From sequence record OQ411014.1: DNA of 64,000 nucleotides; one strand, given 5' to 3'. The notes below the pieces were generated by a model. That model ran no database searches. It was not told the DNA's origin and saw only the letters and a program-made list of their open reading frames with translations. Positions 1 through 64,000 of this stretch are shown here, in pieces; position 1 is the stretch's first letter; every line of letters begins with the position of its first letter. Both the position numbers and the translations under genes were made by a program.

Positions 1-10
1 TGATTCTTAC

Positions 11-517
11 ATGGCTAAAGCAATGGCTAAATCACAGCGTTATAACAACATGCTGAATGGTCGTAAAGCTCCTTACGGTCAGAACCACCCACACAGCCAC
101 TACGTTGGTATGGTTGCTGAACACGCTACTTTAGTACTGATGGAAGAAATCGAACAGCTTCTGAACATTGATATGAAAATCGATGCAGTGTTCCTGGACG
201 ACAAGCGTGACAAAGAATGTGATATCGTTGTGAATGGTCTGCGTATTGAAGTAAAATGCATCAAGTACGGTTCATGGGTAAAATTCGGCCCTTGCATTAC
301 TGCCGCTCAACGTAAGAACATTGAACGCAAAGCTGATGTAGTACTGTGGGCTGTATACAACGAACGTAAACAATCCTTTACGTTTGAAGGTTTCAACCGT
401 GTAGAAGACATTGCTAACATCCCAACTGAAATGACTGGTGTCCAAGGTCGTGAGAAGATCGAAAACCATCCAGTAATGAGTATCATCAAACCTTTACAGG
501 AGATGCAATTTTGCTAA
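11..517 (+). CDS. Hypothetical protein, possible PD-(D/E)xK nuclease fold
   Basis: 168-aa ORF; motif CDIVVNGLRIEVK fits D...E-x-K; close to window edge. Confidence 0.45.
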   Translation: MAKAMAKSQRYNNMLNGRKAPYGQNHPHSHYVGMVAEHATLVLMEEIEQLLNIDMKIDAVFLDDKRDKECDIVVNGLRIEVKCIKYGSWVKFGPCITAAQRKNIERKADVVLWAVYNERKQSFTFEGFNRVEDIANIPTEMTGVQGREKIENHPVMSIIKPLQEMQFC

Positions 518-720
518 AATATTTCTTACACTTCGAAGATGATGATGAGTTTATTGTGGTACGTGAATTTACATTACCACATAAACCACAGAAAGGTGAT
601 TTCATTACAATTGGAACTGAATACCATTCAGTACAATATGTAGTTCAAGAAGTCGATACGTTCCTTGATATTGAAAGTGCAGCGTATAGTGTGAATGTTC
701 ATTTGGAAAAACGAAAATAA
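511..720 (+). CDS. Hypothetical protein
   Basis: 69 aa, overlaps upstream stop and abuts next start. Confidence 0.6.
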   Translation: MLKYFLHFEDDDEFIVVREFTLPHKPQKGDFITIGTEYHSVQYVVQEVDTFLDIESAAYSVNVHLEKRK

Positions 721-1067
721 TGAAAATTGTATCAGTACTGGCTGGGTTGATTTTATGTAGTACTCAAGTATTGGCTAGTACAGTCGATACTGATGTGAAT
801 TATAAGAAAGAGTACAAGACTGGTATTGCATCTGACCCATCATATTGTATTGGTTATGCGGATGCAAAGATGTTCCAGACAGGGAATCAGCAGTACTACG
901 AATGGATGAAACAATGGTACGAGGATCAAACTAGTAATACTGATTTGGTCATGAAGCCATTCAATCATCGTTCGTACGTTAACGGTACTGAAATGAATAA
1001 TAACGATTTGACCGTTGAATGTGTAATGGAATTTGATTTCATTATCACTGACGAGGTACAACAGTGA
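720..1067 (+). CDS. Exported hypothetical protein
   Basis: Signal-peptide-like N-terminus MKIVSVLAGLILCSTQVLA. Confidence 0.7.
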   Translation: MKIVSVLAGLILCSTQVLASTVDTDVNYKKEYKTGIASDPSYCIGYADAKMFQTGNQQYYEWMKQWYEDQTSNTDLVMKPFNHRSYVNGTEMNNNDLTVECVMEFDFIITDEVQQ

Positions 1068-1073
1068 GGCTCT

Positions 1074-1538
1074 ATGAGTGTATTTGATTTGGTATCTAGT
1101 ATTTCGTGGATTGAAGTAATAATCTTTATTGTACTTAGTGCAGTACTGTTCATGTTCATGTTCAACGATGATTACACGTACTGTAAAAAGATTCATAAAG
1201 CATGTGCAGAACCAGTATGGAAATCATTTTGGTATATGCAGTTCATCCCGAATAAGTTCATACGACCGTTTGAAAGCTGGTGTGATGTTTCAACCAGAAC
1301 AGTCCCCACGATTGAAACGATTTTATCTCTCTATGAAGATAATCGAGATTCGTTGATTATCAAACTTATACCTACATTAGATGATGATACAATCGAATTC
1401 ATATGCAAGAGATTACCATCCGTATCAATTAGGGTTAGTAACAAAATGGTTGTGAACTACAGGACTGAGCATGTGATTCCACCACGAGTTCTTGTGGGTT
1501 TGTTGAATATGTACGAAATAGAACGAAAGAAAATCTAG
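1074..1538 (+). CDS. Membrane-anchored hypothetical protein
   Basis: N-terminal hydrophobic helix; GAGG RBS. Confidence 0.7.
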   Translation: MSVFDLVSSISWIEVIIFIVLSAVLFMFMFNDDYTYCKKIHKACAEPVWKSFWYMQFIPNKFIRPFESWCDVSTRTVPTIETILSLYEDNRDSLIIKLIPTLDDDTIEFICKRLPSVSIRVSNKMVVNYRTEHVIPPRVLVGLLNMYEIERKKI

Positions 1539-1595
1539 ACATATACTTTGAGTGTGTTATAATACAGTCATCAAATAACAAGAAGAGAGGTTTAT

Positions 1596-2045
1596 ATGAA
1601 CGTACTAGGAACGAAGTTCAGTACTGCAATGGGTGCACGTAATGGTTGGTTTACTATCAATGAAGTACTGGACGATACTTTCAAACATTACACGTTCAAT
1701 CAGTGCCTAAAACTCAAAGTAACTCCAGAAACTAAAGATGACATGAACTTCATCGAGTGGGTTATGTATTGGGAAGGTTCACCCGTTGCAGTGCATTTAC
1801 ACGTTCTAACTACAGTATTGAGTACTGGTTATGTGAAAGCAACTGTCATCTCTAAGCGTCATGTATTCACTGATGAAATTGGTGAATTCCCAGGTAAACA
1901 AGCAATCATTGATGGTTACATGATTGATGGGAAATTCATGGATAAGAAGGGTGCAGAGGCATATCATACTCGTAAGCTAATGAACGGGAACTTCCGTCCA
2001 GCAGCTAAGATCCCTGATGCAGTCATTCAACCTAAACGTAAGTAA
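1596..2045 (+). CDS. Hypothetical protein
   Basis: 149 aa; GAGG RBS; upstream TAGACA-16-TATAAT promoter at 1536-1563. Confidence 0.8.
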   Translation: MNVLGTKFSTAMGARNGWFTINEVLDDTFKHYTFNQCLKLKVTPETKDDMNFIEWVMYWEGSPVAVHLHVLTTVLSTGYVKATVISKRHVFTDEIGEFPGKQAIIDGYMIDGKFMDKKGAEAYHTRKLMNGNFRPAAKIPDAVIQPKRK

Positions 2046-2094
2046 TGTAGTCCCTCCTTAACTGGGGGGATTTAAACACATAAGGACAAAATAA

Positions 2095-2520
2095 ATGTTC
2101 AAATATTGTTTCCGTACGTATGTAGTACTGTTCTTAGTACCAGCACTGTACTTGATTACTGCACAACTTAGTAAAATCTTCGAAAGTCTTAGCTTTTTGA
2201 ATTTTACTGCACCAGAACAGTACAAAATTCTATTGACAATAATGTACGTTTTTTCTTTCATATTGTCAGTACTGATCATTTTCAATTCAGGATGTGACTA
2301 CCGAGAGTTTCATATTTTCAGAAACTTCAAGAACGTAACGTACTCAAAGTTCTGGAGTTATATACTCGCAGTCCCTGTTGTATTGAATTTCCATATTGAG
2401 GGCTTCTCGTTCACAACTTTTATGCTCTTCATTGAACCAATTGCAATCTATATGTACATCCATCAACATAACCGATTCGTATTGAGTCATAATCTAGTCC
2501 ACGTAGAGGAACAACCATGA
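2095..2520 (+). CDS. Multi-pass membrane protein
   Basis: About 4 hydrophobic segments; AAGGA RBS. Confidence 0.7.
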   Translation: MFKYCFRTYVVLFLVPALYLITAQLSKIFESLSFLNFTAPEQYKILLTIMYVFSFILSVLIIFNSGCDYREFHIFRNFKNVTYSKFWSYILAVPVVLNFHIEGFSFTTFMLFIEPIAIYMYIHQHNRFVLSHNLVHVEEQP

Positions 2521-3014
2521 ATACGTATATCAGTGGGTTTTACAAGTACTACCTATCGTTCATAACTATATTTGCTATTCTGTTATTGAATGAAACAGAA
2601 CAATTTGGATCAAAATTCCTATCAGAAGGACTAGGAATCTTCCTTCAGGTTATCTTTGCACTGATGGCTGCTATATCAATGCCAGTACTGATCTATGGTA
2701 TTCATCTTGTTGCGAGCGATGACCAGGATAGTAAGGACTCGTGTATCCGTGAGTACTGCCAAGCAGCAAAATACAGTACTATAAGTTCTATGATACCGTT
2801 TAGTCTAATTATTGTGTCCATCGCTATGTTCCAATGGAATCTGTGGTTCTTGGGTACGTTTGGATTTATTATGGGTTGTAGTATGTACGTGTATACTAAA
2901 GTACTATACAGAGGTGAGAAACTATTCACTGAAATGGAAGCCCGTAAAGGAACCAAAGCACCAGTTCAACGAGAAGAGCGAGATTATTTCGCACCAGACG
3001 ATGAGTTACCTTGA
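2517..3014 (+). CDS. Multi-pass membrane protein
   Basis: About 4 hydrophobic segments; ATGA overlap with upstream gene. Confidence 0.75.
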   Translation: MNTYISGFYKYYLSFITIFAILLLNETEQFGSKFLSEGLGIFLQVIFALMAAISMPVLIYGIHLVASDDQDSKDSCIREYCQAAKYSTISSMIPFSLIIVSIAMFQWNLWFLGTFGFIMGCSMYVYTKVLYRGEKLFTEMEARKGTKAPVQREERDYFAPDDELP

Positions 3015-3074
3015 CACGTACCTGAAGAGTAGCTATAATACTTTCATTGAAGCGAAACTAACAAAGGAAACATA

Positions 3075-3329
3075 ATGGATACCGTACAGATTGAATCTTT
3101 GACTTCACTTGTTCTTGATAATGTAAAAGCTGAAGAAGAAATTTCAGTACAAATCAAAGCAGAGTATCAGTGCATTACTGAAAAGCTCCAAGATGCGAAG
3201 TACACTGTAACGAAAGAAATTGAAGAGCATTATAAGAACATTGAACGTCTGTTCCGTGTCAAGCAAGAACACATTGTTCGTCAGAATAACGCTAAGACTG
3301 CAATCAATAAACTTCTGGGAATCGCATAA
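3075..3329 (+). CDS. Coiled-coil hypothetical protein
   Basis: 84 aa, heptad-like charged pattern; AAGGA RBS. Confidence 0.75.
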   Translation: MDTVQIESLTSLVLDNVKAEEEISVQIKAEYQCITEKLQDAKYTVTKEIEEHYKNIERLFRVKQEHIVRQNNAKTAINKLLGIA

Positions 3330-3808
3330 TGAAAAACGTACAACAATACATTCAGAACTTCACCGCATATCCAGTATCAGTAATGTTCGGACATATCGAT
3401 ACACCTACTCCTAAGCAGAAGAAAGCGGAGAAACGTGTAGCAGAAATCTGTGAAGAACTGTATCGTTTTGATTGTACAGTACTATCAGATGTGCGAGCAG
3501 CATTCCGCGAGTTAGATGTTCTTATCTCCTTGAGTGATGATAAGTTCCGCATCAAGCAAGTGCGTCTAACTCGTATGACTGGTCGTTTGGCATATTTTGT
3601 TGACAAAGCGGTTGTAATGCTCGATAATATGCACAAGAAAGACCAGCAACTTCAGCAGTACTGGCAACCGCTGTCAATGAAAGCTAAAGTACTGAAGGAT
3701 GAAATCAAATCATTCCTTATCCAGTACGATACTTCAGTTGATAAGATTGTATTACTGTCTGAATTTGACAATGCATACAAAGAAGCCCAAGAGGAAGATA
3801 AGAAATGA
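3329..3808 (+). CDS. Hypothetical protein
   Basis: 159 aa, coupled start/stop. Confidence 0.75.
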   Translation: MKNVQQYIQNFTAYPVSVMFGHIDTPTPKQKKAEKRVAEICEELYRFDCTVLSDVRAAFRELDVLISLSDDKFRIKQVRLTRMTGRLAYFVDKAVVMLDNMHKKDQQLQQYWQPLSMKAKVLKDEIKSFLIQYDTSVDKIVLLSEFDNAYKEAQEEDKK

Positions 3809-4305
3809 CAACTGTTTTCGTGAGTAAAGAATTAGGAATTGCTATTACTGACTCACGAGCCACGTTTCAAGAGTCCAGGAAGTTTCTTGGGCTTTTTAAC
3901 TTGACTCCATTACCATCGTATAAAGTTGTGAATCAAAAGGCTTTGTATGTTCATGACCGTTTATTCTTAGCATGTGGAAGTGTAGATACTATTGATAAAG
4001 TATTGCAATATTTCATCGACGGTACTAAGTTCAAGATAAACAAGAAAACTCCAAGCTGTGAGTGTCTTCTTCTTGGTAAAGAATACGGTGTACACTTGTA
4101 CGTGTGGAATGGTAAGATTCATAAGAAGACTATCTTCTTGGCGTATAATTTTGTACACTTCATGGGGTCTGGTAGTTCTGCCCTACTCAGAAAGTACTAC
4201 AAGACTTTAGAACGTAATACACCAGATGAAGTTATTGATATTTTCAAGACTGTACATTTGGATGATAGCTTCACTGACGATAACGTAAATTTATACAGAA
4301 TCTAG
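3805..4305 (+). CDS. HslV/proteasome-beta-like Ntn hydrolase
   Basis: N-terminal MTT, then TDSRAT, ACGS and MGSGS motifs in HslV-like order. Confidence 0.55.
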   Translation: MTTVFVSKELGIAITDSRATFQESRKFLGLFNLTPLPSYKVVNQKALYVHDRLFLACGSVDTIDKVLQYFIDGTKFKINKKTPSCECLLLGKEYGVHLYVWNGKIHKKTIFLAYNFVHFMGSGSSALLRKYYKTLERNTPDEVIDIFKTVHLDDSFTDDNVNLYRI

Positions 4306-4334
4306 TTGACAGTCTAAAAGAGATATCATATAAT
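4306..4334 (+). promoter_or_regulatory. Sigma70 promoter
   Basis: TTGACA-17 bp-TATAAT, perfect consensus. Confidence 0.85.
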
Positions 4335-4364
4335 CATTGCATACCACAACGAGAGAGAAACAAA

Positions 4365-4511
4365 ATGAGTACATTCATCGTAGAATATGTTCTGACTGGT
4401 CAAAGCATCTGGCAGGTACAAATGGTAAAAGCATGTAATAAAGAGCAAGCCCAGAGCACGCTCAAGAAAATGATTTCTGGTGTAGTAACCACCAAAGCAT
4501 ACCCAGCATAA
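4365..4511 (+). CDS. Small hypothetical protein (48 aa; not in ORF track)
   Basis: MSTFIVEYVLTG...; between a consensus promoter and a terminator, with GAGAG RBS. Confidence 0.7.
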   Translation: MSTFIVEYVLTGQSIWQVQMVKACNKEQAQSTLKKMISGVVTTKAYPA

Positions 4512-4525
4512 TTTAGAGCTATAAT

Positions 4526-4554
4526 GAATCCGCTCTGTGCGGATTCTTTTTTTT
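4526..4554 (+). terminator. Rho-independent terminator
   Basis: GAATCCGC/GCGGATTC stem plus T8. Confidence 0.85.
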
Positions 4555-4573
4555 AATATCAAAGGAGAAAGTA

Positions 4574-5566
4574 ATGACTGTAAAACAACTCAATCTAGAA
4601 TCTATTCAAGACGATATCATGGATGAATGTTTTGTAAATGAAAACAATACGTTCGAGCGTATTAGTGAACAGTCACATGACAGTACTGAAGAAGTAGAAG
4701 AAAGTACTGATGACGTAGGTTCTTTCAAGACTTACAACACATCTAGCGTTTTACCAGAAGGTGAGACGAATGAATCTATTATTCGTTTAATCCGTGACGG
4801 TATCAATGTGAAGCGTAACATTGACCTTATCGTACGTAACAACGTAGGCTTAGTATATAGCCAAGCACGTCAGTGTACTTGTAATATCCCATTCCAAGAT
4901 AAAGCACAGTACGCTTTTGAAGGTCTAATGCGTGCAATCCATCGTTATGATGTGAATCAGAATATTCTTTTCAGTACTTACGCTACTGTGTCTATTCGCC
5001 AAACACTCTATAACTTTGGTAATGATGAAGTTCGTCTAATCAGTATTCCACGTCACTTGTCAGTGGATAACATCAAGATTCAGAACTACATTGAGAAGCA
5101 TCGTTCTAAGTTCGGTCGTACCCCAAGTGAAGATGAAATCAGTACTGCTACTGGCATCAAGTTATCCGCAGTGAAACGTGTAGTGCAGTACATGAACAGT
5201 AAGCCAATGAGTTTCGATACTCCAATGGGTTCTGACAGTACTGAAAACGATATGAGCTTAGTGGATGTAATCCCAGGAACTTCCAATGATTACACACTAA
5301 GTGCAGATACAGTTCAGAAAGCACCACTAGATGTAATTGCATTGGTCATGTCTGAACTACCAGAAGAAGAGCAGTTGCTGATCAATAAGATTCACGGCTT
5401 GAATGGACATGAAGAAAGTACTTTTATTGCTCTAGAGACTGCTGGATTGGTAGATGCGAAGGGTAAGAAGCTAACTAACCGTTGCACTATTCATCGTCGT
5501 TACAATGCAATACTGGATAAGATTCGTAATATTCTAAAAGCACGTGACATTTCATTCGATGACTGA
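4574..5566 (+). CDS. Phage-encoded sigma70-family RNA polymerase sigma factor
   Basis: Region 2 (NVGLV...EGLMRAIHRYD...FSTYATVSIRQ...ISIPRHL), region 3 (GRTPSEDEIS...SFDTPMG) and a divergent region 4. Confidence 0.88.
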   Translation: MTVKQLNLESIQDDIMDECFVNENNTFERISEQSHDSTEEVEESTDDVGSFKTYNTSSVLPEGETNESIIRLIRDGINVKRNIDLIVRNNVGLVYSQARQCTCNIPFQDKAQYAFEGLMRAIHRYDVNQNILFSTYATVSIRQTLYNFGNDEVRLISIPRHLSVDNIKIQNYIEKHRSKFGRTPSEDEISTATGIKLSAVKRVVQYMNSKPMSFDTPMGSDSTENDMSLVDVIPGTSNDYTLSADTVQKAPLDVIALVMSELPEEEQLLINKIHGLNGHEESTFIALETAGLVDAKGKKLTNRCTIHRRYNAILDKIRNILKARDISFDD

Positions 5567-5726
5567 TATGATTCGTTACAAGGCAAACAAAGTACAAGGA
5601 ACTGCTGTTGTAGTTTTCTTGTACTGGACTGAGAATCCGGTCTATGTTCTGGCAGAGAACAGTACTGTATCGCTGTCGGAGTTCATTGATATAGCAATTG
5701 AAGAATTCAAATCATTAGAGGAATAA
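5559..5726 (+). CDS. Small hypothetical protein
   Basis: ATG overlaps the sigma stop; start moved from 5544. Confidence 0.55.
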   Translation: MTDMIRYKANKVQGTAVVVFLYWTENPVYVLAENSTVSLSEFIDIAIEEFKSLEE

Positions 5727-5730
5727 TACT

Positions 5731-6102
5731 ATGTTGCACAAAGTTGAAGGTTCAAAGCACAATTGGATTGACGAATACGATATCTATGTTGGGTATGATA
5801 CTTCCCCGTGTTGTTGTGAATATGCGGATTACTTCTTGAGTTATGAGATTGAGAGGAATGGAGTACCAGACGAAGAACTAATTGATAAAAGTACTTTCAA
5901 ATGGGAAGAATACGACTTCTATCCATTCGCATCTGCACTGATCGAAAACGTCCCAGGACTTGATGAAGGTGCTATTGCGATGTTCCCAATGATCCACAAA
6001 ACGACTTCCCGTATGGTGTACTTGCACTTGTTTAACGCTCACAATGGTTATTACAGCCACGGGTTCGAAAGCAATACATTCATTGGTAACGGTTCTTTAT
6101 AA
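5731..6102 (+). CDS. Hypothetical acidic protein
   Basis: 123 aa; GAGG RBS; GYD...CCE motif. Confidence 0.75.
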   Translation: MLHKVEGSKHNWIDEYDIYVGYDTSPCCCEYADYFLSYEIERNGVPDEELIDKSTFKWEEYDFYPFASALIENVPGLDEGAIAMFPMIHKTTSRMVYLHLFNAHNGYYSHGFESNTFIGNGSL

Positions 6103-6111
6103 GGAATTTTT

Positions 6112-6285
6112 GTGAAAACTAAAAACTCAAAATCTTTAGGTACATATGTGAATGGTAATCGCTATGCGAAAATCAGTACATGTATTGATTGCAGTACTGG
6201 AAATACTTTATACTATTACTGTATTCCTGGTGAGCGGGTGTATATCAGTTCAGAAGAATTCAAGAATGAATGGGTAAAAAACTAA
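6112..6285 (+). CDS. Small hypothetical protein (57 aa, GTG start; not in ORF track)
   Basis: AAGGA RBS; fills the gap up to the terminator. Confidence 0.6.
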   Translation: MKTKNSKSLGTYVNGNRYAKISTCIDCSTGNTLYYYCIPGERVYISSEEFKNEWVKN

Positions 6286-6290
6286 AACAA

Positions 6291-6327
6291 AATGCTTGAC
6301 TTCGGTCGAGCATTCTTTTAATATAAT
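6291..6327 (+). promoter_or_regulatory. Fused terminator/promoter element
   Basis: AATGCTTGAC-TTCG-GTCGAGCATT stem and T-run; TTGACT with downstream -10-like hexamers. Confidence 0.7.
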
Positions 6328-6364
6328 TGCATCAACTACACTACTACACTTGAGGATAACAATC

Positions 6365-6805
6365 ATGGCTTGGATTCACAGCAATCATTCTGAACTGAAC
6401 AATTTCGATATCTTTGCATTCGTGAACATGCAAGAGAAGATCTTCATCAAAGGACGTCTCTGCACGCTCTCTGACGGCTCACGGGCCATCTGTAACATGA
6501 ACAACAAGGGTGAAGTACTGGATATCGTTGCTCTTCCTGCGTGGGCTACTGTGCAGCCTGAAGAGGCACTTATGCGTCTACTCTTTGAAGAGATTGGTAA
6601 ACTTCCAGGTACTGATGTGGAGAACAAACTCTTCAACATCAAACACTCCAAGTACAGTGCTGACCAATTATCTGGTTTAACTGATACAGTACTGAAAGAA
6701 GTTGTAAGTAATCAATGTAACGTAATTCTTAAGTACGTTCCTGAACTGGAACTGACTGAAGAAATGCTAGTGGAATTTGACATCAACGCTAAGGGTTCTC
6801 TATGA
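6365..6805 (+). CDS. Hypothetical protein
   Basis: True start MAWIHSNH after GAGGA RBS; ORF-track start 6296 lies inside the hairpin. Confidence 0.8.
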   Translation: MAWIHSNHSELNNFDIFAFVNMQEKIFIKGRLCTLSDGSRAICNMNNKGEVLDIVALPAWATVQPEEALMRLLFEEIGKLPGTDVENKLFNIKHSKYSADQLSGLTDTVLKEVVSNQCNVILKYVPELELTEEMLVEFDINAKGSL

Positions 6806-7164
6806 GACTAATCCTGTTACTGATTTTGTTAGTAACTGCACAGACGATACCATCTGATTCATATATCGATATAAATCCAGCACGTGAGTTCATTATTTGT
6901 ACAGACAGAGTAGACAGTACTAAAAAGATTGAAGTCCTCTTCGATTCAAGTACTCCAGAATATGTAGTGACGAACAAAGTACAGTACAAATTCATTTCTC
7001 ACGAAGTTATTGGGGATGTAGATGTACTTCAATATAAGTTCGGTTCAAAGACTATGAATTTTGAATTTATTATGCAAGGTGATAAAGTATCTTCTATTCG
7101 ATTGGAAGTACTTGGTGCTATCCCTGGTATGGAATTCATGGATGGGGAGTGTAAACTGCTATGA
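6802..7164 (+). CDS. Exported two-Cys protein
   Basis: Signal peptide; Cys near mature N-terminus and C-terminal GECKLL. Confidence 0.75.
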   Translation: MRLILLLILLVTAQTIPSDSYIDINPAREFIICTDRVDSTKKIEVLFDSSTPEYVVTNKVQYKFISHEVIGDVDVLQYKFGSKTMNFEFIMQGDKVSSIRLEVLGAIPGMEFMDGECKLL

Positions 7165-7505
7165 TTTCAGTACTGAATAGTATTAGTATTGTTGTTATGA
7201 TTTTAGCCTGTACCTACGCTATCCTAGCTGGGGTGCTCATCTTCTACAAGAAGACTAAGTTCTTGGGGTGGTTACAGATAAGTAAAACTGGCTATTGTTT
7301 TGTGTACGGAATAAGTGCCTTTTGTATATACAGGGATTTATTTTTAGGAGTACTTCCTCCTGATTTCAATGGGTACAACTTTAGTGCAGTGTTCTTATTG
7401 TTTTATATTGTACTTATTGTGCTTGGTCTTTGTATACCGTATGTACTTATAGTTGGTGTTTCAAAGGTACTTGAGTACCGTAAACGTATTCCTGATGAGG
7501 ATTGA
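7161..7505 (+). CDS. Three-TM membrane protein
   Basis: 3 hydrophobic segments; tail RKRIPDED. Confidence 0.75.
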   Translation: MISVLNSISIVVMILACTYAILAGVLIFYKKTKFLGWLQISKTGYCFVYGISAFCIYRDLFLGVLPPDFNGYNFSAVFLLFYIVLIVLGLCIPYVLIVGVSKVLEYRKRIPDED

Positions 7506-7508
7506 TAA

Positions 7509-7838
7509 ATGAAGATGGAAGACTTAGTAGAACTATTACAGCCGTACGCTACAGTACTATTTTTGATTGCTTCAATGTATACTGTTGTAACTCTAGTACT
7601 TGGATTCTTCAAGTATCGAACACTAGCTAAACGCTTAGACGAGAACTTATGGCTCTCTGTTCCTAGTATCTTTAGTGTAGCTATTAGTATTGCAAACTAT
7701 TTTATTGAAGATCGTATGTTCGCTGCTATTATGTTATTATTTGTTTTGGTTGGGGTAACATTTGTAGGTACTATCTATGCAATGTGTAAAGGATTTGTGT
7801 ACGTTCGTTCCAAGATACCAGATCCAGAACAAGAATAA
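7509..7838 (+). CDS. Three-TM membrane protein
   Basis: 3 hydrophobic segments; tail RSKIPDPEQE like the upstream gene. Confidence 0.75.
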   Translation: MKMEDLVELLQPYATVLFLIASMYTVVTLVLGFFKYRTLAKRLDENLWLSVPSIFSVAISIANYFIEDRMFAAIMLLFVLVGVTFVGTIYAMCKGFVYVRSKIPDPEQE

Positions 7839-7846
7839 TTCTAATT

Positions 7847-7874
7847 AATGCTCACTTCGGTGAGCATTTTTTTT
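7847..7874 (+). terminator. Rho-independent terminator with UUCG loop
   Basis: AATGCTCAC-TTCG-GTGAGCATT plus T-run; followed by extended -10 TGATATAAT at 7881-7889. Confidence 0.85.
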
Positions 7875-7895
7875 ATTTTGTGATATAATTAAGCT

Positions 7896-8447
7896 ATAAT
7901 CTCGATTAACCATTATGGTATAAAGAAACCTAATCCACTCGAAAATGTAGAGGGTAGATGAGTTGAGTAATCGCAACGAAGTGCAAATGAAACCCGTTAG
8001 GTGAAGGCATAGTTAGTACCTCCCACGGCGACGCGGCACTATAAATGAGCATGGTAAGATGATATTGCTCACTCGATAGACGTATAGGATGAACACCTAC
8101 CAAATATCTAAGGGAGTTCATCAAAAAGGCTGGCTATAGATCCGTCCAGAATTTGATGAACACAGTACTGAATTGACTGTATAGTTCAGTACTGAAGTGT
8201 AGTAAGACTACGACCGTTGCAGAACAGAGATAGGGAGAAACAGGGCAACCCGCTTCCGTATCGTAAGATAATTCTCTATACAGTACTCCGATGCTATCAG
8301 CGTCAGATTGTCGTCCCTCCCTTGTGGGGGGATGAAATTTCCTCAACAAATCTCGTCAGGATTGATTCAGTACTATTGATATTAAATGAATATTCAGTTA
8401 TGATACGAAGTATCTAACGAATACCAGACTTCTCATAAGAGAAGGAT
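7896..8447 (+). ncRNA. Candidate large structured non-coding RNA (~550 nt)
   Basis: No credible ORF; many stems, e.g. 8116-8125/8152-8161, 8046-8051/8066-8071, GG-GCAA-CC, TATC-GTAA-GATA, 8429-8444; own promoter. Confidence 0.6.
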
Positions 8448-8469
8448 GTGATGACCCAAAGGAGATATA

Positions 8470-8718
8470 ATGAAGATTTTCAAATTTATTGCTGCTTCAG
8501 TACTAGCACTTTCCCTAAGTGCGTGTGATCGCGTAACAGAAGAACGTTCGCATGAGTTCGCACTTCCTTCTGAGTTAGTTCAAGCAGGATGTAAGATTTA
8601 TCGTATGCGAGCTGAAAGTGGTGTAACTCTATATGCTTTGTATTGTCCTAATTCCACAACCACAACAAGCTACACCAGTGGTAAACAAACTCATCATGTC
8701 ACTACGTACAGTAACTAA
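8470..8718 (+). CDS. Lipoprotein
   Basis: Lipobox LSAC after hydrophobic leader; AAGGAG RBS. Confidence 0.8.
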   Translation: MKIFKFIAASVLALSLSACDRVTEERSHEFALPSELVQAGCKIYRMRAESGVTLYALYCPNSTTTTSYTSGKQTHHVTTYSN

Positions 8719-8720
8719 CT

Positions 8721-9491
8721 ATGTTCAAAATATCATACTACTCACCTAAGTGTATAACTGAGCTTACACAGTCAGAGATTGATGGTATTGACTGGACTGA
8801 AATAGATCCACCAACAATGGATTCTATCCCAGAGGATTATCTACATCACGTCAAGAATCTTCCGATTCTCTTTGAAAAGAGAACACCTGGTACGGTCAGT
8901 GATGCGTGTCTTCGTAAGTTACTTCTCAAAAGCATGAAAGGACGTAGTACGTACTATCGTGATAGTATTTGTGAAAGTCTCTGTGACTGGGCTGGGCCAG
9001 AATTTAGTGCTAGAAATGTGACAATGTTTGCACGTTTCATGCGAACTGGACCAATGTGGAGAACTAAACTCTACCTTATGAAACATAACATCATTAGCCT
9101 AAATGTTTACAGAAGTACCAAATCATTGAGTTCTGCAAACATGGAAGAAGTGCTGAGTTCTGTACATGTCCCAGTGCAGGAAAAGTTTGAGTACTTACTG
9201 CATTCGAATTACATTTTCGACAAGTACAATATCATTGACGAATCGTGCTTATTCGTTCATAATAAGTATCTCATAGATTTGGGCCTACCACCAATAGTGG
9301 TTAACCCTAACTCCATGAACGAATATGAAGTACAAGAATGGAGTAATCTCGGATGTCTACAATGGGATGTTCTCCTTGATGCGTACCTTCGTGGAGAAAT
9401 CGCTCCAGAATATCTGTATGACATTCATATGATGTTCTTTGATGAAAATAGCATGAAAGATAGAACCTTCTATTTTCGTGATAATGAATAG
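8721..9491 (+). CDS. Hypothetical protein
   Basis: 256-aa ORF in the operon run. Confidence 0.8.
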   Translation: MFKISYYSPKCITELTQSEIDGIDWTEIDPPTMDSIPEDYLHHVKNLPILFEKRTPGTVSDACLRKLLLKSMKGRSTYYRDSICESLCDWAGPEFSARNVTMFARFMRTGPMWRTKLYLMKHNIISLNVYRSTKSLSSANMEEVLSSVHVPVQEKFEYLLHSNYIFDKYNIIDESCLFVHNKYLIDLGLPPIVVNPNSMNEYEVQEWSNLGCLQWDVLLDAYLRGEIAPEYLYDIHMMFFDENSMKDRTFYFRDNE

Positions 9492-9616
9492 AATAATACA
9501 GTACAGAAACTTTTCTGTACTTTTTAAGAAAAAAGAGTTGACACAGATTTCAGTACTGATATAATTACTACATCAAGAACGAACTAACTAAAACACTCAA
9601 ACATAGGATTAAAAAT

Positions 9617-9775
9617 ATGCCATATCTTCTGATTATTATCATTTCTTTCGGTGCAGGTATCTACAGTGGTAAAGTGATGTTTGAAAAAGAAATCACTGCT
9701 GGTGCTTGTTTGGACAACAGTACTAAGTCCATCGGAGAGAAGTATGATGATATTATGAAAATCATCAAAGAATAA
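9617..9775 (+). CDS. Small membrane-anchored protein (52 aa; not in ORF track)
   Basis: MPYLLIIIISFGAG...; AGGA RBS; TTGACA-16-TATAAT promoter at 9538-9565. Confidence 0.65.
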   Translation: MPYLLIIIISFGAGIYSGKVMFEKEITAGACLDNSTKSIGEKYDDIMKIIKE

Positions 9776-9802
9776 TTCTACACTATACAAAAGGAAACAA
9801 CT

Positions 9803-10126
9803 ATGAAAGCTCTACGTAACATTATCGCTTATGCAGTAATCTCTATGGGTATGACCTTTGCAGCACATGCAAACAGTTCTATCCTATGTGAATCGGAAAA
9901 TGGCAAACAGCACGTTATGAAACATAACAGTACTGTTATGACTGTTCACGGTGAAAACTTCAACTTTGAACAAACTGGCACTCTCAAGAGCGGTGCGGAT
10001 GTATTTGTTTACTGGAACCAAGAGCGTACTAAACTATTGGCGGTAACTTCTGCTGATAAGCAAACTATTGTTTATCAAATCATGGATAAGCGTCAACGTG
10101 TACTTGACATGGGTACTTGTAACTAA
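9803..10126 (+). CDS. Exported two-Cys protein
   Basis: Signal peptide ending AHA; ILC near mature start; C-terminal GTCN. Confidence 0.8.
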   Translation: MKALRNIIAYAVISMGMTFAAHANSSILCESENGKQHVMKHNSTVMTVHGENFNFEQTGTLKSGADVFVYWNQERTKLLAVTSADKQTIVYQIMDKRQRVLDMGTCN

Positions 10127-10186
10127 TATACTTTATGGGTGCATTAATATTGATGCACCTAAAACAACTAGCTCTGGAGTTTAGAT

Positions 10187-10492
10187 ATGATTGGTGTAAA
10201 TTGGAATATCATTGTATTATGTGTACCGTTGTTATTCATGACTATTGCAATGCTTGTCCGAATGTGGAAGCCCAGCATCACTGAAAAGGATATCGGATTC
10301 AATCCGCTGATTCAGCTACTCGACAATGTTTTATGTATGTGGGTAGTACTGGCATTCGTTTGGCTCTATGTATTCAATGAAGATTATCTAAACGCCAGAG
10401 CAGCACTGTATTCAATGATTGCACTTGGGTGGTTGTGGTTGACGTGCTTCACTATTCAAACTACAGTAAAGTTCTTTCAAAATAAGGGTTGA
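10187..10492 (+). CDS. Three-TM membrane protein
   Basis: 3 hydrophobic segments; GGAG RBS. Confidence 0.75.
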   Translation: MIGVNWNIIVLCVPLLFMTIAMLVRMWKPSITEKDIGFNPLIQLLDNVLCMWVVLAFVWLYVFNEDYLNARAALYSMIALGWLWLTCFTIQTTVKFFQNKG

Positions 10493-10510
10493 CTTCGGTC
10501 AACCTTTTTT
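10484..10510 (+). terminator. TTGAC-TTCG-GTC hairpin terminator
   Basis: AAGGGTTGAC-TTCG-GTCAACCTTT plus T-run; no good -10 in this copy. Confidence 0.75.
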
Positions 10511-10557
10511 GAGCCTAATTTTGGGAACTTGATCTAGATCAATGTACAGGAGTAGTA

Positions 10558-10884
10558 ATGAAAAAGATATTTTTCAGCACTTTAGTAGTACTGAGTTTGT
10601 TGTCTTTCAATGTTAGTGCTTTAGAGTGCATAGATGATGCCGATAATCATTACATCATTGAGCCAGGAGAAGAAGATTCAGTACTGATCAATAACACAGA
10701 GTTTTATAAACTCAATACGGAGGAATTCAAAGATACAGAGACAACCATTCATGATACTTGGTTACAGGATGAATCTGGAACCATTGCATTACTATCAGTA
10801 ATAACAACAAAGAAATCAAAAGAAGTTCAAACTAAACTGCACTTCGTCCAGGGAGATGAAATGTATAAGGGGATTTGTAAGTGA
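10558..10884 (+). CDS. Exported two-Cys protein
   Basis: Signal peptide ending VSA; LEC near mature start; C-terminal GICK. Confidence 0.8.
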   Translation: MKKIFFSTLVVLSLLSFNVSALECIDDADNHYIIEPGEEDSVLINNTEFYKLNTEEFKDTETTIHDTWLQDESGTIALLSVITTKKSKEVQTKLHFVQGDEMYKGICK

Positions 10885-11186
10885 ATACAACACGCGTCAT
10901 AAACTATGTCATGGCAGACATGAAACAAGCGTACGAAGATGCATACGTACGTTACTTAGGGAAAGAGGAAGTTATTGCGACGCGAGTATACCTTGCATAT
11001 GAGATGAGTTGTTCTACACACCCTTCACTGAATAGCAAAGAAAACGCTAAGTTATTTCGTAAAGTAATTATTGACCACTACCGTAAAAACGGGTATCATA
11101 TCCCTAGTGTTATGAAACTCTTCATGAATGTGATTCCTTCTAAGTATTCAGTTCATGGGGACTACGAGCCATTAACCTTAGAGTGA
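10881..11186 (+). CDS. Hypothetical protein
   Basis: 101 aa, GTGA overlap. Confidence 0.7.
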   Translation: MNTTRVINYVMADMKQAYEDAYVRYLGKEEVIATRVYLAYEMSCSTHPSLNSKENAKLFRKVIIDHYRKNGYHIPSVMKLFMNVIPSKYSVHGDYEPLTLE

Positions 11187-11192
11187 TAAACC

Positions 11193-11525
11193 ATGCAACT
11201 AAGAGAAGTACCATTAGTCCTGCCAGTACTGGCAAATTGTGTAGTACTGTTGATATTTGTATACGCATTCTTTGAATGTTTGTGTCACTTATATGTAACA
11301 GGAAGATACAGAAACAAGTTCTTTGAGTACTCAAGAGTAGACGTAATTGCTTCAACATATTGTACGTTACTGTCGAGTACTTTGGTATGTGCTTTCTGTG
11401 TTTATATATTACCGGACACATATTTCGCATTGACTATGTGGGCTATGATATCTAATGGTGCTGCTTTGATGTACCTGATATACATCGTGGACTACTGGAA
11501 TCTAAAAAGAACTAAACGTATATGA
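11193..11525 (+). CDS. Three-TM membrane protein
   Basis: 3 hydrophobic segments, basic tail. Confidence 0.7.
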   Translation: MQLREVPLVLPVLANCVVLLIFVYAFFECLCHLYVTGRYRNKFFEYSRVDVIASTYCTLLSSTLVCAFCVYILPDTYFALTMWAMISNGAALMYLIYIVDYWNLKRTKRI

Positions 11526-11647
11526 TTTTATTCTTTATTTTATGTAGTACTGTAGTGTATACTCTCTTCGCTCCAAAGAAATCTACTATACAGATCTTGA
11601 GCGAAGAGATTAATAAATCCAAATCTAAATCCAATAAGGAGAAGTAA

Positions 11648-11899
11648 ATGTCACTACTTGCTTTTGTAGTACAAATGCTCATTGCAGTTTTAGTCGTACT
11701 TCCAGTACTGATCGCGTTATTCCGTGCTAAACAGGGTGTGTTCTTCGCAACAATGGGCTTGACATTTGTTATCCCAGTTGGACACCAAATCATCTTTGGT
11801 TCTTACGCAAACATGAGCAATACTGTACTAATTGTATATGGTGTATGTTATGTTACAGCACTAGCCCTCGCAATCTTCACTGAAGCAGATAAAGGATAA
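11648..11899 (+). CDS. Small membrane protein
   Basis: Almost wholly hydrophobic; AAGGAG RBS. Confidence 0.75.
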   Translation: MSLLAFVVQMLIAVLVVLPVLIALFRAKQGVFFATMGLTFVIPVGHQIIFGSYANMSNTVLIVYGVCYVTALALAIFTEADKG

Positions 11900-11903
11900 G
11901 AAC

Positions 11904-12407
11904 ATGCAACTAGAAAATTGGTTAGGATGGACTATCGTAGTAATATGTGTAGTACTGATGTATGCCCCACTAGTGCTGGTATTCGTCAAAACTAAAACAA
12001 TCTCAATGCTGCTTCTGTCAATGGCAATCATTGCTGGTGCAGTAGGTGCACTCTTCGGTCAAGCATCTCCTAAAATCAGTGCAGTATTGATGGTAATGAT
12101 TTGGGTAGTGATGTTGTTCGTTTCTCTCAAACTCATTTGGGCTGAGAAGGCTCCAATGTTTGAAGCTGATGAAAAGGGTAAGCGATGGTTCCTGTACTGC
12201 TTGAGTCATGATTTACGTGTACGCATTACTGACGGAAAGATTGAGTACTATCTAGGTGAAGTAGTAACGCTTGACGAAATTCTAAAAGTGTATAAACTAT
12301 CAGAACAGAATCATAATGCATTACTTGACCAGATTGAAGCTGAAGAGTTCGCAGAACATCGTGAACAAATCAAGAAGGACTTAGCTGATTTGCGTTGTGC
12401 AAACTAA
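11904..12407 (+). CDS. Membrane protein with soluble C-terminal domain
   Basis: 3 N-terminal TM segments, charged C-terminus. Confidence 0.8.
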   Translation: MQLENWLGWTIVVICVVLMYAPLVLVFVKTKTISMLLLSMAIIAGAVGALFGQASPKISAVLMVMIWVVMLFVSLKLIWAEKAPMFEADEKGKRWFLYCLSHDLRVRITDGKIEYYLGEVVTLDEILKVYKLSEQNHNALLDQIEAEEFAEHREQIKKDLADLRCAN

Positions 12408-12461
12408 ACACTAGGGAACCGATGGGTTCCCTTTATTAATCCAACACACATAGAGAACAAA

Positions 12462-12761
12462 ATGAATTACATCTTATCTGTCATCTTCTTCAGTACTCTA
12501 ATTGCGTATTCAGTCAATTCTTATAAAGAGAACATTGCACCAGATATGTATGAGTGTACAATAAATGTACAGTACGATACAGTACTGAAGACTAAGAAAG
12601 ATACGTTCACATCCACACGTCTGAACGAGATTGTAGACCACGGTGGTGCAATGCTGGGTGTTCATGTAGAAGATATGAAAGAAGATTCAGATTCATATAA
12701 AGGTGTAGTACTGAAATATGAAGACGTAGTTGGTGGTAGTGTAGTGTGTAACAGAATATAA
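12462..12761 (+). CDS. Exported or anchored two-Cys protein
   Basis: Hydrophobic leader; only two Cys (YEC...VVCNRI). Confidence 0.7.
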   Translation: MNYILSVIFFSTLIAYSVNSYKENIAPDMYECTINVQYDTVLKTKKDTFTSTRLNEIVDHGGAMLGVHVEDMKEDSDSYKGVVLKYEDVVGGSVVCNRI

Positions 12762-12964
12762 AAAGAGGTACGAGTGATGAAAAAATGTACACTTTATGTA
12801 TTGGCTTTTAGTATCTTTGCTGTACTGACATATTTTTCATTTTCTATCAAAGAAAGTTCTTCCCTTTGGGTATTCGTTGTGTTAGAATTCTTTTCGTTGG
12901 CAGTGACAATGTTGTTCATCGAACTATATTGTCGTTACATTAAAACTTAAATGAGATACTAACC

Positions 12965-13600
12965 ATGACTAAACAAGATATTTTCAAAACTGTAATCAAT
13001 GCTCTTCGGTCTGAAGAAGTTCGTTGTATGATGGAATACAACATCAATAAAGCCACTGACGCTATCGTTCCTGTTATTGAAGCTGCTGGCCTGGTGTTCG
13101 TTGGTATTGGTATGTATTCTGTCGTTGTGGAGCATCCTAAGTACCCTGGACGTGTGTTTAAGGTTAGTACTTCACGTTGGGATGGTTTCCGTGAGTACGC
13201 TAAGTACTGCAAAGATAACAGCAACAAACCATTTGTACCTGCTATCTATAGTGCTGAAGTTAAAGGTAACTTCGCATGGTATGAGATGGACAAATACTTC
13301 TCAATCATGAAGGCTGATGAATCTGATTTCGTAAGCAACAAAGCAGATGAAATGTATTCCTTTGCTAATGCTGGTCAGTACGGTTCATCTCTTCGTGAAG
13401 AGATGGATGTACAACAGGATCGTATGGATATCTACAACTTCGCTAAGGAGTTAGAAAGTGCATACGGTTCGCGTTTCACGCTGGACATTCACACTGGCAA
13501 TATCATGATGGATGTATTCGGTAACTTCTTTATCACTGACCCACTTGCTGGTGATTTACGCCGCGAGATTCCAGTACTGGAAGAAGATCCAGTATTCTAA
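12965..13600 (+). CDS. Protein kinase, T7 gp0.7-like
   Basis: GIGMYSVV loop, HPKYPGRVFKV (Lys), DIHTGNIMM catalytic loop and ITDP; same motif order as the T7 0.7 kinase domain (GNGHFS, HP..PNRVIKV, DMHSGNIM, ITDP). Confidence 0.85.
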   Translation: MTKQDIFKTVINALRSEEVRCMMEYNINKATDAIVPVIEAAGLVFVGIGMYSVVVEHPKYPGRVFKVSTSRWDGFREYAKYCKDNSNKPFVPAIYSAEVKGNFAWYEMDKYFSIMKADESDFVSNKADEMYSFANAGQYGSSLREEMDVQQDRMDIYNFAKELESAYGSRFTLDIHTGNIMMDVFGNFFITDPLAGDLRREIPVLEEDPVF

Positions 13601-13609
13601 GGAGATATA

Positions 13610-13903
13610 ATGAAAGGTGCATTATTAGTAATTTTTGGAATGATTTTGATTTATTTTAGTGTTGACAAGTACACACAAAAGTCTGTACAATCAGTACCAG
13701 AAGCCCAAGAGACTTCACCAGTTCAGGAGCCACCAGCACCGGAACCTAAGTCCCAAGAGCAAGTACAAAACGAATACTACGCACATCACGTGTATCGTTT
13801 TAAAGATGACAAGTACAAAGTTATTTGCTGGCGTATCATGAATATGAACCATGCAGGTTTATCTTGTCTCCCTGAACATTTGGTAAACGAAAGGACCGAA
13901 TAA
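13610..13903 (+). CDS. Membrane-anchored hypothetical protein
   Basis: N-terminal TM, Pro/Glu-rich linker, two-Cys C-terminal domain. Confidence 0.75.
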   Translation: MKGALLVIFGMILIYFSVDKYTQKSVQSVPEAQETSPVQEPPAPEPKSQEQVQNEYYAHHVYRFKDDKYKVICWRIMNMNHAGLSCLPEHLVNERTE

Positions 13904-14235
13904 TGAATATCATTTATCCTAACACAAGCACCAATTTTGATGACGTTGTAAGTGTTCTGAACAATAACAGTACTGTAACAATTCAGTTTCAGTTATCACC
14001 AAGTACTGGTCTTCTTGTGAAGAAAGAAGTATCCAAATACGTTGGCTATGAAAACCAAACTGTAATTGAAGTTTCGTTCTATGAAGATGATGCATCTGTG
14101 TTCGGTCGCATGTCATCTGGTACTGAAATTCATGCAGCAGATGAAGCACTATTAGTAGTGCGTGCACTAAAGGAACGCTTGGCTTCAACGTCACCAAGCG
14201 ATGTCAGTTCTATCTCTCTAGCTCGCGTGTGGTAA
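13903..14235 (+). CDS. Hypothetical protein
   Basis: 110 aa, coupled start. Confidence 0.7.
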   Translation: MNIIYPNTSTNFDDVVSVLNNNSTVTIQFQLSPSTGLLVKKEVSKYVGYENQTVIEVSFYEDDASVFGRMSSGTEIHAADEALLVVRALKERLASTSPSDVSSISLARVW

Positions 14236-14240
14236 ACGAA

Positions 14241-14543
14241 ATGAAACAGGTTATTATTGCAACGTTTGTATTTTTACTATTCACTCCAGTAACTTATGCT
14301 GGTATCAATCTGGATTGTGTACTCACTAATTCATCTGGTGCAAAGATGCAGATCAATACCAGACAGACCTTTGGTGAATCTTATATTGAGTCAGATGCTT
14401 ATATCAACTTCAAAGCAGTGGACTTTGTTGAAGGCTCGTTCATCAACTCCAACATGGTACTGGATAAGATTACTCTCAAGGGAGTGTTCAGTACTCAAAA
14501 GGATAACGGTAAAACCCATCACGCAATGGTAGATTGTAACTAA
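14241..14543 (+). CDS. Exported two-Cys protein
   Basis: Start moved to MKQVII; signal peptide ending TYA; LDC and C-terminal VDCN. Confidence 0.75.
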   Translation: MKQVIIATFVFLLFTPVTYAGINLDCVLTNSSGAKMQINTRQTFGESYIESDAYINFKAVDFVEGSFINSNMVLDKITLKGVFSTQKDNGKTHHAMVDCN

Positions 14544-14638
14544 GAGGAAAGCTAAGTTATGACGTACTTATCTATTGCAGTTGTTGTATTTTTAGTTTTA
14601 GTCGTTTGTGCATTTGGGTATCTCATGACTAAAGGTGA

Positions 14639-14833
14639 TTGAATGTGAAATACATATTAGTCCTACTAGTATTATTCACTACATGCACAAATGCTAGTGC
14701 ATTGAAGGAGCAGAAATTCTTTGTATCCTTCTTTGCACCAGTACAAACGAAGCACATTAAATGGACGTATAATTCAAATCTACTAGAGTTGAATGAGCAC
14801 AGGATTGGATTCGTTATCAATTACGTGTGGTGA
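14639..14833 (+). CDS. Small hypothetical protein
   Basis: 64 aa with hydrophobic leader. Confidence 0.45.
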   Translation: MNVKYILVLLVLFTTCTNASALKEQKFFVSFFAPVQTKHIKWTYNSNLLELNEHRIGFVINYVW

Positions 14834-14856
14834 ATAACAATTCAGTACTGAAGAAT

Positions 14857-14890
14857 GGGTTGACTTAGGTCAGCCCTTTTGTTATAAATA
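14857..14890 (+). promoter_or_regulatory. Terminator hairpin followed by T4-type late promoter TATAAATA
   Basis: GGGTTGAC-TTAG-GTCAGCCC-T4, then exact TATAAATA at 14883-14890. Confidence 0.75.
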
Positions 14891-14935
14891 ACGGTATAGA
14901 AAAACACTATATGAAATCTATGGAGAGAAATCAAA

Positions 14936-16456
14936 ATGCCAAATGATATGAAACACAAGAATGGTGCATTAGTACAACACTCTGACAAATGGAGTGAAGC
15001 TAATCGTCGTAAGAATTCACACAACGCAGGCCAAGGATCTCGTGGCTCTCGCAATCAGGGGACTGGTGAAGCTGGTAAAGCTAATACAGTTGCTTCTGGT
15101 GGTATGGACACTTCCAATATGTCTCAACATGAGAAACTAAAGTACTTCAACAGTTTAGGACTCCTAAACCCTACACAGAAGAAGCAATTACAAGACATGG
15201 ACGCTGCTGCATCTGCACCAAAAGAACAGCCACAGCAAGCTCCTAAAGCTGCTCCTGCTGGTAATCCTGTCAAAGAGCTATCTGATAACTTAGGTCGTAT
15301 CTTTGCACAGAAGCCTAATCTAATTCAAGGTATTGTAAAAGAACTACAAGCAGTACCGAAGGAAGAGCTAAAGAGTAAAGCACAAGCTGTACTTGATGCT
15401 ATGAAAGGCAATCGCAGTACTGAACCAACCGAAGTATTCAGTACTATCATGCGTGCACTTCAAGCTAAACCACAAGCTGCTCCAGCACAGAAAGCACCTA
15501 AGATGGACAGTGCACAGGACATGTCAGATTTGTTTGGTAAAGTTGGTGCTGAAGGTAAGAACAACGCACAACAAGTCAAGAACGTCCAAGCTAAGATTAT
15601 TGATCGTTTAGGTGATAATCAAGACAAGACTAAGCGGGCATTTGACGCATTGAACAAAGCACTTGAATCTTATGTTCCTGGTGAGAAAGACAAGTTCCAG
15701 ACCATCATGAACGCAGTCTTTGGTGAAATGAAGAAGTACGAAGCAGAGCACGGTGAGAAGGTATCATCTGATGGCTATATGATTCGTAAAGACGAAGAAG
15801 GTGCAGTAGACCAGAAAGATGCTCCTAAAGAGCAAGAAGACCTACCTGATACAGTTGATATGGATGGTTACATTTCTCGTCCAGATGAATATGACTTCGG
15901 TTCAGACAAAGAAGGTTATGAGTATGCTATGGACATTTATCGTTTCCTAGCTAAGAACTATGATTATGCTAACAAGTACGTAGATCAGTTTGTCAGTGCT
16001 TGGGATAATTACAAAGATAAAGGTTATGACTTCCCTGCGGAAGCTGCATTCTTTGAGTTAGGTAAACTACTCCAGAAAGATGGTGTAGAGATTGGCTCGA
16101 AAGAAGATACTTCTAGTCTAGATGCAGAATTGGCAAAAGACCGTCAAATGACACCAGGTTCTAAAGCTGAATTGAATAAGCTCCTATCATGGATTGTTGA
16201 CATTGGTAAAAATGCTGGTAAAGATAACAAGAGTATCAACCGCAGTATTTCTTGGATCAATAATAAAATTGATAACAACGGGCGTAAGCTACAGAAAGCA
16301 TGGAGTGATTTAGTCAATGGTGCAGATGAGATCGATATTGATTCTCCTGAAGCATATGAGTATGCGATGACGACTCTAGACAATTCCTTCCAGGACTATG
16401 AAAATGGTAATCTAACTGCTAGTGAACAAGACATCATGCGTTCACACGGAAAATAA
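14936..16456 (+). CDS. Large charged low-complexity protein, probably late-expressed (virion-internal candidate)
   Basis: 506 aa, K/E/D/Q/A-rich; GGAG RBS; follows TATAAATA. Confidence 0.75.
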   Translation: MPNDMKHKNGALVQHSDKWSEANRRKNSHNAGQGSRGSRNQGTGEAGKANTVASGGMDTSNMSQHEKLKYFNSLGLLNPTQKKQLQDMDAAASAPKEQPQQAPKAAPAGNPVKELSDNLGRIFAQKPNLIQGIVKELQAVPKEELKSKAQAVLDAMKGNRSTEPTEVFSTIMRALQAKPQAAPAQKAPKMDSAQDMSDLFGKVGAEGKNNAQQVKNVQAKIIDRLGDNQDKTKRAFDALNKALESYVPGEKDKFQTIMNAVFGEMKKYEAEHGEKVSSDGYMIRKDEEGAVDQKDAPKEQEDLPDTVDMDGYISRPDEYDFGSDKEGYEYAMDIYRFLAKNYDYANKYVDQFVSAWDNYKDKGYDFPAEAAFFELGKLLQKDGVEIGSKEDTSSLDAELAKDRQMTPGSKAELNKLLSWIVDIGKNAGKDNKSINRSISWINNKIDNNGRKLQKAWSDLVNGADEIDIDSPEAYEYAMTTLDNSFQDYENGNLTASEQDIMRSHGK

Positions 16457-16464
16457 GTAAAAAT

Positions 16465-16498
16465 AAGGGTTGACATATGTCATCCCTTTTTGTATCCT
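16465..16498 (+). promoter_or_regulatory. Fused terminator/promoter element
   Basis: GGGTTGACA-TA-TGTCATCCC-T5; TTGACA-17-TATCCT. Confidence 0.7.
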
Positions 16499-16535
16499 AT
16501 CAGTACTGAATTAATCCCAACTAAGGTGACAAAAC

Positions 16536-16856
16536 ATGGAACTCAAACAATACGACGCAGCAATCGAATTTATGGGTTATACTGAAGAGTACCCAAATGA
16601 CTTCATCTATAAGCACGATGTAGGGCGTGATCATTCAATTTATTTCATTCAGCATAAACAAACTGGTGTACGCATTGGTGTGAATGATACATATTCTGTA
16701 GCGAAGAACTTTTCTTCCTTCAATCATGTAAATTCAACTGTAGCAAAGAATGTTGTTGACACAGTACGCAAATTCATAGAGAATGAACGTCATCAGGAAT
16801 CAGTTTCCTCCGACAACGCAAGCCTTATGAAAGTGTTTGCTCACTATAAACTCTAA
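16536..16856 (+). CDS. Hypothetical protein
   Basis: 106 aa; AAGGT RBS. Confidence 0.75.
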   Translation: MELKQYDAAIEFMGYTEEYPNDFIYKHDVGRDHSIYFIQHKQTGVRIGVNDTYSVAKNFSSFNHVNSTVAKNVVDTVRKFIENERHQESVSSDNASLMKVFAHYKL

Positions 16857-17170
16857 TGCTGAGACTAATCATGACTAATCCACAATCTGATTTTGATATT
16901 GAAGTGTATGTAGGTTCTAATGTGTACCCTGAAATCTTGTCAGATGTACAGGAACTGAAAGGTACAAGTTCAGTACTGCACTTTGAAGAACTTTGCGTGA
17001 AGTACGGTTCTATGGGTGATAAAGAGTTTATTGCATTCTACATGGAAGCGAGAAACTTGAAGTTTTTAGATGGTTCATATTTCAAAGTACAAGAAACAGT
17101 CGCAGCAGACTATTCAAAGAAATATGAAAGTTCAATCATTGACTTGTATAAAAAGTACGGAATCTTATAA
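16856..17170 (+). CDS. Hypothetical protein
   Basis: 104 aa, coupled start. Confidence 0.75.
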   Translation: MLRLIMTNPQSDFDIEVYVGSNVYPEILSDVQELKGTSSVLHFEELCVKYGSMGDKEFIAFYMEARNLKFLDGSYFKVQETVAADYSKKYESSIIDLYKKYGIL

Positions 17171-17179
17171 GGAACTCCA

Positions 17180-17557
17180 ATGCGTGTATCATATAAAGTA
17201 ACTGAATTCAACAAAGATTTGTTAGTACGTTCTATGTTTGAAGATGCGAAATCATTCAAGTACTTCAAAATTGGATTAGATGCGTGTATTGAGATTCAGA
17301 AGTTGATAGATGCTGGATATATCATCATGGATAATGGTGAACCTATTCCACGGCATTATGAGTTCAAGATTGCATTTGACTCATTCGATTCAGTGCTTAG
17401 TATGCCGCGACTGGGACCAGATGGGGTTATGTGGTTAGGTTCAACTATGGGTAACATTGAAGATACTGTGTTTGTGTATAAGAAAGAACTCAACGAAGCA
17501 TTTGGTAAACTTTCTTACATCAAGCCAGAAGACCAATGTAAACTGAAATTTATTTGA
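17180..17557 (+). CDS. Hypothetical protein
   Basis: 125 aa; AAGGA RBS. Confidence 0.75.
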   Translation: MRVSYKVTEFNKDLLVRSMFEDAKSFKYFKIGLDACIEIQKLIDAGYIIMDNGEPIPRHYEFKIAFDSFDSVLSMPRLGPDGVMWLGSTMGNIEDTVFVYKKELNEAFGKLSYIKPEDQCKLKFI

Positions 17558-17564
17558 GGTATGT

Positions 17565-17897
17565 ATGTTAGTATATAATTACTTCAGTTTTATAATCTTC
17601 ATGATGTTTTCGCTTTATATCATCATGGGTAACGTTGCGTGTTTCTTGAAGCATTATAAACTCGCAAACAGATGGTTTATGATGACAAATCCTTGCTTCC
17701 CGAATTTCTGTGCATTTATATCTGGGATTTTAGTACTGGTAGATTTGTTCTTGGGTATCTCATCGGAACAACCATGCTTCTCTGCGGTAGCGATGACATT
17801 TTTGCTCGTTGCAACAGTCCTGGGTATTGTGTTTATCATCTGTACAGTACTGATAGAGTTGATTAGTGATTGGCGACGAAAGTGGCCTGAACAATAA
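17565..17897 (+). CDS. Three-TM membrane protein
   Basis: 3 hydrophobic segments; GAGGT RBS. Confidence 0.75.
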   Translation: MLVYNYFSFIIFMMFSLYIIMGNVACFLKHYKLANRWFMMTNPCFPNFCAFISGILVLVDLFLGISSEQPCFSAVAMTFLLVATVLGIVFIICTVLIELISDWRRKWPEQ

Positions 17898-17903
17898 CAT
17901 CAT

Positions 17904-17939
17904 AAAAGGGTTGACTTCGGTCAGCCCTTTCTGTATTAT
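17904..17939 (+). promoter_or_regulatory. Fused terminator/promoter element
   Basis: GGGTTGAC-TTCG-GTCAGCCC-TTT; TTGACT-17-TATTAT. Confidence 0.8.
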
Positions 17940-17966
17940 ACATACATCAACTGAGAGGATAATTAA

Positions 17967-18395
17967 ATGCGTGTATTTCGTTTTGAATTAAAATATTCTA
18001 TTCTTGAAGGTAAGTACAACTCTATCATTACTGGTATGGGACCATTCACATGGTACTACAAAGATTACAGTACTGAAGCTGGCTACCGTGCACTTGAAAT
18101 GAAAACGCTTGAAGAGTGTCAACCAGAGCCAGAGGATGATGGTATTCATGCTATTAAGAACGGATGGGCTTTTGGGTGTGACTCACTGGAATCGCTGTAT
18201 GAGTTCTTTAATGCTGATATCCAGGCTTTGAGTGCTGCTGGGTTTGCAGTGTCTGAATATGAAGTTCCTTATCAGCACGTAGACATTGGTCTACATCAAG
18301 TACAGTACTACAAAAAGAGTGCACAATTGCTAGCTATCCATGATGTGAATGAAATATTCAAATCAGTACTTGACAATTGTACTGTTCAGTACTAA
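17967..18395 (+). CDS. Hypothetical protein (possible ADP-ribosyltransferase-like fold)
   Basis: 142 aa; VFRFE...GPF...FGCDS...QV pattern; fold call is weak. Confidence 0.6.
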   Translation: MRVFRFELKYSILEGKYNSIITGMGPFTWYYKDYSTEAGYRALEMKTLEECQPEPEDDGIHAIKNGWAFGCDSLESLYEFFNADIQALSAAGFAVSEYEVPYQHVDIGLHQVQYYKKSAQLLAIHDVNEIFKSVLDNCTVQY

Positions 18396-18427
18396 ACTAT
18401 ATCTAACTTAACAGAGGAATCAAACAA

Positions 18428-19039
18428 ATGACTAAATGTGCTTACGGTCTGGACTATTCCATCAATGGTAAATTCACATCTCTCGGCACTTCTAACGATT
18501 GGCGTGCCATTTTTGAGACATTCATTAATGATGTTATTAGCACATCAGTTGAAAGTGTTGAATATGCAATCCTCACGTTCAACGATGAACCGATTGTAAA
18601 TTCAGTACTGGACGTTATTCTTTTTGGGATGGTAGAACACAAATATCGTGTAGTTCTTTTGAATAAAGAACGTGACACTATTATTTCATGTGCTTCTTAC
18701 AACGAAACATATAACATGCGTGAATGTAATTTATGCTCTGGTATTATTGAAGTAAAAGCAGTAAATCAAAACAACTTATGTTTTTCATTGGGTAAGGACT
18801 TTTCATTTAGTAGTGCTGATTTTGAAGTGTTCATGAATGATTGGAATACTATGCATCTCAAGACTAAAACTAAAATTTCTAGCTTACAACGCCCTACTGA
18901 AGTTGCAAAAAACGAGAATACTATTCAGTACCATGTCAGTACTGAATTAGAGAAAGCAATCAAAGTAATTGATTCTAATCCAGAAGAAGCAAAGCGTATT
19001 CTTAACGTAATGCAATATATGTTCACTAACAAAGGATAA
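18428..19039 (+). CDS. Hypothetical protein
   Basis: 203 aa; GAGGA RBS. Confidence 0.8.
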   Translation: MTKCAYGLDYSINGKFTSLGTSNDWRAIFETFINDVISTSVESVEYAILTFNDEPIVNSVLDVILFGMVEHKYRVVLLNKERDTIISCASYNETYNMRECNLCSGIIEVKAVNQNNLCFSLGKDFSFSSADFEVFMNDWNTMHLKTKTKISSLQRPTEVAKNENTIQYHVSTELEKAIKVIDSNPEEAKRILNVMQYMFTNKG

Positions 19040-19044
19040 TTGAA

Positions 19045-19641
19045 ATGCTATTCAATAAAAGTAATTATTTTTCAGTACCGAAGGTTTCTGGCAAACCGCT
19101 CCAAATGACTTTTGATATGAATATCAGTACTATATTCTATAATTTGCTTCGCATTCAAAATAATGATAAAGAGTTCGTCTTGGGTAAAGCAGCAATTTAC
19201 AATTCAGATGATATTCCTTTGATTTGTGATTTTGATAAAATTCTTGAAGCAGCACGTTCAGCCACCAGTAGAGTATATAAATTCACTGTTTGTGATTTGT
19301 CACAGAAGGTACTTGATTATAGTTTCTATATGGATGAAGAAAGTTTGAAGGTAAGTATCACAAATATCATCAATGCAGACATTACCCTTGATAAGAAACC
19401 GCACCTTTCGATCACAGATAATGAGACTGGGGAAACTCGAAGTGGTACTGTGAATGAAATTTATGATCATTACTTCCATGCACAGATTGCACCTAAAAAT
19501 GATTCTACTATGTCTGTAGTACTGGACATGGAAGAAGTACTGAATGAAATGCGTCCTATTATTCAGAATGGTACTGACGTAGAAAAGTCCAACGCAAAAG
19601 CAATCCTGGCGTATGTTGCAGCTAAATTGGCTAAACAATAA
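19045..19641 (+). CDS. Hypothetical protein sharing a C-terminal module with 24117-24779
   Basis: C-terminus ...EEVLNEMRPIIQNGTDVEKSNAKAILAYVAAKLAKQ. Confidence 0.8.
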   Translation: MLFNKSNYFSVPKVSGKPLQMTFDMNISTIFYNLLRIQNNDKEFVLGKAAIYNSDDIPLICDFDKILEAARSATSRVYKFTVCDLSQKVLDYSFYMDEESLKVSITNIINADITLDKKPHLSITDNETGETRSGTVNEIYDHYFHAQIAPKNDSTMSVVLDMEEVLNEMRPIIQNGTDVEKSNAKAILAYVAAKLAKQ

Positions 19642-19644
19642 AAG

Positions 19645-19677
19645 AAAAAAGGAGACTTTGTAGTCTCCTTTCTTTTT
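19645..19677. terminator. Bidirectional rho-independent terminator
   Basis: A6-GGAGACT/AGTCTCC-T-rich, between convergent genes. Confidence 0.8.
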
Positions 19678-20854
19678 ATGGTAAATCAAATTCCGTATAT
19701 GAATATTTGTATACACCATCTGGTCCACGACCTGAGTATCGTAATTTACCAGAAGTAGTTATATATGCTGAAGTAATATTACTAGTACTGAATATGTTAA
19801 ACACTGACTTCATATCATTCACTGTACCGTTACCGAATGGTATCAGGTTAAGTTCATTGCCGTTGACACCAGTACTCAATCTTCCTGAAGAATTTGCTCC
19901 ACAACCATATGCATTTGATGGGCTAAGAGCAACGTAACCAGTATTACTAGTATAATAACTTAGTAAACCAATAAAATTCTCTGTAGTGGCTATTTCAGTA
20001 AAGACTCTAATATTGACAGAACTATTCACTCCATTACCTAAGTTTCCAGCATTCTGGCTTCCCGCAGCATATAGATGTGTTTTACCAGTACCGTCACTGT
20101 ACAATATTGTGAATGCTGATTCAGTTAGACCAATATCAAAAACACTAAGACCTGGGTCTGGTAGTGGTACTTGTGTTAGCACATTTATTCTTGTATCTGG
20201 ATGACCAATACCGAGTTGACCAAATGAGTTTGAACCTGAAACCCAAACACTTAAATCATTTTTTAATATCAGTACTGATGAATTAACAAATTCAACTTTT
20301 TGAACATCTGATGTAAGTTTTGAGAAAGTAGTTAGTGCAAGATAATTACCAGTTGCTAGTTGGCCTTGGTTATTAAAACCGCTTCTATAAAGATCACCAT
20401 TGTTCATTAATATATATAATGCATATACACCAGCATGAACAGATGTTATTTGATTAAGATTCCCTGTACCTATACCAGCTTCAATAAATGGGGTACAATC
20501 AGTATATGATGTCACAACTTCAGTAGATGATGTATTGCCAGTTTGAAAGCTACGGCGACCAGTATATAATAATTTTCCATCCATAGTTTTAATGATAACA
20601 AAACTTGTGTTTGTACACCAAACATCTTGAACATCATCTCTGATTAAAGTCCACTCTAGCTTTTGTTCTGTTGGCTTTCCATCCCCATAGATATAATTAT
20701 CAACTGTTCCTCCACCGATACCATACAATCTGTTATCATCATATAATACCATAAATGCCGGACGAGACGATGCATAAGGTACTAATATTTTTGTAATTTC
20801 AGGTAATGAAGGTGCTTTATTACCATAATTAAGCATTCGTACAAAAGGTAACAT
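19676..20854 (-). CDS. RCC1/BLIP-II-like beta-propeller protein with MLPF tag (orphan copy)
   Basis: Starts MLPFVRMLNYGN; repeats such as GFNNQGQLATG and GSNSFGQLGIG; upstream GGTAAATA late-promoter-like motif. Confidence 0.85.
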   Translation of the reverse strand: MLPFVRMLNYGNKAPSLPEITKILVPYASSRPAFMVLYDDNRLYGIGGGTVDNYIYGDGKPTEQKLEWTLIRDDVQDVWCTNTSFVIIKTMDGKLLYTGRRSFQTGNTSSTEVVTSYTDCTPFIEAGIGTGNLNQITSVHAGVYALYILMNNGDLYRSGFNNQGQLATGNYLALTTFSKLTSDVQKVEFVNSSVLILKNDLSVWVSGSNSFGQLGIGHPDTRINVLTQVPLPDPGLSVFDIGLTESAFTILYSDGTGKTHLYAAGSQNAGNLGNGVNSSVNIRVFTEIATTENFIGLLSYYTSNTGYVALSPSNAYGCGANSSGRLSTGVNGNELNLIPFGNGTVNDMKSVFNIFSTSNITSAYITTSGKLRYSGRGPDGVYKYSYTEFDLP

Positions 20855-20963
20855 AATTAAATCTCCGTCTAATAATTATAATGTATTTACCAAAAAGGAC
20901 TTGACAGTACTGAACAGTACTAGTAGAATTGTATCCAAGATAACTCACTAAGGAATATCCAAA

Positions 20964-21254
20964 ATGACAACTGTTACTTATTATCAAACACGCCGCCTTT
21001 TTGACATGACTGAAGGGCGTGGCCCAATGATCAATGATTTGGCATTCACTGAGTACCGCCATGCTGAAGCATACATCAACTCCCAACCTGGTGTTATGGG
21101 TCGTCGCTGTAACTGGACACAAGAGCGTCATGCGTCTGACTGGGACATTCAAACAGTACACGCCAGGACTGAAGCCTATGATCCACAAGAAGAAGCACGT
21201 CAGCGTGCATTAGCTAAACTAACCAAAGAAGAACGTAAACTACTAGGACTCTAA
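20964..21254 (+). CDS. Hypothetical protein
   Basis: 96 aa; TTGACA-17-TAGAAT promoter at 20901-20929; AAGGA RBS. Confidence 0.8.
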   Translation: MTTVTYYQTRRLFDMTEGRGPMINDLAFTEYRHAEAYINSQPGVMGRRCNWTQERHASDWDIQTVHARTEAYDPQEEARQRALAKLTKEERKLLGL

Positions 21255-21255
21255 T

Positions 21256-21468
21256 ATGACAGTACAACTAAAAACTTATAAAGAAGATGATAAAACATAT
21301 GTAGCTACTGGTTTTATCAAAGACAATGGCTTCCATCGTGCACACGATCAACGTCAATACACAGCAGAACGTGCTGGCGGTGAAGTACTCAACACTGACA
21401 GCTATGATGATGCATTAGCTTTCATTGCTGCCGGACTAGGTAAACCAGAGCGGTTATATACGTTATGA
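21256..21468 (+). CDS. Hypothetical protein
   Basis: 70 aa, coupled. Confidence 0.7.
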   Translation: MTVQLKTYKEDDKTYVATGFIKDNGFHRAHDQRQYTAERAGGEVLNTDSYDDALAFIAAGLGKPERLYTL

Positions 21469-21731
21469 AATACATTCTAGTACTTCTAAGTATCTTCTTT
21501 CTTACGGCATGTGAACCGGAAGAAGAACGTGAAGAACGTATTGATGCGAAGTATCTGGTGGCGAATGATTGTAAGTACACTGGCGAATCCTTTATAAACG
21601 AAGAAACCATTATGGTGGGTCCAGCCCGTTTCTCTAGGCCAGAGGTCGTTGAGAAGCGTTATTACGTGTATAAATGCAGTCAAGAGCGGAAGGTTCTCGC
21701 TACAGTTCGATTTGAAATTGAAAAAGAATAG
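21465..21731 (+). CDS. Lipoprotein
   Basis: Lipobox LTAC. Confidence 0.75.
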   Translation: MKYILVLLSIFFLTACEPEEEREERIDAKYLVANDCKYTGESFINEETIMVGPARFSRPEVVEKRYYVYKCSQERKVLATVRFEIEKE

Positions 21732-21958
21732 TTGACACACAATGGGAGTACTGTATAATACTCCCATCTTAACGACAAAAGAGGAATTGAAATGGAACGT
21801 GTATACTTGAACGTAATCACTGGTGCTAAACGTAAGTTCATCGGCAAAGAAGGATATTTCTGGATGAACAATAAGCAGTGGGTTCCTAATGGTACATCAG
21901 AAGAACTCATCAAAGCATTACCATATTACAAAGTACTCTAACTATAGGAATCAATCCC

Positions 21959-22606
21959 ATGCTCAAAGATATATCAATTGATGTAGATGCACTGAATGAA
22001 GAGTACAAAGATAAAGGGATTGATTTTTTTGAAACCGTAAGGGAAAACCCAATTAATGGTTCAAAACTACAAGTTACAATGGGAGTTGTTAATCCATTAC
22101 ATCCAGCAATACAGGCAAAGAAACTACCTATTAGTACTAAACCAATACGCCTTATGCTCGCGGCACATTGTAGTACTGGTATCTATATGGGATTCCCATT
22201 ACATGAAACTATTCGCAAGTACAGCAAAAGCGAAGTTGTTTCTCGTATGGTTGAGTTTGATTTGAGTACTGGAATGTGGTATGATTCTCATGAAGTGGCA
22301 CAGTCCTTCAATGAGAAGGAATTACCTTCTGGAAAGGCTCCTGCCGATATTACTCGCTTGAGTAGTTCTTATGGTTTAGCTGATAACATCAAGCAAATCA
22401 TCAAGCACTACAGAAAAGTAATTAACAGGAGTGACTTCAATGTAGTGCTGCATATTACGTACAACAATGAAAAGCAACTGGCTGGATTGCGTTGGCATAA
22501 ATGCGGGAAGTACTTGGGTAAGCATAAACAGAAGCACGAATACTTAGAAGAAGATAATATAAAGAGTATTCTACAATTCCACCTTTATGTACTGAAGGAG
22601 GACTAA
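21959..22606 (+). CDS. Conserved phage hypothetical protein
   Basis: 215 aa; RWHKCGKYLG...HEYL motif recalled from other phage proteins. Confidence 0.8.
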   Translation: MLKDISIDVDALNEEYKDKGIDFFETVRENPINGSKLQVTMGVVNPLHPAIQAKKLPISTKPIRLMLAAHCSTGIYMGFPLHETIRKYSKSEVVSRMVEFDLSTGMWYDSHEVAQSFNEKELPSGKAPADITRLSSSYGLADNIKQIIKHYRKVINRSDFNVVLHITYNNEKQLAGLRWHKCGKYLGKHKQKHEYLEEDNIKSILQFHLYVLKED

Positions 22607-22831
22607 ATGAATCATGATAAGATTCAAGAAATTGAAGAGAAGCGTAATCACTTAAACGCACTCACGTATGAAATGACACAGACTGCTGATGTGGTGATGG
22701 GAGTATTATCAACATCCGCAGTTCTTTCAGTACTGATAGCGATTTATATATTTTTCTTGTCATGAAGTGTTTGACAATCTTAGTATCATCTAGTATGATG
22801 TTTGTACTATAATGATATAAGGAAATACAAA

Positions 22832-23077
22832 ATGAAATTTATTAGTGCAATTATTCTTTCGATGACTTTATTGGTTGGATGTTCAACTGATTTCATGAAA
22901 GAAGCATACGTTGGTGAAGTGAATGGACGTACAATCGTCTTCTTCAAAGATATCCAACGTAACGGTATGCAGTACTACACTCCGCAGTTTGCATCTGTAT
23001 GCCGTGATATGTTCGGGGTAAGTTCACCATGTAGGATAAAAGAAACTGCAATCAAAAACATTCGTCCATACAAATAA
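22832..23077 (+). CDS. Lipoprotein
   Basis: Start moved to MKFISA after AAGGA; lipobox LVGC. Confidence 0.75.
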   Translation: MKFISAIILSMTLLVGCSTDFMKEAYVGEVNGRTIVFFKDIQRNGMQYYTPQFASVCRDMFGVSSPCRIKETAIKNIRPYK

Positions 23078-23088
23078 GGAAACACAAT

Positions 23089-23412
23089 ATGTTTATTCTT
23101 TCTTTCCCACTGTTCGTTCTGCTTATCTGTTATATTGCAGTAGTAGCAGTAGGTTCTAAGTACAAAGATCTCCCTGAATATCTGAACATTGGTGACGGTC
23201 AAACAAATTCGCTACGCTTTGTTCTGGGTGCAACGTTTGTATCATTAGGGTTCCAAATTCTTGGTCTGTTCTTTGCGTTTGCAATTAGTCTAGGACTGTT
23301 GTTTTCAACTATTGCTTCAGTCCTTGCGTGGTGGTGGTTGTTTGAAACATTCCAGTCTGGTAAGATCAAGATCTGGTACAAAGATGCTAAAGCATATTTC
23401 GATCAGGACTAA
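23089..23412 (+). CDS. Three-TM membrane protein
   Basis: 3 hydrophobic segments; AAGGA RBS. Confidence 0.75.
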   Translation: MFILSFPLFVLLICYIAVVAVGSKYKDLPEYLNIGDGQTNSLRFVLGATFVSLGFQILGLFFAFAISLGLLFSTIASVLAWWWLFETFQSGKIKIWYKDAKAYFDQD

Positions 23413-23467
23413 TTGATTCATTGTTTCATCGGGGTTAACATGTGTTAGCCCTTTTTTGTAGGTAATA

Positions 23468-23851
23468 ATGCGAGCGATGATTAGTATAGATAAGAAAGGT
23501 GCAACTCGGATTGTATTCTTGACGAAGAGATACGCAATCAAGATACCATCTTTCTATTCGTGGAAAATGTTCTTACATGGATTGATTGCTAATCTAAATG
23601 AAAGAGCATTCAAAGAGTACTCATGTTCTCCTGGTTCTGGATTATGCCCTACTGTATATGCGTCAGGAACGGGTCTAATAAGCATTCAGAAGAGATGTTT
23701 ACCAGTACAGCACAGAGGTATGTTCTGGGTGGAATTGGCTCACCTAGCGTGCAGTACTGTACTACATGAGGACTTCTTTTATTCGGATGCGAAGCCTGAG
23801 AACTTCGGGTATATAGATGGGAAGTTAGTAAAATTGGATTACGGAGATTGA
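23468..23851 (+). CDS. Minimal protein-kinase-like protein
   Basis: KGATRIVF, YAIKIP (Lys), ANLNE (Glu), DAKPENFG catalytic loop; ends at KLDYGD. Confidence 0.7.
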   Translation: MRAMISIDKKGATRIVFLTKRYAIKIPSFYSWKMFLHGLIANLNERAFKEYSCSPGSGLCPTVYASGTGLISIQKRCLPVQHRGMFWVELAHLACSTVLHEDFFYSDAKPENFGYIDGKLVKLDYGD

Positions 23852-23852
23852 T

Positions 23853-24041
23853 ATGCTAATTTACAATAACAATGGTATTAGAGTACTTCAGCATGAATAC
23901 TTACAAGTGTTTCATGTACAGAAGTTCATGGAGGGTGATAATCCTCGGAGCTATGGTCGTACGATGGATTACTTCACTGTAAAGGAATGCTATAGTATTC
24001 AAGAAGTTCGTGAAGTTGTATCTGAATTACTTGAAGAATAA
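23853..24041 (+). CDS. Small hypothetical protein
   Basis: 62 aa; GGAG RBS. Confidence 0.65.
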   Translation: MLIYNNNGIRVLQHEYLQVFHVQKFMEGDNPRSYGRTMDYFTVKECYSIQEVREVVSELLEE

Positions 24042-24047
24042 TATTAG

Positions 24048-24084
24048 AAAGGGGTTGACTTCGGTCGGCCCTTTTTGTTATAAT
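24048..24084 (+). promoter_or_regulatory. Fused terminator/promoter element
   Basis: GGGGTTGAC-TTCG-GTCGGCCC-T5; TTGACT-18-TATAAT. Confidence 0.8.
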
Positions 24085-24116
24085 CATTACATCGACAACC
24101 AATAGGAAATCTAAAA

Positions 24117-24779
24117 ATGCCAATTCCATTGTTTCATGAAAGTAATACATTCACTATCTACAAAAATAATGGCGAACTGAAGACTATTCACTTCACTGGT
24201 CACAAAGTAGGTTTGTATTACAAGTTGTATTCAATCCTACGTAAGAGTCACAACTTCAATATGCCTTCAGTAACTGTACGTGATATTACAGGGCGGGTAT
24301 TATCCAATGGAAACTTCTTGGATATCTATTTTGAGTTGATTGATGTATTGAAAGCAGAACACAAGTACTCAATCATGACGACCAATAGTGTTGGTGAAGA
24401 TCTATATCACTTCCGTGATGAACCTGAAGGTGTACTGCAACAACTGAAGCATCTGAGAGATACATATACTAAAAATGGTGATCCGCGTCGTTTTGAATAT
24501 CACACAGTAGTACGAAGAGATGACTCATCGTTTATTCGTAACAAGTTGGATTATTTGATTATAGAATACCAGAAAATTGCTGATGCAGAGAACTCAGAGA
24601 AAGCTGGCGAAACCGACTGCATTGGTGAAACTGGCGAAATGGGGTTAGGTGTGTACCTGGAGTTCGATGAAGTAGTGAACGATATGCGTGAGCAAATCAA
24701 ATCAGGTACTGACAAAGAGAAGATTGAAGCTAAAGCAGTACTGTCATATATCGCTACTAAAATAGCACTGAAACAGTAA
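24117..24779 (+). CDS. Hypothetical protein sharing a C-terminal module with 19045-19641
   Basis: C-terminus ...DEVVNDMREQIKSGTDKEKIEAKAVLSYIATKIALKQ. Confidence 0.8.
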   Translation: MPIPLFHESNTFTIYKNNGELKTIHFTGHKVGLYYKLYSILRKSHNFNMPSVTVRDITGRVLSNGNFLDIYFELIDVLKAEHKYSIMTTNSVGEDLYHFRDEPEGVLQQLKHLRDTYTKNGDPRRFEYHTVVRRDDSSFIRNKLDYLIIEYQKIADAENSEKAGETDCIGETGEMGLGVYLEFDEVVNDMREQIKSGTDKEKIEAKAVLSYIATKIALKQ

Positions 24780-24782
24780 AAT

Positions 24783-24819
24783 AAAAGGGTTGACTTCGGT
24801 CGGCCCTTTTTGCTATAAT
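24783..24819 (+). promoter_or_regulatory. Fused terminator/promoter element
   Basis: GGGTTGAC-TTCG-GTCGGCCC-T5; TTGACT-18-TATAAT. Confidence 0.8.
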
Positions 24820-24849
24820 CATTTCAACTTCTGATGAAAGGAAAATTAT

Positions 24850-25098
24850 ATGTTCGCACTACGCCACAAAGAAACAAAGAACTTCATGTGTATTGATACA
24901 CAGTGGGATTGCTTTGGTAGTACTGAAGTATTGGAAGAACACGCTGAGAACGTCTTTGTTGTTAGTGAACGTTCATTGTTGGAAGCACTAATTGAGGACT
25001 TCAATGCTGGTACTAATGCATTCTCTCTGAACTTTCCGGTTGTTGCAGATCCAGAAGCATTTGTTATGTACGAAATTGTAGAACTTACTGTGAAATAG
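24850..25098 (+). CDS. Hypothetical protein
   Basis: 82 aa; AAGGA RBS. Confidence 0.75.
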   Translation: MFALRHKETKNFMCIDTQWDCFGSTEVLEEHAENVFVVSERSLLEALIEDFNAGTNAFSLNFPVVADPEAFVMYEIVELTVK

Positions 25099-25115
25099 TA
25101 TCATTGGAGATAACC

Positions 25116-25412
25116 ATGAAAGCACTGACCGCCGTAGAAATCAAAGAGCAATACAAAGATTTATTCGAGTTTAAACACAACGGTGAAGAATTCAAACGTA
25201 GTAGTACTGTACGTGACTTCTTGAACAAACTCTTCTGTACTAAGTTCAAAGCTGCGTACATTACTATGCCTGAGCGTACTTCAAGTGCAGAAGATATCAA
25301 GAAGTTCGGTTTAGGTTGGGATGCACAATCAATCATCCTGGTGAATGCAGATGAAGAGCTAGTGTACTTGACTAACTCCGAGTGGGCTTCTTTCATGTAT
25401 CTTCGTAAATAA
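25116..25412 (+). CDS. Hypothetical protein
   Basis: Start moved to MKALT after GGAGA. Confidence 0.75.
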   Translation: MKALTAVEIKEQYKDLFEFKHNGEEFKRSSTVRDFLNKLFCTKFKAAYITMPERTSSAEDIKKFGLGWDAQSIILVNADEELVYLTNSEWASFMYLRK

Positions 25413-25421
25413 GGAACTATA

Positions 25422-25604
25422 ATGAAACTGAAACGTTATGACCGCAATCGTATTATGGATGCTTTGTATCGTGAAGAAATTTCACTCAATAAGGTGAAAG
25501 TGTACTTTATGTTAGAAGGACGGCTTCCAGCACGTAAAGCTAAACAGTTAGCTATTGAACTGTTGAACGAAGGTATTGAGTACTGGCATTATGACGGATA
25601 TTGA
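25422..25604 (+). CDS. Small hypothetical protein
   Basis: 60 aa; AAGGA RBS. Confidence 0.7.
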   Translation: MKLKRYDRNRIMDALYREEISLNKVKVYFMLEGRLPARKAKQLAIELLNEGIEYWHYDGY

Positions 25605-25618
25605 TTTGTGAAATAAAA

Positions 25619-25666
25619 GGTTGACTTCGGTCAGCCTTTTTCGTATTATGTACTCATCGAAACGAA
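25619..25666 (+). repeat. 48-bp direct repeat containing the terminator/promoter element (copy 1 of 3)
   Basis: GGTTGACTTCGGTCAGCCTTTTTCGTATTATGTACTCATCGAAACGAA is identical at 25619, 27458 and 27752. Confidence 0.9.
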
Positions 25667-25680
25667 GGAGATATAAAAAA

Positions 25681-25917
25681 ATGAAACTATCTTTTATACG
25701 ATTGGGTCAATTCTTCGGTACTAATGTTATAACTTTACAACAAATTGCAGATAATACATCTCTAACGATTCAAGAAGTACTTGACTTGGATGACATAAAT
25801 TACGATACTACATGTATCGAGTACAAAGAAGGTCTTATCGAAAAGGATAAGATTCAGGCTAAAATTAATGGTGCTGGAAAAGTTCAGTACTGGAAGGGAG
25901 TGTTAAGTAATGTGTAA
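25681..25917 (+). CDS. Hypothetical protein
   Basis: True start MKLSFI after AAGGAG; ORF-track start lies in the hairpin. Confidence 0.65.
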   Translation: MKLSFIRLGQFFGTNVITLQQIADNTSLTIQEVLDLDDINYDTTCIEYKEGLIEKDKIQAKINGAGKVQYWKGVLSNV

Positions 25918-27007
25918 CTTTGATGTTTTAGATTGTTTTTCTGTAGATGAAATTATTTATGAACCCAAATCACATAATTCAGTATCCCCAGGGCAATATG
26001 AAAAGAAAATAACAGAGTTATTTTCATTAAATGATCATAATGTTGTTTTTATCGGATTCAATATGAAAACCGCCAATGAATGGCAAGCGGGTGATACTAA
26101 AGTACATTTTAAACTCGTCAACAAATATTACGAGGATATTTTTTCTGATGTGACAATAGAAAAGATTATCAAAAAATTTAAGAAAAAAACCTACAAACCT
26201 AAACATAAAAAATTAACAATGGAAATTATTGAATATCAGGCCAAGGCTGTATCTTACTTAAAAGGCCATCGGATTATATCATTTGGTCCATTTGATGGTG
26301 CACTCACTAAAATTGAGATGGAATGTCTAATGGATTCACATACGTGGTCTACCAGTTACAATTCATATGTGACAAATGACAAAGGTTGTGTTAAATGTGG
26401 AATTGTAGTGACCTCTGAGTTTCACCGGACAAATCACGATGATGTGAACTTGTTCTTAAAAGAAAATGGAGATATTAACAATTATGATTTATATGAAGAA
26501 TTCATATATTCTAATAATTTAACAATAATAAAAAGAATTTGCAAAATATGTAATCATGGTAAATGTGGAGAATGGAAAACGTCTTATGAATGCATTAAGA
26601 ATCGTGATCATCAGTGTCCAGTATGTAAGACAACTGAAGCTCGGTGCATCAAACGTGATCTAGATCCGATTTTTAGTGGGTTCGGTGTGGTAGAATGTGA
26701 AAAAAAATATGATGATTGTAGGATGATTAATCATTTACGCTACGACCGCTTCATCCCGAAACTCAACATGTTATTTGAATATGATGGAGAGCAACATTTC
26801 AATAAGAGGAACATTCGTTGGCATGGTGAAAGTGGTGAAAAACGTGATCAAATAAAAACAGAGTTCGCAATCAACAACGGTTACAACTTCATTAGGATTG
26901 CATACTATGAAGACCACGTTGCAGTACTGGAATCTTTCCTTAAACTCATAGAAGAGAACCCAGGAAAGCAAATCGTACAGATCTATGGTGATGTGAAAAT
27001 TATCTAA
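25910..27007 (+). CDS. Putative homing endonuclease (Zn-binding CxxC motifs plus C-terminal Vsr/DUF559-like nuclease)
   Basis: CVKC, CKIC and CPVC motifs; YDRFIP..LFEYDGEQHF...RD..K..FA..NGYNFIRI. Confidence 0.75.
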   Translation: MCNFDVLDCFSVDEIIYEPKSHNSVSPGQYEKKITELFSLNDHNVVFIGFNMKTANEWQAGDTKVHFKLVNKYYEDIFSDVTIEKIIKKFKKKTYKPKHKKLTMEIIEYQAKAVSYLKGHRIISFGPFDGALTKIEMECLMDSHTWSTSYNSYVTNDKGCVKCGIVVTSEFHRTNHDDVNLFLKENGDINNYDLYEEFIYSNNLTIIKRICKICNHGKCGEWKTSYECIKNRDHQCPVCKTTEARCIKRDLDPIFSGFGVVECEKKYDDCRMINHLRYDRFIPKLNMLFEYDGEQHFNKRNIRWHGESGEKRDQIKTEFAINNGYNFIRIAYYEDHVAVLESFLKLIEENPGKQIVQIYGDVKII

Positions 27008-27010
27008 AAT

Positions 27011-27045
27011 AAAAGGTTGACTTCGGTCAGCCTTTTTGCTATTAT
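27011..27045 (+). promoter_or_regulatory. Fused terminator/promoter element
   Basis: AAAAGGTTGAC-TTCG-GTCAGCCTTTTT; TTGACT-17-TATTAT. Confidence 0.8.
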
Positions 27046-27181
27046 ATCAGTACTATCAATGTGAAAGAGTTCGATAAACATCTGAAGAAGAATGGCTTCG
27101 ATACGAACAACTTTGCTATCAGTAGTATTACTGAAATCATGATTCAATACAACATTATTGTAGATACATTACGAGGGTAAA

Positions 27182-27448
27182 ATGAAACCAATCACAACAA
27201 CACAGAGTACTAACCTAACGGTTTTACATGATGGTTTAAAAGGTACAGTACGTGATCTTCTGAACTTCATTGATAGTATTCAAGGTGATACCGGATACTG
27301 CATTTATACTACTATCATTCCTGGTGGTACAGAACTGTACTTCACCAATATGGAAGTATCGGAATCGGGTGAAACTGATGATTCATTCCAAGAAGCCATC
27401 CAACAATTTCAGGAATCCTTAGAGGATTTAGGTTTTACGGTACAATGA
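27182..27448 (+). CDS. Hypothetical acidic protein
   Basis: 88 aa; GAGG RBS. Confidence 0.7.
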   Translation: MKPITTTQSTNLTVLHDGLKGTVRDLLNFIDSIQGDTGYCIYTTIIPGGTELYFTNMEVSESGETDDSFQEAIQQFQESLEDLGFTVQ

Positions 27449-27457
27449 CGAAAAAAA

Positions 27458-27505
27458 GGTTGACTTCGGTCAGCCTTTTTCGTATTATGTACTCATCGAA
27501 ACGAA
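27458..27505 (+). repeat. 48-bp direct repeat, copy 2
   Basis: Identical to 25619-25666. Confidence 0.9.
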
Positions 27506-27751
27506 GGAGATTATTATGTATATTTTAATAGTGGAGTACTGCTTCTATACTCTATGGATTTACTTAGGTTGTCGATATGGCTTACCTTTATTTGGTAAGT
27601 ACTTCTTAGATTCTGGTTCAGACAAATATGGCGAGAGAAATGACTAAAGGAATGCAGAAGTTAAACTGTTCGTGAAAACTCAAGACTGGCCTGAAGTTGT
27701 ACAGCAAGTAATATGTTCATTCACTAAGACTGAACTAATATAAGAAAAAAT

Positions 27752-27799
27752 GGTTGACTTCGGTCAGCCTTTTTCGTATTATGTACTCATCGAAACGAA
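27752..27799 (+). repeat. 48-bp direct repeat, copy 3
   Basis: Identical to 25619-25666. Confidence 0.9.
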
Positions 27800-27819
27800 A
27801 CGTACTAAGGATTAAGAAA

Positions 27820-28590
27820 ATGAACCGCACAGAAAAAGCAATGCAAATCGAAAAGAACTTCAACTCCATGATGGCTGCTCTTGAATGTCTTCTGGATACC
27901 CAAGCTAACTCAATCAACTCTCTGATTGTTTCTGGTAAAGGTGGTGTTGGTAAAACTTATAACGTAGACAAACGTCTGCAACAAGCAGATAACAACTACG
28001 AAATCGACTACAAAAAGATTTCTGGTAAAGTAACTACTATGGGTCTGTACGAAGCACTGTATCACTCTCGCCACGCTGCTTCAGTACTGTTACTCGATGA
28101 CGTTGATATCTTCGGTGACGAAACTAATATCGACCTCCTTAAAGCAGTACTGGATACTTCCGATAAGCGTGTTGTTTCTTATGCAACTTCCGGTAAGCAC
28201 TTGGACGCGATGGGTATTCCTAAGCAGTTCGAGTTCCGTGGTAAAGTGATCTTCCTGACGAACAAAAACCTGTCACAGATTGCTAAAGGTAAAAGCAGTT
28301 TAGCACCACACATCGATGCTCTGATTACTCGTAGTATCTTCGTGGACCTGCAACTGTTCAGCAACGAAGAAGTAATGATTCACATCGAAAACGTTATGTC
28401 CAAAACTAACATTCTGGAAAACCAGTTCGTTAGTCCAGAAGGTGCAGGTCACATTCTGAACTTCATGCTCAAGAATGAAGATCGTCTGCGTAGTCCTTCT
28501 CTGCGTATGCCAGTACTGATCGCTGGCTTGTATAATAAGTTCCCGTTTGATTGGGAATCAATGGCTGAAAACATGTTCCTGGAGAAATAA
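27820..28590 (+). CDS. AAA+/P-loop ATPase
   Basis: Walker A GKGGVGKT, Walker B LLLDDVD, sensor-like FLTN; true start MNRTEK. Confidence 0.85.
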   Translation: MNRTEKAMQIEKNFNSMMAALECLLDTQANSINSLIVSGKGGVGKTYNVDKRLQQADNNYEIDYKKISGKVTTMGLYEALYHSRHAASVLLLDDVDIFGDETNIDLLKAVLDTSDKRVVSYATSGKHLDAMGIPKQFEFRGKVIFLTNKNLSQIAKGKSSLAPHIDALITRSIFVDLQLFSNEEVMIHIENVMSKTNILENQFVSPEGAGHILNFMLKNEDRLRSPSLRMPVLIAGLYNKFPFDWESMAENMFLEK

Positions 28591-28591
28591 T

Positions 28592-28969
28592 ATGCAAATG
28601 TTCTTGACACCTTTTGGTTCAATCTGTTTAGTACTGGAAACTTTCCTATCTGTTGCAGTACTATGTATGCTGATTGGGAAGTTCTTTAATGCTCGCCCAT
28701 TCAATAAGTACTATGATGCAATTTATGATCAAAGTGAAAGTGAAGGCGTAGCTATCTTTCAATTGCTGGTGGCTATCGTAATCGCTACTATCCTTGCATG
28801 GATTGGTATCATCGGGGAATTCGAACTCCTAACAGAATTTTCAGTTGTAGCAGCTTCTGTGTGTACTGCCTTTACAATTCTGTACTTTACAATCTGTGCA
28901 GTGGATGCTATTATTCCTTATATCAAAAACGTGCACCACAAAATCGTAAAGAAAACCAACGGGGAATAA
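28592..28969 (+). CDS. Three-TM membrane protein (array member)
   Basis: Start moved to MQMFLT; 3 hydrophobic segments, basic tail. Confidence 0.75.
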   Translation: MQMFLTPFGSICLVLETFLSVAVLCMLIGKFFNARPFNKYYDAIYDQSESEGVAIFQLLVAIVIATILAWIGIIGEFELLTEFSVVAASVCTAFTILYFTICAVDAIIPYIKNVHHKIVKKTNGE

Positions 28970-29101
28970 AATGAAACCTGAGCAGTGGATTATTGATGAC
29001 ATGCGTTCTATGCGAGCAATTAAAGAACGCACATACGTACAAGAACAATATCTCGAACTCTTGATGTGGTACGTAAAAGTACTGAACTCTAAGGAATAAT
29101 T

Positions 29102-29449
29102 ATGTCTGCATATACTATGATTACATGTTCTAATCTTGTTAGTATTGCGTACTTTATGTACGTCGCACTTATGGTTGTATGTTGGTACTTTCGCTTGTCA
29201 AAGGTTTATTGTGCAATTGTCCCAAGTTCTGAATTTGGGATGTTCTTTATAAAATTCATGTTCATTGTTACATCAGTAACGAACTTCCTACAACTTATGG
29301 ACTCCTTCTTCCCAGGTACTGGTGAGCCAGTAGCGTTTGCATTCTATATGAACGTTGCAATTGCCGGAGCTTTATTAGGTTGGTTCTTACTGTGTAAAGT
29401 AGTGAATTACCTTTTGTACATCCGAGCAGAACATATTCCACGGAGATAA
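29102..29449 (+). CDS. Three-TM membrane protein (array member)
   Basis: 115 aa, 3 hydrophobic segments. Confidence 0.75.
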   Translation: MSAYTMITCSNLVSIAYFMYVALMVVCWYFRLSKVYCAIVPSSEFGMFFIKFMFIVTSVTNFLQLMDSFFPGTGEPVAFAFYMNVAIAGALLGWFLLCKVVNYLLYIRAEHIPRR

Positions 29450-29452
29450 TAA

Positions 29453-29800
29453 ATGAATTCGTTCTTTTCTTCATTAGCAGCATTAGCAACAGAAAACACA
29501 CTATACACCATCTTCATTTGTACTCTATCATTATGTTATGGTGCAATGTGGTTCACTAATCATCGCTGGTTCCATGTTATTGATAAGAAGTTCGGTATAG
29601 TAGTATTTGCAATACATTTAGCAACACTAGTAGCAGTACTGACGTGGGTGATTGATACTCTAGCTCCAGGAAAGCCCGTTGGGATGGTTATCAACTTCAT
29701 GTATTGGGTTGTGATGGGTGTATTTGTTGGTGGTGTATTCATCTTTGAATATATGTCAAAGATTCGTAAAAAATATTTTATTGATAAAGGAAACTACTAA
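29453..29800 (+). CDS. Three-TM membrane protein (array member)
   Basis: 115 aa, 3 hydrophobic segments, basic tail. Confidence 0.75.
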   Translation: MNSFFSSLAALATENTLYTIFICTLSLCYGAMWFTNHRWFHVIDKKFGIVVFAIHLATLVAVLTWVIDTLAPGKPVGMVINFMYWVVMGVFVGGVFIFEYMSKIRKKYFIDKGNY

Positions 29801-30138
29801 TGTTTTATTTCTGTTCAGCAGTAATGCTATTGTGGATCTTCACATGGGTTAGTTGGATCTTCTGTCTAGATATCGCCAAATGGTTCGACAAACAACTCAA
29901 ATACACTACATATGACTTTGATGGTAAGATCTTTATCATAATCGTTTCGGTTTTTGCTGTCATCGCTGAAGTTCTTGCGTGTCTTGGTATCTTTGTGATG
30001 CACGGTAAGGACTCAACGGTACTATTGGTAATTGCTACACTAATTACTAGTACTACCTTGATATCTTATGTAGTTTCGTTTATAATCTTTTGTGTCGTCC
30101 CCTGGAGGGATAAACTAGCACGTAAGAAAGGATATTAG
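29800..30138 (+). CDS. Three-TM membrane protein (array member)
   Basis: 112 aa, basic tail. Confidence 0.75.
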   Translation: MFYFCSAVMLLWIFTWVSWIFCLDIAKWFDKQLKYTTYDFDGKIFIIIVSVFAVIAEVLACLGIFVMHGKDSTVLLVIATLITSTTLISYVVSFIIFCVVPWRDKLARKKGY

Positions 30139-30139
30139 T

Positions 30140-30496
30140 ATGGAATCATTATCACCGTTCGGGTTAGGTATTTGGTACATGAACGTAGTCATTTCAGTAC
30201 TGATAGTGTTGTTGTTCGTACTGAAGTTCTTCCATGTATCACCGTTTTATAAGTTCTATGACTCAATGATAGAAACTGCTGTTATTGTTCCTATTCTGTC
30301 TGTGGTATATGTAATATGCACATTGATTCTAGTGCCATCAAATATCAATACGTTCTGGACTATTTTTGGGATGATGATCCCAACGTTGTATGATATTTGT
30401 TTAGTAGTTTTCTTATTCATTTTAGGACTACTCGGTGCATATCAAGGCTTAGAGAATCTTCACAAGAAAATCGTTGATAAAAAGGTAAATCGATAA
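30140..30496 (+). CDS. Three-TM membrane protein (array member)
   Basis: 118 aa; tail LHKKIVDKK resembles that of 28592. Confidence 0.75.
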   Translation: MESLSPFGLGIWYMNVVISVLIVLLFVLKFFHVSPFYKFYDSMIETAVIVPILSVVYVICTLILVPSNINTFWTIFGMMIPTLYDICLVVFLFILGLLGAYQGLENLHKKIVDKKVNR

Positions 30497-30834
30497 TGAA
30501 TATTTCACCTGACTTCATCGTACTAGTGAACTGCATGAGTATCTTTGTATGTGCATGTTCACTGTTCCTTGCTGTTATCTGGTTCTTTGACACTCCATTA
30601 TGGAACCATTTTACCAGTACTGATGGATGTACCTTCATTGTTATTCCAGTGCAATTGTTCCTTACTGTTCTAGTACTTACAGGTCAGTACGCAACAACTG
30701 GTGGTAATATGAAGCCATACGAAATATTATTCCTAGGTATTCTTCTCGGAATGGCAGTAAACATCGGTTCAGTACTAGTAGCTTTAGTAATGTACTGGAG
30801 AACAAAGATGCTAGAACGTCGTGATAGACGATAA
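30496..30834 (+). CDS. Three-TM membrane protein (array member)
   Basis: 112 aa, basic tail. Confidence 0.75.
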   Translation: MNISPDFIVLVNCMSIFVCACSLFLAVIWFFDTPLWNHFTSTDGCTFIVIPVQLFLTVLVLTGQYATTGGNMKPYEILFLGILLGMAVNIGSVLVALVMYWRTKMLERRDRR

Positions 30835-30989
30835 AAAATAGTTTCAAATAACCCAGTCCTAATGGCTGGGTTTTGCTCTTGAATGTATTAAATACATTTT
30901 TAGACAATATCTTTCTTGTCTAATGCTTAAAAAAACAAGAGGAAATAAATGATAAATTTTGACTTCTATTTGATTGTTGAGGACTGTAT

Positions 30990-31292
30990 ATGCTAATTTA
31001 TATATTGACCTCGATTGTTGTGTATTATCACGTATGTATACTATTAGGTACTTCGCTGTTGTTGCTAGACTATGCTTTGGATGTAAACTATCTCGAAGGT
31101 TATAGATGGATTGCGGACGAGCCTCTCTTTATAATGTTGTGGTTCGTTGAGATCCCAATGATTATAGGATATGCATTGTCTTTCTACATGAACAGTACTT
31201 TAATATTAAGCATCTTATGGGTTAGTACTTTCATAGTACTAATAACTATCTTATTAACGTTAATTGGATATTATATACATAAAAATGTATAA
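30990..31292 (+). CDS. Three-TM membrane protein
   Basis: 100 aa; GAGGA RBS; followed by hairpin AAAGCCCCTC/GAGGGGCTTT-T. Confidence 0.75.
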   Translation: MLIYILTSIVVYYHVCILLGTSLLLLDYALDVNYLEGYRWIADEPLFIMLWFVEIPMIIGYALSFYMNSTLILSILWVSTFIVLITILLTLIGYYIHKNV

Positions 31293-31380
31293 CATAAAGC
31301 CCCTCAATCGAGGGGCTTTTTTTATTGACACAATCCCTTAGACTATGCTATGATGTATCAAATTCATTGGAGACGCAACG

Positions 31381-32058
31381 ATGCATAAGAAGACACAAAA
31401 GAAGAAATCCCGTACATTCAAACATTACTTACACAGTTTTAAGTTCTGGCGGTACAGGTCTAAGTTATATGAGAAGATGTATGATGTTGGGCGTGAACCT
31501 TGGCAGTACTATTCGACTTACTCATTGGCAGTTCGAGAAAACGATTATGGCATTTCTAAGAAAGTACATAAGCTATTAGAAGCCTGTAATGTACGTTTGG
31601 ACTATGCAGAAGTACTACATGACTTTGTGTACATGTACATGGCAAAACCAAATGACCAAATGCACTACACAAGTGGTGAATTTATACACAGCAATACACA
31701 GTACGAATTCAATATCATGGGGGATAAATCCTTTATGATCCGTGAGTACAATCGTGCTGATCCACAGGTGTATATTTCGTACAAGAAAGGTTCAGTAAAG
31801 GTAGAACTAAAGTACGCATACAGTGCTAGACCTAAAAATAATGATGAGCTACAAGAAGCTCTCACTAAGCACGTACAATCTGAACTAACCGAAGCGGAGT
31901 TATTTCAGTACACAATTATGTACGAACAGTTCGAGAGACTCATTTTCATGTTGAATCTGCTTAAACCTTTATGTATATTCAAAGATACTAAAGTAAATGC
32001 CTATTCGTTGTACACACTATTCAGTACTCACGAGACTTACAAAGGACAATTACAATGA
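31381..32058 (+). CDS. Hypothetical protein, LTEAELF family
   Basis: Basic N-terminus; C-terminal ELQEALTKHVQSELTEAELFQY; upstream TTGACA promoter at 31325. Confidence 0.8.
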   Translation: MHKKTQKKKSRTFKHYLHSFKFWRYRSKLYEKMYDVGREPWQYYSTYSLAVRENDYGISKKVHKLLEACNVRLDYAEVLHDFVYMYMAKPNDQMHYTSGEFIHSNTQYEFNIMGDKSFMIREYNRADPQVYISYKKGSVKVELKYAYSARPKNNDELQEALTKHVQSELTEAELFQYTIMYEQFERLIFMLNLLKPLCIFKDTKVNAYSLYTLFSTHETYKGQLQ

Positions 32059-32675
32059 AGCTAACAGCCTTACAGAAGCACTATCAACAAACGTTCAATT
32101 TCTACCGAACTCGATATCATCGCACACACGGAGCAACAATCTATCGCCCTCGTAGATTGGGACGTGTACGTAAAGGAGGTAAGTTCTTCAAAAAGATCTG
32201 TAACGAACTGAACATCAAATGTCATGGACTGTACGGTTCTAATTCTAATGGCAAAGTAAACGTAAATGAAAACCTTCGCAGTGGTACACGTATTGATACG
32301 GTTGCTGGGAATATCTACACATCCGAAAGCCGGATGTATTTCCCTAAAGGTAAGTCCGAAGATTCTCGCTATGTATTGTGTTATGATTCTTGTGAGTCAC
32401 CGCTTAGTATCGAAGATATCATGGTACTTGATTATAAGTTCGAATACCAGGATGATTCGGTCACTAGTGAAGAACTAACCGACATCGTTCAGAAGCACCT
32501 AAAAGGTACTCTAACGGAGGCAGAACTATTTGTAGCCCTACTATACCATGAAGAGGTAATGCAGCTTCTGGCTGGTGCTGAGATGCTTTATAAGCTATTT
32601 GGATACGTACACAAAGAGCAAGTATCACTCATTGACATTTATGTTTCAGTACTGAAGAGTGAGCAATCTAAATGA
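32055..32675 (+). CDS. Hypothetical protein, LTEAELF family
   Basis: MKLTALQKHY...ELTDIVQKHLKGTLTEAELF. Confidence 0.8.
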   Translation: MKLTALQKHYQQTFNFYRTRYHRTHGATIYRPRRLGRVRKGGKFFKKICNELNIKCHGLYGSNSNGKVNVNENLRSGTRIDTVAGNIYTSESRMYFPKGKSEDSRYVLCYDSCESPLSIEDIMVLDYKFEYQDDSVTSEELTDIVQKHLKGTLTEAELFVALLYHEEVMQLLAGAEMLYKLFGYVHKEQVSLIDIYVSVLKSEQSK

Positions 32676-33346
32676 AGATGAACCGTTTTGGGAATCACTA
32701 CAACAAGTACTTCAAACATATGCACTACGTACAAGCAGAATCTACTACTTCTGCGTATGTATATAACCGTAATGCAACCAGACGGACTCATATGCGTAGG
32801 TCGTTTTCTGCTGTACTGAAGAAGTTCATGCGAGCTAAAGGATTTATGTTCAAAAAAGATACACGGTCTGGATGGTCTTGGGAGAACCATAACACATCAC
32901 CATCATCTGTGTATAATATAGGTCTAACATATTTCAGTTTTATGATTGATGATATTCCTTGTTTGGTTTCGTATTATACATATCCATATACCTACAATGT
33001 CACTGTATATGTGAATTATATATCAGTCGATGATGATGAAAAATTACTGAAACAAAACGTTATTCAAGTTGGTATATCAAATGAAGTATACGCCGCCCAG
33101 GATAAAGAGTTGGAGGATATTCTTAGGAAAAAGTTACCAAAGTACCATGAAGTACTGACGGATGAAAAGATGTTTCAGTACAGTACAATGATACCGAATG
33201 CAGATGTATATTGGAAAGCTAACAATATATATCATAATATTACACAAATGATAATGAGTAGTTATCATGAGAACATACATCACCCATACAATAAAAAGAA
33301 TAAAACAATCATTCATTTATTGAATTGTATCTTGAAGGAATTATAA
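32672..33346 (+). CDS. Hypothetical protein, LTEAELF family
   Basis: KELEDILRKKLPKYHEVLTDEKMFQYSTMIPNADVY. Confidence 0.8.
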   Translation: MKMNRFGNHYNKYFKHMHYVQAESTTSAYVYNRNATRRTHMRRSFSAVLKKFMRAKGFMFKKDTRSGWSWENHNTSPSSVYNIGLTYFSFMIDDIPCLVSYYTYPYTYNVTVYVNYISVDDDEKLLKQNVIQVGISNEVYAAQDKELEDILRKKLPKYHEVLTDEKMFQYSTMIPNADVYWKANNIYHNITQMIMSSYHENIHHPYNKKNKTIIHLLNCILKEL

Positions 33347-33350
33347 AAGA

Positions 33351-33384
33351 AAAATGCCAGTACATATTTTAGTACTGGCATTTT
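33351..33384. terminator. Bidirectional terminator built on GTAC arms
   Basis: AAAATGCCAGTAC/GTACTGGCATTTT inverted repeat between convergent genes. Confidence 0.8.
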
Positions 33385-33385
33385 G

Positions 33386-34516
33386 TTAAAATGGTAAATC
33401 TATTTGTTTGGTAATCGTCATACCTAAAGGTATTGAACACATTGACATATTTTTCCCATTTAGATTGGAAGGCGGCTGTCCGTTCATCCATATATTGGTA
33501 TCGTCATAGAATGTACTCCACCACGTAGAACCACCTTCTATGTGAATATTTTGATTAAAATCAGCGAATTGGCATTCTTGAAAAACTTCAAAAAACGGAA
33601 TAGATGATAAACTACTACTAGTAAATGGTGTATATCCTGTTGCCATTAACTTATTCGTATCTGAATTTACTAAAAAGATAACATTACCTGCATTGTATGG
33701 TACATATTTGGGATATAAATTACTCATATCACCAATAGGGAAGTTAATATTAAATATTTTACTATGCGTACCCGTTCCTGAAAGTGTAGTACCAGTTACG
33801 TATATTTTATTATCAGTTGTACCCATAATAAACCCAATACCAAACCCAGAACAAAATGTAATGTCGTATGAAACATTATCAAATAGTTGAACAAACGTAG
33901 TTACATCACCTGCTGGACTTTGTATTTGTAAACTATTGTTTGCACCTGCTCCCCAAACAGTTCCGTTACTTTTCACTTTGAATAAAGTATCTCCTATATA
34001 GTGACCATATATGCTATCAACTTCAGTATCAAGTTCTGTCCATTGTGACACAAAGTTTTTATGCCCTAAACCTAAACACCCATTACGATTAAGCCCTCTA
34101 CCGTACAATGTACCATCATTCATCAATACAAATACTGTATATCCACATAACATTTTTTTAATTTGTGTAACGTCGATACCATTAAAATACCCACTCCAAT
34201 CTGCATAACCTTGTTGCATTGTCGAAGAATTTGTAAATGCTTGTGTTGGCCCTGAACCATATATTTTACCACCTTTAATAATGACTGAAAACGATCCCAA
34301 CCACACATCTTGAACATCCTGAGCAATTGTTTTCAATTCACCATATGCAGTTAAGGGAGTACTTTGCCCTGAACTATATGTTGAATCTTCTCCGTGTGCA
34401 TATAATGTTCCATCTTGTGTTAGAATCATTTCTAAGTAAACAGCACTTACACTTTTCTTTATTTTATTAACTTCTATTTTATTTCCGTACTTCAACATCC
34501 TTGCAAAAGGTAACAT
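33386..34516 (-). CDS. RCC1/BLIP-II-like beta-propeller, MLPF tag (array gene 14)
   Basis: MLPFARMLKYGN; DGTLYGRGLNRNGCLGLG repeat. Confidence 0.85.
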   Translation of the reverse strand: MLPFARMLKYGNKIEVNKIKKSVSAVYLEMILTQDGTLYAHGEDSTYSSGQSTPLTAYGELKTIAQDVQDVWLGSFSVIIKGGKIYGSGPTQAFTNSSTMQQGYADWSGYFNGIDVTQIKKMLCGYTVFVLMNDGTLYGRGLNRNGCLGLGHKNFVSQWTELDTEVDSIYGHYIGDTLFKVKSNGTVWGAGANNSLQIQSPAGDVTTFVQLFDNVSYDITFCSGFGIGFIMGTTDNKIYVTGTTLSGTGTHSKIFNINFPIGDMSNLYPKYVPYNAGNVIFLVNSDTNKLMATGYTPFTSSSLSSIPFFEVFQECQFADFNQNIHIEGGSTWWSTFYDDTNIWMNGQPPSNLNGKNMSMCSIPLGMTITKQIDLPF

Positions 34517-34525
34517 GATAATCTC

Positions 34526-35704
34526 CTATCGATCAAATTTAAAATCTGTTATGTGTGTCCAAACATGTGGTAATGGTGTACTCAATGGTGTAAATCCAGC
34601 AGGGTCTGACAAAGTACTACCACATGCGTACATAAATTGATTACCAGTACAATCCATTATAGCATAAGAACGTGTAGCTGTACCACATTTGAATCCAACT
34701 GCACTGCTTGGTGTTGGTAATACTTCAAATGTTAGTGCATTTGATGAACCACCACCATCCTTTGTACCTGCGATGTATAGTACTCCATTATTATCAATGA
34801 TTAAGTTGGTCCAATATGCTTGTTCTCTCCCAGCAAGGAAATATGATAAATCACCTGGTACAAATGGTAATGTTCCTTTATACATGGTAGTATTAACATT
34901 CACTGGTGCTCCAGATACACCCCAAGCACTCATGAAGTTTCTTCCACTTGCGTAGAATGTAGTTCCTTTACCGTAAAGTATTAACGTCGCTTGACTTGTA
35001 CGCATTGCATTGTATTCAAACTCAGGATCATCAGTTGCGTTCTTAAAAATCTGTGTCCATGATGTGATATTTCCAGCAGTTGTTACGCCCATTTGATAAT
35101 AATAATTATCACCAGTAGCATAGAATTCTTTTGGTCCAGTTTGCACAACTGCATTACTATTAGTGAGCCAAAAATTCAAAGTTCCAGTTCTTACTATAGT
35201 TGGTGTAAAATTACCGACTGTGTTTCCTTTACCGAAATAACCATTCGCGTTATCCCCATGACCCCACACATCACCATTTGTTGTACGTATGAATAATGTA
35301 CCAGTATTGAAAGCAACTTTTTCTATAGTACTGATATCAATACCAGCCGAAGTGTACTTCGATGTGAAATCTTGAAAAGTACCCCAATAATTAGATGAAC
35401 CATTAAACATTGCTTGTCTACCAGTGTACTTCACTTTATTATCATTAGTTATAAGTAACGTCCCCCACACTGACGCGAACATCAACTTAACATTTTCCAT
35501 AACGAAATATGGTTTACCATATGCCGCAGCGGTAGAGTTCCTCCCTAAAAGTTGACCATTATTACTACAACCCCATACTTCGCCATTATCCAATAGCATT
35601 AACATTGTAGGCTTACCCGATGACACATCCAAGAAGAAATCCACGGGTGTTGCACCTTTCGGTATCACATTTCCATATTCTAACATCCTTACAAAAGGTA
35701 ACAT
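34526..35704 (-). CDS. RCC1/BLIP-II-like beta-propeller, MLPF tag (13)
   Basis: MLPFVRMLEYGN; GDVWGHGDNANGYFGKG. Confidence 0.85.
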   Translation of the reverse strand: MLPFVRMLEYGNVIPKGATPVDFFLDVSSGKPTMLMLLDNGEVWGCSNNGQLLGRNSTAAAYGKPYFVMENVKLMFASVWGTLLITNDNKVKYTGRQAMFNGSSNYWGTFQDFTSKYTSAGIDISTIEKVAFNTGTLFIRTTNGDVWGHGDNANGYFGKGNTVGNFTPTIVRTGTLNFWLTNSNAVVQTGPKEFYATGDNYYYQMGVTTAGNITSWTQIFKNATDDPEFEYNAMRTSQATLILYGKGTTFYASGRNFMSAWGVSGAPVNVNTTMYKGTLPFVPGDLSYFLAGREQAYWTNLIIDNNGVLYIAGTKDGGGSSNALTFEVLPTPSSAVGFKCGTATRSYAIMDCTGNQFMYACGSTLSDPAGFTPLSTPLPHVWTHITDFKFDR

Positions 35705-35775
35705 AATCAAATCTCCGTAATTAAATCATACAGTATTTACAAAAAAAATGCCAGTACATATTTCAGTACTATATA

Positions 35776-36942
35776 TTATTGGGGAAAGCGTGGATCGTCA
35801 AGAATAAATTCAGTACTGCTAGTTCCACCATCTGTGATATATGTTCCAGTACTATAGATGTAGTTTCCATCAGTTAGATACGTTCTGAAATTCGTACCAA
35901 TAACCTTAACATTAGGCATATCAGTTACTTCAGATGGTAAAATACATTTTGTATAGAATAGTTTATTTCCACTTGAACCTACACCTAAACAAACATAGTT
36001 GCTGGTATTATAACCACTACCATATACACCATCGGTTGTAACAACAAATGATTTATAATATTCGTATCCCAAATTGACACTTAAACGTTCACCTGCGGGT
36101 TGTTGTCCAGCCGAAATAGTACTATAAGCCTTATAAGTACCAGCCGAATCCTGACCATTACCAAGTGCACCAAATCGAGCAGCACCACCATTATATACGT
36201 TTTTAACTAATGAAGAATTTTGGTTTATACCAATAGCAACAAATTCGTTATTACTATACGCTATATTTGGACTTCCAACAGAAGTTGAATTTAACGTATA
36301 AATGGTTACTCTAGCACTAACATCATTATTATTATACCCAACAATTGTTCCAGTGTAATATAATTTACCGTCTTCTGTATTAAATCCATGCATGGTGCTA
36401 TTTGCGAATATTTTATGTGGGATAATACCATCTGGTATGGTGGCTTTAACAAAAGAACCAGTAATATTCGCTGTAGTATTATTTCCTAATTCACCATAGC
36501 TGCCGTACCCAGTTGACCATATAGTATCATTGGATAATAAAACACTTAGAGAGAATTTTGATGTTACGATATCTTTAATATCTGCCTCTAACAACGCAAA
36601 CAATGAAGAACAATCTGTCCATTGATTAACTGAACCACCAGGAACGCCAATATATGAGTTATTACCACTGAACCAGAACTCCCCATTGAACTTTTGAACT
36701 AATATAGTTTCCGCAGTAACCCATACCTTTTGTACGGAATCCAACGTCGGTGTCCATACAGTAACTTTAGTACCACTGGCATTACCCATACCAAACGCAC
36801 CCGATTGGTCACGCCCACGAACAAATAACTCACCAGATGTCATTAGAACAACCGTGAAATACATAGAGCATTTAATATCTTTTATTGGTGCTGGTGTTGG
36901 GGCTTTATTCCCATAATTTATCATCCTCACAAAAGGTAACAT
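35776..36942 (-). CDS. RCC1/BLIP-II-like beta-propeller, MLPF tag (12)
   Basis: MLPFVRMINYGN; IWSTGYGSYGELGN. Confidence 0.85.
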   Translation of the reverse strand: MLPFVRMINYGNKAPTPAPIKDIKCSMYFTVVLMTSGELFVRGRDQSGAFGMGNASGTKVTVWTPTLDSVQKVWVTAETILVQKFNGEFWFSGNNSYIGVPGGSVNQWTDCSSLFALLEADIKDIVTSKFSLSVLLSNDTIWSTGYGSYGELGNNTTANITGSFVKATIPDGIIPHKIFANSTMHGFNTEDGKLYYTGTIVGYNNNDVSARVTIYTLNSTSVGSPNIAYSNNEFVAIGINQNSSLVKNVYNGGAARFGALGNGQDSAGTYKAYSTISAGQQPAGERLSVNLGYEYYKSFVVTTDGVYGSGYNTSNYVCLGVGSSGNKLFYTKCILPSEVTDMPNVKVIGTNFRTYLTDGNYIYSTGTYITDGGTSSTEFILDDPRFPQ

Positions 36943-37019
36943 AATTAATTCTCCAAAATTAAAATAATTATAAGGTATTTAATAAAAAAATACCAGCACC
37001 TTTCAGTACTGGTATTATA

Positions 37020-38402
37020 TTACATACTAGTTAATTGTATTTCTGTTAATGTCGCATAAGTTACGCCTTTGTAAATCCCACGCCAATAAATTTTCCCATC
37101 AGTTCCCATAACTACTAATCCATAGGACAAATGAGCACCAGCATCGTTATAGAGTGTTCCACCAACGTACATAGCATCATATACATCAATGCCAATATCT
37201 TCTGGTGTGAAATTCGCCACCGCCCCAGTAGACCATGTTGGACTTGCAAAATAATCACTATATACACCATGTGCTACTGTTATAACACTTGATCCTCGTT
37301 CATACAACACAGTACCACAAAAACTCATGTGGATACGCGTCGTCTGCGTCGTCGGTATATCAACCAATCCAGCACCTGGGTAAGACCCTGTAGTAATCTT
37401 CTTGTAATCACCACCAGTTGTGTTCAAGCTATTGACAGATGTACTACTCATACCAACGTTGTAGTTCTGGTAGTAATAGAAATTACCACTTATATATACT
37501 GAATACCCACCACCAGTACCATTACGTAATAATTTACCACCGGAAGTGAATAATATACCCTCATTACATGAATCAAAATGATATGTATCAGTTGTTGGAG
37601 CAACAATCTCAGTCCATGCTGTTAGGTTCTGATACGCCCCAGGTGTGTTCGTTAAGCATCTATTACTGTTTGTTCCTTTACCAACCAACGAGCCATCTTC
37701 TAATTGTGCATAAATTGCTTGATAACCATCAGTGTAATAAGTTGAGTTGTGAGCGAAACCAAGAATACCACTTATCTTTTTGACTTTTTGTGTTAATTTG
37801 GTATCTTTAACAAAACCAACAGTCCATTGACCATATGATACAATCTCGTTTATCATACCTAACCCATATGGGCCATTGTACCATATCTCACCCGCATCGT
37901 TAAGTACTACAACTAATCCTTCGTACTTACTTGTAAATGTCCCACTATTCCATGTTACTGGTCCGTTATTATATGCACTTACAACAATCGCATCAACTAT
38001 AGTCCCAACTTTGGTCAAAAATGCACTTACATCAACCCATTGGTAATCAGTCGTGAAAGGTGCACTAGTAGTACTCGCGTTAGTGAACAAACCAGTACTG
38101 TACTGTCCACAGAAGAAATATTTTCCGTTATTATCCAGTACTAAACATCCAATGTTTAATAACCAGAAATCCTTTACATTAGTACGGATAGCTTCTAAAC
38201 CAGAATCAACTGGAGTTTGTACACCAAAGGCAACCTTCTTCGTGTTACCCATTCCATAAAGAGTACCATCATTTCCTAAAATAGCACCCGCCCAGTTCCC
38301 ACCGCCATTTGAGTTTCGTCCTCTACCTACAGTTTGCATCTTTGTACCTTTAGGCACTTCAACTGTATTTCCATAATTTAACATCCTCACAAAAGGTAAC
38401 AT
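37020..38402 (-). CDS. Beta-propeller protein, MLPF tag (11, longest)
   Basis: MLPFVRMLNYGN; DGTLYGMGN and DGSLVGKGTN repeats; start moved from 38417. Confidence 0.8.
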   Translation of the reverse strand: MLPFVRMLNYGNTVEVPKGTKMQTVGRGRNSNGGGNWAGAILGNDGTLYGMGNTKKVAFGVQTPVDSGLEAIRTNVKDFWLLNIGCLVLDNNGKYFFCGQYSTGLFTNASTTSAPFTTDYQWVDVSAFLTKVGTIVDAIVVSAYNNGPVTWNSGTFTSKYEGLVVVLNDAGEIWYNGPYGLGMINEIVSYGQWTVGFVKDTKLTQKVKKISGILGFAHNSTYYTDGYQAIYAQLEDGSLVGKGTNSNRCLTNTPGAYQNLTAWTEIVAPTTDTYHFDSCNEGILFTSGGKLLRNGTGGGYSVYISGNFYYYQNYNVGMSSTSVNSLNTTGGDYKKITTGSYPGAGLVDIPTTQTTRIHMSFCGTVLYERGSSVITVAHGVYSDYFASPTWSTGAVANFTPEDIGIDVYDAMYVGGTLYNDAGAHLSYGLVVMGTDGKIYWRGIYKGVTYATLTEIQLTSM

Positions 38403-38474
38403 AACTAAATTCTCCAAAATTAAAATAATTATAATGTATTTACAAAAAAATACCAGTACGTATTTCAGTACTGG
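38379..38474 (-). repeat. Repeated terminator/late-promoter/RBS/tag cassette of the propeller array (representative copy)
   Basis: 96 bp identical to 39629-39724; 85 bp shared with 43394-43478; degenerate copies at most junctions. Minus strand reads hairpin CCAGTAC..GTACTGG, T-run, GTAAATA, GGAG, ATGTTACCTTTTG. Confidence 0.9.
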
Positions 38475-38482
38475 CTTTTTAA

Positions 38483-39652
38483 TTAAGAAGGTAATAGAAA
38501 ATTAGCAAATCCACCCATCCCCAATGTGGGTACTAATCCAGCTACAGTTGGTGCTCTATTTGATGGTGAGCTAACAGCAATTCGACCATCTTTATATACC
38601 AATGAATTAGAACTGCCTGTGCATAAGTATCCACCTGAATATGGTACTGTACTTTGTTTACATTTGGTGAAAATTCCAATGGAAGACGATGCATTTATTA
38701 AATTTACACCATCATATCCACAACTATATATCCACCCATCTTCCCCTATGTATAAAGAAGAACTTGCATTTGCCGAACTAACGAACTTTCTGAATATTCG
38801 CTGATCCATAGGAGCAACTGACAATGTACCGGAATAGAATTTATTATTAATACCACTAGTAACACCGTCACCAAATACACCATAAGAACCTGAACCAGTT
38901 GCATAGTATCGTTTATCTCCCAAGAAAATCATACAGTTGTTATTGCATATTTTATATTGATATATTAAAGTAGTATCAATTCCTGGGAAAGATTCAGTAA
39001 ATGATAGAACATTAGCAATTGTACTTGCGTTGCATTGATGACTTGCATTTTGTCCTGATGATAAAATTGTTCCATCTTGTAGTAATATTCGAGATGTACC
39101 AGTACCACTAAAAACTCTTAATGCTGGTTTTGTATTATATATTTGTTTAAATGAAAAGAAACCAACAGACATTATTCCCTGACCACTCCATCCAGTATTG
39201 TCAGTTCCAATAGCCCATACTGAATCGTCTTCAGCGATAACCATAACACCATAGCGGTCAATGCTAATATCTTTAATTTTGGACATATCAATTGCATTGA
39301 ACCTTGAACTAATATCCTTCCATGTTGTTGTGCTTGCAGTAGGACTTACAGTTATATCATTCCCTGCTATATAAACACTCCCACTTATTGTAACATAAAT
39401 CGTTTGGGAATACCCAGTACTGCATAATAATACATTTTCTGAACTTGGAACCTTAATCCATTCGTTGTAAACTCCAGTTTGGGGCGTAATACCTAACTGA
39501 TAAAAATCATTTGACCCAGTAAGATATAGTTTTCCATCCTTAACAAAACTGAAATTAGAACTGTAATCACTGGATGTAAGTCTTGGTTCAATTGGTACTG
39601 GTGGTACTGGTGCATTATTCCCATATTCTAACATCCTCACAAAAGGTAACAT
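38483..39652 (-). CDS. RCC1/BLIP-II-like beta-propeller, MLPF tag (10)
   Basis: GKLYLTGSNDFYQLG; close paralog of 43486-44658. Confidence 0.85.
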   Translation of the reverse strand: MLPFVRMLEYGNNAPVPPVPIEPRLTSSDYSSNFSFVKDGKLYLTGSNDFYQLGITPQTGVYNEWIKVPSSENVLLCSTGYSQTIYVTISGSVYIAGNDITVSPTASTTTWKDISSRFNAIDMSKIKDISIDRYGVMVIAEDDSVWAIGTDNTGWSGQGIMSVGFFSFKQIYNTKPALRVFSGTGTSRILLQDGTILSSGQNASHQCNASTIANVLSFTESFPGIDTTLIYQYKICNNNCMIFLGDKRYYATGSGSYGVFGDGVTSGINNKFYSGTLSVAPMDQRIFRKFVSSANASSSLYIGEDGWIYSCGYDGVNLINASSSIGIFTKCKQSTVPYSGGYLCTGSSNSLVYKDGRIAVSSPSNRAPTVAGLVPTLGMGGFANFLLPS

Positions 39653-39739
39653 AACTAAATTCTCCAAAATTAAAATAATTATAATGTATTTACAAAAAAA
39701 TACCAGTACGTATTTCAGTACTGGTATTGTGGTATTGTA

Positions 39740-40846
39740 TCATTTCGGCATTGTAATTGCAGACCATGAATTTGAAGTAATTGGACCTGGTACGAACACT
39801 GTTGAACCACATGCATAAATTTGTCTATCCCCATCATACACAACACTAAAGCTAGTACAAGTAAACAATGACGAATTTAATGGATTGTAAGTATCTAATG
39901 TTAGTGTATTCTCCCACTGACTTGAACCTAGACCACCTGACCTACCAAATGCACCAGTACTGTATATCTTACCTTCAGTTGTTGCATATATATTAACATA
40001 TGAAGTTGAACTGGATTTAGATATTTTATGTATCTTATTATCAATTGCACTAGGGTTAAATGTAAATGGATATATTTGTACGTTAGTTCTTGAACCATTA
40101 CCAAGTTGACCATCATACTGCCAGCCAGCAACGTATGTACTACTACCTGAATATGCTATAGTACTAGTACTGTTACCGCCCAGTATTTTAACACTAGTTA
40201 AACGACTTACTAAAGTAATGTACTGCCCTTGACTCACACCCAGTGAACCATAACTACTAGTCCCACATCCAATAAGGTCACCGTTGGATGTTAAGATTAA
40301 TGTGTTGTTTTGCGTACCATATATATCAGCAACTTCATTTGTACCAGTATTCAGTACTAACACAAAAGCACTCTGTGAACTTGGATATCCACCACCGAGT
40401 GAATAGTTACCGTTCATGCCTCTTCCATAAACCTTTGTACCACTAGCATCTACGTAGTGCATCGTATCTGAACCAATTGATATCATTTTAATATTAGATA
40501 TGTGTGGGAATGAAGAAGTAACATCTAAACCACCCAAGGGGATTGCAGTATTACCCGTACCTAACTGAGAAGTAACTCCGTGTATTCTGAACTCTTCTCC
40601 TTTGAGATACAGAAGACTGTACCCACCAGCCCATGCATCAGAAACACCCTCTGCAACTAATATCCAAGTATTTTTTGCTGCTGTACCAAAGACATTCAAC
40701 TGCAAATATGAATTATCTCCACATCCATATAATGTCCCATCACTATATAGTACGTACAAATTATTGGTTCCACAAAATACTTTCTTGATCGTTATACCTT
40801 CTGGGGCTATATTTCCATAGGTCATTATTCTTGCAAAAGGTAACAT
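39740..40846 (-). CDS. RCC1/BLIP-II-like beta-propeller, MLPF tag (9)
   Basis: DGTLYGCGDNSYLQL, GCGTSSYGSLG, GWQYDGQLGNG. Confidence 0.85.
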   Translation of the reverse strand: MLPFARIMTYGNIAPEGITIKKVFCGTNNLYVLYSDGTLYGCGDNSYLQLNVFGTAAKNTWILVAEGVSDAWAGGYSLLYLKGEEFRIHGVTSQLGTGNTAIPLGGLDVTSSFPHISNIKMISIGSDTMHYVDASGTKVYGRGMNGNYSLGGGYPSSQSAFVLVLNTGTNEVADIYGTQNNTLILTSNGDLIGCGTSSYGSLGVSQGQYITLVSRLTSVKILGGNSTSTIAYSGSSTYVAGWQYDGQLGNGSRTNVQIYPFTFNPSAIDNKIHKISKSSSTSYVNIYATTEGKIYSTGAFGRSGGLGSSQWENTLTLDTYNPLNSSLFTCTSFSVVYDGDRQIYACGSTVFVPGPITSNSWSAITMPK

Positions 40847-40937
40847 AATTAAATCTCCATATAATAATTATAATGTATTTACAAAAAAAGCCAGTACGTA
40901 TTTCAGTACTGGTATTGTGGTATTGTGGTATTGTGAT

Positions 40938-42128
40938 TTAAGGCTTCGGCACTGGCGGTGTTACCAGTTGATATGTGTTCTGAATTGTATTGTTCGAGAA
41001 TGAACGTCCAGTGTAGTATACGTCACCAGCTTTCGTCAAATAAGCAACGCCGAAATCAGCACCAACATATGTTTCCATGCTGCTAATATTAGGTGGATTC
41101 ACTGGCGGCGTAAATCTAGCCTTGTTACTATTAGTACCATTACCAAACCGACCATAAGTACCATTACCTGTAGTATATAATGTACCATTAGTACTAATAA
41201 CGCAACCAATGTCTGAACCATCACCATTGGTGTTAAGTGTTACTGGAGAAGTTATTACAGTACTGCTATCAGTAAGGAATAGTAAGTTATTATTAATACT
41301 TACAGCATTACTTAAACTACCTGTTCCTAAGTTTCCATTAATACTGTTACCACTTACAATTAAGTACCAAGCGTCAGTTGTTGTATTGTTTATCAATATG
41401 AATGAACCATCTGTGTTCATTGCAACATCATGTGGAATTAGGTTAGTAGCTAAATTGTACTTAGTCCATGAATATATGTTATTCGTTGTTGCCGTAATAC
41501 CCAAGATCCCAGAACTATTCTGACCAGTTCTCCAGAGTGAATTATCATTCTTGATAATCCACGTGGTATTAATGCGATGTGTTAATTTTTTTACATCAGT
41601 ATTCAATTTAGTAAAAGTACTAACCATAGTGTTACTACCAAGTCCTAATGTCCCTCCTAGGTTTCTACCCATACCATATAGATCACCATTTTCTAAGTGC
41701 ACTAAAATATGACTCCACGAAACCTGAATATCAATTATACTGTCTATTTGTGTAGGTGTAAAAACACTCGTAAACAAAGTCGTTATATCAGTCCACGTGG
41801 TACTAAACCCAGTACCAGCAACAATATCATTTGCTCCGGTGTAATAAAATTTATTATCAATAGTCTGAATCAATGCGAACTCAACAAGTGAACATGCAAA
41901 TCTTTTAACATCATGATGTACTAAAACCCAATTCGGATAATTTGTACCACCTGAATCACCTTGTCCGAAGCAGTAGTTCCTTGAAGTTCCACCACCAATC
42001 CCATATAGTGTGTTGTCCTTGTACAATATAAACAAACAACCACTATTACCCGATGGCATATAAATTGTTTCTATTGGTGAAGTAGGTAACTTATTCCCGT
42101 ACTCCAAAATTCTTGCAAAAGGTAACAT
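40938..42128 (-). CDS. RCC1/BLIP-II-like beta-propeller, MLPF tag (8)
   Basis: GDLYGMGRNLGGTLGLG; N-terminal LYGIGGGT shared with the orphan copy; start moved from 42188. Confidence 0.85.
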   Translation of the reverse strand: MLPFARILEYGNKLPTSPIETIYMPSGNSGCLFILYKDNTLYGIGGGTSRNYCFGQGDSGGTNYPNWVLVHHDVKRFACSLVEFALIQTIDNKFYYTGANDIVAGTGFSTTWTDITTLFTSVFTPTQIDSIIDIQVSWSHILVHLENGDLYGMGRNLGGTLGLGSNTMVSTFTKLNTDVKKLTHRINTTWIIKNDNSLWRTGQNSSGILGITATTNNIYSWTKYNLATNLIPHDVAMNTDGSFILINNTTTDAWYLIVSGNSINGNLGTGSLSNAVSINNNLLFLTDSSTVITSPVTLNTNGDGSDIGCVISTNGTLYTTGNGTYGRFGNGTNSNKARFTPPVNPPNISSMETYVGADFGVAYLTKAGDVYYTGRSFSNNTIQNTYQLVTPPVPKP

Positions 42129-42215
42129 AACTAAATTCTCCAAAATTAAAATAATTATATTGTATTTACAAAAAAAATACCAGCACATATTTCAGTACTG
42201 GTATTGTTTCTTATT

Positions 42216-43406
42216 TTATTGCCATAACTGTGTTGGCATTAGGGTTAGTGTAGTAACAACAGACGCACCATTAGGTAAGTTACCACCAGAACCATTAAAA
42301 CCACCACACGCATATAATTTATAATCTTTAGTAACAATTAATGTCCTGGACCAGTCTTTAGATGCCATAAGAACATTGTCATATCCACCAGGTATAGCAG
42401 TTAATTTAAACAACGCCCACGAATTAACTAGAGTTGTATTTCCTGTTCCTTGTTGACCATATGAATTGACACCACCACTCCTAACATATGATGGGTATTG
42501 AGCCATAGGTGTACCAATTGATGCGTTACCCATAGAACTAGGACATAAGAAAGCATCACTAATATTCACTGTAACTTGTGAATTTTTAACTGGAGTGAGT
42601 TGGTTTGTAGATGAAGTAGTACCATTCCCAGCTTGTCCAGTATTGTTGTAACCACTCCAATACACACTACCAGCAGTGAACCACCAAGTAACATCATAGG
42701 TAGCACTTATATAATCGACGTTCGTTCGTATTAATTTATTAGTATAAACGAATGAGCTAGTCCCACCCCCACTTTCACCAAAGTTATCCTTACCACAAAA
42801 CCATGCTTCTTTATTTGTTTTGAGATAGTGTGTACCCTGTAATGAACATGCGAGTTGAGAAACTTCACCCATATTAGTCATAACTGTTAGTACTGGAATA
42901 GCATTTTTATTCCCTGAACCACATTCAGCATTTGTATTGTTACCACAAGCAATGACTCTTCCATCGTGTAGTAATATTCTAGTACTTTCACCTATATGTA
43001 CACTCTTGATTAAATTAGCGTGCACATTAATTTTGTCAAAGGAAGCAGTAACATCAGTCCATGTTAAGAAATATCCATTAACAGGAGTTGCGGCTCCATA
43101 ATCAGGAAATGCACCTATCGACCCAGTGTAGTATATTCTATTATCCAGATCAATCATCAATGATCCATGAACACCTACCCAAAACGCCGCACAGTGCATT
43201 GCGAGTACAGTAAAAGTAGAAACTGTTGATCTATTCCCTAGACCTAATTGGCCCAAGTTATTACTACCATATCCGTATAATGTATTCGTGGGCTTATGTA
43301 GATACATAGCATTGGTGTATTGTTGCTGTAAAACATCAGTAAACTCTACTGGATCAGGAGGGGCAATCGTATTCCCATAAGTCATTATTCTTGCAAAAGG
43401 TAACAT
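42216..43406 (-). CDS. RCC1/BLIP-II-like beta-propeller, MLPF tag (7)
   Basis: LYGYGSNNLGQLGLG, WSGYNNTGQAGNG. Confidence 0.85.
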   Translation of the reverse strand: MLPFARIMTYGNTIAPPDPVEFTDVLQQQYTNAMYLHKPTNTLYGYGSNNLGQLGLGNRSTVSTFTVLAMHCAAFWVGVHGSLMIDLDNRIYYTGSIGAFPDYGAATPVNGYFLTWTDVTASFDKINVHANLIKSVHIGESTRILLHDGRVIACGNNTNAECGSGNKNAIPVLTVMTNMGEVSQLACSLQGTHYLKTNKEAWFCGKDNFGESGGGTSSFVYTNKLIRTNVDYISATYDVTWWFTAGSVYWSGYNNTGQAGNGTTSSTNQLTPVKNSQVTVNISDAFLCPSSMGNASIGTPMAQYPSYVRSGGVNSYGQQGTGNTTLVNSWALFKLTAIPGGYDNVLMASKDWSRTLIVTKDYKLYACGGFNGSGGNLPNGASVVTTLTLMPTQLWQ

Positions 43407-43485
43407 AACTAAATTCTCCAAAATTAAAATAATTATAATGTATTTACAAAAAAATACCAGTACGTATTTCAGTACTGGTATAATG

Positions 43486-44658
43486 TTATGGTAAAATAAT
43501 AGCTTGTAACGAACTCATACCCAATTCTGGAACACTCGCCTGTGGTGCTGGTGCATTCACTTTTGGTGATGAAACCGCATAAGTCATTCCTGTACCCAAA
43601 TCTGGATCAAAAACTACAGAACAATAATCCCCATTGTATATAAGTCCATTAGTATATCCTTGTGCACTTTGAATGCATTTCGTGAACGTACCAATGTCAG
43701 TAGTGGCATTTATTAAGTTCCTCCCACGGTAGCCACAGGTGTATATGAAATTATCAACACCTATGTACATACTCGCATTCCCAGAAGAACTACATAGATA
43801 AGACATATAAGCACGCATGTTTTTAGGAGCAACTGACAATGTACCAGCATAGAATTTATTATTCGAACCCGAAATATCACCATCACCCAAAGCACCAAAA
43901 CTCCCCCAACCAGTACCATAATATCTCTTATCACTCAAGAATATAATACAGTTGTTATTACACATCTTGATTTGATATATCAATGAAGGATCAACCCCAG
44001 GGAATGATTCAGTGTATGTTAGAACAGCCAGATCAGTACTAGCATTACATTGATGATATGTATTAGTACCAGCGGACAATATTGTACCATTAGCTAATAG
44101 AATCCTCGAAGTGCCAGTACCAGCAGTACAAGCAACAGCATTACCTGTATATATTTGTCTGAAAGTAAAGAAACCAACAGTTTTACTCCCCTGTCCACTC
44201 CAACCAGTATTATCAACACCACATGCCCATACTGAACCATCTTGCATGATCATCATTACACCATAGCGTTCTATCGAAATATAGACAATCTTCGTAGTAT
44301 CAACTGCACTAAATCTAGAAGTTATATCAGTCCAAACCTTTACACTCACCGCCGTCGCACCGAAAGTAGGATCTTCCCCTGCTATCATTATCCTACCATT
44401 GTTAGTCAGATACATTGTCTGACCATAACCAGTACTACAAAACTTAACACTATCAGTCTCTGGAACTTTTAACCACTCGTTGTAACGTGTTACGTTAGTG
44501 TTATTACCTAACTGATAATAGTTATTCATCCCAGATACATATAACACACCATCCTTTATTAAACTATAAGTCGCACTATAGTCACTACAGGTATAACGTG
44601 TACCCACAGGCCGCTCAACGACGTTCCCATATTCTAACATCCTTACAAAAGGTAACAT
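43486..44658 (-). CDS. RCC1/BLIP-II-like beta-propeller, MLPF tag (6)
   Basis: GVLYVSGMNNYYQLGN; close paralog of 38483-39652. Confidence 0.85.
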   Translation of the reverse strand: MLPFVRMLEYGNVVERPVGTRYTCSDYSATYSLIKDGVLYVSGMNNYYQLGNNTNVTRYNEWLKVPETDSVKFCSTGYGQTMYLTNNGRIMIAGEDPTFGATAVSVKVWTDITSRFSAVDTTKIVYISIERYGVMMIMQDGSVWACGVDNTGWSGQGSKTVGFFTFRQIYTGNAVACTAGTGTSRILLANGTILSAGTNTYHQCNASTDLAVLTYTESFPGVDPSLIYQIKMCNNNCIIFLSDKRYYGTGWGSFGALGDGDISGSNNKFYAGTLSVAPKNMRAYMSYLCSSSGNASMYIGVDNFIYTCGYRGRNLINATTDIGTFTKCIQSAQGYTNGLIYNGDYCSVVFDPDLGTGMTYAVSSPKVNAPAPQASVPELGMSSLQAIILP

Positions 44659-44732
44659 AATCAAATCTCCGTAATTAAATCATACAGTATTTACAAAAAA
44701 ATACCAGTACATATTCCAGTACTGGCCTATTA

Positions 44733-45854
44733 TTAAAAGGGCAACGGTAACTCAGTAAAAGTACTTACGTTCGGTAAACCATACATTAAATTAGCATCAC
44801 CACAGTAATACCACTTCGTAGAATCATGTACCACCGATAAACGCTGTGCACATAACACTTCCTGTATGTCATTAAACACCATCGGGACTAACTCATATGT
44901 ATCCGCATATGAAGATTCACCACCACTCGCATGAAAAGTATTCATCCCAGCATAAAATAACTGATTAGTGTTCTTACCCACAGCAAATGTCATCAATATC
45001 CCATCATTCTCCCATAAAGAAGAAAACTTATCAACACTACCAGAAAGCTCTGTGTAAGTACTCGTAATGGCACTCGCAGCCGCCGCATTACCCATCTGTT
45101 TATTCAAGTTCTGTCCAGCAATAAAATATCTCGTGCGTGCACTAGAATCAGTATATAATAACCCAGTGTTCGTAGTCATCATTCCAATGTCCTTAATCGT
45201 CATACCAGTCTGTGAATAACTTAGATACGAAGTTAAACTACCATTATTACCCAACGAACCGTTATCACTCATGCCACAACGATGTAATATACCACTTGTA
45301 TCAACGTAGATAGTACTAACTAAACTCGTATACAACTCTTGTACATTATTCGCAATAAACACAGCAGTCGCCTTATTAGTAACCCCACCAAATGATAGGT
45401 TATTATCAAATCCCTTAGCGTATAATTGATTATTAGTAGTAACTAACCCAATCGCGTAATAAGATATTTTCATATCCCTTACAGTACTCAAATCTACTAC
45501 CCCAAATTGATGCGTAACATCTGTCCATGTGAAAATCTGTGCACTACCAACACCACCCGTTTCAAACCATTTGTCACCACAGTACAATATGCGATTATCC
45601 TTAGTAAAGATAACTGTTACCAATCCACTACCACACGCAAACTTTACATCACTTCTAACCTTCGTCCAATCAAGTACATAGGTAGTGGTGTTATTACCTA
45701 TACCTAACTTACCATAACGGTTATAACCACGCACCCACAAATCACCACTCTCAGTAATTAATAGTAATGCGTCTCCTGTACTTATTATTCGAAATCCCGA
45801 ACTAGGATCGGGTGCTATATTCCCATAAGTCATCATTCTTGCAAAAGGCAACAT
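44733..45854 (-). CDS. RCC1/BLIP-II-like beta-propeller, MLPF tag (5)
   Basis: GDLWVRGYNRYGKLGIG. Confidence 0.85.
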   Translation of the reverse strand: MLPFARMMTYGNIAPDPSSGFRIISTGDALLLITESGDLWVRGYNRYGKLGIGNNTTTYVLDWTKVRSDVKFACGSGLVTVIFTKDNRILYCGDKWFETGGVGSAQIFTWTDVTHQFGVVDLSTVRDMKISYYAIGLVTTNNQLYAKGFDNNLSFGGVTNKATAVFIANNVQELYTSLVSTIYVDTSGILHRCGMSDNGSLGNNGSLTSYLSYSQTGMTIKDIGMMTTNTGLLYTDSSARTRYFIAGQNLNKQMGNAAAASAITSTYTELSGSVDKFSSLWENDGILMTFAVGKNTNQLFYAGMNTFHASGGESSYADTYELVPMVFNDIQEVLCAQRLSVVHDSTKWYYCGDANLMYGLPNVSTFTELPLPF

Positions 45855-45935
45855 AATAAAATCTCCGTAATTAAATCATACAGTATTTACAAAATACCAG
45901 CACATATTTCAGTACTGGTATAGTGGTATATTAAA

Positions 45936-47084
45936 TCACTGCACAAATGACATATCAACTTCTGTGTAACTAGGCACGCTCTGTGTAGAAAGACCACCCA
46001 TTGCTACCATCGCAATTCCACAATAATATAACTTCCCTTTGTCATCGAGTAACAATGTCCCAGATGGTGTTGTTACTAAATTACACGAAGTATTAAAAGA
46101 AGTATATGAAGGAGTATAGTAGTACTGATTAATGGTATTACCTACACCTAATTTTCCATACCCATTGCCGCCAGATGCGTAAAGTACTTCATCTGCTTTG
46201 ACAATATGTGATGCCATGTTACTAACACACGTATATACAGCACTAACTCCTGTACTCAATAATGTAGGAGTCTTGTATTGGAGATCAGTACTGGAAGATG
46301 TTCCACCTGTACCAAATTCATTACCGTATTGTGCACCGTATTGTTTACCACATCCGTACAAATTACCATCACTCTTAATAAAAAACGTACTCTGGTAACT
46401 TACATTAAAATCAATAACATCTGATGCAATCTGCTTTACTCCAGTGATAGAAACCTGATCCCCTGTACCTAACTGATAGTAATAGTTAAATCCACATCCC
46501 CATAAGGTATTGTCTGTACGCAAATAAATGTTACCAACAGCCTTTTTAACAGACGTTATAGTACTGACCTTCTTGAATGTATTAAATGAACTAATGTTTG
46601 TACCATCTCCAAAGGATGTTATATTAGATATGTTATTAGCACCACAACAATATAATGTACCGTCATTTGTTACCAAATTCACCTTCATATTATTAAAACT
46701 ACTCATGTACGCAATATCCGAAACAGTAATACCACTGGATGTTATCCACGTAGTACAATCCGTCCATAACGTCTTTCTATCAGTTACACCAGTGAATGCA
46801 TTTGTGTTTCCAGTCATAAACACTTTCCCTGTGCCCTCTTCTTCATACAACTGACAATCACTGCTGTTATCTTCCAATAGAACTCTTTTAACGTTCTCTG
46901 CACATAGAATAAATTTACTCGCAGCTACTCCAGTTCCCGTACCATAAATGCTTCCAGATGATGCATACAACTTTTTAGTGAAAGTATCATGTAAGTATAC
47001 AGACATACTAGAATATATTTTAAAACGATCATCGTTAGTAGGAGCAACATTACTGTACTCCAATATCCTCGCAAAAGGTAACAT
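45936..47084 (-). CDS. RCC1/BLIP-II-like beta-propeller, MLPF tag (4)
   Basis: LWGCGFNYYYQLGTG, ASGGNGYGKLGVG. Confidence 0.85.
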   Translation of the reverse strand: MLPFARILEYSNVAPTNDDRFKIYSSMSVYLHDTFTKKLYASSGSIYGTGTGVAASKFILCAENVKRVLLEDNSSDCQLYEEEGTGKVFMTGNTNAFTGVTDRKTLWTDCTTWITSSGITVSDIAYMSSFNNMKVNLVTNDGTLYCCGANNISNITSFGDGTNISSFNTFKKVSTITSVKKAVGNIYLRTDNTLWGCGFNYYYQLGTGDQVSITGVKQIASDVIDFNVSYQSTFFIKSDGNLYGCGKQYGAQYGNEFGTGGTSSSTDLQYKTPTLLSTGVSAVYTCVSNMASHIVKADEVLYASGGNGYGKLGVGNTINQYYYTPSYTSFNTSCNLVTTPSGTLLLDDKGKLYYCGIAMVAMGGLSTQSVPSYTEVDMSFVQ

Positions 47085-47162
47085 AACTAAATTCTCCATA
47101 CAATAATTATAATGTATTTAACCAAAAAAAGCCAGCACCTTTCAGTACTGGTATCTATAATC

Positions 47163-48059
47163 CTATGTAAAAACATACTGCGTGTTAACACGTGTACCAT
47201 TGTCAAAACCAAGCACATAAAATATCTCAGGACTATTATTAGAACCAAATAACGCTCCAGTACTACTACTCAAAGTACTATTAACCGCTAACGCAATCCA
47301 TTCGTTTTGTTCTTGGTCGTATCTCAATAAATTTAATGCACCAAATGATACTGCATATATTTGTTTATCATATGTATTGTAAATTATTTTACTAGGGTTA
47401 GAACCACCAACACCAGCAATGTTAGACCACACAGCACTCTGTATATGATATTTTTGTGCAGTACTCACACCTTGGCCTGTAATATATATGTAAGTACCAT
47501 CTGTACACATATCACCACCACCATTGTTATTTGTACCATCACTCGTACCTAATGATGCCCAGGTATTAGTACTAGGAGTATAACTGTATAACGAATTATT
47601 AGTAGGAGATCCCCACAAATATATCTTATCACCAGCAGTAATCATCTTACTATACGCCAGTTGATTAGGCTTCCCAATACTGTTAGTGTTCAGAATCCAG
47701 GTATTTGTACTTATATTATATACATAAAAATTATTAGCACCATTACCAGTACCACCAAACAAATATATTTTCCCCTCATAAAAACATAACGCACTACCAA
47801 ATGTAGATACAGGTGCATTGGCTAATTGTAACCACGTTCTAGTACTTAAATTAAAACTCCATAACTGATTATCCCCCATCACCGCATTCTGTATACCACC
47901 AAATATATAAGCAGTATTACTTTTCGCATCATACGTATAACCAAAGTTATTTTTAGCAGGAGGTACAGGTGATGTCGTAAATGCAGAACGTATTCCCCTA
48001 TTGGTAGCAAACACCTCTGCAACATTCCCGTACTCCAACATCCTTACAAAAGGTAACAT
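47163..48059 (-). CDS. Kelch-repeat beta-propeller, MLPF tag (3)
   Basis: AYIFGG...LWSFNLSTRTW, KIYLFGG...YNISTNTW, KIYLWG...YTPSTNTW Kelch pattern. Confidence 0.85.
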   Translation of the reverse strand: MLPFVRMLEYGNVAEVFATNRGIRSAFTTSPVPPAKNNFGYTYDAKSNTAYIFGGIQNAVMGDNQLWSFNLSTRTWLQLANAPVSTFGSALCFYEGKIYLFGGTGNGANNFYVYNISTNTWILNTNSIGKPNQLAYSKMITAGDKIYLWGSPTNNSLYSYTPSTNTWASLGTSDGTNNNGGGDMCTDGTYIYITGQGVSTAQKYHIQSAVWSNIAGVGGSNPSKIIYNTYDKQIYAVSFGALNLLRYDQEQNEWIALAVNSTLSSSTGALFGSNNSPEIFYVLGFDNGTRVNTQYVFT

Positions 48060-48136
48060 AACTAATTCTCCAAAATTAAAATAATTATAATGTATTTACA
48101 AAAATACCAGCACCTTTCAGTACTGGTATAGTAGTA

Positions 48137-49246
48137 TTATATCGGTAAATCTATCTTAGTGAAAATACCAACATCTTCACTCGCTCCAGGTATTGCATAA
48201 TATGTCCCAGTACTGTACACTTCACCATCTTTTGTTAATATAGATGTTAAACCATCACTATAAAGAACATCCCTGATATCACTAACTCCAACTGGTAACT
48301 GCAAATTCGTTGCACTATAAACCGCTCCAGTCTGAGAATTGTTTAATCCTAAACCACGGTTTGAACCTACACCCTTCTGATATGTACTAGTAATTATAAT
48401 TTGTGTAGCAGTATTTAATGCAGGTGAATTCGTCATAAACAACGGAGAACTATTAGGCAAAGAACTTGCAGGAACTGCACGAAATGTAGTTGCATCTGAA
48501 CTAAGAAAGTTTGGCGTTTGACCACATACGAAATATGATGTACCATTATAGTAATTAAATGCATTACCACCTATAGCTGCATCTATTACTCCAGTACTAC
48601 GTAATCCCCACGTGTTAATTTGTGTTCGGTTCCCCGTACCATGCTGACCCCTGTCATTCCACCCAGAACTATATAACTTATTATCTAATGTAATATACAT
48701 ACTGTCATTTGCATTCGTCATTACTTTACGCACATTAGTAGCACATTGAGTTAATGTGTAAATTGATGATGAACCAATACCTAAAGCACCACGATATCCA
48801 TTAGCCCCTGCACCATAGAGTACTGAACTAGTGCTAAGTACAAATATTAAACCATACGAACATACTATATCAGCAATTTCATTTACCGATAGTACACTAG
48901 TAAACCACGCAGTCCTATCAACTAATACAGTACTGTAAGAAGTCCCAGTAGAAGACGAAAACCAATAAGTCTCACCAGTAGTCCATATAGTATTGTCACT
49001 CTTAATAACAACAACTGTACGATCACCAGCAAAAAAATTAGTAACTCCTGTACTCACTAATGTCCATGAAGATACAGTGTTCGTATTGTTATTACCCGAT
49101 TCCCCACCCTGATTCCTACCTATGTAATATAATTCATTCGTGTCAGTCAACACATACTGCCCCTGCGTCGATGCCCCAACCTTAATTATATTTTTAGGAC
49201 CGGGTGCAACATTCCCGTACTCCAACATCCTTACAAAAGGTAACAT
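48137..49246 (-). CDS. RCC1/BLIP-II-like beta-propeller, MLPF tag (2)
   Basis: KLYSSGWNDRGQHGTG. Confidence 0.85.
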   Translation of the reverse strand: MLPFVRMLEYGNVAPGPKNIIKVGASTQGQYVLTDTNELYYIGRNQGGESGNNNTNTVSSWTLVSTGVTNFFAGDRTVVVIKSDNTIWTTGETYWFSSSTGTSYSTVLVDRTAWFTSVLSVNEIADIVCSYGLIFVLSTSSVLYGAGANGYRGALGIGSSSIYTLTQCATNVRKVMTNANDSMYITLDNKLYSSGWNDRGQHGTGNRTQINTWGLRSTGVIDAAIGGNAFNYYNGTSYFVCGQTPNFLSSDATTFRAVPASSLPNSSPLFMTNSPALNTATQIIITSTYQKGVGSNRGLGLNNSQTGAVYSATNLQLPVGVSDIRDVLYSDGLTSILTKDGEVYSTGTYYAIPGASEDVGIFTKIDLPI

Positions 49247-49256
49247 ATTTCTCTCC

Positions 49257-50387
49257 TTAATTTAATAATGCCCCTGGCAAATCCACTTTGACGAATTGTG
49301 CATATGCTGTGGAATTTTGATCAAAGTTTGGTCCCAATCCATAAAATGAGCTAATGCCGTCTTCATTTGTGTATATGATATAAACGTTCTTTACATCATT
49401 TCCGCATATAAATCGAATGTCTTTCGTTTGTGTTCCCGCTGGAACATTACGAAGGCTCACAACGCCATTACTTGCATTGTTATCAGCCGACGCAATTGGT
49501 AATTGATTTTGACCATATTGACCACGCATATTTTTTGCATCTAAACCAAACACAGTATTTGATACCGCACCAACTTTCAAAAATGAACCAAAACTATCAT
49601 TGAATGACTTTGGAAATGTACCACTATAAACACTTCTCCCATCTGATAATACCGCTGAACTGAATTTCCCGCTATTCGATATGGCAAATTCATTGTAAGG
49701 AAGTGTACCCATTTTGGTATATACAGAATATGAATTAGTGGAAGTATTATCAATAATCTTATTACCATTATATCCAATACCATACTGGTATCCGTCTGCA
49801 TCTTGAACTATACACAAAGGACCACTTGGGGTTTGTGTCAACGAAACAACACGTTCAACTTGTATATCACCAAATGTATTTCTTCGCCATGTTCTATCTA
49901 TTATAGTACTAGTATTACCCAAAGATAATGCCACACTATATAATAGATTGTTTTCAGTAAAAATGGCAACATAATATGCGTGGTTAATAACTTGCTTCAT
50001 CCCAGCATCAATAACTTCCTGTGGAATATGATCAGTAACATCCAACCAATCAAGGTTAGATGATGCAATATCTGGAGTACTGAATTTGTCAAATCTAGTT
50101 GAGCCACAAACTAGCACTCTATCATCATTTGTCAAAGCCACTGTGCTAGTCTGCATATTAGAACTGAATGATTTAACATTACTAATGTTAGACTTGTACC
50201 AACCCTTATCAGCAGCACCCACCGTGAATCCGGTTCCCATTGATCCACTTGTACTTGTACCATAAGCCCACATCTCACCACTATATGTTAGTGCCATACA
50301 GTGGCTTCCATTTGCTTGGAAATCCTTTATACCAGTGGGAGCAGCCACTGTATTCCCATAATTAAACATTCTAACAAAAGGTAACAT
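49257..50387 (-). CDS. Beta-propeller protein, MLPF tag (1)
   Basis: MLPFVRMFNYGN; GEMWAYGTSTSGSMGTG. Confidence 0.8.
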   Translation of the reverse strand: MLPFVRMFNYGNTVAAPTGIKDFQANGSHCMALTYSGEMWAYGTSTSGSMGTGFTVGAADKGWYKSNISNVKSFSSNMQTSTVALTNDDRVLVCGSTRFDKFSTPDIASSNLDWLDVTDHIPQEVIDAGMKQVINHAYYVAIFTENNLLYSVALSLGNTSTIIDRTWRRNTFGDIQVERVVSLTQTPSGPLCIVQDADGYQYGIGYNGNKIIDNTSTNSYSVYTKMGTLPYNEFAISNSGKFSSAVLSDGRSVYSGTFPKSFNDSFGSFLKVGAVSNTVFGLDAKNMRGQYGQNQLPIASADNNASNGVVSLRNVPAGTQTKDIRFICGNDVKNVYIIYTNEDGISSFYGLGPNFDQNSTAYAQFVKVDLPGALLN

Positions 50388-50501
50388 AATAATCATCCCT
50401 ATACAATAAAATTATATAGTATTTACCAAAACAACTATTGACAACACAATAGCAGTACTGTATAGTATAGCAATAAAATTCCCACATAAAGGCCCAACAA
50501 C

Positions 50502-51194
50502 ATGAAACTCTCTAAACTACAAAAGCACTACAATTCAGTACTGAAAGCTACTAAAGCAGCTAATACACTACTATTCAATGAACCCCCAAAAAATATATTC
50601 AAACATATACCCAAAATGTATATAACAAAATCCCCAAATAAAATCCTTAAAAAGATTTCACAAAAATATAACATAACAATTGCTCACGTAGGTAAGTCCA
50701 AATCAAACCATAAACTATCATTCAGTACTAAAGCTAATGAAAGAACTACATTCATAGAATTTTCACTGTACAATATCCCGTGCGTTCTTTGGATCTCACC
50801 AGCAGTATACTTCGATGCTACATCTAAAGTGCATATAAACAATTCGTACAAAAACTTATTCTCATTCAATAATATCGACGACACACAACAACCAAGAGTC
50901 TCACTAGCAAATTCCGGCGATTCATACTTATCAGATAAAATACAAAACTCTAAACTAATCGTAACTACACCTAATAAAGAACTACAAAAAGTACTAGCTA
51001 AAAATCTGCACACAACCTATAAGAACTATACAGAAGAAGAAATCTTCCAACAATCTCTAGTACTACCTAATGCAGAACTCTATATAGCAGCACAAAACAT
51101 AAACATAAAAATAGCAGAACTAATCTCTAATAACAACTGTACTATAAAAGATATTATATACACTATAGCTAATGAAACTATTCATAACATATAA
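50502..51194 (+). CDS. Hypothetical protein, LTEAELF family
   Basis: MKLSKLQKHY like 32055; KELQKVLAKNL...YTEEEIFQQSLVLPNAELY like 32672; TTGACA-17-TATAGT promoter at 50438-50466. Confidence 0.8.
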   Translation: MKLSKLQKHYNSVLKATKAANTLLFNEPPKNIFKHIPKMYITKSPNKILKKISQKYNITIAHVGKSKSNHKLSFSTKANERTTFIEFSLYNIPCVLWISPAVYFDATSKVHINNSYKNLFSFNNIDDTQQPRVSLANSGDSYLSDKIQNSKLIVTTPNKELQKVLAKNLHTTYKNYTEEEIFQQSLVLPNAELYIAAQNINIKIAELISNNNCTIKDIIYTIANETIHNI

Positions 51195-51410
51195 AAGTAT
51201 ATAGGAAGAGAATACTATATAGATATCTATACTATTACTATAGGGAGAGAAAACTATATAGGCTATACTTCAGTACTATACTATATAGGAACAGAAAACA
51301 CAGTAAGAACAGTAAGAACAGTAAGCACTATTACAGTACTATAAGCACTAAGGGTGTTTGCTCCGTAGAGAGAACGTTCTCCTATATAGGGGGATGGCCT
51401 TTAGATAATC

Positions 51411-51457
51411 CCCCTGGACAAAACGTTATCGAACGGATTCAACACCCCGTCCAGGGG
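51411..51457. repeat. Inverted repeat
   Basis: CCCCTGGAC ... GTCCAGGGG, 9-bp arms. Confidence 0.7.
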
Positions 51458-51756
51458 GCATTTATTAATATACAGTCCTAGATGAATTAATATAAAAAGT
51501 ACGATATAACATTACATACACGATGGCAGTACTAGAGTTCATGGGACGATTGTGTATAAGACTTCAGTACTATAGACAATACTTCAGTACTGACCCCCTT
51601 GCACTATATCTTCTTAGTACGTAAGAGTACAAGAAGTATTTTTCAGAGCCTGTACTTTTTTGTCAAAGCCTTTCCCTTCCCCAGCGTAAAAGTACTTTTC
51701 AGTACTGTCAAAATTACCTTCCACCCTCCAGCAAAAAGTTGGTTAGTACTCCATCC

Positions 51757-51847
51757 TAAATCCCGATCCTAAAAATTTTGGAGTACCAACGAAATTAAAT
51801 CCCGATCCTAAAAATTTTGGAGTACCAACGAAATTAAATCCCGATCA
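51757..51847. repeat. Tandem direct repeat, 39-bp unit x ~2.3
   Basis: TCCCGATC recurs at 51761, 51800 and 51839; unit AAATCCCGATCCTAAAAATTTTGGAGTACCAACGAAATT. Confidence 0.9.
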
Positions 51848-51971
51848 TCAAAAGTTCAAATTTACCTTGACGTGTTCATGATTTCTCTCTATAGTACTGG
51901 CTAATGTTCAGTACTGAATGATGTTTTTCACTATAGGGTAAATTAATCTCCTATATAGTAGAAATTAGGGC

Positions 51972-51999
51972 TTGACTAAATCTTTCAGTACTGTATAAT
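51972..51999 (+). promoter_or_regulatory. Sigma70 promoter with no ORF downstream
   Basis: TTGACT-16-TATAAT, AGTACT in the spacer. Confidence 0.75.
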
Positions 52000-52004
52000 G
52001 ATTT

Positions 52005-52210
52005 GCATAGGGAGAGAAATCACCGCAAAAGATTTTGAACCTTATGCCTCCTGTCGTGAGACAGTACCGAAGAGATTGACCCTCCTATGCTGGTGGTCAT
52101 CTTGGACAACTAGTTTTCTCTATTCATCCTAAACAGTACTGTTACATCCCTCTGAGCAATCAGGTGACAGTACTGATATTAATCCACCAGCGTCGTTCTA
52201 ACGATGCTAA
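52005..52210 (+). ncRNA. Candidate structured ncRNA
   Basis: CTGTC-GTGA-GACAG, AGAT-GACC/GGTC-ATCT and GCGTCGT-TCTA-ACGATGC stems behind the promoter. Confidence 0.4.
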
Positions 52211-52364
52211 TGATAAACAACGTATATAGTACTACATGATAGTCTTTGTATCTTCTGGGTGAGTTATGAGGGTTATGATGGCAGTACTGTATACACTCCT
52301 ATTAAGAAGTTACAGATACACTAAGGGCGTACTATGGGTAAATTTTGGGCGTACTTGTGCTAGG

Positions 52365-52576
52365 AAGGATTTAGCCGTAGAGACACCTAGACCTCCAGAC
52401 TCCTGGATGGATAGATGGATTTCCATCTAGACGGCTAAACGGCTAGATTGCTGGATGGATAGATGGCTAGCCATTTAGACGGCTAAACGGCTAAACGTCC
52501 GAACGTCTAGAAGTCTGGCGGTATGGATGGCTAAACGTCTGGACTGATAAACGTCTAACCATCTGGACGGCTAAAA
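52365..52576. repeat. Degenerate short-unit repeat tract
   Basis: Interspersed GACGGCTAA, AACGGCTAA, AACGTCTAG and GGATGGATAG units; CTGGATGGATAGATGG...TAGACGGCTAAACGGCTA occurs twice. Confidence 0.8.
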
Positions 52577-52739
52577 ATCATTAGTGTCATTTTCAAGCAT
52601 TGGCTAGCCTACCGCGTCGGGGTAAATTCCCCAGCAGTATCGAACGTTAGATTTTTCTGAATCTGGAATCATTATCTTATAAACTGGGGGCAATGTCAAC
52701 GGCCTGGACGGATATTTTTAAAATTTTTTTCAGTACTGA

Positions 52740-52824
52740 ATTTTGGGCGTAACTATGCACCCGGTGGGCTTGAGTCTTTCTCGACTTGATGGAACTATTA
52801 TACAGTACTGAATTTTTAAAGCAA
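52740..52824 (-). ncRNA. Two-hairpin sRNA family, copy with promoter
   Basis: TTGCTT-16-TATAAT; GUC-GAGAAA-GAC hairpin; CCCACCGGGUGCAU core at 52755-52768. Confidence 0.55.
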
Positions 52825-52969
52825 TACCATAAACGCAAAAAGTTTTAATTAATTTGCTTGCTATCCTGGGCCGGACTATGGTACTATATTTCAGTACTGA
52901 GAAAGTGCGTTTACCTGCTAGGGTGCGGGAGTGTATCCTTTTTTTATATCTTGAATTTTGGGCGTAATT

Positions 52970-53039
52970 CCGCACCCTCTGGGGTTTCCGCTTTCTCGCG
53001 TCTATGTAGTAATTATACGCTTTTTCAGGATCAAGTCAA
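52970..53039 (-). ncRNA. Two-hairpin sRNA family, variant copy with promoter
   Basis: TTGACT-16-TATAAT; CGC-GAGAAA-GCG hairpin; ACCC-CAGA-GGGUGC. Confidence 0.55.
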
Positions 53040-53381
53040 TACCTAAAAACAAAATAATTGAAAATAATTTAACGCGTTTAAACGACCCGTAAAGCCCTGG
53101 AATGGTTGGAATGGTGCAAATGTATAGCTTAGGGGTAATAATGCGTTAGAATGCGTCTGAGGCCGTTTTACGGGGTATAGGGATGATTTAGTGGATTGAT
53201 TCAGTACTGAATGATAGTTCCCCTGGATGGTTGCAGTACTGAATAATAGTTCCCCTATATAGAAAGAAAACTATTTTAAAAGTATTTGTAGAAAGTACTT
53301 GCACCGTACTGATAAAAGCGTATAATGTTTTACATCGAGAGCGGGAACACTTCCCGCTACACTTTAAAAGAGATTAAAACG

Positions 53382-53744
53382 ATGGCAACTCAAATCACCA
53401 AAATTATTGCTAACCTGGTTAACTTCCGCGACGAGATGAAAGATCTTCCGGCGGCGACGGTTAAAACTCACATTGACGCATACCGCGAACTGATTAAAAT
53501 GCTGCCGCTTAAGCGTGAACAATACGCCGCCACCGTGATGCTTGATGCGATGATCCATAAGATGATCGCCAGTGATTTGACGATGGTTTATCAGTACATG
53601 GGCGAAAAATTCTCGGTGTATAGTAAACCAGTCCCAGGCATGGCAACAACTGAGGAATTGCACTGCCTTAACTTAAAGCAAGATGCATGGGATAATATGC
53701 CGCGTTTCATGGTATGGGTAGAAAGTGGTAAAATTTACGAATAA
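53382..53744 (+). CDS. Early hypothetical protein
   Basis: True start MATQIT; the MFYIESGN extension is promoter sequence. Confidence 0.8.
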   Translation: MATQITKIIANLVNFRDEMKDLPAATVKTHIDAYRELIKMLPLKREQYAATVMLDAMIHKMIASDLTMVYQYMGEKFSVYSKPVPGMATTEELHCLNLKQDAWDNMPRFMVWVESGKIYE

Positions 53745-53839
53745 GTTAAAAATTAGTTTGACAGTACTGAATAAAAGCGTATAATGTTTTATATCGAGAG
53801 CGGGAAGAGTTCCCGCCTCCATTAAAGAGGAATTAAAAA

Positions 53840-54064
53840 ATGACTACTAAAACTTTCAACGGCCATAAAAACTACAACCATTGGAATGTTAGCCTTTGGA
53901 TCAATAACGATGAATCACTGTACCAATTGGCCCTGGAATGTATTAAAAGCACCAACACGCGAGATAAAGCGGTTGAGCGGATGTTACGCCTTTTAGGTAC
54001 TCACACGCCTGATGGGGCACGTTATAGCAAATCAAGCGTTCGTGCGGCAATGGTTGGAATGTAA
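53840..54064 (+). CDS. Early protein, paralog of 56336-56575
   Basis: NGHKNYNHWNVSLWINNDESLY...TPDG..YS...RAAMVGM. Confidence 0.85.
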   Translation: MTTKTFNGHKNYNHWNVSLWINNDESLYQLALECIKSTNTRDKAVERMLRLLGTHTPDGARYSKSSVRAAMVGM

Positions 54065-54157
54065 TAGAATATATTTAAAGTACTATCATTCTATGCGATA
54101 GTACTTTATAATAGTGTTCTAACATACAGTACTCACTTAACTAATAGGATGTATACC

Positions 54158-54535
54158 ATGATCATTAAATTCTACGCTACCCGTGAAATCGCTCGCATCG
54201 TTGCCCGTACCGAAGGAGAAACCTTTAAAGATATGGGAACGAGTGCTGAGAAGGGTAAACGCTGGGCGGTACAGTTCAAAGAATTATCAGATATTATTAA
54301 TTCACCTGAGCCAGTACTGACAGCGGCAGAACAAGCGAAAGCCAATGAGCTGGCGGATCTTCTGAATGGTGTCAATGTGAACGTTAAAGTTAATGCGGCG
54401 GCCTGGTCACATGCTGATGCACTGGCAGCTTTAAAAAGTCCTGATAGTGTATCTCGTCGAGTGGTAGAAATAAAGCACGACCGCAAGGGCAACCGCGTTA
54501 CAGTATACAGTAAGCGTAAAATTGCAGTACTGTAA
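54158..54535 (+). CDS. Early hypothetical protein
   Basis: Start at MIIKF after AGGAT RBS. Confidence 0.75.
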   Translation: MIIKFYATREIARIVARTEGETFKDMGTSAEKGKRWAVQFKELSDIINSPEPVLTAAEQAKANELADLLNGVNVNVKVNAAAWSHADALAALKSPDSVSRRVVEIKHDRKGNRVTVYSKRKIAVL

Positions 54536-54633
54536 TAATTCAAAAAAGTACTTGCACAGTACTGAATAAAGCGTATAATGTTTTATATCGAGAGCGGGAA
54601 GAGTTCCCGCCTCCACTTAAGAGGAATTAAAAA

Positions 54634-54864
54634 ATGACTACTATGTATATGATCGAAGTTAAAACCGTAAAAGATACGACCACGAATAAAACTACTTACT
54701 TACAGCGGATCTGCGGTGTCTGGCAACGTATCAGCAAATCAAAGTACTTTAAATTAACATCATATGCAAATCGTTCGGATTCATTCAGTACTGAAATAAA
54801 AGGTAATAAAGTACACCAATACGGCACTTATTATTATTACAGCCTGGACGCGATTGCAGTATAA
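54634..54864 (+). CDS. Early hypothetical protein
   Basis: Own promoter, stem and GAGGA RBS. Confidence 0.8.
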   Translation: MTTMYMIEVKTVKDTTTNKTTYLQRICGVWQRISKSKYFKLTSYANRSDSFSTEIKGNKVHQYGTYYYYSLDAIAV

Positions 54865-54897
54865 TCATATTTTTTGAAAAATTTACAATTGCCGGTA

Positions 54898-54976
54898 TTG
54901 ACTTATTTTGTCAGTACTGGCATAATGTATTCATTGGCAGATAAGCCGTAGCCCATAGGGTGCGGAGATGTATCTA
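54898..54976 (+). ncRNA. Two-hairpin sRNA family, variant copy with promoter
   Basis: TTGACT-17-CATAAT; GGC-AGAUAA-GCC hairpin; GCCC-AUA-GGGUGC; converges on the next copy. Confidence 0.55.
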
Positions 54977-54994
54977 TAGAAAAAGTAGTTTAGT

Positions 54995-55077
54995 ATAGTT
55001 ACAGTTATGCACCCGGTGGGTTAGTGACTTTCTCGTCTTTATGTAGCTATTATGCCAGTACTGGATAGTGCTGTCAA
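54995..55077 (-). ncRNA. Two-hairpin sRNA family, copy with promoter
   Basis: TTGACA-17-CATAAT; GAC-GAGAAA-GUC hairpin; core at 55007-55020. Confidence 0.6.
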
Positions 55078-55156
55078 TACTTTTTTCTATTCAGTACTGA
55101 AAAAGTATTTGTAGAAAGTACTTGCATAGTACTGAATAAAGCGTATAATGTTTTAT

Positions 55157-55223
55157 ATCAGGACGGGGAAGAGATTCACTGTTAAGTAGTCTAGGTGTAA
55201 GACGTATGAAAAACACCCCTGAT
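55157..55223 (+). ncRNA. Pseudoknot sRNA family, copy B
   Basis: Own promoter 55122-55149; AUCAGG/CCUGAU closing stem; GGUG/CACC pairing. Confidence 0.65.
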
Positions 55224-55324
55224 AAAAGAATTAAAAAGTACTAGACAGTAAGAAATAAAAAGCGTATAATGTTTTACATCGAGTAGGGGGAATGGTTCTC
55301 CTACCTAAATTAAGGAATTACAAA

Positions 55325-55924
55325 ATGAATACTATCGTTAAATCTTTCGCAGACCTGGACGCAGAACAGAAGATCGCAGCGGTTGAAATGTATACAGACC
55401 GTGAAAAAGATAGCTCGGAAGATTTCTTTTCCGAAGGTGTAGTGGAATATTACCGTGAAACGGTACTACCTGAATACGGCATAGATGAAGCTGAATTGCA
55501 ATACAGTGGTTTTTGGTCGCAAGGTGACGGTGCATCAATCAGTACTGACAGCGTGGACGCGGAGAAGTTTTTACGCAAGATTAAAGCGTTAACGAAATAT
55601 CGTTCTATCCGTCACTTGTTGAATGAAGATGATTTGGCAATGAGTGTAGAACGTTCACACTCTCGCTACGCACACGAAAACACGGTAAGCGGATACATTG
55701 AAACGGCGTACACTGATTTAACTGTAAAACAAGCGGCACTTGCTGATGACCTGGAAAACGTACTGACCGAAACTATCCGCGAATTGTCTTGTGAACTGTA
55801 CCGTGAACTTGAGAAGGCTTATGATGATTATTACAGTACTGAAAGCATGGTTAATCAAATCGAGGGTAATGGTTACCAGTTTGAAGTAAACGAAGATGGC
55901 GACGTGGTAGGGATTGAATACTAA
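55325..55924 (+). CDS. Acidic early protein with YSGFWSQGDGAS motif
   Basis: True start MNTIVK; D/E-rich; motif recalled from phage and plasmid proteins of unclear function. Confidence 0.8.
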   Translation: MNTIVKSFADLDAEQKIAAVEMYTDREKDSSEDFFSEGVVEYYRETVLPEYGIDEAELQYSGFWSQGDGASISTDSVDAEKFLRKIKALTKYRSIRHLLNEDDLAMSVERSHSRYAHENTVSGYIETAYTDLTVKQAALADDLENVLTETIRELSCELYRELEKAYDDYYSTESMVNQIEGNGYQFEVNEDGDVVGIEY

Positions 55925-56017
55925 AAAAGTACTTGCATAGTACTGAATAAGGCGTATAATGTTTTATATCGAGAGCGGGAACACTTCCCGCCTCACATTA
56001 AGAGGAATTAAAAAAAA

Positions 56018-56251
56018 ATGAGTACTATCTTAACCGTTTCTCAATCTGTTGCCCTGGCTGACTTGTTGAACGCTTTAAGCCGTTGTACTGAGGTTGGCTT
56101 GTTTGATGTGGTTGACGTTGCCCCTGATGTTATCAATCATTTTTGTGATGCAATGGCTGAATGCCAGGAAGATGATCGCCGTATGATGGCGGTAAACTTT
56201 GCGGAAGTCCAGCCGGGAGAGTTAAAAGGTTTACCGGAAGTTAAAAATTAG
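56018..56251 (+). CDS. Early hypothetical protein
   Basis: Own promoter and GAGGA RBS. Confidence 0.8.
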   Translation: MSTILTVSQSVALADLLNALSRCTEVGLFDVVDVAPDVINHFCDAMAECQEDDRRMMAVNFAEVQPGELKGLPEVKN

Positions 56252-56335
56252 TTTGACAGTACTATCAAATAGTGTATAATGTTTTATATCGAGAGCGGGA
56301 ATGGTTCCCGCCTCCAATTAAGAGAGATTAATATC

Positions 56336-56575
56336 ATGGCAACTACTAAAACTTACAACGGTTACAAAAACAAAACTCATTGGAACGTTTCTTTGTGGAT
56401 CAATAACGATGAATCATTGTACCGCCTGGCGAAAGAGTTTATCGACGATAACGCTAATCGTGAAGATGCAGCCCGTCAGATGATGCTCTTTCTGGAACAA
56501 ACTGGACAAGATAAAACACCGGACGGCTTTAAGTATAGTACTACTGCGATCCGTGCGGCAATGGTTGGAATGTAA
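56336..56575 (+). CDS. Early protein, paralog of 53840-54064
   Basis: NGYKNKTHWNVSLWINNDESLY...RAAMVGM. Confidence 0.85.
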   Translation: MATTKTYNGYKNKTHWNVSLWINNDESLYRLAKEFIDDNANREDAARQMMLFLEQTGQDKTPDGFKYSTTAIRAAMVGM

Positions 56576-56664
56576 AAAAAAGAGTAGACAGTACTGAATA
56601 AAAGCGTATAATGTTTTATATCGAGAGCGGGAATGGTTCCCGCTACTAACCTGGAGTAATTGCA

Positions 56665-56850
56665 ATGCTGAATATTTTAATCGTTGATGAACATGGTAAA
56701 GAACTGGAATCATTTGAGTCTATGATCAATCCAATTGGTTCAAAGACTATCACTACTAATCTGGCTGTTTATGAATGTAATGAGTTTTCTGTTGACTTTA
56801 AACGCAATGAGATTGTAGTACACGTTCAAAATGATTTTATGAAATTTTAA
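56665..56850 (+). CDS. Early hypothetical protein
   Basis: Own promoter; GGAG RBS. Confidence 0.75.
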   Translation: MLNILIVDEHGKELESFESMINPIGSKTITTNLAVYECNEFSVDFKRNEIVVHVQNDFMKF

Positions 56851-56939
56851 AATAGTACTTGCATAGTACTGAATAAGGCGTATAATGTTTTATATCGAGA
56901 GCGGGAATGGTTCCCGCCTCACTATTAAGGAATACTACA

Positions 56940-57161
56940 ATGGCTAATATCACTACTCTTTCCCAACTTGAAGCACTGGTTAAATCTATGCGTGACCATG
57001 CCAATAGTATTGGTGTACAAGATCCGGCGGTATGTTTTTGTGACGAATTGAATGATGATACTTTAATCATTGCAGAAGTCCAGGACGTTTCCAACTATTC
57101 ATCGCGTTACACTGGCGACGTAGCAAATAAAGGTGACTTCTGTTTATACCTTACAAAATAA
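56940..57161 (+). CDS. Early hypothetical protein
   Basis: True start MANITT after AAGGA. Confidence 0.8.
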   Translation: MANITTLSQLEALVKSMRDHANSIGVQDPAVCFCDELNDDTLIIAEVQDVSNYSSRYTGDVANKGDFCLYLTK

Positions 57162-57211
57162 TAACAACGGGGATAATAACTCCCCGTTACTTTTTCAGTA
57201 CTGAATCATTT

Positions 57212-57295
57212 AATAGACGGATCTATGCACCCGGTGGGTTAGTGACTTTCTCGTCTTTATGTAGCTATTATGCCAGTACTGGATTGTATTGTCAA
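57212..57295 (-). ncRNA. Two-hairpin sRNA family, copy with promoter
   Basis: About 60 bp identical to the 55007 copy; TTGACA-17-CATAAT; core at 57225-57238. Confidence 0.6.
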
Positions 57296-57418
57296 GCATT
57301 TAAAGTACATTTATTTTAAAAAGAATATGAAGAAAGTACTATACACGGCTGAATAAAAGCGTATAATGTTTTGCATAGGGGGAAACAACTTCCCCCACTA
57401 ATTAAGAGAGAAATAAAA

Positions 57419-57625
57419 ATGGCTAAATGTACTATTTGTAATAAAGCAATTGTGCTAGTTCCTTCCGCTAGTGAACGTGCTAAACGTTATGGTGGCAAAG
57501 CGTCAGACTATACAAAAATGTTCACTACTCATACTGAATGTGCTATTAAAAAACGTTCAGAAGAAAGCACTGAATTAATGCGTCGAATTGTCGCGGAATC
57601 AAAAGCTAAAAAAGTACTTGCATAA
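57419..57625 (+). CDS. Early protein with possible Zn site (CxxC...HxxC)
   Basis: True start MAKCTIC; later HTEC. Confidence 0.75.
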   Translation: MAKCTICNKAIVLVPSASERAKRYGGKASDYTKMFTTHTECAIKKRSEESTELMRRIVAESKAKKVLA

Positions 57626-57693
57626 CTTATTCAGTACTGTACAATGTTTTTCAAAGGGGGAACAACTTCCCCCGCTAATTAAGGAATAAGAAA

Positions 57694-57930
57694 ATGGCTG
57701 AACAAATTAAATCAACGTCTTCGAATGTGACGGGTACTGTAGCTCACTTTATCGGTGATGAATCGCGTGGTGTTCCCTATTGTGCGGTGCATGTAAACAC
57801 TGAGGGTAACTACTGGTTTACAGTTTACGGATCATATTCATTTGGACGACCTGGACACCAAAAAATCCTGGATAAAGTACAACCAACGGGTAAAAATATC
57901 ACTGCTGAAATGTTTTATAAAAAATCATAA
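57694..57930 (+). CDS. Early hypothetical protein
   Basis: Own promoter; AAGGA RBS. Confidence 0.8.
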   Translation: MAEQIKSTSSNVTGTVAHFIGDESRGVPYCAVHVNTEGNYWFTVYGSYSFGRPGHQKILDKVQPTGKNITAEMFYKKS

Positions 57931-58018
57931 AAGTACTTGCATAACTTATTCAGTACTGTACAATGTTTTATATCGAGAGCGGGGAATACTTCCTCGCCTT
58001 AACTAAAAGGATATACTA

Positions 58019-58318
58019 ATGAAAATTGCACTAATCGCCCTGGCCTTGTCTGTTTCCTCTTTCGCCGCTACTGCATCGCGTGATGTACCAACTGAAAAAT
58101 TTATTCAGTGCCAGGTTATCATGACAGACGAAAACACGGGCGGCATGTTTACCAAACCGCTTGAATTAAATCCGGCGATGTTTAAGGCGGGGATGTTCCA
58201 CGAAGAAGACGAAAAAGGCAGTACTACAATCTATTACGACGAACAACGTAAACGCGGCACTGTTACGGTAATGGATGAATCATCAGTTACCTTTACGGGG
58301 ATCATTACCTGTAAGTAA
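58019..58318 (+). CDS. Early exported two-Cys protein
   Basis: Signal peptide MKIALIALALSVSSFA; IQC and C-terminal ITCK. Confidence 0.8.
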   Translation: MKIALIALALSVSSFAATASRDVPTEKFIQCQVIMTDENTGGMFTKPLELNPAMFKAGMFHEEDEKGSTTIYYDEQRKRGTVTVMDESSVTFTGIITCK

Positions 58319-58420
58319 TAAGGGGAATTATCATCATAACTTTCACTGGCGGTTAACAGTACTGAATCATAGGGGGAATAGTTCCCCCTTACTATATTAA
58401 ACATCAAAGGAGTAAAGGCA

Positions 58421-58690
58421 ATGGCTATCATCACGGCAAAGACTATCTATACTATTCAACATGGTAATCAGTCCTACCAGGTGGAAGGCGTGGAAGGTTT
58501 AAAACAGTACTGCGACGATATTATGGGCGGCCTGGTTGACCGTATGACGGCGGGGAATGTAGGCCATCATTTAACTGATAAGATGAATCAGCACGCTTTC
58601 TTGATGAAATCATTCGACGAGCTTGATCTAATCGTCGATACCGTTCGCAGTGTAAAACAGTATATTGATGATATAACCAAAGATGATTGA
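58421..58690 (+). CDS. Early hypothetical protein
   Basis: 89 aa; AAGGAG RBS. Confidence 0.8.
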   Translation: MAIITAKTIYTIQHGNQSYQVEGVEGLKQYCDDIMGGLVDRMTAGNVGHHLTDKMNQHAFLMKSFDELDLIVDTVRSVKQYIDDITKDD

Positions 58691-58872
58691 TAGTACTGTA
58701 AACGTGTATAAGCCTGTAGAATCAATTCTACGGGCTTTTTTGTTTTATATGATGTGTTAGCCTGGCTGGTGGCGTTAAGGCCGTTAGAATGCGATTGAGA
58801 GCGTCGAAAGTATTTTAAAAGTATTTTTAGAAAGTACTTGCACAGTACTGATAAAAGCGTATAATGTTTTAC

Positions 58873-58945
58873 ATCAGGACGGGGAAGCAAACTAGCTCAA
58901 CCGTTAAGTAGTCCAGGAGTAAGACATACGAAAACCTCCCCTGAT
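58873..58945 (+). ncRNA. Pseudoknot sRNA family, copy A
   Basis: Own promoter 58838-58865; AUCAGG/CCUGAU, ACGG/CCGU, GUAGUC/GAC-UAC and GGAG/CUCC pairings. Confidence 0.65.
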
Positions 58946-59024
58946 AAAGTACTAAAAAGTAGTTTGACAATAGAAAGTAAACGAGTATAATACTCACATC
59001 AACTTAACGAAAGGAATAAAAAAA

Positions 59025-59252
59025 ATGGCTATCATCATCACTCGCGTATCTGGTACAGTTGGCAATGCGGTAGTAGTAGCGGTTATCACTAACAAGAAAG
59101 GTGCGGAACTGCATTTTGCAATGAATAACTGGTCAGTGAATGAGTTCGGGCAGTTCGCTAGTGTAGAATACATTGAAACCTATCAAGTACCGACTATTAG
59201 CTTAACTGATTTAGGTGTCGAGCGTATCCTTTGCCTGGATGAATTAAACTGA
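59025..59252 (+). CDS. Early hypothetical protein
   Basis: Own promoter at 58964; AAGGA RBS. Confidence 0.8.
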   Translation: MAIIITRVSGTVGNAVVVAVITNKKGAELHFAMNNWSVNEFGQFASVEYIETYQVPTISLTDLGVERILCLDELN

Positions 59253-59339
59253 TAAAAAGTACTTGCACAGTACTGAAAAAAGCGTATAATGTTTTATATA
59301 GGGGGAAACAACTTCCCCCGCTAATTAAGGAATAAGAAA

Positions 59340-59552
59340 ATGGCTAATATCTGCACTGTACTGAAAAATGCAAAACAAGTTTTATTTTCTGACCATGAAA
59401 ATTTTAATAAAGATATTACAGGCGTTAAGAATATCAAAGATGTAAAAAGTGCAATAGGTATCTATTGCAATATGAAACGTGTTGGAACGTTCGGTGACAA
59501 GGTACTATATCAGGCAGGGGATTACAATTTTACACTGACTATCATTAACTAA
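59340..59552 (+). CDS. Early hypothetical protein
   Basis: Own promoter; AAGGA RBS. Confidence 0.8.
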   Translation: MANICTVLKNAKQVLFSDHENFNKDITGVKNIKDVKSAIGIYCNMKRVGTFGDKVLYQAGDYNFTLTIIN

Positions 59553-59638
59553 AAATATTATCACAGTACTATTGACATAATTTGATAGTACTGACATAAT
59601 AACTTTTATCAAGTACATACTATTAAGGAATTTAAAAA

Positions 59639-59818
59639 ATGGCTATCATCGCAAAAACTGAGATTCAAGGCTTAGATTCTATCCTCCTGGCTTATGAGTC
59701 CGAGAAAGGTTTATATGTTGTTTCCTATGGTGATTATATTCGTGACTTTGAAGAAATTGATCAAGCCTTTGAATGCTACATTCGCCAGGTGAATAAAGCA
59801 TACGACGATTACCGGTAA
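59639..59818 (+). CDS. Early acidic protein (59 aa; not in ORF track)
   Basis: MAIIAKTEIQG...; TTGACA-17-CATAAT promoter at 59572; AAGGA RBS. Confidence 0.75.
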   Translation: MAIIAKTEIQGLDSILLAYESEKGLYVVSYGDYIRDFEEIDQAFECYIRQVNKAYDDYR

Positions 59819-59901
59819 AATATTATCACAGTACTATTGACATAGTTTGATAGTACTGACATAATAACTTTTATCGAGTGCAACTATTAAGGAATACTAA
59901 A

Positions 59902-60153
59902 ATGCAATCTATCAGTACTTTAATCGATGCAGGTTATGATGTTCGTCGTTCCATGATCGCGGTTAGTTCTTCCCAGGTCGTTCAAAGTGGTTATGTATGT
60001 TTTGTTGTTCGTGGTACATTACAGGAGCGAGCAATAAACCACGATGTAAAGAATAATTGCTCTTACATTGTATTCCGAAAAGTCAAATATAAACTTGATG
60101 TTCCCGTAAAGCCTATTAGCGGGGCGTACAACGTAGAATCATTAAAAGCGTAA
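59902..60153 (+). CDS. Early hypothetical protein
   Basis: True start MQSIST; promoter at 59837. Confidence 0.75.
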   Translation: MQSISTLIDAGYDVRRSMIAVSSSQVVQSGYVCFVVRGTLQERAINHDVKNNCSYIVFRKVKYKLDVPVKPISGAYNVESLKA

Positions 60154-60221
60154 CAGCATAGCAGTACTGACCATTAACGCCGTAGCGGTCGATTTAGGCC
60201 GCTTATATTGAGGATTTAACT

Positions 60222-60611
60222 ATGAATACTAATCAAGTACTGAACGAAATCGAAAGCATCATTAAGCCGATGAAACGTGTTGATGCAATGCTAACACCGG
60301 AAGAAAGTCGCTTGTATGAGCGATACAGCGTCGAACAAGCCCAGGCGATGGCACGTATTCGCCCCGTTGCCAGTACTGACAAGGAAGATCCAACGTTAGC
60401 CATCCAAAAGAAGATCGACATCTTAGCGGCGAATATGTATATGATTGATGCGTCGCCAGGTAAAGTATTTGCGTATGATGATACAACTGAAAGCGATTTC
60501 TACTATAGCCTGGACGTGGGGGATCTTCCTATCGAGTCAGTGATTGAACATGTTGTAACTGTTGCTTATGATCATTTAGTTAAAAACAATGTTGACAGTA
60601 CTATCAAATAG
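60222..60611 (+). CDS. Early hypothetical protein
   Basis: 129 aa; GAGGA RBS. Confidence 0.8.
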   Translation: MNTNQVLNEIESIIKPMKRVDAMLTPEESRLYERYSVEQAQAMARIRPVASTDKEDPTLAIQKKIDILAANMYMIDASPGKVFAYDDTTESDFYYSLDVGDLPIESVIEHVVTVAYDHLVKNNVDSTIK

Positions 60612-60674
60612 CGTATAATGTTTTACATCGAGAGCGGGAATACTTCCCGCCTCACTAATTAAGGAATTAAAATT

Positions 60675-60908
60675 ATGATGCACATCCTTACTCTTACTCT
60701 GAATCACAAAACTTATGAAACTATCCTCGTCATCTCTGAGTCGCAGGAAAAGGTACGTGATCACGCGGCGAAAGTAATGCAGGCATTCAGTGAACGTTAT
60801 CCTACATGGGATCGTGATTATAGTATGTTACACATTGCCGATGGCAACGCGATAATGGTCCAGGACGTGCCAAATCACGGGGCTGAATCAGTACTAGTTT
60901 TATTTTAA
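60675..60908 (+). CDS. Early hypothetical protein
   Basis: Own promoter; AAGGA RBS. Confidence 0.8.
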   Translation: MMHILTLTLNHKTYETILVISESQEKVRDHAAKVMQAFSERYPTWDRDYSMLHIADGNAIMVQDVPNHGAESVLVLF

Positions 60909-60996
60909 AATAGTACTTGCATAGTACTGAAAAAAGCGTATAATGTTTTATATCGAGAGCGGGAATAGTTCCCGCCTTAACTAAAAGGGTAACATC

Positions 60997-61209
60997 ATGC
61001 AAGGTCAACTAATCGTTCGTAAATGGTCTGATACTAACGCTAAACCGTGGGATGTACAATACATCGCCCCAAATGGTGAATCCAGATATCAACCAGGTGT
61101 AACGCATAGTACTGAGCAATTCGCCGCCGCTCATCGCGAACGTCTGTTACAATCAATTCAGCAAGGTTCCGGTGAAAAATTCATTCAGGATCATTGGCTG
61201 AAAGATTAA
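60997..61209 (+). CDS. Early hypothetical protein
   Basis: Own promoter and RBS. Confidence 0.75.
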   Translation: MQGQLIVRKWSDTNAKPWDVQYIAPNGESRYQPGVTHSTEQFAAAHRERLLQSIQQGSGEKFIQDHWLKD

Positions 61210-61221
61210 CAAAAAAAGATT

Positions 61222-61313
61222 AAAAAAGGGATTGACTCCGGTCAGTCCTTTTTGCTATTATATACGCATCGAAACAATCTAGCCCACCGGGTGCATAAAT
61301 GTATCTTTTTTTT
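61222..61313 (+). ncRNA. Two-hairpin sRNA family, copy driven by a fused terminator/promoter
   Basis: TTGACT-18-TATTAT; core CCCACCGGGTGCAT at 61283-61296; ends in T8. Confidence 0.6.
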
Positions 61314-61386
61314 GCTGGTGGCTAGTACTGAAAACTATTTTTAAAAAGTACTTGCATTGTACTTAGAATAAAGTATAATGTTTTAC

Positions 61387-61459
61387 ATCAGGACGGGGAA
61401 CGAAACAAGTAACCCCGTTAAGTAGTCCAGGAGTAAGACATACGAAAACCTCCCCTGAT
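61387..61459 (+). ncRNA. Pseudoknot sRNA family, copy C
   Basis: Own promoter 61352-61379; ACGGGG/CCCCGU stem; 3' part identical to copy A. Confidence 0.65.
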
Positions 61460-61527
61460 AAAATAGTTTGACAATAGAAATTAAACGAGTATAATACTTA
61501 CATCAACTACTGTTAAGGAAACATAAA

Positions 61528-61803
61528 ATGCGGATTCTACTGACAGCTAACGAAATCGAACAAGTACTGACTACTAACCTGGAAGACTGGAAACGTGAAG
61601 CAGATATCCAGGCGGTTCAATTGCTTAACGATAAGTTAACGCCGGATGACTTAAGCAAAATTGTAGATCCTCAATTCTACGAAGATATCCACGACACCGC
61701 GTTAAGCGTCGAGGATGTACTTGATAAGCATTTTATTGATATTGATTTGCAGGTTTACGGTCGTAAAAACTTTATCACTATCCACGACATTTACAATAAT
61801 TAA
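61528..61803 (+). CDS. Early acidic protein
   Basis: Own promoter at 61468; AAGGA RBS. Confidence 0.8.
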   Translation: MRILLTANEIEQVLTTNLEDWKREADIQAVQLLNDKLTPDDLSKIVDPQFYEDIHDTALSVEDVLDKHFIDIDLQVYGRKNFITIHDIYNN

Positions 61804-61883
61804 GTATTGACAAAGTATCTTAGTACTGTATAATAGTTTACATCAAGGGGGGAATGGTTCCCCTCAAGTCCAGGAGATACACC

Positions 61884-62147
61884 ATGAACGCTATTGAAAT
61901 CACTATTAATGCACACGTATACGACAACGTAGTACTGCAAACTACTATGACCGCCAATGATAGCAGTACTTTGCGAAATACTGTTATCAGTGCCGTTTGT
62001 GCTGCTGTTGGTGATGTAGCACTGGAGAACGCACAACATATTAACCAGGCCTTTACTATGTGCAAGCGTGATAACTCAAAACATATTATCGTCGAAGGTG
62101 TAGGCGGTGTTGAATTTAACGTATACATGAAAAAGGTAACAGCATGA
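61884..62147 (+). CDS. Early hypothetical protein
   Basis: True start MNAIEI after AGGAG. Confidence 0.8.
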   Translation: MNAIEITINAHVYDNVVLQTTMTANDSSTLRNTVISAVCAAVGDVALENAQHINQAFTMCKRDNSKHIIVEGVGGVEFNVYMKKVTA

Positions 62148-62335
62148 CCGTCGATGAAGTCCGCAAAGTACTGGCAGCGTTACGCTATCATAATCATAGC
62201 AAGGTCATAAATGATCCTGATTATGTTGATTCAAGCCTGGAGGAAGACACCTTGAACGCGATTAGCTATATGCAAACGTTACTGAAGCGTATGACTGAGA
62301 AGAATAGATCTGATTTCATCGGTGATAAAATTTAA
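62144..62335 (+). CDS. Early hypothetical protein
   Basis: ATGA overlap. Confidence 0.7.
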   Translation: MTVDEVRKVLAALRYHNHSKVINDPDYVDSSLEEDTLNAISYMQTLLKRMTEKNRSDFIGDKI

Positions 62336-62423
62336 AAAGTACTTGCACAGTACTGATAAAAGCGTATAATGTTTTATATCGAGAGCGGGAATACTTCCCG
62401 CCTCACTATTAAGGGATAACAAA

Positions 62424-62642
62424 ATGAATTTAAATAAAGTCGAAACGAAAACTATGGTTGAAGCTATTAAACACGGTTTCACATTTAGAAATGATTCACA
62501 TTTTATTAATTTTCAACAAGGCCATAGAACTATTAAAAAACTAACAGACAAAGGTTTATTAGTAGAAGTGAATGAAGGGAACGGCGTGGAATATCGCCCT
62601 ACCCATGACGGTATTACATTTATGAAATACAGTGTAAAATAA
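62424..62642 (+). CDS. Early protein, winged-helix-like
   Basis: RTIKKLTDKGLLVEV...YRPTHDG pattern. Confidence 0.65.
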   Translation: MNLNKVETKTMVEAIKHGFTFRNDSHFINFQQGHRTIKKLTDKGLLVEVNEGNGVEYRPTHDGITFMKYSVK

Positions 62643-62735
62643 TTCAAAAAGTACTTGCACAGTACTGAGATTCAGGTATAATGTTTTACATAGAGCGGGG
62701 GAATGGTTCTCCCGCCTACATTAAGGAATAGAATC

Positions 62736-62960
62736 ATGACTACATACGCAGCACTCGAATCAGTAGTATCAGACCTGGCATTTGAATCTAAGCCGTTTGA
62801 TGCGATCTATAGTACTGATTACCGTGATGCCGTCCTGAATAGTACGCAGGAAGAAAAAGATAAACTTATCGCAACATACCATGAAGCATGGAAGTACTAC
62901 CGCCAATGGGAAAAAGAAGAAAGTGAGTCTACCATCGACGGCCTGAATAATTTAATTTAA
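62736..62960 (+). CDS. Early acidic protein
   Basis: True start MTTYAA after AAGGA. Confidence 0.8.
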   Translation: MTTYAALESVVSDLAFESKPFDAIYSTDYRDAVLNSTQEEKDKLIATYHEAWKYYRQWEKEESESTIDGLNNLI

Positions 62961-63046
62961 AAAGTTTTATTTCAGTACTATTGACATAGCTTGATAGTAC
63001 TGACATAATAACTTTTATCAAGTACATACTATTAAGGAAACAAATC

Positions 63047-63460
63047 ATGACTTCTCAAGCTCAAAACGTCCTGGCCCAAAATATTCAAGCTGACAAAAAT
63101 CATGCCGCTATGGTTGTTGGTTATATTCAAGCTATGCAATTCAGTACTGTACACAATGAGAACGGCGATTACCTGGAAGATTATGAGCTATCTGATGAAG
63201 CACGTCAAGCGGCGGTGATTGCATGTTCTCGTTTCCTTGAGAAACACGGTAATGATCTGGAAGTAGTTCGCGGCATGTTTATTGACTATAGTTATGAGAA
63301 AGCAGGTAATGATCTGTTTCTTACCCGCGAAGGTCACGGAACTGGTTTTTGGGATCGTGATTTAGGTCACTACAGCGATGTATTCACGAAGTACTGCGAA
63401 AGTATTAATGTTTGTGATCCGTACCTGGGCGATGATAACTTGATCTATATGGGTGAGTAA
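63047..63460 (+). CDS. Conserved phage hypothetical protein
   Basis: AGNDLFLTREGHGTGFWDR motif recalled from a widespread phage family; promoter at 62981. Confidence 0.8.
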   Translation: MTSQAQNVLAQNIQADKNHAAMVVGYIQAMQFSTVHNENGDYLEDYELSDEARQAAVIACSRFLEKHGNDLEVVRGMFIDYSYEKAGNDLFLTREGHGTGFWDRDLGHYSDVFTKYCESINVCDPYLGDDNLIYMGE

Positions 63461-63721
63461 ATGGCTGTAGGATTTGCAAAGGACGGAGCGGAGCAATTAG
63501 AGATTCTGGCGGTCGTGGAGGCCGCTGTACAGCACGCAAGAAATCAGCTAGGGGATAGTACTACTGAATCACTTAAACACTGTCAGGACTGTTTTAAGCC
63601 TATTCCTGAACGTCGTAGAGAACTGGTTAAAGGTTGCAAATATTGTATTGACTGTCAAACGGAATATGATACTATATTTAAACGAGATCCGCGTAATTGC
63701 TGGCATAGGTCGATGAGATAG
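63461..63721 (+). CDS. DksA/TraR-family C4 zinc-finger protein (YbiI-like)
   Basis: MAVGFAKDGA...ESLKHCQDCFKPIPERRRELVKGCKYCIDCQ follows the YbiI pattern (MASGWANDDA...ESL..CEECGAPIP.ARREA.PGV..CI.CQ). Confidence 0.85.
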   Translation: MAVGFAKDGAEQLEILAVVEAAVQHARNQLGDSTTESLKHCQDCFKPIPERRRELVKGCKYCIDCQTEYDTIFKRDPRNCWHRSMR

Positions 63722-63759
63722 GGGATCACTCCCCTGTTTTATTATTTCAGTACTGTAAC

Positions 63760-63837
63760 CTATAGATACATTTATGCACCCGGTGGGTTAGTTGTTGTCA
63801 TGGGATATATTATGCCAGTACTGGATAAGGTTGTCAA
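63760..63837 (-). ncRNA. Two-hairpin sRNA family, copy with promoter
   Basis: TTGACA-17-CATAAT; core at 63774-63787 followed by AAAUGUAUC, as in the 61283 copy. Confidence 0.6.
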
Positions 63838-63951
63838 CAATTATTTTGATGTAATTATTTTAAAAAAGTACTTGCACAGTACTGAAAAAGGCGTATAATG
63901 TTTTACATCGAGAGGGGGAATACTTCTCCCTGGTACATTAAGGAATAAAAA

Positions 63952-64000
63952 ATGAAAGCATCAAAAAAACGTAATACCAAGAAATCATCTTCAACGTTCG
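63952..64000 (+). CDS. Partial early gene (runs off the window)
   Basis: ATG after promoter 63872, stem and AAGGA RBS. Confidence 0.65.
   Translation, partial: MKASKKRNTKKSSSTF

Follow-up and report, generated by a model that had tools for sequence, protein, structure and literature searches.

A predicted 5′-terminal pseudoknot RNA of early transcripts in an Asteriusvirus jumbo phage has relatives in T7-like, rV5-like and other jumbo phages

Introduction

Phages T7 and T3 are textbook models, and transcription research uses their A1–A3 promoter region as a standard tool. RNase III cuts the T7 leader away from the mRNA before gene 0.3. The T4 gene 32 mRNA leader has an H-type pseudoknot at its 5′ end, the promoter-stem-loop cassettes (PeSL) of T4-type phages carry simple stem-loops for which a role in recombination has been proposed, and many small ribozymes are phage-associated. 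The put RNA of phage HK022 is ~70 nt long, contains a minor-groove triplex and acts on the polymerase that made it; putL begins at +3 of an early promoter, and two copies are present per genome (PMC9378689). In E. coli, the standby site of tisB, a host toxin mRNA, has a 5′ pseudoknot that is specific to this one gene (PMC7708055).

Here, we analyze a 64 kb stretch of Asteriusvirus jumbo phage DNA (the window), 99.6% identical to phage EJP2, in which three copies of a short structured element had been predicted. Each copy encodes, with high confidence, a 67–73-nt pseudoknotted RNA domain that is 5′-terminal on an early transcript of the host sigma-70 RNA polymerase; the sequences show the family, structure, position and distribution of the element, and from these we infer transcription from the predicted promoters, a partner and an effect.

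Results

Three copies of the element lie between early promoters in the window

The original prediction placed repeats at 55157, 58873 and 61387, and these proved to be genuine copies and exactly three in number. A 23-nt core pattern gave 3 matches in the window versus 0.00 expected, and a full unfiltered covariance-model scan of the whole 64 kb, using a model built from 33 sequences (R2), scored the three copies at 50–55 bits and nothing else above 12 bits. Each copy stands singly, with spacings of 3.7 and 2.5 kb. The features of the region, with promoters as predicted or as annotated in the records, are as follows.

55122–55149, + strand: promoter of copy 1, TTGCAT at 55122–55127 (−35-like), 16-nt spacer, TATAAT at 55144–55149
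55157–55223, + strand: copy 1 of the pseudoknot RNA, 50.2 bits (covariance model)
55206–55244, + strand: 12-codon ORF in and beyond copy 1, ATG behind AGGUG
55242–55270, + strand: second promoter after copy 1, TAGACA, 17-nt spacer, TATAAT
55325–55924, + strand: gene after copy 1, 199 aa, function not assigned (phrog_5162)
58710–58737, + strand: intrinsic-terminator-like hairpin with a T run, closing the transcription unit before copy 2
58838–58865, + strand: promoter of copy 2, TTGCAC, 16-nt spacer, TATAAT
58873–58945, + strand: copy 2 of the pseudoknot RNA, 54.8 bits (covariance model)
58964–58991, + strand: second promoter after copy 2, TTGACA, 16-nt spacer, TATAAT, 12/12 consensus
59025–59252, + strand: gene after copy 2, 75 aa, function not assigned (phrog_13850)
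61224–61253, + strand: terminator-like hairpin, closing the unit headed by copy 2
61352–61379, + strand: promoter of copy 3, TTGCAT, 16-nt spacer, TATAAT
61387–61459, + strand: copy 3 of the pseudoknot RNA, 54.8 bits (covariance model)
61468–61495, + strand: second promoter after copy 3, 12/12 consensus
61528–61803, + strand: gene after copy 3, 91 aa, function not assigned (phrog_14947)

The promoters expected on either side of each copy were thus recovered. Upstream of each first TATAAT are TTGCAY at a 16-nt spacer and A/T-rich sequence, the distance from this box to the copy is 8 nt in all three cases, and the copies start at about +1 of these predicted sigma-70-type promoters; the three second promoters have 11–12 of 12 consensus matches. 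Upstream of the copy 1 promoter there is an A/T-rich stretch with AGTACT palindromes, and an inverted repeat lies at 55088–55138.

The genes downstream of the copies are mutually unrelated and without assigned function, and two of them recur behind the element elsewhere: a relative of the 75-aa phrog_13850 gene follows it in the Vequintavirinae phage A73, and the same phrog_14947 gene in Justusliebigvirus muut. The expectation that the copies contain no ORF needs amending for copy 1 alone, whose 12-codon ORF is probably accidental because it is absent from every other copy. No terminator was found in the window sequence directly after any of the three copies, and therefore a discrete 70-nt RNA is not defined by sequence alone; transcripts should continue through the second promoter into the gene. 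An expression platform behind the copies and a boxA in the window were likewise not found.

A fourth, shorter copy is present in EJP2 just beyond the window (record positions 1952–2019). The copy 1 variant is confined to EJP2, and the copy 3 sequence is identical in 121Q and four other phages.

The copies share a covarying H-type pseudoknot

The helices were assigned in each copy as follows.

Copy 1, + strand, helices: P1 55157–55162/55218–55223; P2 55163–55166/55179–55182 plus an apical GAGA-looped stem; P3 55186–55191/55201–55207
Copy 1, + strand, pseudoknot: GGUGU 55194–55198 with ACACC 55213–55217
Copy 2, + strand, helices: P1 58873–58878/58940–58945; P2 58879–58882/58901–58904 with a variable top; P3 58908–58913/58923–58929
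Copy 2, + strand, pseudoknot: GGAG 58916–58919 with CUCC 58936–58939
Copy 3, + strand, helices: P1 61387–61392/61454–61459; P2 61393–61398/61413–61418; P3 61422–61427/61437–61443
Copy 3, + strand, pseudoknot: GGAG 61430–61433 with CUCC 61450–61453

The domain is thus predicted to have four helical parts, namely the closing helix P1, which would include nucleotide +1, the hairpin P2, which is variable and optional, the P3 hairpin, and a 4–5-bp pseudoknot helix that would form between the P3 loop and the strand immediately 5′ of the P1 3′ strand. This H-type pseudoknot would stack on P1, bridged by the invariant A-rich strand ACGAAAA. P1 (AUCAGG/CCUGAU) and P2 (ACGG(GG)/(CC)CCGU) were read in all copies as described in the original prediction. 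The P3 hairpin is also present, but the innermost A-U of its lower half is unpaired in 13 of 32 family sequences.

By themselves, the three window copies yield little covariation. The covariance-model and BLAST searches for relatives supplied more, with 32 distinct cores. The change from GGAG/CUCC to GGUG/CACC, read earlier as compensatory, is joined in the relatives by CCAG/CUGG, CCUG/CAGG and CUUG/CAAG, and no homolog breaks this pairing: the pseudoknot helix is paired in 100% of the cores (32/32), with both-side changes at three of its four pairs. The P3 pair 10–23 occurs as AU, CG and UA. Overall, 95.3% of cells are paired, versus 18–33% when the partner is slid, and none of 500 shuffles equalled the observed pairing. 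In the 15 members of the T7-like set, five of the six P1 pairs covary, and a total of eight pairs are changed on both sides versus 1.6 in shuffles (0/500). About 25 nucleotides, unpaired or at junctions, are invariant.

The same core occurs in T7-like, rV5-like and jumbo phages

The covariance-model search of relatives led to a shorter form without P2, and BLAST with this short form detected the same core in >500 phage records. The carriers are T7, T3 and other Studiervirinae, rV5-like phages, and Munch-like Salmonella and Erwinia jumbo phages, with one to four copies per genome and near-universal presence in T7-like phages (508 records). Family members have the invariant core UAAGUAG-N-C, a loop, UAAG-N-C, two variable nucleotides, AC and GAAA, which the window copies carry at 50–55 bits (R2), with U instead of the usual C before GAAA in copy 1. 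Their P3 loop forms a pseudoknot with the strand that follows the A-rich segment (GGAG/CUCC in two window copies, GGUG/CACC in one), and P1 abuts this pseudoknot. They lie, as the window copies do, within the first ~100 nt after a predicted or annotated sigma-70-type early promoter. In relatives with annotated ends the copies fall within the direct terminal repeat, which fits the earlier suggestion of an early, possibly first-injected region.

No motif was found in E. coli genomes and plasmids, and the sole match in bacterial genome assemblies was one short phage-like contig; across these searches, the motif is restricted to phage sequence. A scan against Rfam 15 gave no match at the gathering score or at E values up to 10. 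As had been anticipated, the element is a structured phage RNA that had escaped annotation and contains a true H-type pseudoknot. It belongs to an undescribed RNA family, with no RNA database entry and none found in the searchable literature.

In T7, T3 and other Studiervirinae, the element sits between the annotated promoters A1 and A2. P1 begins ~40 nt into the A1 leader in these T7-like phages, and at +1 in the window, rV5-like and jumbo phages. The short form lies ~55 nt before a start codon, in the true 5′ UTR of a single gene that has a terminator behind it. These positions bear on a protective role, in which the compact pseudoknot would bury the 5′ end, block 5′-end-dependent attack or scanning by RNase E and stabilize early polycistronic mRNA. 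Nucleotide +1 inside P1 in the window and most non-T7 lineages and the placement of the short form are in keeping with such a cap, as are the simple 5′ hairpins with which transcripts from neighbouring second promoters also begin. However, a simple hairpin would be enough for this and would leave the 25 invariant nucleotides unaccounted for, and in T7-like phages P1 has ~40 nt in front of it and RNase III removes the leader ahead of gene 0.3, so that the element cannot protect their mRNA. We regard this role as decidedly improbable.

An element acting as DNA was also weighed, one that would serve the second promoter as an upstream activating region or a factor site, or would be no more than a repeated recombination cassette without RNA function. 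The element always stands just upstream of another promoter, the −35 hexamer of A2 coincides in T7-like phages with the 3′ strand of P1, and the promoter-element-promoter module of ~190 bp is repeated at 85% identity and shared across phage families. Against this, compensatory changes are interleaved in three helices including the pseudoknot, so that the sequence changes and the pairing stays, G-U pairs are restricted to the + (sense) strand, and behind the short form there is no second promoter that looks functional. The evidence thus already disfavours this reading, and we consider it extremely unlikely.

Described RNA classes do not accommodate the element

A type III antitoxin mimic, one of the functions first suggested, found no support. 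Like the ToxI family, the element is a small pseudoknotted phage RNA with A-rich flanks (ToxI RNAs being phage- or plasmid-borne); unlike ToxI, in which ~36-nt tandem repeats lie beside a toxin gene, its copies are single and kilobases apart, without tandem units of ~34–36 nt, without a toxin gene and without a match to any antitoxin RNA model in Rfam.

The suggested CsrB-type sponge fared no better. The loop GGA is GGU in copy 1 and CCUG, CCAG or CUUG in relatives, so that it is missing from copy 1 and from all T7-type and short forms with the pairing retained; the CAGGA motif is not conserved in the wider family, and each copy has just two GGA, not the many of a CsrB/RsmZ-type CsrA sponge.

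A decoy of another kind would be a domain cut or trimmed from the leader that, within the first minute of infection, begins to bind a scarce host protein; a ribonuclease and a sensor or effector of a defence system would be examples. The element would be driven by very strong predicted early promoters, and it behaves as an independent cassette, with a terminator on one side and the promoter belonging to the next gene on the other. Near-identical copies precede different genes in three phage groups, jumbo phages have several, ~25 unpaired or junction nucleotides are invariant, and the T7 leader released by RNase III exists as a separate RNA. Yet the 3′ end is undefined by any terminator or conserved processing site, no likeness to protein-binding RNAs in Rfam was detected, the CsrA-type GGA is not conserved, and near-universality in T7-like phages suggests a core rather than an accessory function. 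Such a decoy is, in our judgement, unlikely.

The size of the element, its H-type pseudoknot with an A-rich strand and its dense invariant core resemble small pseudoknot aptamers, and a small-molecule or ion aptamer, riboswitch-like without a classical platform, was therefore considered. It is very unlikely: no class model of the pseudoknot riboswitches (preQ1, SAM-II/V, guanidine-III, fluoride, NAD-II and others) matched at E values up to 10, a promoter follows in place of a terminator or sequestered ribosome site, the downstream genes vary instead of being ligand-related, and the motif was not found in bacterial genomes.

We are equally doubtful of a self-cleaving ribozyme of a new class that would set an RNA end in the leader. 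The conserved pseudoknotted core and the size are ribozyme-like, the phage association is shared with many small ribozymes, and self-cleavage would account for the missing terminator; the hammerhead, twister, pistol, hatchet and HDV-like models of Rfam, however, gave no match. T7 A1 transcripts have been studied in vitro for decades and, as far as we are aware, have not been reported to cleave, a weak argument given that many templates are truncated.

Three further systems are similar in part. Like the T4 gene 32 leader, the element is an H-type 5′ pseudoknot with an unstructured A/U-rich stretch between it and the ribosome site, a layout that the short form fits best. Unlike it, the element precedes varied genes and in T7-like phages lies far from any start codon, with no sequence likeness; autoregulation of the gene 32 type was rejected, the downstream proteins differing between copies and having no single-strand (ssDNA)-binding domain. 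Unlike the tisB 5′ pseudoknot, it stands in front of many different genes, and a further promoter usually follows it. With PeSL it shares the repeated cassettes of early promoter and structure between variable small early genes, shared among phages, but in place of stem-loops it has a conserved covarying pseudoknot core.

Discussion

We tentatively propose, as a possible rather than a probable mode of action, that the RNA, while still nascent, targets the very host RNA polymerase that transcribed it, by analogy with HK022 put RNA, a type that binds the zinc-binding domain of the polymerase and suppresses pausing and termination. The pseudoknot would fold on leaving the polymerase and bind this same elongating enzyme or its elongation partners, and pausing or termination would be altered across the untranslated, terminator-studded early region; polymerases starting from the second promoter would be without this mark. 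Like putL and putR, the element is a promoter-proximal ~70-nt nascent RNA at or near the start of early host-polymerase transcripts, present in a few copies per genome, with no protein partner encoded nearby and with an A-rich or triplex-type strand. Unlike put, a V-shaped RNA of two hairpins from temperate lambdoid phages, it is pseudoknotted and has no sequence likeness, and membership of the put family is ruled out by its fold (P1, optional P2, P3 and pseudoknot) whatever the mode of action.

One argument for the polymerase as the target is stoichiometric: a single RNA per polymerase would suffice for action in cis, and titration of an abundant protein would need far more. In T7-like leaders, moreover, the element is accompanied, 10 nt apart in one contig, by a 12-mer that we take to be an rRNA-operon-type boxA. 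boxA is a signal that modifies the host polymerase. On the other side, element-headed units end at predicted terminators, as does the single-gene unit of the short form, which would be odd if the polymerase ignored terminators, T7-like phages carry the element on A1 transcripts only, the window lacks a boxA, and the proposal does not explain why a second promoter nearly always lies just downstream. A family this broad, with members among T7-like, rV5-like and several jumbo phages, speaks for a general role on the early transcripts of the host polymerase rather than for an accessory counter-defence gadget.

Whether the element represents a hitherto unrecognized class of host-directed regulatory RNA in T7, T3 and hundreds of virulent enterobacterial phages, reprogramming or evading a core host machine in the first seconds of infection, we judge to be evenly balanced; the transcribing RNA polymerase, an RNase or an immune sensor would be the candidate machines. 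If so, even the best-studied phage early region still hides an unrecognized functional RNA. Occurrence of one core both in the T7 A1–A2 interval and at the head of early operons in jumbo and rV5-like phages, which are unrelated, points to a conserved RNA function in host takeover. A defined RNA of 45–75 nt is now available for structural and binding studies, and the covariance model can mark immediate-early transcription units in new phage genomes. Several records carry spurious protein annotations over the element, which are corrected here.

Three copies of the element within a repeated promoter unit

The three copies of a pseudoknotted RNA that the original prediction placed behind early promoters were confirmed by direct reading of the window. 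A core 23-mer pattern gave three matches in the window with none expected, and scanning the entire window with the covariance model, without filters, returned these three copies only. Each copy lies in a repeated unit of ~190 bp, in which an A/T-rich stretch is followed by a promoter, the element and a second promoter, with 85% column identity in the alignment. The element starts 8 nt past TATAAT in each copy; if the promoters are read like the A1 promoter annotated in phage 13a, this distance places +1 at the first base of the closing helix P1. The copies and their neighbouring features are as follows.

55157-55223 (+), element copy 1
55242-55270, second promoter after copy 1
58710-58737, terminator-like hairpin just before copy 2
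58873-58945 (+), element copy 2
58964-58991, second promoter after copy 2
61224-61253, terminator-like hairpin just before copy 3
61387-61459 (+), element copy 3
61468-61495, second promoter after copy 3
L050 401-468 (EJP2 record 1952-2019), just past the window end, fourth EJP2 copy, short form without P2

Three other readings of the locus were rejected. No U run was found 3′ of the element at any of the three window copies, which ruled out a terminator; a coding ORF was dismissed because only copy 1, at 55157, contains one, of 12 codons; and a minus-strand RNA was discarded because the G-U pairs, which lie on the sense strand, would turn into C-A mismatches. Hypothetical proteins are annotated across the element in some records, partly on the opposite strand (locus L017 13034-13126 (-) and locus L004 2203-2601 (-); also records BAU.Micro_ELP-22, JP4 and WPEC3), and these GenBank protein calls are probably spurious.

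Structure and distribution of the long form

Using BLAST with the long form only, the element was found in 45 phage records. Asteriusvirus genomes have two copies each (four if the record gives the terminal repeat twice), EJP2 has three, and each of the ~145-kb Justusliebigvirus and Vequintavirinae phages has a single copy. The GGUG/CACC variant of the copy at 55157 occurs in EJP2 only. In alignment A2, comprising 16 distinct close sequences, the proposed helices were 96.7% paired, and only two compensated pairs were observed, one in hairpin P3 (U-A to C-G) and one in the pseudoknot (A-U to U-A). Covariation among the close copies is thus suggestive, not strong, and the case for the fold therefore rests on the wider family. 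Minimum-energy folding chose P1, P2 and the GGAG/CUCC helix; the combinations P1+P2+P3 (-17.4 kcal/mol) and P1+P2+pseudoknot (-17.8 kcal/mol) are nearly isoenergetic and topologically compatible.

A short form extends the family to T7-like phages

The covariance model built from alignment A2 gave weak matches in all other Asteriusvirus loci, at a single third site that is syntenic among them, and on reading these proved to be a short form without P2, with the P3 top GAC/GUC, the pseudoknot CCAG/CUGG and the closing helix GACG/CGUC, located immediately 3′ of a promoter and within the 5′ UTR of a gene encoding 160 aa. BLAST with the short form matched the fourth EJP2 copy (P1 AUCAA/UUGAU, pseudoknot CCUG/CAGG), Erwinia phage Hallingskeid, Vequintavirinae phage LTH01, Salmonella jumbo phages (Munch, 7t3 and others) and T7-like phages. 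Including this form, three copies are counted in the other Asteriusvirus genomes and four in EJP2. The core of phage 13a, at 593-628, has the annotated promoter A1 (504-540) on one side and A2 (631-668) on the other. A 47-nt T7-type query matched 508 records, including T7 (544-590), phiYeO3-12, Kayfunavirus and many Klebsiella, Yersinia, Salmonella, Serratia and Enterobacter phages. T3 carries the element too; as both T7 and T3 have it, it can be tested directly.

The first pattern scans of IMG/VR and metagenomes returned phage 121Q and two contigs only. To the records found with the T7-type query, an IMG/VR pattern scan added 30 loci; one of these, on a contig of 39,937 bp, agrees with T7 records at the element site. 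A loose 15-base pattern yielded 31 loci, almost all of which were due to chance according to the model searches. No match was found in E. coli genomes and plasmids, and among 17 pattern matches in 185,579 bacterial species genomes the one real match was a short phage-like contig. The element is confined to virulent phages of Enterobacterales, with one to four copies per genome.

Covariation supports the fold across the family

Alignment A3, of 32 distinct cores, and alignment A4, of 15 T7-like sequences, were used to examine covariation. In A3 the pseudoknot helix was paired in 32/32 cores, and three of its four pairs were compensated (the first as CG/GC, the second as CG/GC/UA, the third as UA/AU), with one U-G; P3 pair 10-23 occurred as AU, CG and UA. 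Overall pairing was 95.3% versus 18-33% with the partners slid, and none of 500 shuffles reached the observed pairing score. The pair adjoining the P3 bulge is not conserved, being unpaired in 13/32 cores. P1 also forms in A4, as GUCAA/UUGAC, GAUUAG/CUAAUC, GUCGGU/ACCGAC and GUCAUC/GAUGAC; eight pairs in total changed on both sides versus 1.6 in shuffles, and the shuffles matched the A4 covariation on no measure, including two robust to relatedness. About 25 positions are invariant, comprising UAA before P3, GUAG-N-C, UAAG-N-C, and AC with GAAA after it. The comparative analysis shows that the element is a real, conserved RNA fold.

Searches of Rfam 15 with the whole window at the gathering score, with two window copies at E up to 10, and, at E up to 5, with the short form and the variants of T7-like and jumbo phages gave chance matches only and no family for any element variant, and no description of the element was found in the literature searched. 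The element is a new RNA family in fold and sequence; promoter-proximal structured leaders in phage early operons are already known. Two of the functions first suggested for it did not hold: a ToxI-type antitoxin mimic requires tandem repeats and a model match, both of which are absent, and conserved GGA in the loops is required of a CsrA sponge, whereas the loop GGA is replaced here while the pairing is kept. The ligand aptamer also suggested is improbable, the element having neither an expression platform nor ligand-linked genes, and we consider a ribozyme to be equally so.

Genomic position and possible mode of action

In every case the element is found no more than ~100 nt from where an early transcript of the host polymerase begins, as judged from predicted or annotated promoters, and a second strong promoter usually follows 0-30 nt past it. 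In T7-like phages, the 3′ strand of P1 is the -35 box of promoter A2; a role of the element at the DNA level is nevertheless very improbable. The genes downstream are mutually unrelated and their proteins gave no informative Pfam or PHROG function, and no terminator after the element was found across the family.

We tentatively rank first the possibility that the element RNA acts in cis on the host elongation complex. The put RNA of phage HK022 is ~70 nt long, starts at +3, is present in two copies, has a triplex strand and acts on the polymerase that made it (PMC9378689). This RNA is the closest working precedent for the element, and the ranking of cis action is based on it together with the family-level facts; that element-headed units end at predicted terminators counts against it. 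To act as a decoy for some host protein of low abundance would be a less probable function, and to act as an RNase barrier an unlikely one; part of the probability is given to none of the readings named here. In T7, RNase III splits the leader from the first mRNA, which argues against a pure mRNA-stabiliser role.

In T7-like early leaders the 12-mer GCTCTTTAACAA, which we take to be an rRNA-operon-type boxA, lies downstream of the pseudoknot (T7-type loci L083 813-824, L048 794-805 and L049 836-847); it is also present at 4167-4178 of contig L070, only 10 nt past the element, and in 14 other T7-like loci. No copy of it occurs in the window, so a boxA partnership is not general.

The second promoters at 58964-58991 and 61468-61495 resemble the T7-like A2/A3 promoters (L083 ~586-620, L048 ~694-730), and the likeness extends into the spacer (TTGACAA...GAAGTAA/GAAAGTAAAC); different phage families seem to have whole promoter cassettes in common. 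Transcripts of early promoters without the element begin with CAUCGAG, after which comes a G-rich 5′ hairpin (window 55276-55308; locus L016 15723-15750), the same start as in the T7-like A1 leader (CAUCGAGAGGG).

Identity and surroundings of the window region

The region 54900-61700 of the window shares 99.6% identity with Escherichia phage EJP2 versus 80-87% with other Asteriusvirus jumbo phages (PBECO4, 121Q, G17). In relatives with ends written out (G17 locus L012; vB_Ec-M-J annotation), the homologous region lies inside a ~22 kb direct terminal repeat, a small-gene array in which promoters of the sigma-70 type and predicted terminators are numerous. A tRNA/tmRNA scan found none.

The palindrome AGTACT occurs 294 times in the whole window (1-64000) versus ~24 expected, a ~12-fold excess (for example 54913-54918, 55093-55098, 55118-55123 and 55129-55134). 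It is frequent as CAGTACTG and is located in and around early promoters in the context AAAGTACTTGCA; possible roles are those of a factor site or of a motif that accompanies promoters. An imperfect 23-nt inverted repeat at 55088-55138, 78% complementary, flanks the -35 region of the promoter of copy 1 and could be an operator. Upstream of element-driving promoters (54940-55025, 61281-61300), a GC-rich motif, AGCCCA-N-GGGTGC, is found repeatedly along with its reverse complement; it is present in metagenome contigs L008 and L009 as well, and may be the separate two-hairpin family mentioned in the original prediction.
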